A stretch of DNA of 57,855 nucleotides, counting the filler, from Dugesia japonica (taxonomy: Eukaryota): the NCBI GenBank assembly GCA_001938525.1. It is 6 parts of 6 records of this genome, joined end to end, with 100 filler letters (N's around TTAATTAATTAA, not from the genome) between each part and the next. Parts side by side here need not be neighbours in the genome. Positions count along the whole stretch, not along the records: positions 49,440 to 57,855 come from MQRL01625304.1; 5 more parts are not named here. One strand, 5' to 3'. Shown piece after piece: positions 1 through 57,855 of the stretch. The notes beneath the pieces were generated by a model. It did no database searches, had not been told where the DNA came from, and saw only the letters and a list, made by a program, of their open reading frames with translations. Numbering within the stretch: the first letter of the stretch is position 1; each line of letters opens with the position of its first letter. The translations under genes and the position numbers were made by a program.

Positions 1-13285: not shown

Positions 13286-13672
13286 ATTATGAAGAAATGC
13301 TCTATGTTGTTATGAAATATGTTGTTATGCTTTATGTTTTTTAAATGAAAATGTTCTATGCTTTCATCATTTATCAAAGAAAATTTCATCGCTAATATAA
13401 TTAAAAATTGCATCATTTATCAGGTTTTATATTAGAAATTGCATCGCTAATGAGATTTTCTATTAAAAATTGAATTCGTAATGAGATTTATTTTAAAAAC
13501 TGTATAGATAAATAGATAATTTATTACAAATTGCATCGTTAACATGATTTTGTATTAAAAATTAGCAATATTTTATGTTTTTATGGAAAATATCCCAGCT
13601 AATACATTTTATAAGGAAAAGAAAATGTTTTTTAAATCATTATATTACTATTAAATTATTAAATTATTTTAG

Positions 13673-16600
13673 AACATTGCGAATTATACAACCATTACGC
13701 AAAGGCGAGCCACAATGGTTACTGCCATAGTATCATGGAAGGATACTATAGTCAATTGTTTTATGGGAAAATTATTTTGTGTCCTAATTGTAAGGTTTAC
13801 GTGACTACTTATGTTTTTATATGACAAATACGAAACTATTCTCATGTTCTAGTAAAAGTAAAAGAATTATATTAAAATCAATATTAGATAGGCAGATGGA
13901 TAGTTAGCTTTATGAAGCACCAGTAAATTAGAGAATTAAGATAGAAGAAATAACAGTTAAGGATGAACCAGTAGAAATAATTGAATATATTGTTGAAGAA
14001 ATCATCAATTTGGAATCGGAAGGGAAACATCAAATATTGTACAAGAAGTAGATGCAATCAATATTGAATCTCATGATTGGAGCAGTTTTGAAATACTTAA
14101 TAAACTTTGTAAAGAAAATATCGTGTTACATGAGCTCATCGATATGGAAGAGGAAAATAATCAAACTGGTGGATCGATTATGAATACTAAAGAAGATATC
14201 ATGTTACAACAATTTATGGATGTAGAAGAAACGGAAAATAATAATCAAGTTGGTGGATCAGCAAATAATAATAAAGTAGATTATGAAGTTATTATCGAAT
14301 TGGATTTGTATTGCTGTTATAGGATACTTAAAATAAATGTATCAAAATGGAATTGTCGTGAAATAAAGTTACCAGAAGCTATAGTCAACAAATTATTTTA
14401 GACAATAGAAGAAATGAAGCAATCTTAAATTCAATTTTTGATGCATGTTGAGTTCAAAAGGATAACAACAACTGCTGATTGATAAGAATTTGAGTTTAAA
14501 ACCTGTAGAATGTTAAATAGAGCCGTTGTATTAATTGATAATTTTATTGAAGATGGAATAAACCGATTAAATGAGAAAATAACAATAAGAAGCGAACTAG
14601 GCTCCAGTTGGATGTGGAATTGAATACTGGAAATTAATTTTAAGATCACAAAGGTTGCAGATATTTGTCGACTTTCGTGAAAAAGCTATATTCTAACACC
14701 GAAAGATTTAAAAATGAAAACGGCAATTGCAAATATCAAAAGCGATGGCAATTACTGTTTTATTTACAGTATTCTTGCTATCACCAAATAAGATCAAGTT
14801 TGAAAAAAGAATAAAAACCGAGTAACATAATATAAAAAATACATGATGGAGCTTGTATTTGATGAAGAGGATTTGCCGATGAAACTGACAGGCATACTAA
14901 AGTTCGAGAAGAATAATCCAGGACTATACATCAATGTCCTATCATGTAATCAAGAATCAGTGGTGGACGAAGAAGATGACGTAGTAATAAAACATCCAAA
15001 TTTGGATATAATACATCATTCAAAAGTGGTAGATGGAGAGAAAATATATCTATTATTACTGAAAAATAGCAAAGAATTTCATTACACCGCAGTAATAAAT
15101 CTAAATCGCCTAATAAACAGGGATAATAAAAATGAAAGTATTTGTATTCGATCAACATGGTGTCCTAACTGTCTCAACGGGTTAAAAAATAGAGTAGCTT
15201 ATGAGAAACATGAACCAATTTGTTAAAATATCCAGGCAGGTACCTGAATGTATACAATACTATCAGAGAAGAATTTAATTTTTAAGGATTATTCAAAATC
15301 TATAACACCACCTATGCGGACTTTGAGTCAGGTTTACCCTCAGACATGAAGCATTTTGAGAAACATTTACCCTTTTNNNCTGGTCTTATGTTGGTAAATA
15401 ATTTTACCAACGAAACGAAGTACAGACAGTTTTTTGGTTATGACTGTATATATCATTTCTTAAAGCCTGTGGAGGAAATAAGTGAAAACATTGTGTTTCA
15501 TTATTATAAAACGAAAGAAAAACAGAAAATTCTAATAACAAAGGATCAAGATAAAGAATTCAAAGCTGCAAAAATTTGTTATTTATGTAAGAAGAAAATA
15601 ACCGATCCCGTTCGTGACCATAACAATTTCACAGGGAAATATAGAGGAGCAGCGAACAACCAATGCAATTTAAGTAGAAAATTGTATATTTAACTACCAG
15701 TGGTCTTTCATAGTTTACAAGGATATGATTTTCATCATATTCTCAAGTATGATATTAATAATTTCAAGAATTGGACAATATCATGCAGTCCAACAACATC
15801 AAAATAATTTCTATGTTAAATTGTACGGCAAAATCAAACAACAGTTAAATTCATCTACAGCTATGAGTTCATAAATTCTTCAATGGACTCTGCTGTCAAA
15901 TCCCTAAAAGCAACACCTTTGACTACAGAGTAGTTTAAGAATCAGATTATTAACAAGTCAAAAGTGATATTTCCGCACAGTTTTGCAACGAGCTTAAAGG
16001 CTTTGGAAGAAACAAAGCAAATGCCACCAAAATGAAATGATGTTAGTAGGGAAAAATATGAGAAAGCATTATCAATGTGGGAAATATTTGGTTGTACAAA
16101 TTTGTTGGACTATATGATGTTATATTTAAAGCTGAATGTGTATTTATTAGCAGATTTTCCCCAGCAATTCCATGCAAAGTCTTTAGCACACAACAATTTG
16201 AAGCCGTTGACTTTTTTTGGAATACCTGGAATTTCATGGGCATCTGCGTTGATCTCATTAGAAAAACCAATTGAATTGCTAAAAAATAACGATATGTATA
16301 CCTTTTTCGAAGGAGGTATAAGAGGAAGGTTAACATTCGTTAACAAGCACCATGTTGCCACTAGTGAAAATGTTGACCTGTTGTATATAGATATTAATAA
16401 AATATATAGTTGGGCACTTAGTCAAAAGTTACCCTTTGCAAAGTTTGAATGGATCTATGATAGATTAGACTGGGTTTTTGAAGATTGTAAGAATGCAGAT
16501 CTAGATTCATTGCCATATGGATACACTCTAGAGTGGGACATGGTGATTCCTGCTGAAATTCATGATTATTTGAATGATTTACCGGTTGCAGCAGAACATA

Positions 16601-17576
16601 GAAGCTCTCCAGACTGTAAACTGAAGAAATTAATGTTAACGCACTACTCCAAGAACAATTACTTAGTGCACTGGAGATTGTTCCAGATATATTTAAGTTT
16701 ACGAGTTAAAGTAACAGAGGTTCATTGAGGAGTTAAATTCAGCTAGGCTTCAATATTTGAGAATTATATCAACACCAACACAATTCTCAGATCAAATTGT
16801 ATTATGGATTTGGATAAAAATTATTATAAACTGTTAAAAAACAGTTTATATAGAAAATCAGTGGAGAACCTCAAGAACAGGATTAATCTGCGCTTATGTA
16901 ATTCAGCAAAGAAACTGATTACATATACATCAAAAGCCGGATTTAAGAAAACAACAAAAGTTGATGATAATTTGATAGCGGTTTTTCTCAATAAGGACAT
17001 AGTTTGTTTAGATCGTAGGAACTACATAGGACAAACTGTACTTAACCTCTCAAAATTGAGAATGTACAAACTTCAGTTCATTGAGTTGGACAAGTACAGG
17101 AAGGAATATAATTGTAAAATTAATATTGCAGGCGGCGACACAGACAGTTTTTTTCTAGAAATAGAAAATAAGAAATTAGAAAAAATAACAGCAAGTATGG
17201 TGAGAGATCAGCTACTTGATACTTCAAATTATTTTAAAGATCATGTCATTTATAGTAAGAGTATGAACTTAGTTATAGGGAAATTCAAAGATGAGAATGA
17301 GAATTTTTTAGGCCAAAATGCTATAGCCTGCTCGGAGATAAGAACAGCATGAGAGCCAAAGGCATATCATTAAAAAAGACAGAAATATCTCACCAGTCTT
17401 AATTGACTGTTATAATGAGAACAAATCGGTCTTGGTGGAACAATTTAGAATAACCACCAAAAATCATCAATTGTACAGAATTAAGTCAAAAAATAGCACT
17501 GACTTATACAGATGATAAGCGCGTATGGGTAGGTAAAAATCACAGTGTTCGTTATGGTCATTATAGTATTAAGTAG
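13673..17576 (+). pseudogene. polB: Polinton/Maverick-type protein-primed DNA polymerase B polyprotein, copy B (degraded)
   Basis: In order: N-terminal Cys/His domain, GSSW, NYCFIYSILA, FHYTAV, YADFES, CYLC..VRDHNNFTGKYRGAA..CN, PVVFH..GYD, YLKLNVYLLAD, GGIRG, LLYIDINKIYSWA, YKLLKNSLY, GGDTDSF, GKFKDE, DDKRVW..YGHY; stop at 17574-17576. Numerous stops and frameshifts. Confidence 0.9.
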
Positions 17577-18234
17577 TTTTTTCCATAAAACCGTTCTTTC
17601 GATCAAGTCTGGTAAAAAACACTATTTATTTGTTTTTTAAATGTTATTATTATTATTATTTTTATTAAGATTACAAAAGAAAGAATTCTCATAAAACATT
17701 TGTGAACGTATAACCGATCCTCTTTAGGACCAAAATTGTACATTATTGTATTTATTTAAATAAACGTTGTAATTATCATTTTTTTTGTTTTTATTATTTA
17801 TCAAGTTTTGTTTATTATTTATTAAGTTTTTAAAATGCAAACATTCATTGTGCATGACGCATGCATGTTAAATATAAACAAAGTTAATTTAAATATCCAT
17901 TAATAATGAATTTGGACCTTATTATAGAAATAATGCTTGAAAATATTGAAAGAAATTATTTCTTATCCGAATTAAAAATATTATCAACAATTCAAGAAGG
18001 TAATTTAAAATTTTTTTTATTTAATTATATGATTTAATTAAAACTTTATGTTTAAAATAAAAAAGTCTTTGATTAAATAAGATTTATTATATAACATTGA
18101 AAAAAAACAACAACATATAAATGTACACAAAATATTTACAACACTTAACAAATAAAGTTTTTTACAACTAAGAAACAAGATGTTGGTGTGATTGTTTGAC
18201 ATTGCACACTGGATCTAAACTTATAATTAAAAGG

Positions 18235-18945
18235 TTTACATAAAAAAAATATTACCGCTATTTTTCTTCCTATCCACACGAAATTGTCTTTGCTTACGAA
18301 ATGCAATGGACAGAGCTTGCATTTTAACATTTGTTCTGTTTATGTTAATTATCTCCATCTCTGATTTTGTATGTTCATGTTCAATTTATTAGTAATGTTT
18401 ACTTTTTCTTACTTATAGATCTTCATAGCTGCTGTTGGCGGATCAAGTTCAAAAATTCTTACCAAGTTTTTCATCAAAAATGTCATATTTTCAAGAACGT
18501 TTGGATCGAATTGAAGTTTTGTAATGCTTTCTTCTTTTCTTAATACCTAATTAAATAATAATTATTGTATTAATATTAATAACATTATTACTACCAAACT
18601 ATCAAGAAATTGAATTTCTATTAAAGCATGAAGACCTTTTGTAGTTTCTTCTTCAACTTGTATTGGTACAACAAAATTTGCTGTTGCATATTTCAGCCAT
18701 TGGATTCATAAATTGCTCCAGAATGTATTGTCCTTTTATTCTCTCTGCTTTATTAACTATACACTTATTCAAATTGTCCATATAGTTCAGTGTATATGCT
18801 TGATTGACAATTGGCAACACTTTATATCCTTTATTGGGTAGATAATCTTTATCTTTATTATCTTTGTTGCATATATATATATATATATATATCTAATTGA
18901 GCATTTCATATTGCTTGTGTGATGAATAGCGAATATCTACCATTT
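18235..18945 (-). pseudogene. Degraded intron-containing orphan gene convergent with polB
   Basis: Long open stretches (NKGYKVLPIVNQAYTLNYMDNLNKC; VEEETTKGLHALIEIQFLDSL|VLRKEESITKLQFDPNVLENMTF) joined in frame across a 48-nt GT..TTAG intron at ~18547-18594. No family recognised. Confidence 0.35.
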
Positions 18946-19599
18946 TGAAAATAATGAAATATTTAAGAGAATGTAAATCCATCTAAAGGAAGAAATGGTT
19001 AAAAATGAAGGAAAGAAAAATAGTTGTTGTTGTAATAAATGTTTCTTATTGTAAATAGTTTTTCTTTGAAGAATGCAGTATTTATGCAATATGTATGCAA
19101 TAGGGTTGCAACTCAGGTGCCACACATATATTAAAAATCACGTGCCTATGAATTTTAGACTGCCAATCTCATGCAAAATATAGAGGCAATAAGAATAACA
19201 ATTAATATCAGGAGTTAAAACTTGGATTATTCTTTAAAATTCCGATAAAGTTTTTTTATTATAAATACTATGAAAAAATTTAGTTACTGATAATTGTCTG
19301 TAATAAATATCAGCATTTCAGAGTGAGCCATTCAGTGAGTTAGATGTTTATATATTAAATTGTACTATTGATTCATTATTATGCGAATAGTTTGCTAGAT
19401 TTTTGACAATAAGTTATTCTCTAAATTTAAAGTAAGCAAACAAAGCAACACGATAGTTTTTAATATAATATAACAAATACCATAATTTTGTCATGTTTAT
19501 TCCAATTTTATTACACCAGTTTGTTTAATTGTTTATATTTTTAAAATTAATGTGATTAAAAAATTAAGTTGCAACTATGTTGTCTTTTGATTTTTATCG

Positions 19600-20310
19600 T
19601 TTTAAGCTTAAAAAAGGTTTTTATGATAAGTTCAACATTCTATTAATTCTTTATTGGGACAATTACTCCCAAACGATCATATTTGTTGCACTACCAAAAC
19701 TTTAGAACTTTTATTTCCTCAGTTTTTATGCTTTCTCTGAAAATTATTTTCGACTATTTAATTTCCGTATAATGTTATGTTTGTCTAGGTTTGATATACA
19801 TTTACTTTTCTGTGATCTTATCTATCAATGTTGCTTTCTACTTTAAATTGTCTGTTGTTTCCAATTTACGAAGAATTACCTTTACTTTCACTGTTTTTAC
19901 TTTTGGTAGAGATTATAATTATTTTTTCTATAATCTCTTCTTTTGTAAGCTATTTATTTGACAAGAACCTCTCAACTAAGTCTTTTACCCCTTTAAAATA
20001 TGTCTCAATATCTGACCTATTGCCTTTGTAATTTCGTAAATTTAGAAAATCAATAATAAATTTTGATTACTTTTGAAATCGAAATTTAAAAAATAACTTG
20101 GAATCTTCAGCTTTCTTTTATACATTTTCAAATTATAATTTTACAAGAGATTCTAATACACCATGTAGAAAATAATCTTTTCCATTGTATTTCTATTTGA
20201 TGCTTTATGCATCGAAATACATTTCACATAAATTGATGAACCGTCAAGGTAGTCTCTGAAACAAAATACTTTTGCTAGCAATCCTATAATAATTGCTGTT
20301 ACCATCATTT
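19600..20310 (-). mobile_element. Possible gag-like retroelement remnant
   Basis: Stop-riddled frame FINLCEMYFDA..KDYFLHGVLESLVK..IETYFKGVKDLVERF. The resemblance to gag is weak. Confidence 0.3.
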
Positions 20311-20405
20311 TAGAAAATCTTTTTAATAAAATTTATTTACCAATGAGAATTTTGTGAAAATTCAATTTTTAATGATTAAAATTTGTAATTAATGAAACAT
20401 TAATA

Positions 20406-22242
20406 TAGTAAACTCTCTATATAAGCAACTTTCTCTAAAAGCAATTTCTATATAAGCAACGTTTTAATTCCATAAAAGCAACTATATAAATTTATGGGAT
20501 TCAATAAAAATACAATAATTCAATAATTATTATTATAAATTATACATTATTTATTATTAGTAGGCATTTACTATTAGTAGACATTATAAACTATACAAAT
20601 CCCATTCAATGGAGAAAAAGCAGAAAATTTCAATATCCTTAAAGAATAAAATGTCTAATTTAGAATATATAGATGATGTTAAGAAAGTCAAAGACATTTT
20701 TGAGCAATATGGAATTCATAAATCAAAAATTACTAAAATAAATTCTAAAAAGACACTTTGGAGACATTTTCGTCCAAAGAATATAAGAACCAAAACCTAA
20801 TCAAAAGATTAAAGCCCATAAAAACTCCTTTGTCAAAACCGAGATGTATAATTGGTTTTTAGAAATGCGGCACAATTAAAATTGAGTTTCAAATGATATG
20901 TTAAAAGTAAAAGCGCTTGATGTGAATAAATCATTAAATAGATCAGAATAGTATGCAGCTAGTGATGGATGGCTTAAAAAATTCAAAGAACGCGATGGTA
21001 TCCGTATATTGTCTGAGTTTCTAGAGAGTCTGTTCTGTATTATTGAAACCAAAATTGTTTTTCTTAAACTATTTCTACAAGATTGTGAGAGAAGCCAACT
21101 TTCAACCAGAGCATATTAATAAATGCAATGAAACTGGTGTCATTTACAAAAGTTTATATAAAAAACCAATTTCGCAAAATGTGATAAAACGGCTGCTGGT
21201 AGAAAAGCCATGAAAGAAAGAGTAACATTTATGCCTTCCACAAATGCAACAAGCTCGCATAAGCTCGATCTAATAATGATAGGTAAAGCAAAAAAACCTC
21301 GATGTTTTAAAAATATAGATTTGACATTATATTACAAGGCCTTTGAAAATGCTTGTCAAACGAGTTCTAATTTTAAAGCCTTGTACAATGAAATCTTTAT
21401 CCTTCAAGTTACTCTTCATTAACAATCAAAAAATCTCCCAATCAAGGCACTTTTATTGGTGGATAATGCATCTTGTCATGGTACAGAAATTATGTTTAAC
21501 GAGAAAAATAATTTCAAGGTGATCTAATTTCCTCCTAATGATACACCGTTGTCACAACCATTAAATCAAAGTGTTATCAAATCGCTTAAACAACTATATT
21601 GAAACTACTTGCCGCACAGGTTATAGATGATAGAATGATTTCAACACTTCACAATTTAAATTGGAAAAATGTTGCTTTCTTAATTGTTCAAGCTTAGACT
21701 GAACTCCCGCAATCGGTAATTAAAAATTCTTTTAAACATCTTTTAACTTAACAGAATCAGATTGATTCTAACTAACTTGGTCATAACGTTACCGATGAAG
21801 ATGTTCATTTGGTGAAACTATACAACTAAATTATGGACAGCAATAAATTGTGTAAAAATGAAATAATAAATGTGGAGAATGAAAGTAATGAAACATTTGT
21901 TTTTAATCCTATTGAGGAAAATGATGAAACGACAAATGACGATATTATCACCAACGAAGAAAACGTTGTTACTAATTCCATGAACATCAACGAGGTTATT
22001 AAATCTTTCAACATAGTGATAGAATTGGCATAGGAAAATGATACTCTGGTTAATGAAATTTTAGCTTTGCAACATATTAGACAAAATTTTTTACTTATAA
22101 AATATATTTAATTTGTGTTGTAATAATTATTTTGATTATTCCAACTTTTTTTCAGTTGCATTATGAAAAATTTATTTTAGAATCCTTTTTCCGTATATAT
22201 AAAAACTGGTTCACATGAGTTGCTTATATAGTGCGCTTACTG
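20406..22242 (+). mobile_element. pogo/Tigger-like DNA transposon with decayed CENP-B-like transposase
   Basis: 25-bp imperfect TIRs TAGTAAACTCTCTATATAAGCAACT (20406) and AGTTGCTTATATAGTGCGCTTACTG (22218-22242), each flanked by TA. Motifs ASDGWLKKFK, NETG, KERVT..NAT..HKL..IGKAKKPRCF, LLLVDNASCH, FPPNDTPLSQPLNQSVI. Confidence 0.9.
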
Positions 22243-22666
22243 TATATATATATCGTTGGTAACGAAAAAATGTACGTTTTTGAATTTCAATGCTGAACTG
22301 AAATGACTCTAAGATAGCTCATCTTTATTAATTAAAATAGCAAATATTACAATCAACACAGAATTGCCAATCGAAACAAAATCCTCTGTTCTAGATTCCT
22401 CAAAGTCATAGAAGTTATTTTCAGTACCTAGTTTTTTAGGATTATTCCATCATAGAAGTTTTAAAAAGTAACAGGGAGAGGTCCGGCTAGTTCTGAGAAT
22501 AAAGCAGAATTTCGTAGACAAATAAACAAATAATATTAAATCAATAAATTATGAGTAAGAAATATTTTACATTACAAATTATTTAATTAATTAAAAAAGC
22601 GAAAATTAATTATAAATATTTCAATAAATAATTTTGAAAGAATTTCTTTAAAACGCAAAAACAACA

Positions 22667-22766
22667 NNNNNNNNNNNNNNNNNNNNNNNNNNNNNNNNNN
22701 NNNNNNNNNNTTAATTAATTAANNNNNNNNNNNNNNNNNNNNNNNNNNNNNNNNNNNNNNNNNNNN
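22667..22766. other. Artificial contig linker
   Basis: 44 N + TTAATTAATTAA (22711-22722) + 44 N. Confidence 0.95.
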
Positions 22767-25066
22767 AGTGTGTCGCAACATTTTTGAAAAATATTAAAAA
22801 TTATTGAAGGTTTTGAACTCTGAAATTTTCTCTTGTAAATATGTTTTACATGGTACGCTAAATTTTCCGCGCGATCTAATTTTTAATTTAAAAAATAATT
22901 GCGATCTACGTAAATATAGGGTTTTTCTAAATTTNTCATAAAGTTGTTCAAAATGTTTCATCATTGTTAAATTAGTTATATTCGTTATATTATATCTCAA
23001 AAATCCACATGGTTATTACTGACAACGATTAAAACAGCATTGAAAATATTTAAATCTCTCCAGAAAGTATATCTACCAAAACAAAAATATTTTGTCAAAA
23101 ATGTGTTATTGTTATTATAATAAATTTATTATTAATTAGCATATTTGTAGACATATAACCATAATTTTTTCCTAGTANNNNNNNNNNNNNNNNNNNNNNN
23201 NNNNNNNNNNNNNNNNNNNNNNNNNNNTAGTCTTACTTGAGAACAATTTTCAAAAGAAATTTAAAAAATGATTAAATTTTTGTAAAATGATTAAATATTT
23301 TGACTTGATGATGAAACATTTAGAAAAAACCCTGTATATAATTTATTTTTCTTAACATAAAATGTCAGGATACGAAAAATCAAATCAATTTTTATTTAGT
23401 TTTTTTTCCAGTTTTTGAAATAACCCTGCAAATTTGATGCTTTGTATTGTGTTTCGTTCATCAATGCTATTGTTTGAAAATGTATTTACATGCATCAAAA
23501 AANTTTTTTAAAGGGCTGAAGATCTACTCAGAAGTTTTCCGCTCTCAACCTTGTGAACATTCCTGCTTTATATAGACAATATAATTATAATCACCGACGA
23601 TAATGAACTCTAAGCTTAAACTGTGGTCTCATATGACAGCAAAAGTAAGTAAACGACAGTAAGCATGCTCATTTTTCGCATTGAATAATTTTGTTTTCAA
23701 TAAATACTTAAAAACAAAGTTTTATTAACAGAATTTATCAAAAAAATTTGCTGTCGCGAAATTTTCAGATTTTTTTGTGTCGCAATCGAAAAAAAAGTTT
23801 AGGAAAAACTGCTTTAAATAAAATGTCAACACTTACTTTGATTTTTATTTTTTATTTATTTCGATTTATTTTCAGGATTTCATGTTTTTCGAAAATAATC
23901 AACAAAATCAGAACAATTAANNNNNNNNNNNNNNNNNNNNNNNNNNNNNNNNNNNNNNNNNNNNNNNNNNNNNNNNNNNNNNNNNNNNNNNNNNTGTATT
24001 ATAATGAAAACAGTCCATATTTTGATCAAGATTGTCGATTAACTAAATTTAGTTTTAATGTCGAGATTTGATTTATCGATAATTTAAAGTATTTATATTC
24101 CTATTTAACTATTAAATTATTTCCTTTATCGGTATTTTACACTGATTATTATTAATTTAATTATTGAATATTTATTTGACGTTGTTTTAGCATCATCCTT
24201 AGTTGAATTTTAATAACTTCTCGATCATCAAGATATTTTTGTACTTGATATCTAATAGAGGGTTTCCAGTTCAGTTTTAGAGATTTCCAATTCAATTTAA
24301 TATTGTAACTCTATCTTTCTAAATAATTATGCGCATATTTGTTTGAATATTAAAACTTTTTAAAGTTAATTTTTTCAATTCTGACAAACATTGTTCTCAA
24401 TAAATGATTGGTAATGAGGATTTTTTTTCTGCCTAATAGAAAATATGTTAAATAAAATCGACATTTTAATTACAATAAATAAAATGCTTCGATCAAAATA
24501 AAATGTATTTGTAAAAAAGTTCAAATTTACGACCATAGTCGTTTTCAGGAACATGACGACTTCTTGATTGATTCAACGCAAAAGATCTTTGTTACTCAAT
24601 TCTTTAGATTTTATCGGATTTTTATTGGTTTATTTTAATTATGAATTTTAATCTNNNNNNNNNNNNNNNNNNNNNNNNNNNNNNNNNNNNNNNNNNNNNN
24701 NNNNNNNNNNNNNNNNNNNNNNNNNNNNNNNNNNNNNNNNNNNNNNNNNNNNNNNNNNNNNNNNNNNNNNNNNNNNNNNNNNNNNNNNNNNNNNNNNNNN
24801 NNNNNNNNNNNNNNNNNNNNNNNNNNNNNNNNNNNNNNNNNNNNNNNNNNNNNNNNNNNNNNNNNNNNNNNTAATTATAAAACTCGATATTTTAAATTAT
24901 ATTTTTGTTTCTAAAAATTGTTTTGGTAAATTTTCTGGATTTCTCCAAAAATGTGATGGTCAATCTAATCAAACACCAAAGGCTCAGCAAAAATAAATAA
25001 AATAACATGCTATTCGAAATATCAAGTCAATCGTTGCAATGTATTATTATTATTAATTAGTATTAT

Positions 25067-25458
25067 TGTTAGATTAGTTTGAAGCACTCATCGGATAATT
25101 AATTTCAAAACTCAATTCCATAAAAGATTTATACACAAAACAAAACTATCACCATCATCATTTGTTTTTTCAAACAAATTAAAATTTTCATTTCAAATTT
25201 ATCCAAAATTTTTAAAACAAAACAATCATTTCCTATTAAAATATAATTAAAAATTCTTCCGAAATTTTAAAACAAAATTGTCTTTTCTAAATATCTACAA
25301 TAAATTGTGCATAAAAATATTTAAATTAATTTTTTAACTATTCATAATTTTTGTACAAAAAATTTACTTTAATTTGTGACTTTCAATTTTTAAATAAAAG
25401 ATTTTAAGAAAATAATTTCCAAGCAAAGAACAAAAATTTCAATTCGCTTTTCAAAACA
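25067..25458 (-). mobile_element. Probable solo LTR of the Gypsy family seen in contig A
   Basis: Begins (minus strand) TGTTTTGAAAAGCGAATTGAAATTTTTG, matching ~2610-2685 and the sequence that follows the integrase/PPT at ~1749. The distal end is uncertain and no clear TSD is visible. Confidence 0.45.
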
Positions 25459-25654
25459 TACTCGCTATTATTATTATTGTTTTACAATTGCAATTATTGT
25501 GAGATAACCATTGATTGTTTTCCAGAATTCATTTTAAAATTAAAGCTTCGATCAAACTTTGTTTTTTTTATCAAAAATCAAAAAACAAAGCTTTTATTTT
25601 AAAATGAATTATTATTATTATCAAAATCTAGCGAAAATGATTAAAAAAAAAGTC

Positions 25655-25689
25655 AATTCCTGACGAATACAAAGTCGAAAATTCGAAAT
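25655..25689 (+). ncRNA. Minimal type I hammerhead ribozyme-like motif, copy 1
   Basis: AATTC-CTGACGA-ATACAAAGTC-GAAA-ATT-C-GAAAT, within local inverted repeats (25527-25735). Confidence 0.35.
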
Positions 25690-25924
25690 ATTATCAAAAA
25701 AAAATTTGATCGAAGCTTTTATTTTAATGAGAATAATAATAGAGTTTAAAGTTCAGTTAAATAAATTTTTAATTTAATTTAATATTTATCATAACTTTAT
25801 CTTTTTCGAAACAATTATTAAATTGAAAAATAATTATCAAGCTGGACTGGAAACCCTGTAAATCCAGACGGAAATTACTACACAAAGGTGTTAATAATAT
25901 TGTTGAAATGAATCGTCTTATTTA

Positions 25925-27581
25925 TTGACTTGTTAAGTTCAAAAGGCAACTAATATAATTTATTAAAAAAATCGATTTTTACAAAGGAAAAATAACAAGG
26001 CTAATTAAAATAATTTCCATTATTGTCTATGACACTTTTCCATCTGAAAGGCAATTTCATTATTCAATCCTCATAAAAACAGGAGGACTTTGATGTTAAG
26101 AAATTTTCCAGGGCAATTTTGATATCGTCCTCTGTTTAAACTTCTTTACCACTCAGTTATTTTTGTAGAAACCTTAACAAGTGATAATCTGAATAAGCGA
26201 TATCTGATNAGTATGCTGGATGAGGAAGAAGTTCCCATTCTAAATCTCTAATTTTTGCAGTGTCAGTTTTGAAGTATGGGGTCTGGTATTATCATTTTGG
26301 ATAATAACATTATTTCTGTTGATAATCCTGGTCTTGCCTTTTTCAATTCAGTTTCGAGTTTTCATAATTGATCACAGTAGATGTTTGCTGTGATAGACAT
26401 GTTTTTTGGCAATAACTCAAAATATATTGCACTGTTATAATCCCACCTAACCGACATCATTATCCTTCGGGGATGAAGTCCTGCTTTGGCGGTAGGCATT
26501 GGCTTCTGGCCAGGTGTTAGCCACTGCTTCTTTCTTTTAATATCAACGACGTACACTTACTTTTCATCGCATGTCACAATTCTTATTAAAAAGTTTTGTC
26601 TCTTGAATCTGGGAGAGAAGGGAAGAGCAAATGATAACCTTAACCTGTTATAACATTAACAAATGATAATTTAACCTGTTCTGTTTGCTGCTTTCACTTA
26701 AGCAATGAGGAACCTTTGACCCTTCTTTACTTAGCCTAACTGGTGAAAATGAGTGGCAAAAGTAGTTCGAGATACTTGTAGACAATCTCCTAATTCTCGT
26801 GTTGTAAGCCTTGGTTCTTCTTCGATTTGAACCAAAAAGGTATCGTCATCAAAATTTGAATAACTTCCTCCTCTACTTTCCGATAGATCATAATTCCTTC
26901 CCTTGAACTTTCGGAACCATTTTTGGCATTTATTCAGTGNNNNNNNNNNNNNNNNNNNNNNNNNNNNNNNNNNNNNNNNNNNNNNNNNNAACCTGTTATA
27001 ACATTAACAAATGATAATTTAACCTGTTCTGTTTGCTGCTTTCACTTAAGCAATGAGGAACCTATGACCCTTCTTTACTTAGCCTAACTGGTGAAAATGA
27101 GTGGCAATAGTAGTGTGAGATACTTGTAGACAATCTCCTAATTCTCGTGTTGTAAGCCTTGGTTCTTCTTCGATTTGAACCAAAAAGTTATCGTCATCAA
27201 AATTTGAATAACTTCTTCCTCTACTTTCCGATAGATCATAATTCCTTCCCTTGAACTTTCGGAACCATTTTTGGCATTTATTCAGTGCTTAAACTGAATT
27301 GGGATGTGTTTCAAAAGGCATTTGATCTTTTTCCATACTTATATAATAGACAATGACGAATATGAATTTCTTCGGCTTTCATCTAAAAATTTCATTTAAA
27401 AGTTTATTAATTGATTTCAAATAAAGATCGAAAATTAAATTATTAAAATAGTATAGTTAAGCAAAATGTTTAAAAAAACAACATTTTAAAATATTACAAT
27501 ATTTTGATAACTGTTCATAATAATTTTTATATTGGGTTTTTAATAAATTTTATTAGTTGCCTTTTGAACTTCACAAGCCAA
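25925..27581 (-). mobile_element. Mariner element with TIRs and decayed transposase (part duplicated across an assembly gap)
   Basis: About 45-bp TIRs TTG(A/G)CTTGT(T/G)AAGTTCAAAAGGCAACTAATA, flanked by TA (25923-25924, 27582-27583). Motifs CQKWFRKFK, RIVTCDEK, GLHPRRIMMSVRW, HPAYxSDIAYSDYHL. Confidence 0.92.
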
Positions 27582-27949
27582 TATGTTAGCATATTACCGT
27601 TAACAATCATAATTCAGCTGAGAAGCTAATTAAAAATCAATATTATTCAAATAGAATTGTAGATTCTCAAATGTATACTAAAATTTCAATAATTTGATTA
27701 AATAATAACAATCAATAAACTCGATTTTTTCATTGAAATTCTATGGAGGTTCAAAATTTTTTTAAATCAATTATTATAAAAAAATCAACAATTTTTTTTC
27801 TGGAAAATGAAAATATTAGGTTTATGGTCTTTGATTTAGTCAAATATCTTTAAGGATTTCGTCATACCAACTCAAGATTTGTTCGTTACCTAGCAATTAA
27901 ATGAACATTTACGTTGTTAAATCAAATAGTAGAGATCAAGTTATGCTAA

Positions 27950-29200
27950 AGTGGCAAGTTGAAATTATCACACACTTGTAAATTATATACTGAGTAGGCA
28001 TAGGTGGATAAAGAAAAGAAAAACGAAAGATCGAATCTTGTCTATGTCATCAGCTTGTTAATATCAAATTAAATTGTTCAATAAAATAAATGGTGAGTGT
28101 TCGGTTTGTCATTAAAAAAGGACATACAAGTCGAGTTTGTTCAGAGAAGAAGTCAATATAATATTTCAGTTTTGGAAAAGTGGACCACATATAAAGATTA
28201 TGTCAACAGATCCGGTTTAAGAGATGCAGAAAGATGGACATAAAGAAAAGGATAGCTGCACCAATTCAAAAATGATCAAGAATAACCGAGAAATTTGTGA
28301 CTGTCTGAGGTCAAGGAAAGCAATTTAATCGAAAAGAAACAATTTAAATGAAGTAAATACAAATGATTTGCATGATGATGTAGATGAAATTGTTTTCAAA
28401 AGGCAGTACCCAAACGAGAGGGCTCTCTTAGGAGTTGTTCGGAGCCATTATGAAAATAATTGATTGGTTTCCTATAGGGGTTGAAAAATGCGATAATATT
28501 AGAAAAATTTTAGTGAAAGTACCCATGATCTTAAAAAGGAAATATTTTTACAGTGATATAAAAATAAAATGGATCAGGACAATTGATACAGAATAGAAAA
28601 CGAATATTTTGTACCATAAGAAATACGACGTGTTAATGTATCTATTTAAGAGAATATGTTTGAATGTCTTTACATACAAGATCACGAATCAAGGTTATGT
28701 ATTTAAGCTGTTTTAATAAATAGCAAAAATAACACTGGGAAATGAGTCCTCAAAGATTGTGATGTGCAAATGAGAGCACACTTAGAATTGTTGGTAAAGT
28801 AAGAACAAAAGTTATAATTAAAGGTAACAAAGAGGTTAATTTATTATTTGCAGAAAAATTTACACTAGATATATTTAGCGGAGTGGATATGTAGAAGATG
28901 TTTAGAGACAAAAATTTACAAAAAGTGGACAGTTTAACTGGTGATTTAGTGGAAAATAACATTTGTAATATTGAGTCGATTAAAAATAGTCAAAGGTCAC
29001 CGATAATAATAGAAAATAAAAGGATGCTCTCATGACATATAAATAAGATGTAAGACGCACACATCTAATAAAACACAAGATAGTCCCAAGTGATGAACCT
29101 ATTAATGTAAAAATGTACAGAAAATCTAGTAATTTCGAAGTTAAATTAAAGATAATATAAATAACTACATATATAAAGATATCCATAGATCAAATAAAAA
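27950..29200 (+). mobile_element. Degenerate Ty3/Gypsy gag (zinc knuckle), protease and RT-start remnant
   Basis: ECSVCH*..GHTSRVC knuckle at ~28095-28140 and HLIKHKIVPSDEPINVKMYR at ~29060-29120; heavily mutated. Confidence 0.6.
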
Positions 29201-29270
29201 AGTAAATCAGGTGTATTAGAAAGTATAAATAATAAAATTAAACTAATGACATAATTACATTAAAAAAGTC

Positions 29271-29305
29271 AATTTCTGACGAAAACAAAGTCGAAAATTA
29301 AAACT
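29271..29305 (+). ncRNA. Minimal type I hammerhead ribozyme-like motif, copy 2
   Basis: AATTT-CTGACGA-AAACAAAGTC-GAAA-ATT-A-AAACT, homologous to copy 1 including flanks. Confidence 0.3.
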
Positions 29306-31258
29306 ATTATCAAAGTTTTTATTTTAATGAATAATTACATAGCATTTCGATTTTTAAAATGCTCAAACAGTATAACAGATTTCTGTAAATGTTATTTACA
29401 AGCTTAGGTAGTAATTTAAATATGTATATAAATATAAATACAAAAGCAAAATAAAATTTATTGAAAGGTAAATTTTTTTAATGAATTTTAAATATCACGG
29501 TTAATAATACACGATTGTAAAATGTTTAAATGGTATAAAAATATACAGATCAATATTTAAGTGAATATGAAACGATGAATAATATTGATTTCAATTATTT
29601 TTATCCATAAAAATTAGTTCCAAGGTGGCAAAGTAACCAAGTAAAACTTATTATCTCGTAAATCTATTAGTCCCGTAAAATAATGACAACAAGATGAAGT
29701 GAAAACCACTAATAAATCAAATGGTGTGAAGCCATTCTTATAAATGATAATGTGGGAAACACATGTTATGAAAAAGTAATTGATTAAATTCAAATGAAAT
29801 AACTAATTAAAATACATAAAATATAGGAAATATGATATAACGAAAATTATTGATAATTTTTGTGGAAGATAGGATTATTATACAATTTTACGGACGCGAT
29901 TCCGAACTTTCCTTGATAATGAAAAATAGAAAGTTGATGTGCGACCAATGGTAGATCAGTAGAGCTAAAACATTTTTATTGGTTGATATAAGAATGTAAA
30001 AATCATCCTAAAAGCTTTTATTTGTTAATACATTTTATTGGTTTTTTCTTTGTGTAATTTAGTTGTGTAGGTGCTTAATCAAGTATTTAAGAGAGTTGAA
30101 TCTTTAAAATTTGCAACATTTTGTCGAAGAACAAGTTATTGTAAAATTTTGAGATTAGATTAATAATTTAAATTCAAGTTATTGCGTTGTTGAAGAGTGT
30201 TTATATAAATAATAAAACTTTATTGAGGATAATATTTGCAAAACGGACCTGTAATTGATTAGTGGAATTATATCATTACTAATTATCAGTAAATATTGTC
30301 AATTCGAGCTTTAAATAAGAGAGGCAGATATTGGCATCTGGATCCTCAAGAACAATAAGATTAAATTATTGAAAAGATTTTGATGAAATTTAACTTTGGT
30401 TCCCGTACCTGTATTATCTCAGTAAAAATTAAAAAATTGAGAGACAGTTTAGGACGATTGAAAATTAAAGAGATAAGCACATTGAAGAATGCTTCAAATA
30501 GAAACGACTAGATAAATTCCTATTTAAATTGTATTCCGAAAAAACGATTAGCAGGGAAAAGTATCAAAAGTCAGTTTCTTTAAAATGAACTGAAAAACAC
30601 ATTCTTGATGTATCTAAAATAGGCAATTCGGAGTTTGAAATTAACTACTCAAGCAACTAGAAACAAGAAATAAAAGCCAAAATAAACTTAAAAATCCAAA
30701 TCGTATAATAATGAAAATTCAAGACAAACGGTACGGTATTCAAAGTGAAAATTGAAGGCAATTGGTGAAAAATATTGAAAAAATTTGGAAAATTTATTTA
30801 AAAAGAGAAAGTGGATAAATTAAAAATATAAAATCTATTTTGAAATATTTAAGGAGTATTCTGAAATATATTTTAACGAAGATGAATTAATTGTGAAAAA
30901 TAGTAACCAACTAAAACTAGCTAAAAGTGATATTTACTAGAAGATTGGTTCTGTCTTGCTATCATATTGTATTAAGGTATCTTTTAATTTGTTAAATATT
31001 TCTGAAATTACTACTTTTGATCTTAATAATAAATGGACTTTGGATGATTTTCTTAACAGTCTATTTTGAAAATTAAGATTAATAACGAAATATTCTAATC
31101 AGAAATATGACAACATGATAGTTGAAGGGTTTTAAAACGTGCATTTAAAATTACAAAAGCGATAACAGACGAAAATGAAGGATGTAATATTATTGTTGGG
31201 GTGAAACACCGGATTAAGGAAAAAATAATGGCTTGGGTAGACACGAAATTTGAAAGAT

Positions 31259-31358
31259 NNNNNNNNNNNNNNNNNNNNNNNNNNNNNNNNNNNNNNNNNN
31301 NNTTAATTAATTAANNNNNNNNNNNNNNNNNNNNNNNNNNNNNNNNNNNNNNNNNNNN
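31259..31358. other. Artificial contig linker
   Basis: 44 N + TTAATTAATTAA (31303-31314) + 44 N. Confidence 0.95.
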
Positions 31359-31574
31359 TTTTTAGTTGGTTCAGATGAATTTGGTCCAATATTTTCTCAA
31401 GATTGCTCGATTTGGGTAGTTTTTTGGTGAATGGGTCAATTATTTACTCGGTTTAGGTAATATTAGTCGAATTTTCCTCATATTACTCTGTATTGGCCAG
31501 CTTTGGACGATTTGGGTAATTATTTCTTCACAGGGGTAAATTTTAGGAGAATTTGAAGAATTTGGAGAATTAAT

Positions 31575-33660
31575 ATAAACAAAAATATTTTTATTTAAAC
31601 AAAACAATATTTATAAATAAACTAAATAAAAATTTAAAATAAACCAAAATTATTTTAAAAAAAATAATTTTGTTGAATAAACAAAATATGATTTTAAAAT
31701 AAACAAAACTTATTTTAAATAAACAAATAAATATTTTAAATAAACAAAAAAATATGTTAAAATAAAAAAAAAATTATAAATAAACAAAATATTTTGAAAT
31801 AAACAAAATAATATTTGAAAATAAACAAAATATTATTTGAAAATACAAAAAATATGTCAAAAAAAAACAAAATAATATTTGAAAAATAAACAAAATAATA
31901 TTTTTAAGTAAACAAAAAATGTTTAAATAAACACTAAAATATTTTAAAAATAAAATAAAAATTATTTTAAAATAAACAAAAATTATTTTAAATTTACGAA
32001 ATATGATTTTAAAAATAAACAAAGAAGATATTTAAAATTAAACAAAATATTTTAAAATAAACAAAATAATATTTTAAAATAAACAAAAAATATTTTNNNN
32101 NNNNNNNNNNNATATTTATAAATAAACTAAATAATAATTTAAAATAAAACAAAATTATTTTCAAATAAAAATATTGTTGAATAAACAAAATATGATTTTT
32201 AAGTAAACAAAAATTATTTTAAATAAACAAAAAAATATTTTAAATAAACAAAAAAATATGTTGATATAAAAAAAATATTATAAATAAACAAAATGTTTCA
32301 AAATAAAGAAAATAATATTTTGAAATAAACAAAATAATATTNNNNNNNNNNNNNNNNNNNNNNNNNNNNNNNNNNNNNNNNNNNNNNNNNNATAATTTAA
32401 AATAAAACAAAATTATTTTCAAATAAAAATATTGTTGAATAAACAAAATATGATTTTAAAGTAAAGAAAAATTATTTTAAATAAACAAAAAAATATTTTA
32501 AATAAACAAAAAAATATGTTGAAATAAAAAAAATATTATAAATAAACAAAATGTTTCAAAATAAAGAAAATAATATTTTGAAATAAACAAAAAATATTTT
32601 GAAATAAACAAAATAATATTTGAAAATAAACAAAATAATATTTTTAATTAAAAAAAATATTATTTTAAAATAAACAAAATAATATTTGAAAAAAAACAAA
32701 ATATATTAAAATAAACAAAATAATATTTTTAAGTAAACAAAAAATGTTTAAATAAACAATAAAATATTTTTAAATTAAATAAAAATTATTTTAAAATAAA
32801 CAAAAATGGTTTTAGTCGTTTCAAAACTAAACATGAAAATATTTTAGAAAAAATTAATTTAAAATAAACAAAAATTATTTTAAATTTACGAAATATGATT
32901 TTAAAAATAAACAAAAAAGATATTTAAANNNNNNNNNNNNNNNNNNNNNNNNNNNNNNNNNNNNNNNNNNNNNNNNNNNNNNNNNNNNNNNNNNNNNNNN
33001 NNNNNNNNNNNNNNNNNNNNNNNNNNNNNNNNNNNNNNNNNNNNNNNNNNNNNNNNNNNNNNNNNNNNNNNNNNNNNNNNNNNNNNNNNNNNNNNNNNNN
33101 NNNNNNNNNNNNNNNNNNNNNAACAAAAAAATATTTTAAATAAACAAAATAATATGTTAAAATAAAAAATATATTATAAATAAACAAAATATTTTAAAAT
33201 AAAACAAAATAATATTTATAAATAAACTAAATAATAATTTAAAATAAACTAAAATTATTTTAAAATAAAAATAATGTTAAATAAACAAAATGTGATTTTA
33301 AAGTAATCCAAAATTATTTTAAATAAACAAAATAATATTTTTTAAAAAAAAATATTTTAAAATAATCAAAAAAATATTTTTAAATAAACAACAATTATTT
33401 TTAATATAAGAAATATGATTTTAAAATAAACAAAAAAATATTGTAAAATAAACAAAAAAATATTTTAAAATAAACCAAAATTATTTTAAATAAAAATAAA
33501 ATTTTAAAATAAAAATAATGTTAAATAAACAAAAAATTATTTTAAATAAACTAAATAATATTTTAAAATAAATAAAAAATAATTTTACATAAACAAAATA
33601 TTTTTAAATAAACAAAAAAATATTTTAAAATAAACCAAAATTATTTGTTAAAATAAAAAT
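31575..33660. repeat. AT-rich degenerate satellite (core AAATAAACAAAA..ATATTTT, ~20-22-bp unit) in the ACADVL intron
   Basis: Dozens of tandem AAATAAACAAAA units with higher-order blocks repeated around gaps. Confidence 0.9.
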
Positions 33661-33812
33661 TTAATCTCAATTCGAAAGAAAACAAATTTTTATCTGTGAT
33701 AAATCAATAAATTGTGTTTGGCTGATTTGAACAATTTTGACTAAATTAATTATTCATCTAGAATTGAAGAAAATATTTCCAACACAATAACAAATAAATT
33801 CCATAAATTCAC

Positions 33813-34442
33813 CTGGTGAGCACCCAAAGCTATTCCAACTCCCATATCATATCTCCCGACTATTTCCACTAATCTAGCATATTGAGTATTGTTCAAACCG
33901 ATACCACCATATTGTTCGGGAATCTGCAAACCAAATGCACCCAAATCTCTCAAACATTCGAAGGATTTCGGTTCTATCGTTTCTAATTGGTCGTTTTTTG
34001 CTGAATTATTGACTTCCTGTTAAATAAACTTTCAGTTTCTACTACGTTTAACAAATAAATCACTTCAAAAAATTTAACTATTGGTCCTAGCATTTGATTA
34101 ACAGTTTCTTCTTGTTCAGTCGTGAGTACTAATAAAAAATAAATTAGTTACAACTTCAACAGTTTTGAACAGAATAATTAATTCAATAAATAAACACCTT
34201 TGGGATAGGGAAATAATTGACTAGTATCAACATTTCCATCAAATACTGACAGTGCAAATGACTTCGAAGACTAAATAAAAGTAAGGTGCAAAGCTAAAAA
34301 ATTTTAAAAATACTTTTATATCTGAGACATGTCTCATTACCATATAATTACTATATGAATAATTAAGAAATATTGCTTAATTAAAATGAACTAACGTAGT
34401 GCATAATTGTTTCAGAACTTTAAATCCACGAATAGCTTTCAT
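33813..34442 (-). CDS. ACADVL: Very-long-chain acyl-CoA dehydrogenase, mitochondrial; first five exons (34442-34396, 34350-34314, 34270-34198, 34128-34064, 34016-33813), 3' part absent
   Basis: Spliced frame [133 protein letters not shown] introns of 45, 43, 69 and 47 nt all keep phase. The paralogue ACAD9 is less likely but not excluded. Confidence 0.9.
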
Positions 34443-36049
34443 TTGAATTGGATTTACAAGTTAAGATATTCAATAAAAATTTTACACGCGAGTTTAAAAC
34501 TTTATTNAAAATATGAGATGATAATTGATAGTATCTGTAGAGGATTTGAATAGAAATTTTACTTATTATTTAATTATAAATAAATTTAATCAATGGTTAA
34601 AATATTTAAAATGTAAATGATTCTATAAAATTTATTTATTGTATTTAAACAAGCCTTTATTTGTGTATTTCAACTAAATTTTAATTTAGTAAAAAATAAA
34701 TATTTATGTTGTTATTTAATTATTTATCATTAGCACCAAGAACAATTTTTAATAAAAAATTAAAAGATTTACAAAACTTATCTTTTATATTGAAATAAAA
34801 TTTTGAAAACCTAAGGAAATATAAATTTTTAAAATGTAGAGAATCTGTAGTTTTAAGACAGTTAACCCTAATTTTAGTAAGTTTTCACTAAATTTAGTAT
34901 ACTTTATTTTATTTTAGAAAATGTTCCCATAATTTTAGTAATATTTCTCTTATTTTAGTAAAAAATTTTCTTATTTTAGTAAAATTCCGCTTAATTTTGT
35001 AAAATTTCCCTTAATTTAGTGAGTTTCGCTATATTTGTGAAACTTTTGAAAAAATTAAGAAAATAAGATTATATTATATTATTTTACATAAGATATTAGC
35101 CATTAGTTAATATTATTAATTATTATTAATAATTGTGATATTAACTTGAATAACAATGAACCTTTAATTTAAGACAAAAAATCATTTTTATTGAACTAAA
35201 AATATACACAAATGCTAAAAAATTAGAAAAGTAACACATTTTTCAACATTTATTAATATAAAATTTATAATTATTTTGTTTCTCTCTCAGTAATAATAAG
35301 AATATGCACGATAAGTTATGTTTATAGGTCTTTCCAATCGTTTCTTTTTAGTANNNNNNNNNNNNNNNNNNNNNNNNNNNNNNNNNNNNNNNNNNNNNNN
35401 NNNTAGTAAAATTCCGCTTAATTTTGTAAAATTTCCCTTAATTTAGTGAGTTTCGCTATATTTGTGAAACTTTTGAAAAAATTAAGAAAATAAGATTATA
35501 TTATATTATTTTACATAAGATATTAGCCATTAGTTAATATTATTAATTATTATTAATAATTGTGATATTAACTTGAATAACAATGAACCTTTAATTTAAG
35601 ACAAAAAATCATTTTTATTGAACTAAAANNNNNNNNNNNNNNNNNNNNNNNNNNNNNNNNNNNNNNNNNNNNNNNNNNNNNNNNNNNNNNNNNNNNNNNN
35701 NNNNNNNNNNNNNNNNNNNNNNNNNNNNNNNNNNNNNNNNNNNNNNNNNNNNNNNNNNNNNNNNNNNNNNNNNNNNNNNNNTAGGCATATCGATTAATTC
35801 TAATCTATCTTCGATTCTTAAAAGATTAAAAAATTTACAATAATAAAAGAAATCCTAATTAATTAAGGAAAAACTTACTAAATTAAAGGGAATTTAACTA
35901 AAATAAGATAAATATTAGTAAACTCAGGGAAAATTTAATAAAATAAGGAAAAATTAACCTTTTTTCCGTAGTATTGAATGTTTTCTATTCTACTTAATAT
36001 TTTATTTATTTTTCTATTGTTTTACATGGTATTTTGAAAACTTTATCGA

Positions 36050-38030
36050 CTTCGTTGCAATTTTTTAAAATATTTAGTCACTTCTATTCATTTTCATAAA
36101 GCATTTAGTGACGTCTATACAATGTCTATGAATTTTGTGATAAAGTAAAAAAATATTCTCAACTGTTCTCGTGTAGCATTTTTATTTTTCCTATACGGAA
36201 ACACGTTGTAAATATAACTGAAAATTGTAACGTGAAGATTTGCTGTGGTTGAGCAGTATTTGATGCATTAGAGAATGAATTGTTCCCATGTGCATCGTTT
36301 TCCAAAAGATTTAATTCTTAGCAAGCTTCACGATAAGTGGCACATAACTGATCCTTTAGTGTTCTGAATTATTNNNNNNNNNNNNNNNNNNNNNNNNNNN
36401 NNNNNNNNNNNNNNNNNNNNNNNNNNNNNNNNNNNNNNNNNTGAACAATGTATACACGGTCTAATGCATCGGTTAAATATAAATTGAGATTTTTTTCAAC
36501 TACTTTAACTTGTTTGTGACGTTGAAACTTGTTTGCTGATGTATTTTATGTGAAGTATGTTGGCACTAAAGTAAAGAAGTGACTTTGCAAACATATTATT
36601 CTTGAAAAAAAGTTAAATGCAGTTGACGTTGTTAGCTGTGGTGACAATGCTGTTGCACATGTATTTTTCGTTTTGAAGTACTCATTTAGTAAAAGTTCAA
36701 TGTGCAAAGCCAAATGGACGAATATTGGAAGTCGTTCATGAATTATAAATGATAAAATGCAACATAATGCCTTTTCGCTACTAATGTAGCGGCATAGTTA
36801 ATATTGGCAAAGTTTATCGATGAATAGAGTTGCATTTTTCACTTCAAAACCTGCCGTTTTCCTTTCTTTGGGGAAATATTTTGTAAATGTACGTGATCCA
36901 TTTCTCTGAAATGCAATATTCGACAGTCATATGTGCTTTGTAAGTTTTCAAGAGTAACAGTGGATACGATACAACCCAACGAAAATCAACTTCAGTATCA
37001 AGGTTTCGTACTTTTATTTTATGGATTTGTCAGCATCTTCAAATAACCATCGATGATAGAGTGAATATCCAAAATTCTTAGTGATAGTCTAGGCAAGTAA
37101 GTCTCTTGAGTATCAAAAAGCTACATAAACCACAAATCATATTTTAAGTAACTACTTGAAATAAGTCTTGATCAATTTCGACAGTTAGTATTTCTGTTGA
37201 GATGACTTGATCCATTTTATCTAGTGTGACATTTTCGATAAACTATATATTAAAATATGTAGATATGGCAAACCTCTTTTGCCATTCAATGGAAGACATA
37301 CAACAACATGTCTCTCCAAAAACATGACGATTGGCAATGAAATCTTTTAAAGATTTCAATTTTTGTTTTAATTAGAAATTTTTCAAAAAATAATCAATTA
37401 TTCCGAATTTGAAGAAATAAAACTAAATTAAGAAGCGTAATAATTATAATTACTTTTTTAGTGAAATATTCCAAATATATTCAATTATCGAATTTTATTT
37501 TAATAAAAGATTATTCATTTGTATTTGGAATAAATATTAGGAAATTGTGTTGGAATTTATTACGAATGTGCATATATGCTTTGCTTCTAATAGTTTTGAT
37601 GGAACAATTGTCAACAATTCAAGATATGTTTTTTAGTGTTCTCATGAATCATAAATCGATATGAATAGTGATTCATGGCAATGATTTTCTTATTAGTTTC
37701 CTCATTTGTTTGTGGTTTTATCATTATGATGTTGAAACTGTATTTATTTTCTCATTGACAAAATAAAATCGAATATTGTAATCCATCGTATGAACGACGA
37801 GTTTCTCAGATTCGTTGAAAATCACCATTAAATTAATTTGACTTGTTGATCGATTAAACTTTGTAATGCAGCGGTGCTTTTTTGTTTATTACCGGTATTG
37901 AAATGACGCTGTTGTTAAATAAATAAAATAAATCTGGGATCTGCATTCAGCAATGATAATAGTGATCTTGCACTTTAAATGTTAGCATTTTATTCCCACG
38001 CACCAAACATTTGGTTACCAAAAGCGTAGC
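36050..38030 (-). mobile_element. Helitron RepHel pseudogene fragment
   Basis: Rep motif 2 remnant IEW(Q)KRGLPYLHIL at ~37250-37290, plus DFRWVVSYP..KTYKAHMTVEYC, RYISSEKA..F.IHERLP..HLALH and EAC*ELNLLENDAH. Confidence 0.8.
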
Positions 38031-40017
38031 TTAATTATTAATATAAGAAAACTACATCCATTATCCTATTTATAAATGTTTTGATAATTTATTAATAATA
38101 TAATATCATATTCAAATACTATTATCAAATCAATTTCTAAATAACATTTTGTTACTAAACACACTTAAAATTCGAACCATAATATATCTTTGTTGAATCA
38201 AGTAGCATAAAATCTAGAGCATTATTCGAATATTATGTGTCATTATTCATCACATTAACATGCCTAATAAAATTTGGAGCATCCTTCATATTATTTGACG
38301 TGAAATCGAAATTAAAATTATAAGTAAATCATAATAAAAATTAATTAAAATCTAAAATTTAACAAAACTAGCCTCGAATTTACTCATAAAGCTGGGGCCA
38401 TCAAAACTATCCTGAGTTAAATTTCACCATATCATCATTTCCAATCTTCTCTATAACATTTGATATCAATTTTCATTGTTCATCATAGAATTTTGCCCAT
38501 TATTTTAATTTTTTAACCATTTAAATTAAAAATCTATTTAAAATATTTAGAAGTAACTTACTTATTTTGAGTTTTAAAATTTTGACGAAATAAAACATGT
38601 ATATATTTGAAATGATTACACACGTTTTTTGATTAAATAATTAAATTGATGCGATTAAAAAACCCCGATGTCATTAGTATTAATATTAAATTAAATATTA
38701 ATATTAATCTCATATGATACAAGTCGCTTCCGGGTACATTAAAAATTAGTTGACCTTAATTAATAAAATATTAATAAATTTTATGTTTTAGAGAAAACTT
38801 TAAGTTCGATTGAAAATTTCATCAAAGAAGTTGATTATAGTTAATTAGGGGCGATTACTGCTTATTTTTTAGTATATTCAGTCAGTTTTCAATGATTTTA
38901 CTTAAATATTTTGCTCAATGAGATCAATTTTCAACCCTTTTCGGTCTATTTGTTAATGAATTTCTTAGTAATGATCTATTTGGTAAGAAATTTCATTGGG
39001 AATGGTCAAAGTAAAATTTCAACATTAGTCGCTTCCCATTGAATAATAACATTTATTGTTATAAGATGATAAATAAAAGTAAATAAAGAACAAATGTTTT
39101 AAATTATTAAATAAATAGCAAATAATAAAATAATAGTTAATTTTTTTCATACATTATTTTCAATAATAGTTTGTTTTCTTTCCATATCATTACATTGCAT
39201 CATCCGATTAGTACAGTTGAGCCAATATTCCGAATGTTCACATCTAGTCTCAAATTGTTAACGCTCAAGACCGTTAGCTTCTAATCGAGTCTGTTCATAT
39301 AAGAACTTGTCGATCAGCTTGGGTAGTTTTAATTAAGCTAAGCTCAATTACGGTATGTGCATCTCCGGTAGTAATGATTCTAACCGTTCACATACGGTCA
39401 TAAATGTACACTACTACAAATATTTTAAAAAAATCAGTCATTATCGTCAATAATTGACTAGACTAGGATCCGCAAAATGATATGAAAATTTCAACTGACT
39501 ATTACCAAATCCAATGTATTAAATTTAATTAAAATAACAAAAAAAGGCAATGATAAAGTAATAATAATTAAAATATTAGGACAAAACCCAACCAATTCTT
39601 TCATGAAAATAATAGTAGTAATAAATAGAAAAATAAGCAAAATACAATGTTTAAAACAAAAAACGAAACCAGAATAATATAAACGTTTATTAGAAAATAC
39701 AAATAAATGAATAACAAATATAACTTAATCGTTGGAATGTTTTTGGAATAATGGATAAANNNNNNNNNNNNNNNNNNNNNNNNNNNNNNNNNNNNNNNNN
39801 NNNNNNNNNATGAAATGGAATATATACCCTATAAAGCAAAATAAATTAATCAAGAAACAATTTGATAATATAGAAAAATTACCATTATTCCCATATTCTT
39901 ACAATAATTTTTGGAAAATTATTGTGAATTTCGACCAAAAACTGCCAATGAAGAGACAGATCTGAACACAAATTACTATAAAAAGGGCTCAAAAATAGAT
40001 AAAACTTACCCTTAATA

Positions 40018-40117
40018 NNNNNNNNNNNNNNNNNNNNNNNNNNNNNNNNNNNNNNNNNNNNTTAATTAATTAANNNNNNNNNNNNNNNNNNNNNNNNNNN
40101 NNNNNNNNNNNNNNNNN
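40018..40117. other. Artificial contig linker
   Basis: 44 N + TTAATTAATTAA (40062-40073) + 44 N. Confidence 0.95.
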
Positions 40118-40275
40118 CTGGATAAGGAGTGATTTTGGTGTGGTTAACATCCCGATGATAAAATAAATTATGTATAAAACTTTGCGATGTTTTTTGTAAT
40201 TATTGATATAAATTGTTTCTTATATCTTAATGCTGTTTTATTGGAACTTTGCTATTTATTCCGTTTTTCTTAGAT

Positions 40276-51507: not shown

Positions 51508-54500
51508 CTATGTTGCATGTAATGTGTGGTGCCCATATGGTTTGCTTGTGTGCTAATCTATCCACACTCTTTTATCGTCATTATTTGTAAGTGCTAATTT
51601 TGAACTCATAAAACTATAAATCTGATGATTTATAGTTCCTATTGATTAACTAACAGTCTCTTATTTTCGTTGTAAAAATCACGATATGACTGACTCGCTT
51701 TCTTTTAATTTAATTCCTTTAGTCTTCATTGACTCCTTTCCCTAAGAAGACTATAACATTTTGGTCTAAGAAAAACACATTCAGCATATTTCTTACCTTT
51801 ATTCTCATCCTCAAATCTGCGTACAACTGAGTTCCATTCGTTACTGAATAGTGTATGACTTTCACTATAATTTGATGTGTCTAACATATTATCTTGTACC
51901 ATTAGTTCTAAAGGTTTTTCCACCTTTATATCTTTAATTTCTAAAAGGAAACTATCTGTGTCACCAGCCACTATACTAACCTCCCATTTCTGCTCTTTTC
52001 GATACTTCTCAAACTCTACGTACTGCAACTGGTACATTCTTAAATCGATTAATGTCTGTCCTATGTAATTTGATCTATCTAAGAGAACTGTTTCCTTATT
52101 TAGTATAACAGCAATCAAATCATCATCAATTTTGATTGTTTTTCTAAAATGTGATTTTGAAACATAAGTCATAAGTCTTTTAGCTGAGTTACACAACCTT
52201 AAATTTAACCTTTTCTTTAAATTTTCCACTATTTTACCATAAAGACTATTATTTAACAGCTTATAATAACTTTTATCTAAATCCGATTTACTCTCTGATC
52301 TTAATTTTGTGTTCTCATCAATGTTATTCTTATAGATATAGTCCTGATTGAATTACACAGCTCTATGTATTCTTGTAACATGTACACCTAATTGTAAGTA
52401 CATTTGTAGTAGCTTCAAGTGTACCACATAATTCTGTTTTGAATAATTTGTAAGCAATAACTTCTTCGTTTTTGATCCTTGATGACTTAGATGTTCAGCT
52501 GCTACAGGTAAATCACTCAAATATTCATGTAATTCGTGTGGAATTACTATGTCCACTTCCATAGTATAACCATAAGATAGCGAATCCAAATCCAATGTCT
52601 TACATTCTTCTAATATTGTATTCAATCCCGAATGTATCCACTCAAAGTTTTTATGGGGCAACTTTTCACTTAAGGCCCACCCATACAAGTTATTATTAAC
52701 AATATATAGAAGCTCCGTGTTTTCGTTACTTTCGACATAATGCCTGTTAATAAATGTAAGCCCTCCTCTAATTCCCCCTTTGAATATTGTATACATGTCA
52801 TTATCCGTTAATAATTCTATTGGTTCTTTAAGAGTCATCAATGCAGATGCCCATGACATACCTGGTATACCGAGAAAATTCAATGATTCCAACTTATTGT
52901 GAGCTATAGACTTGGCTCGAAATTGCTGAAAGAAATCAGCCAACAAAAAGACATCGAGCTTAAGATAAATAATCATATAATCCAGTAGGTTTTTACAATT
53001 AGTAACCTCCTACATTTCAACCGCTTTAACATATTCTTCTTGACTCACTCCATCTAGAAAAATCCCTTTTGATTTTATAATACGATCATCATTAAACTCT
53101 TCTGTTGTCAAAGGAGTAGTTTTAATTGATTGGACGGCAGCAACTAATGATGAATTAATGAACTGGTGTGAGTCAATGAATTTTATTGTTGTTTTTGATG
53201 CATGAGCAGTAAGACATAAGAACTTCTCAGTTGTTGTAGGAATACATGAGATATTCCATTCTGGGAATTGATTGAGACCCTACTTGAGAATAGGGTGGAG
53301 ATCATATCCTTTCAAATTGTGGAATACAACAGGTAATTCATATCTTATTTTTCTGCTTATGTTACACTTACTGCATGCTAGATCTATATATTTTCCTGTA
53401 AAATGATCATGGTCACGAACTGGTTGCACTATTGATTTGTTATATAAATAACAATATCTTGCCGCTTTGAATGATATTTCTTCTTATAAATTTATTTCCA
53501 TAATCATTTTGCTATTTTCCAAATAATATGGGTATACGACTTCCTTACTAATTTCTTGTTATTTTAATAAAAATTCGAAAATACAGTCTGATCCGATAAA
53601 TTGACTGTATTTGAATTCGTTAGTATAATTATTTATCAACAAAAGTCTAGCTGAAATTGGAATATGTTTTTGATGATAAATCGAATCCTTTTCTAAAACT
53701 GACTCAAAATCAGCATAAATCACGAAAGGTGGAGTCATTGTTTTCTAATAACCTTTGAATATTAATTCTTTTTCTGTCGGCATTTTGTACATAGTTGTAC
53801 CAGTTTGAATTTTGCTGCAAAATGCTTTATGTGTCTGCAAAGCAATATTATTCTTGAATCCATTTAAGCAATTTTGACACCATATTGATCGAATTTGCAC
53901 TCCATTCCTTTTTACGTCTCTATTCATAAGTCTATTTACATGCATCACTGAAGTGTAATGGTAATTTTCTTCATCTTCAAGCAACAAGAGATTAATTTTC
54001 TGCAAGTTCGGATTCTACATAACTATATCATCTTTGCGAACTGTTTTTGAGTTCCAGGAGAAAACATTGATGACATATTCTAGATTTCGCTTCTCAAATT
54101 TCGGGATATTTACCAGCTTCATAGGCATATTCAACTCATCAAATACCAACTCTGTCATATAGTCTTTATATTTTGCTACTTAATGTCGGTATTTTCTAAT
54201 TTCATCTTGCTTAATAACGGCAAGAATGCTATAAATAAAGCATAAATGATCACTATTTTGTACATTAACTATTGCTTTCTTCTTTTCCAAATTTTTAGGA
54301 GTAGGAATATGGCTACTTCCAGAAAGTCTACTAATATTACTAACTTTTGTAATTATAAAGTTTATTTCTAGAATACGGCTAAGAATCCAACTACTACCTA
54401 ATTCACACCTNACTACAATCTTCTCATTTAAATTTCTTATACCTTCTTGGAAAAATTTATCGCTAAGAAGGATAGCTCGATTTGATATCATACAGGTTTT

Positions 54501-55178
54501 AAAATCTACGTCTCTAATAAATTATACACTGATTCCAAATTGAATCTTTACTTCCATCAATTCTTTTAAATAATTTCCCTATTAATATTTCTGAAAATAC
54601 ACTTTCCCTACTATTTCGATGAGATACATCTAACTTAAGTACCTGATGACACCTATACAAATCTGTTTCAATAGTAGGTTCATCTAATGATCCACCAACT
54701 TGTACTCCTCTTAAAAATTCTTTCTCTTCTTCAAAGTATTTTTGGAAAGTTTTATCATCTTCATCAATTCCGCCATAATTTCATTCGTTTTCATCCAAAT
54801 AATTCTTAAAAACTATATCTTCTTTTTCATTCATTTCTACTATAGCCTTATTTTCAACATTTTCCACAGTATTACCTATTGGTTCATCAATTACTAATGG
54901 TTCTGGCCTTACTCTCTTAGTTAATGGAGCGCCTATATCAATCTCTGAAAGTAAGTCCCTTAATAATACTCGGTTTTTAATAATGCCAAATTGCTTAATA
55001 TGGTCTACATGCTCCTTATAAAAACTTTCATATTTACCTACACCTAATGTTTTGCATGTTGGACATGTGTAGTGCTTTATCCCAGAGAATTTCATACCAT
55101 AATATTTCTCCATAGTCTCATGACATTCTCCTTTGTGGACAAAACTCGCGCAATAATGTATATATTGTCTGCATGTTG
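51508..55178 (-). pseudogene. polB: Polinton/Maverick-type protein-primed DNA polymerase B polyprotein, copy F (degraded)
   Basis: Acceptor TTTTCCTTAG at 55179, then TCRQY..H.GECH..CPTCK, GSSWILSRI, NSDHLCFIYSILA, YHYTSV, PFVIYADFES, VRDHDHFTGKY, PVVFHNLKGYD, FIDSHQF, YLKLDVFLLAD, IRGG, NNLYGWA, YKLLNNSLYGK, AGDTDSF, LRPKCY, DDKRVW..PYGH; stop at 51508. Collinear with copy B. Confidence 0.92.
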
Positions 55179-55498
55179 CTAAGGAAAATAGCATATTTAT
55201 ATAAGGTAAAACATAACTGAAAACTATTAAAATGTGATATATTACTATTAAAGATTATAAAAAATATTATTATTAAAAATGTGACAATTATTATCAAAAT
55301 GAAATAAAATATCAAAGTTTTTATTGTTATGTATATTATTATGATTATCAAGGGTTAGAAAAAATTATAGTAAAGGTCAGAAAATGATGTAAAAGAAAAG
55401 AAAAGGTTAGAAAATATAATTATCTAATTGAATTTTGATTACATAATTTCTACCTACATAAAGAAATTAATAATTGTCATTAATCATCAATTTTTGAA

Positions 55499-55775
55499 AT
55501 GGTAAGCTATTTTCTTATTACATACATTTCATTTCATTTATTTTAGAATAATCAAACAGATATTTATTCTAAAATACAAAAATCAATCGACAAAGTATTG
55601 ACTGAAGACAAACTTAAGAGACAAGAAAAAAATTGAATCCAATCAAAAAGAAATGGTAGAAGATTTACTAAAAGATAATGAAAAGCTGAGGAATGATTTG
55701 CATAAGGTAATCGAAATAGCTGACAAGAGGCTGACCATAATTAGGGAATTAAAAATAAATCAATTTTATATTTAA
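55499..55775 (+). pseudogene. Small coiled-coil gene with an intron directly after the start codon (one poly-A frameshift)
   Basis: ATG 55499-55501, 45-nt intron GTAAGC..TTTTAG 55502-55546, then NNQTDIYSKIQKSIDKVLTEDKLKRQEK/IESNQKEMVEDLLKDNEKLRNDLHKVIEIADKRLTIIRELKINQFYI*, with AATAAA overlapping the stop. Confidence 0.55.
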
Positions 55776-55849
55776 TAAAAGATTTAATAATATTTTCGGA
55801 TTGATTTGACTCTTTTTTTTATAGTGGTTATTATTATTATTAGCAAAAT

Positions 55850-56115
55850 AGCAAATATTATTATTATTATTATAAAAATATTATTATTATTATCAAAATA
55901 TTATTATTATCAAAATATTATTATTATCAAAATATTATTATTATTATCAAAATATTATTATTATNNNNNNNNNNNNNNNNNNNNNNNNNNNNTATTATTA
56001 TTATCAAAATATTATTATTATTATCAAAATATTATTATTATTATCAAAATATTATTATTATCAAAATAGCAATAATTTTATTATTATCAAAATATTATTA
56101 ATATTATTATTATTA
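55850..56115. repeat. ATT-based minisatellite (ATCAAAATATTATTATT)n
   Basis: Direct observation. Confidence 0.9.
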
Positions 56116-56279
56116 TCACTATGAAAATGCAAATAATTATTATGAAAAAATATTATCAATAAAAAATGTTTAAAAAAACAAATTTTAATAAAAGTTTAAA
56201 ATAAAAATGAATAATTAAAATCTTAAAATAAAATGGAAATATATTATTATGCATTAAAAATAAATAAAAACTAACGTTT

Positions 56280-56834
56280 ATTATTTAATCCGACCATTTA
56301 CAAAGATGTAGGCATAGAAACAAGCATAAGTGTTACAGCAGCAACCGACATACGATTCACAGTCATATGAGCATTAGGCATAGTGGTTTTTGTCACATTA
56401 ATTAATTCATATTCTACAAATAATAATTATAAAATTTATAAATAAAATACAATAATTTTACTTCATTATTCTTCATCATGTTCATAATAGGTTTAATAGT
56501 TGAATTGTTAGTATTATTGTTAATTCTAAAATAGAAAATTATAATATGTTAAAATAGATAATAAATCTTACGTAATCTATCTCTTCGTTTATTTCTAATT
56601 TGAAATAATTTTAAAAGTAATTACTTTTTATTCAAACATGTGTAAATTAGTCAGCATACATACTATTAAATAATTATTTACAAATCACTATGAATGTGTA
56701 TGAATTCTAAAATACAACAACCTAATATTTTTAATTAATTTTTATTTAAAATAACGCAACGTAATAAATTAGTTGCACATGAACTGTATTGGTTTTACAT
56801 TACCAGTAAATAACAACAAATCAATTGAAAACAT
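56280..56834 (-). pseudogene. Putative multi-exon small gene between protease and polB (possible membrane protein)
   Basis: Intron-like GT-AG segments at 56461-56414 (48 nt), 56571-56526 (46 nt, GTAAG) and 56663-56595 (69 nt, GTATGT). Hydrophobic start MFSIDLLLFT and terminal VAAVTLMLVS; a continuous frame cannot be reconstructed. Confidence 0.35.
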
Positions 56835-56856
56835 AATTTTTGACTAAAAACATTTA

Positions 56857-57260
56857 TTACATACAACAATGTTGATATTTCAACCACAATAAGCAATGCG
56901 GTCCACAGGTCGTTGTAAATGAGTCTTGAAATCGGATTCTATTGAATACAATAGGCTTTAATAATCTTGATAACTGTGAGACCAACATTGGTGAATAAAA
57001 TAAACCAAATGGATCGAATACCAGTATATTTTCTGGCTTATTGTACACTGCTAACCAATGTTCTCCACCAATATTTGATGATTGGGAGTTGACGATTATA
57101 ACTCTATTAACTGGAATAAATGGGATCTTGTCTAATGGATACACCGAAAAAATCTGATCCAAGCCATTTTGTAGCAATTTGATTTATCTAAAATGAACCA
57201 TTAAAAATAAAATCAAAGTAATAATCAAAACTTACTTCATTTTGGTCAACTCTTTTTCAT
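56857..57260 (-). pseudogene. Adenain-type (adenovirus-like) cysteine protease of a Polinton-like element, with a 5' intron
   Basis: IIVNSQSSNIGGEHWLAVY..FDPFG..FQ...TTCGPHCLLWL carries the H-D-Q-C catalytic set. 5' part INQIATKWLGSDFF(G)VYPLD requires a frameshift. A 48-nt GTAAGT..TTTTAG intron at 57235-57188 follows a short ATG exon (57260-57236) that is out of frame as assembled. Confidence 0.85.
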
Positions 57261-57499
57261 GATATTGANNNNNNNNNNNNNNNNNNNNNNNNNNNNNNNN
57301 NNNNNNNNNNNNNNNNNNNNNNNNNNNNNNNNNNNNNNNNNNNNNNNNNNNNNNNNNNNNNNNNNNNNNNNNNNNNNNNNNNNNNNNNNNNNNNNNNNNN
57401 NNNNNAGGCATCTATACAATTTCAAAACATTTGATCAACAAGCTCATATAAAACCATACAAATAATAATAATAATAATATTAATAATAATAATAATAAT

Positions 57500-57740
57500 A
57501 ATAACATATAAAACCCTATAATTCTAAATAGAAACTTTGTAAAAACAATACAAGACCATATAAAACCTTATAATAACCCTATAATAACCATATAAAACTC
57601 TATTAAAATCTTATAATTACTACATAATTACCATATAATTTCCTTATAAAAAGATATATAATTACCATATAAAACTCTATGAAAGTATAATAAAAACATA
57701 TAAAACCTTATAATTGCTCTATAAAAGCCTATAAATATGT
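57500..57740. repeat. Degenerate ~10/21-bp tandem repeat (TAAAACC(A/T)TA)
   Basis: Recurrent TAAAACCTTA, TAAAACTCTA and TTACCATA units. Confidence 0.65.
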
Positions 57741-57855
57741 TTTAACGATTATCTTGAGTGAATTGTGATGGACTATAATAATAAACAATGAGCTAAATTA
57801 CTCACTAGAAGTCTAATAATTTAGTGTTCATTTCAAAGAAATTGAGGTATGTTTT

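What the first reader, a model, noticed from the sequence alone, without database searches (positions are those of the whole stretch)
51508..57260. Polinton/Maverick-like endogenous virus whose genes carry host-sized spliceosomal introns
Seen: every gene in this segment has splice signals. The adenain protease has a 48-nt GTAAGT..TTTTAG intron, the coiled-coil gene has a 45-nt intron directly after its ATG, a third gene has 46/48/69-nt intron-like segments, and polB starts at a phase-1 acceptor with no convincing start codon in the exon. These sizes match the host ACADVL introns here (43-47 and 69 nt). Known: pPolB plus adenain are core Polinton/Maverick genes, usually described as uninterrupted ORFs. 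Inference: this lineage is an intron-rich, splicing-dependent dsDNA virus/transposon that ORF-based surveys would fragment or miss. Capsid, ATPase, integrase and TIRs are not in these contigs.
Basis: partly seen in the sequence, partly recalled or inferred. Interest (0 to 1): 0.8.

Follow-up and report, generated by a model that had tools for sequence, protein, structure and literature searches.

The report
Polinton clade with conserved start introns
This is a dead copy of a virus-like jumping element (a Polinton) whose closest intact relatives keep a short intron-shaped insert just after the start of their protease gene, and often more in the front of the polymerase gene, so they likely depend on the host's splicing machinery although such elements are usually described as intron-free.

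Summary
Mostly right, with corrections. The segment is a decayed Polinton/adintovirus-like copy (polB, adenain) from a high-copy family in an AT-rich animal. Of 22 related metagenome loci, 10 carry a 37-43-nt GT-AG insert inside protease codon 2, 11 are uninterrupted and 1 is cut short. In a capsid tree of 16 of them, the 8 intron bearers form one side of a branch (97/99). Splicing gives the same N-terminal length in 10 of 10. The polB acceptor (55179) recurs in the same phase in a second copy (52% identical protein), but no donor was found. The polB body, and the relatives' capsid, penton, ATPase and integrase, are uninterrupted, so 'every gene' overstates. Introns of the coiled-coil and third genes remain unverified (no homologs). 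Three relatives have 3-5 further introns in the polB front end. Papers read call Polinton core genes intronless; this scan noted intron-bearing Polintons before on other DNA (80 notes, 13+ genomes). Verdict: new variant of a known kind.

The parts
51508..55178 (-). [quoted passage not shown]
   Evidence: PF03175 and PF02945 hits; colinear with intact L009 polB, 45% over residues 244-1218, 9 stops; 52% to the second copy; OTU-like fold seen on a model of the relatives' region
55179..55180 (-). Likely splice acceptor inside polB codon 2 (phase 1); donor and first exon not identified
   Evidence: Same AG, same phase, two codons before the conserved Cys in the second copy at 13671-13672; Met1 of L009's uninterrupted polB aligns at 55182; motif test for the region at chance level
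55499..55775 (+). Small coiled-coil accessory gene with a candidate 45-nt phase-0 intron (55502-55546) right after the ATG; frameshifted near 55635; unverified
   Evidence: GTAAGC..TTTAG with an in-frame stop inside, then a 29-aa open exon; no homolog or in the loci
56284..56720 (-). Candidate third gene with intron-like segments 56663-56595 (69 nt), 56571-56526 (46) and 56461-56414 (48); no consistent open frame in this copy; unverified
   Evidence: Sequence; regional enrichment 3 vs 1.06, 3 of 100 shuffles; no homolog among the loci
56857..57197 (-). Adenain (maturation protease) exon 2; broken by a stop near its 5' end and a frameshift near 57140
   Evidence: 60-72% identity to P0001-P0006; homologs align in frame -1 to 57140 and in frame -2 after it
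57198..57235 (-). Protease intron, 38 nt, phase 2 inside codon 2; donor intact, acceptor not intact in this copy
   Evidence: Same position and phase as 37-43-nt introns in 10 intact loci; these bounds give the 19 codons before the GVxP motif seen in 10 of 10
57236..57240 (-). Protease exon 1: start codon plus two bases
   Evidence: ATG-NA followed by a GT donor in the window and in 10 loci
13671..17570 (+). Second, diverged and decayed polB copy on another contig of the window, with the same phase-1 acceptor at its 5' end
   Evidence: blastn 65-67%, tblastx colinear including the N-terminal module, sister to copy 1 at 100/100
34017..34313 (-). Host ACADVL introns used as size reference (43, 69, 47 nt); not part of the element
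   Evidence: Open 144-aa frame when modelled; VLCAD match

Best explanation
The segment is a dead, integrated copy of a Polinton (adintovirus-like) clade whose intact members carry a short GT-AG insert inside the second codon of the protease gene, which is likely a spliceosomal intron inherited with the virus and likely removed by the host spliceosome before the protease can be made. SHOWN: position, phase and size of the insert in 10 loci; its absence in 11 more distant loci; uninterrupted capsid, penton, ATPase, integrase and polB core; further frame-restoring inserts in the polB front end (3 loci) and in accessory genes (2 loci); decay of the window copy. INFERRED: host RNA polymerase II transcribes these genes in the nucleus and the major spliceosome splices them; unspliced RNA gives no protease (no in-frame ATG before the conserved motif in 8 of 10 loci); the protease intron was gained once at the base of the clade, while polB introns came and went later. 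INFERRED, weaker (about 40%): the donor sits 4-9 nt after the capsid stop codon, so one intron could mark a capsid-protease read-through transcript as spliced without cutting the capsid ORF and without an exon junction far enough downstream to trigger nonsense-mediated decay (the 50-55-nt rule is recalled, not tested); this would help a long late transcript escape host silencing of intronless RNA.
For: Protease start ATG-NA|GT..AG|T in 10 of 22 loci (about 7 distinct lineages), introns 37-43 nt, 19 residues before GVxP in 10 of 10; 10 of 11 uninterrupted loci have ATG at -18. In-frame stops inside 6 of 6 protease introns so tested. Capsid tree: 8 intron loci against 8 intronless, one side of a branch, 97/99, 0 of 500 label shuffles as low; capsids of the intron group are 59-64% identical to L001's. 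Gene-caller products P0002, P0006, P0007, P0008 carry F/Y/I-rich extensions, as expected from reading through an intron end, while P0003 and P0014 begin with the 19-residue form. L002 polB: 5 introns give an open 888-aa frame; L003 has 4 at the same positions; L001 has 3 others, open 1222 aa. L008's phosphatase (DSPc E 4.5e-21) and an L001 accessory ORF each have one. Capsid stop 4-9 nt before the donor in 9 of 9 loci where both are held. Window polB acceptor conserved in two copies at 52% protein identity. Relatives L001 and L009 hold the full Polinton gene set.
Against: No RNA junction was seen: depth at 55105-55800 was at most 2.4 in the two raw RNA runs, 15 of 104 joints were shown and none was at a predicted site, and the protease junction lay outside the laid stretch. 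The protease tree needs 2 changes of the intron label (0% of bootstraps with 1), though it is short and has long branches. The window has no capsid gene, so it is placed in the clade only by protease and polB similarity (the polB tree has 6 rows and no intronless outgroup). Between L002 and L003 the four polB introns are as alike (0.76-0.83) as the exons (0.64-0.76), so faster intron drift is seen only for the protease (0.79 vs 0.94). L008 and L010 have another in-frame ATG. No donor found for the window's polB acceptor. The window's own protease start could also be read as an ATG at 57201 with a frameshift. The hosts of the metagenome loci are unknown, so 'host-sized' rests on 3 host introns of one organism.
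Confidence: 0.8

Rival explanations
1. The introns are real but neutral: gained during long residence in intron-rich, short-intron hosts, fixed by drift, and kept near the 5' ends because loss through cDNA removes 3' introns first. They have no role in gene control. This differs from the best reading only in the 'why'.
For: polB front-end introns vary freely: 5 in L002, 3 different ones in L001, none in the coding part of L009 and L015. They fall in the low-complexity, poorly conserved part of polB. 11 relatives do without the protease intron.
Against: The protease intron keeps its exact position and its 4-9-nt distance to the capsid stop across capsids 59-64% identical, while no intron interrupts capsid, penton, ATPase or integrase in the loci examined. 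Conservation of position is also normal for neutral introns, so this is weak.
Confidence: 0.45
2. The inserts are not spliced: they are AT-rich spacers between genes, and the protease starts at a downstream or non-ATG codon; the GT..AG ends are chance in AT-rich DNA.
For: No junction reads. Intron-like motifs arise by chance at about the observed rate in several regions; two such motifs in the second polB copy are coding by comparison with copy 1.
Against: ATG, donor, phase, acceptor and product length agree in 10 of 10 loci; five successive inserts in L002 keep one frame open with 0 stops; enrichment 4 vs 0.61, 1 of 100 shuffles.
Confidence: 0.07
3. The introns entered after integration, as introner insertions into single, possibly dying copies, as described for dinoflagellate elements.
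For: Gozashti & Corbett-Detig (PMC11957031) report introners in Maverick-Polinton-like elements, about 90% best explained as secondary insertions. The window copy is a fossil.
Against: The same intron position is shared by about 7 lineages with intact ORFs; the intron sequences are low-complexity and differ from each other (read by eye; no repeat-family search of the host genome was possible).
Confidence: 0.05

Closest known systems
Polintons/Mavericks of animals (Kapitonov & Jurka 2006, recalled; Barreat & Katzourakis 2021, PMC8097293; Widen et al., 10.1101/2022.07.12.499685)
   Same: pPolB, rve integrase, A32-like ATPase, adenain protease, double jelly-roll capsid and a putative penton in the intact relatives; mostly decayed high-copy genomic fossils.
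   Different: [quoted passage not shown] Here a core gene (protease) has a clade-wide intron and polB has lineage-specific ones. No TIR or target duplication could be shown.
Adintoviruses (Starrett et al. 2021, PMC8502044; Buck et al., 10.1101/2024.03.25.586562)
   Same: Animal association, polB with an OTU-like region, hexon-like capsid, rve integrase, adenain; a TBP-like accessory gene occurs in the relatives (PF00352).
   Different: No spliceosomal introns in the passages read. Alpha or Beta class was not settled: PF03175 passes on one window piece but not on the whole polB of L001 or L009.
Introner-bearing Maverick-Polinton-like elements of dinoflagellates (Gozashti & Corbett-Detig 2025, PMC11957031)
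   Same: Spliceosomal-type introns inside Polinton-like elements.
   Different: Those are copies of host introner transposons, mostly inserted after integration. Here one intron position is inherited across diverged elements, in an animal-associated clade.
Adenoviruses (recalled)
   Same: Nuclear dsDNA viruses with pPolB, hexon and adenain next to each other, whose mRNAs are spliced, including a short first coding exon for the polymerase (recalled, not checked).
   Different: Adenoviruses use long alternative introns from shared leaders; here the introns are about 40 nt, host-like, and sit inside the first codons.

Membership tests
Polinton/Maverick | [quoted passage not shown] | tested here: met
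   Window: PF03175 28.5 bits, decayed; intact in L001, L009, L015 with YGK and DTDS motifs seen in L009
Polinton/Maverick | Adenovirus-like cysteine protease | tested here: met
   EHW, FDP and QxxxxxxCG motifs invariant or nearly so in 14 aligned rows; PF00770 on 6 of 13 homologs
Polinton/Maverick | Retrovirus-like (rve) integrase | tested here: inconclusive
   Absent from the window (contig is cut by gaps); present in relative L001, rve E 1.2e-12
Polinton/Maverick | Packaging ATPase | tested here: inconclusive
   Absent from the window; Pox_A32 E 1.9e-6 in L001
Polinton/Maverick | Double jelly-roll major capsid and minor capsid | tested here: inconclusive
   Absent from the window. L001 capsid model (pLDDT 79.9) matches iridovirus, PBCV-1 and mavirus capsids at E 5e-16 to 5e-14. 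The penton is named by position and memory only (no Pfam hit)
Polinton/Maverick | [quoted passage not shown] | tested here: inconclusive
   No terminal inverted repeat in L001, L008, L009, L015; contigs are probably incomplete; no host genome held
Polinton/Maverick (as described in the papers read) | Core genes without introns | tested here: not met
   Protease intron in 10 of 22 loci, polB front-end introns in 3 loci; met for capsid, penton, ATPase, integrase and polB core. This is a described property, not a formal criterion
Adintovirus | OTU-like domain in the N-terminal part of PolB | tested here: inconclusive
   Model of L009 polB region (pLDDT 64, 4 sequences): residues 166-282 match many OTU structures but only at Z 4-5.2, rmsd 3.1-4.8
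Adintovirus | Hexon reciprocally recognisable by BLASTp with reference adintovirus hexons; Alpha or Beta class | not testable with these tools
Adintovirus | Animal host | tested here: inconclusive
   Window host has a VLCAD-like gene far closer to VLCAD (E 1e-24) than to bacterial enzymes and a G-alpha exon; 'animal' is my inference; hosts of the loci unknown
U2-type spliceosomal introns | GT..AG ends, removal restores the frame, position conserved | tested here: met
   24 of 24 modelled introns GT-AG, 37-53 nt, frames open; these were chosen because they restore frames, so only the shared positions are independent support
U2-type spliceosomal introns | Removal seen in RNA | tested here: inconclusive

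The most novel reading that the evidence does not exclude
A clade of active, particle-forming animal polintoviruses has made the host spliceosome a required switch in its late programme: one ancestral intron, placed between the capsid stop codon and the protease's third codon, licenses a capsid-protease transcript against host silencing of intronless RNA and gates virion maturation, while start-proximal introns do the same for the polymerase and accessory genes.
Probability: 0.2. Interest if true: 0.8.

Novelty: new variant of a known kind. Interest (0 to 1): 0.6.

Why it matters
Papers read describe Polinton core genes as intronless, and one large survey uses prokaryotic gene finders on the ground that endogenous viruses 'do not contain introns' (PMC10120064). 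A clade-wide intron in a core gene shows that this assumption fails and that introns can be inherited with the virus, not only dropped into dead copies. It gives direct sequence evidence that these elements are transcribed and processed in the host nucleus, a clean presence/absence system for studying intron gain and loss in a virus (one fixed intron, several labile ones), and a testable link between splicing and escape from silencing. Practical cost is limited: the long core ORFs are still found, but protease and polymerase N-termini are mis-called.

Tried and rejected
No host genome was held, so copies, TIRs and target duplications could not be sought. Protein searches with the polB N-terminal exon found nothing (93 candidates; 1 candidate); the coiled-coil ORF found nothing among 1.84 billion representatives (a 57-aa query with a frameshifted start is weak); the ESM Atlas gave no hit above 0.80 for the polB N-terminal module. 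IMG/VR scans with the protease and capsid gave no relative; the genome-contig scan could not run on alignment A2; phage records gave no match. Run search: no RNA holder listed. Laying X1, X16, X21, X22 on 51480-55800 showed no joint at predicted sites, at too low a depth to count. Rejected: the 48-nt protease intron (stop at once; wrong frame); introns in the polB body; two intron-like motifs in the second polB copy (coding by homology). Candidate donors 46 nt upstream of the polB acceptor in both copies have no start codon in frame before them, so none was accepted. The third gene and the coiled-coil gene had no match among the loci or elsewhere in the window. Some model coordinates were off by one or two and were rerun. 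Literature: 7 searches found no paper describing conserved spliceosomal introns in Polinton core genes; subscription papers, Repbase entries and all supplements were not seen and may hold such a note.
Full report
Setting. The window is six contigs joined by N-TTAATTAATTAA-N spacers; the finding lies in the last (49440-57855). No host genome is held. Host genes include a VLCAD-like exon (E 1e-24 to VLCAD structures) and a G-alpha exon; I infer an AT-rich animal and did not determine the species. Three host introns of 43, 69 and 47 nt give an open frame.

What is in the segment. On the minus strand 51508-55178 is a family B polymerase in pieces. It aligns in one frame with the intact polymerase of locus L009 over residues 244-1218 (45% identity, 9 stops, 44 gap positions), so its body is decayed but not interrupted by introns. 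56857-57240 is an adenain protease, 60-72% identical to its six nearest of 13 homologs. A second polB copy lies at 13673-17570 on another contig, 52% identical in protein. Capsid, penton, integrase, ATPase and TBP queries found nothing in the window. Laying DNA contigs of run X1 at 80% likeness placed 3889 records on 51480-55800, 1886 of them under 90% alike: a high-copy, diverged family.

The protease intron. A metagenome scan returned 22 loci. In 10 (L001, 2, 3, 5, 7, 8, 9, 10, 15, 18; about 7 distinct lineages, as three pairs are near-copies) the gene starts ATG plus two bases, a GT donor, 37-43 AT-rich bases, AG, then the conserved body; 8 were caught by a strict pattern, L002 and L003 have a GTAATT donor and were modelled by hand. 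The spliced reading leaves 19 residues before the GVxP motif in 10 of 10. Eleven loci are uninterrupted, 10 of them with ATG at -18; L006 is cut off. Eight of the 10 intron loci have no in-frame ATG without splicing, and 6 of 6 introns so tested hold in-frame stops. The window fits this pattern with bounds 57235-57198 (38 nt, 19 codons); its acceptor is not intact and a stop and a frameshift follow. Gene-caller proteins P0002, P0006, P0007, P0008 show F/Y/I-rich read-through extensions, and P0003 and P0014 begin with the 19-residue form; their DNA could not be seen, so they may be spliced products or intron losses.

Phylogeny. A capsid tree of 16 loci (20 had a hit; 4 with under 120 aligned residues were dropped; L003 and L006 had none) puts the 8 intron bearers on one side of a branch, 97/99, with 0 of 500 shuffles as low; the root is not fixed. 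The protease tree is less clean: 2 changes, long branches meeting, 119 columns; it groups the window with P0001-P0006 (98/95). A 6-row polB tree joins the two window copies (100/100) with L002 (95/97) but has no intronless outgroup.

Other introns. L002's polB front end has 5 introns (42-46 nt) that give an open 888-aa frame to the contig end; L003 has 4 at the same places; L001 has 3 others (45-53 nt, 1222 aa open); the coding part of L009 and L015 is uninterrupted. An L001 accessory ORF and L008's dual-specificity phosphatase have one each. All 24 modelled introns in these 10 loci are GT-AG, 37-53 nt, median 42, GC 4-22%. Against: L002/L003 polB introns are no more diverged than their exons. 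Capsids are uninterrupted in every aligned stretch, and ATPase, integrase and penton are single ORFs in L001, L008 and L009; motif counts in the core blocks of L001 and L009 are at chance.

The window's other signals. The polB acceptor at 55180-55179 has a twin at 13671-13672 in the same phase, two codons before the same Cys, and L009's Met1 aligns at 55182, so an intron inside codon 2 is likely; no donor was found. The coiled-coil gene's 45-nt segment after ATG has good ends and an in-frame stop, but no homolog and no regional enrichment (52 of 100 shuffles). The third gene's segments are modestly enriched (3 of 100) but give no consistent frame here. If all three hold, protease, polB and coiled-coil gene each have an intron within the first two codons.

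RNA. Raw RNA runs X21 and X22 gave 58 and 917 reads, nearly all under 95% alike, so other family members are transcribed or present as DNA carry-over; depth at 55105-55800 was at most 2.4, and none of the 15 joints shown (of 104) is at a predicted site. The protease junction was outside the stretch. Splicing is therefore inferred, not shown.

Identity of the relatives. L001 and L009 are 13-14 kb with A32-like ATPase, rve integrase, putative penton, capsid, protease, polB and a TBP-like gene. The capsid model (pLDDT 79.9) matches double jelly-roll capsids at E about 1e-15; the polB front region shows a weak OTU-like match (Z 4-5.2). No terminal repeats were found in four loci. Whether they are free or integrated is unknown.

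How it likely works. Host polymerase II transcription and U2-type splicing (inferred) join a two-codon first exon to the protease body; without splicing no protease is made in most members. The donor lies 4-9 nt after the capsid stop in 9 of 9 loci, whereas in intronless loci the protease ATG lies just inside the capsid's last codons. I favour, weakly, that this places a splice on a capsid-protease transcript without harming the capsid frame; introns are known to protect long transcripts from HUSH silencing in human cells (PMC8770142, abstract only), but whether this host has such a system is untested. Neutral gain and retention is about as likely for the 'why'.

What is known. PMC11957031: abstract and the first part of Results: introners in dinoflagellate elements, mostly secondary. 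Kapitonov & Jurka 2006 and Pritham 2007 are recalled only. Seven searches found no report of a conserved spliceosomal intron in a Polinton core gene; supplements were not opened. This scan's own notes list 80 findings in at least 13 genomes with the words polinton and intron (8 shown, unchecked), some sparing the capsid genes and some not, so capsid sparing is not general; a sequence look-up found no note on this family.

Verdict. Observation partly confirmed; interpretation partly supported. New variant of a known kind, interest 0.6; 0.8 that the clade's introns are real and spliced.

Noticed in passing
L024:3700-5960 (IMG/VR contig filed with a giant-virus bin): A distant Polinton-like element (capsid 25%, integrase 30% to L001) whose polB core seems cut by about four GT-AG introns, one inside the DTDS motif and one long one holding an opposite-strand ORF that looks like a dUTPase (recalled); its protease start is uninterrupted. 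A separate intron-bearing lineage.
   Followed up: partly
window 13671-17570 and 12890-13070: Second decayed polB copy; upstream of it lie two small exon-like stretches ending in a GTAAGT donor at about 13063 that could be its first exons; not tested.
   Followed up: partly
L009:13860-14105 (-), window 54950-55176 (-), L015:7100-7422 (-): A Cys/His-rich module (C..Y.C...H...CH..M..YYG...CP.C) begins polB across this clade and also starts a separate coiled-coil gene in L015; no Pfam or Atlas family found.
   Followed up: partly
L009:13130-13500 (-): The polB region before the OTU-like part folds like the little-finger domain of Y-family polymerases (best Z 8.2, rmsd 2.3, 92 residues; model pLDDT 64); may be only a common fold.
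   Followed up: partly
L001:2160-2618, L009:225-722 and 9576-10052, L008:675-1260: Accessory genes in the relatives: TBP-like (E 3e-17), ubiquitin-conjugating E2 (E 2e-12), dual-specificity phosphatase with an intron, and an ORF after the protease that looks like a DEDD exonuclease (recalled; no Pfam hit).
   Followed up: partly
L008:1-511: The contig's left end reads like a bacterial mraY fragment (recalled, not tested), so the contig may be chimeric there.
   Followed up: no
L009:14179-14124 (-): A 56-nt GT-AG segment 18 nt before the polB ATG, possibly a 5' UTR intron.
   Followed up: no
window 40231-41666: GC-richer cluster of short ORFs, two coiled-coil-like, with no passing Pfam family; it resembles the accessory blocks of L001 and may be another fragment of such an element.
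   Followed up: partly
window 44354-45206, 21162-21419, 2170-2409, 9346-9654: Decayed host transposons: DDE_3 with HTH, DDE_1, reverse transcriptase and rve pieces.
   Followed up: partly
window 55225-55312 and 50690-51000: A 46-bp tandem duplication just upstream of the polB acceptor region, and CA-rich simple repeats beyond the polB end that could be remains of a terminal repeat; neither tested.
   Followed up: no
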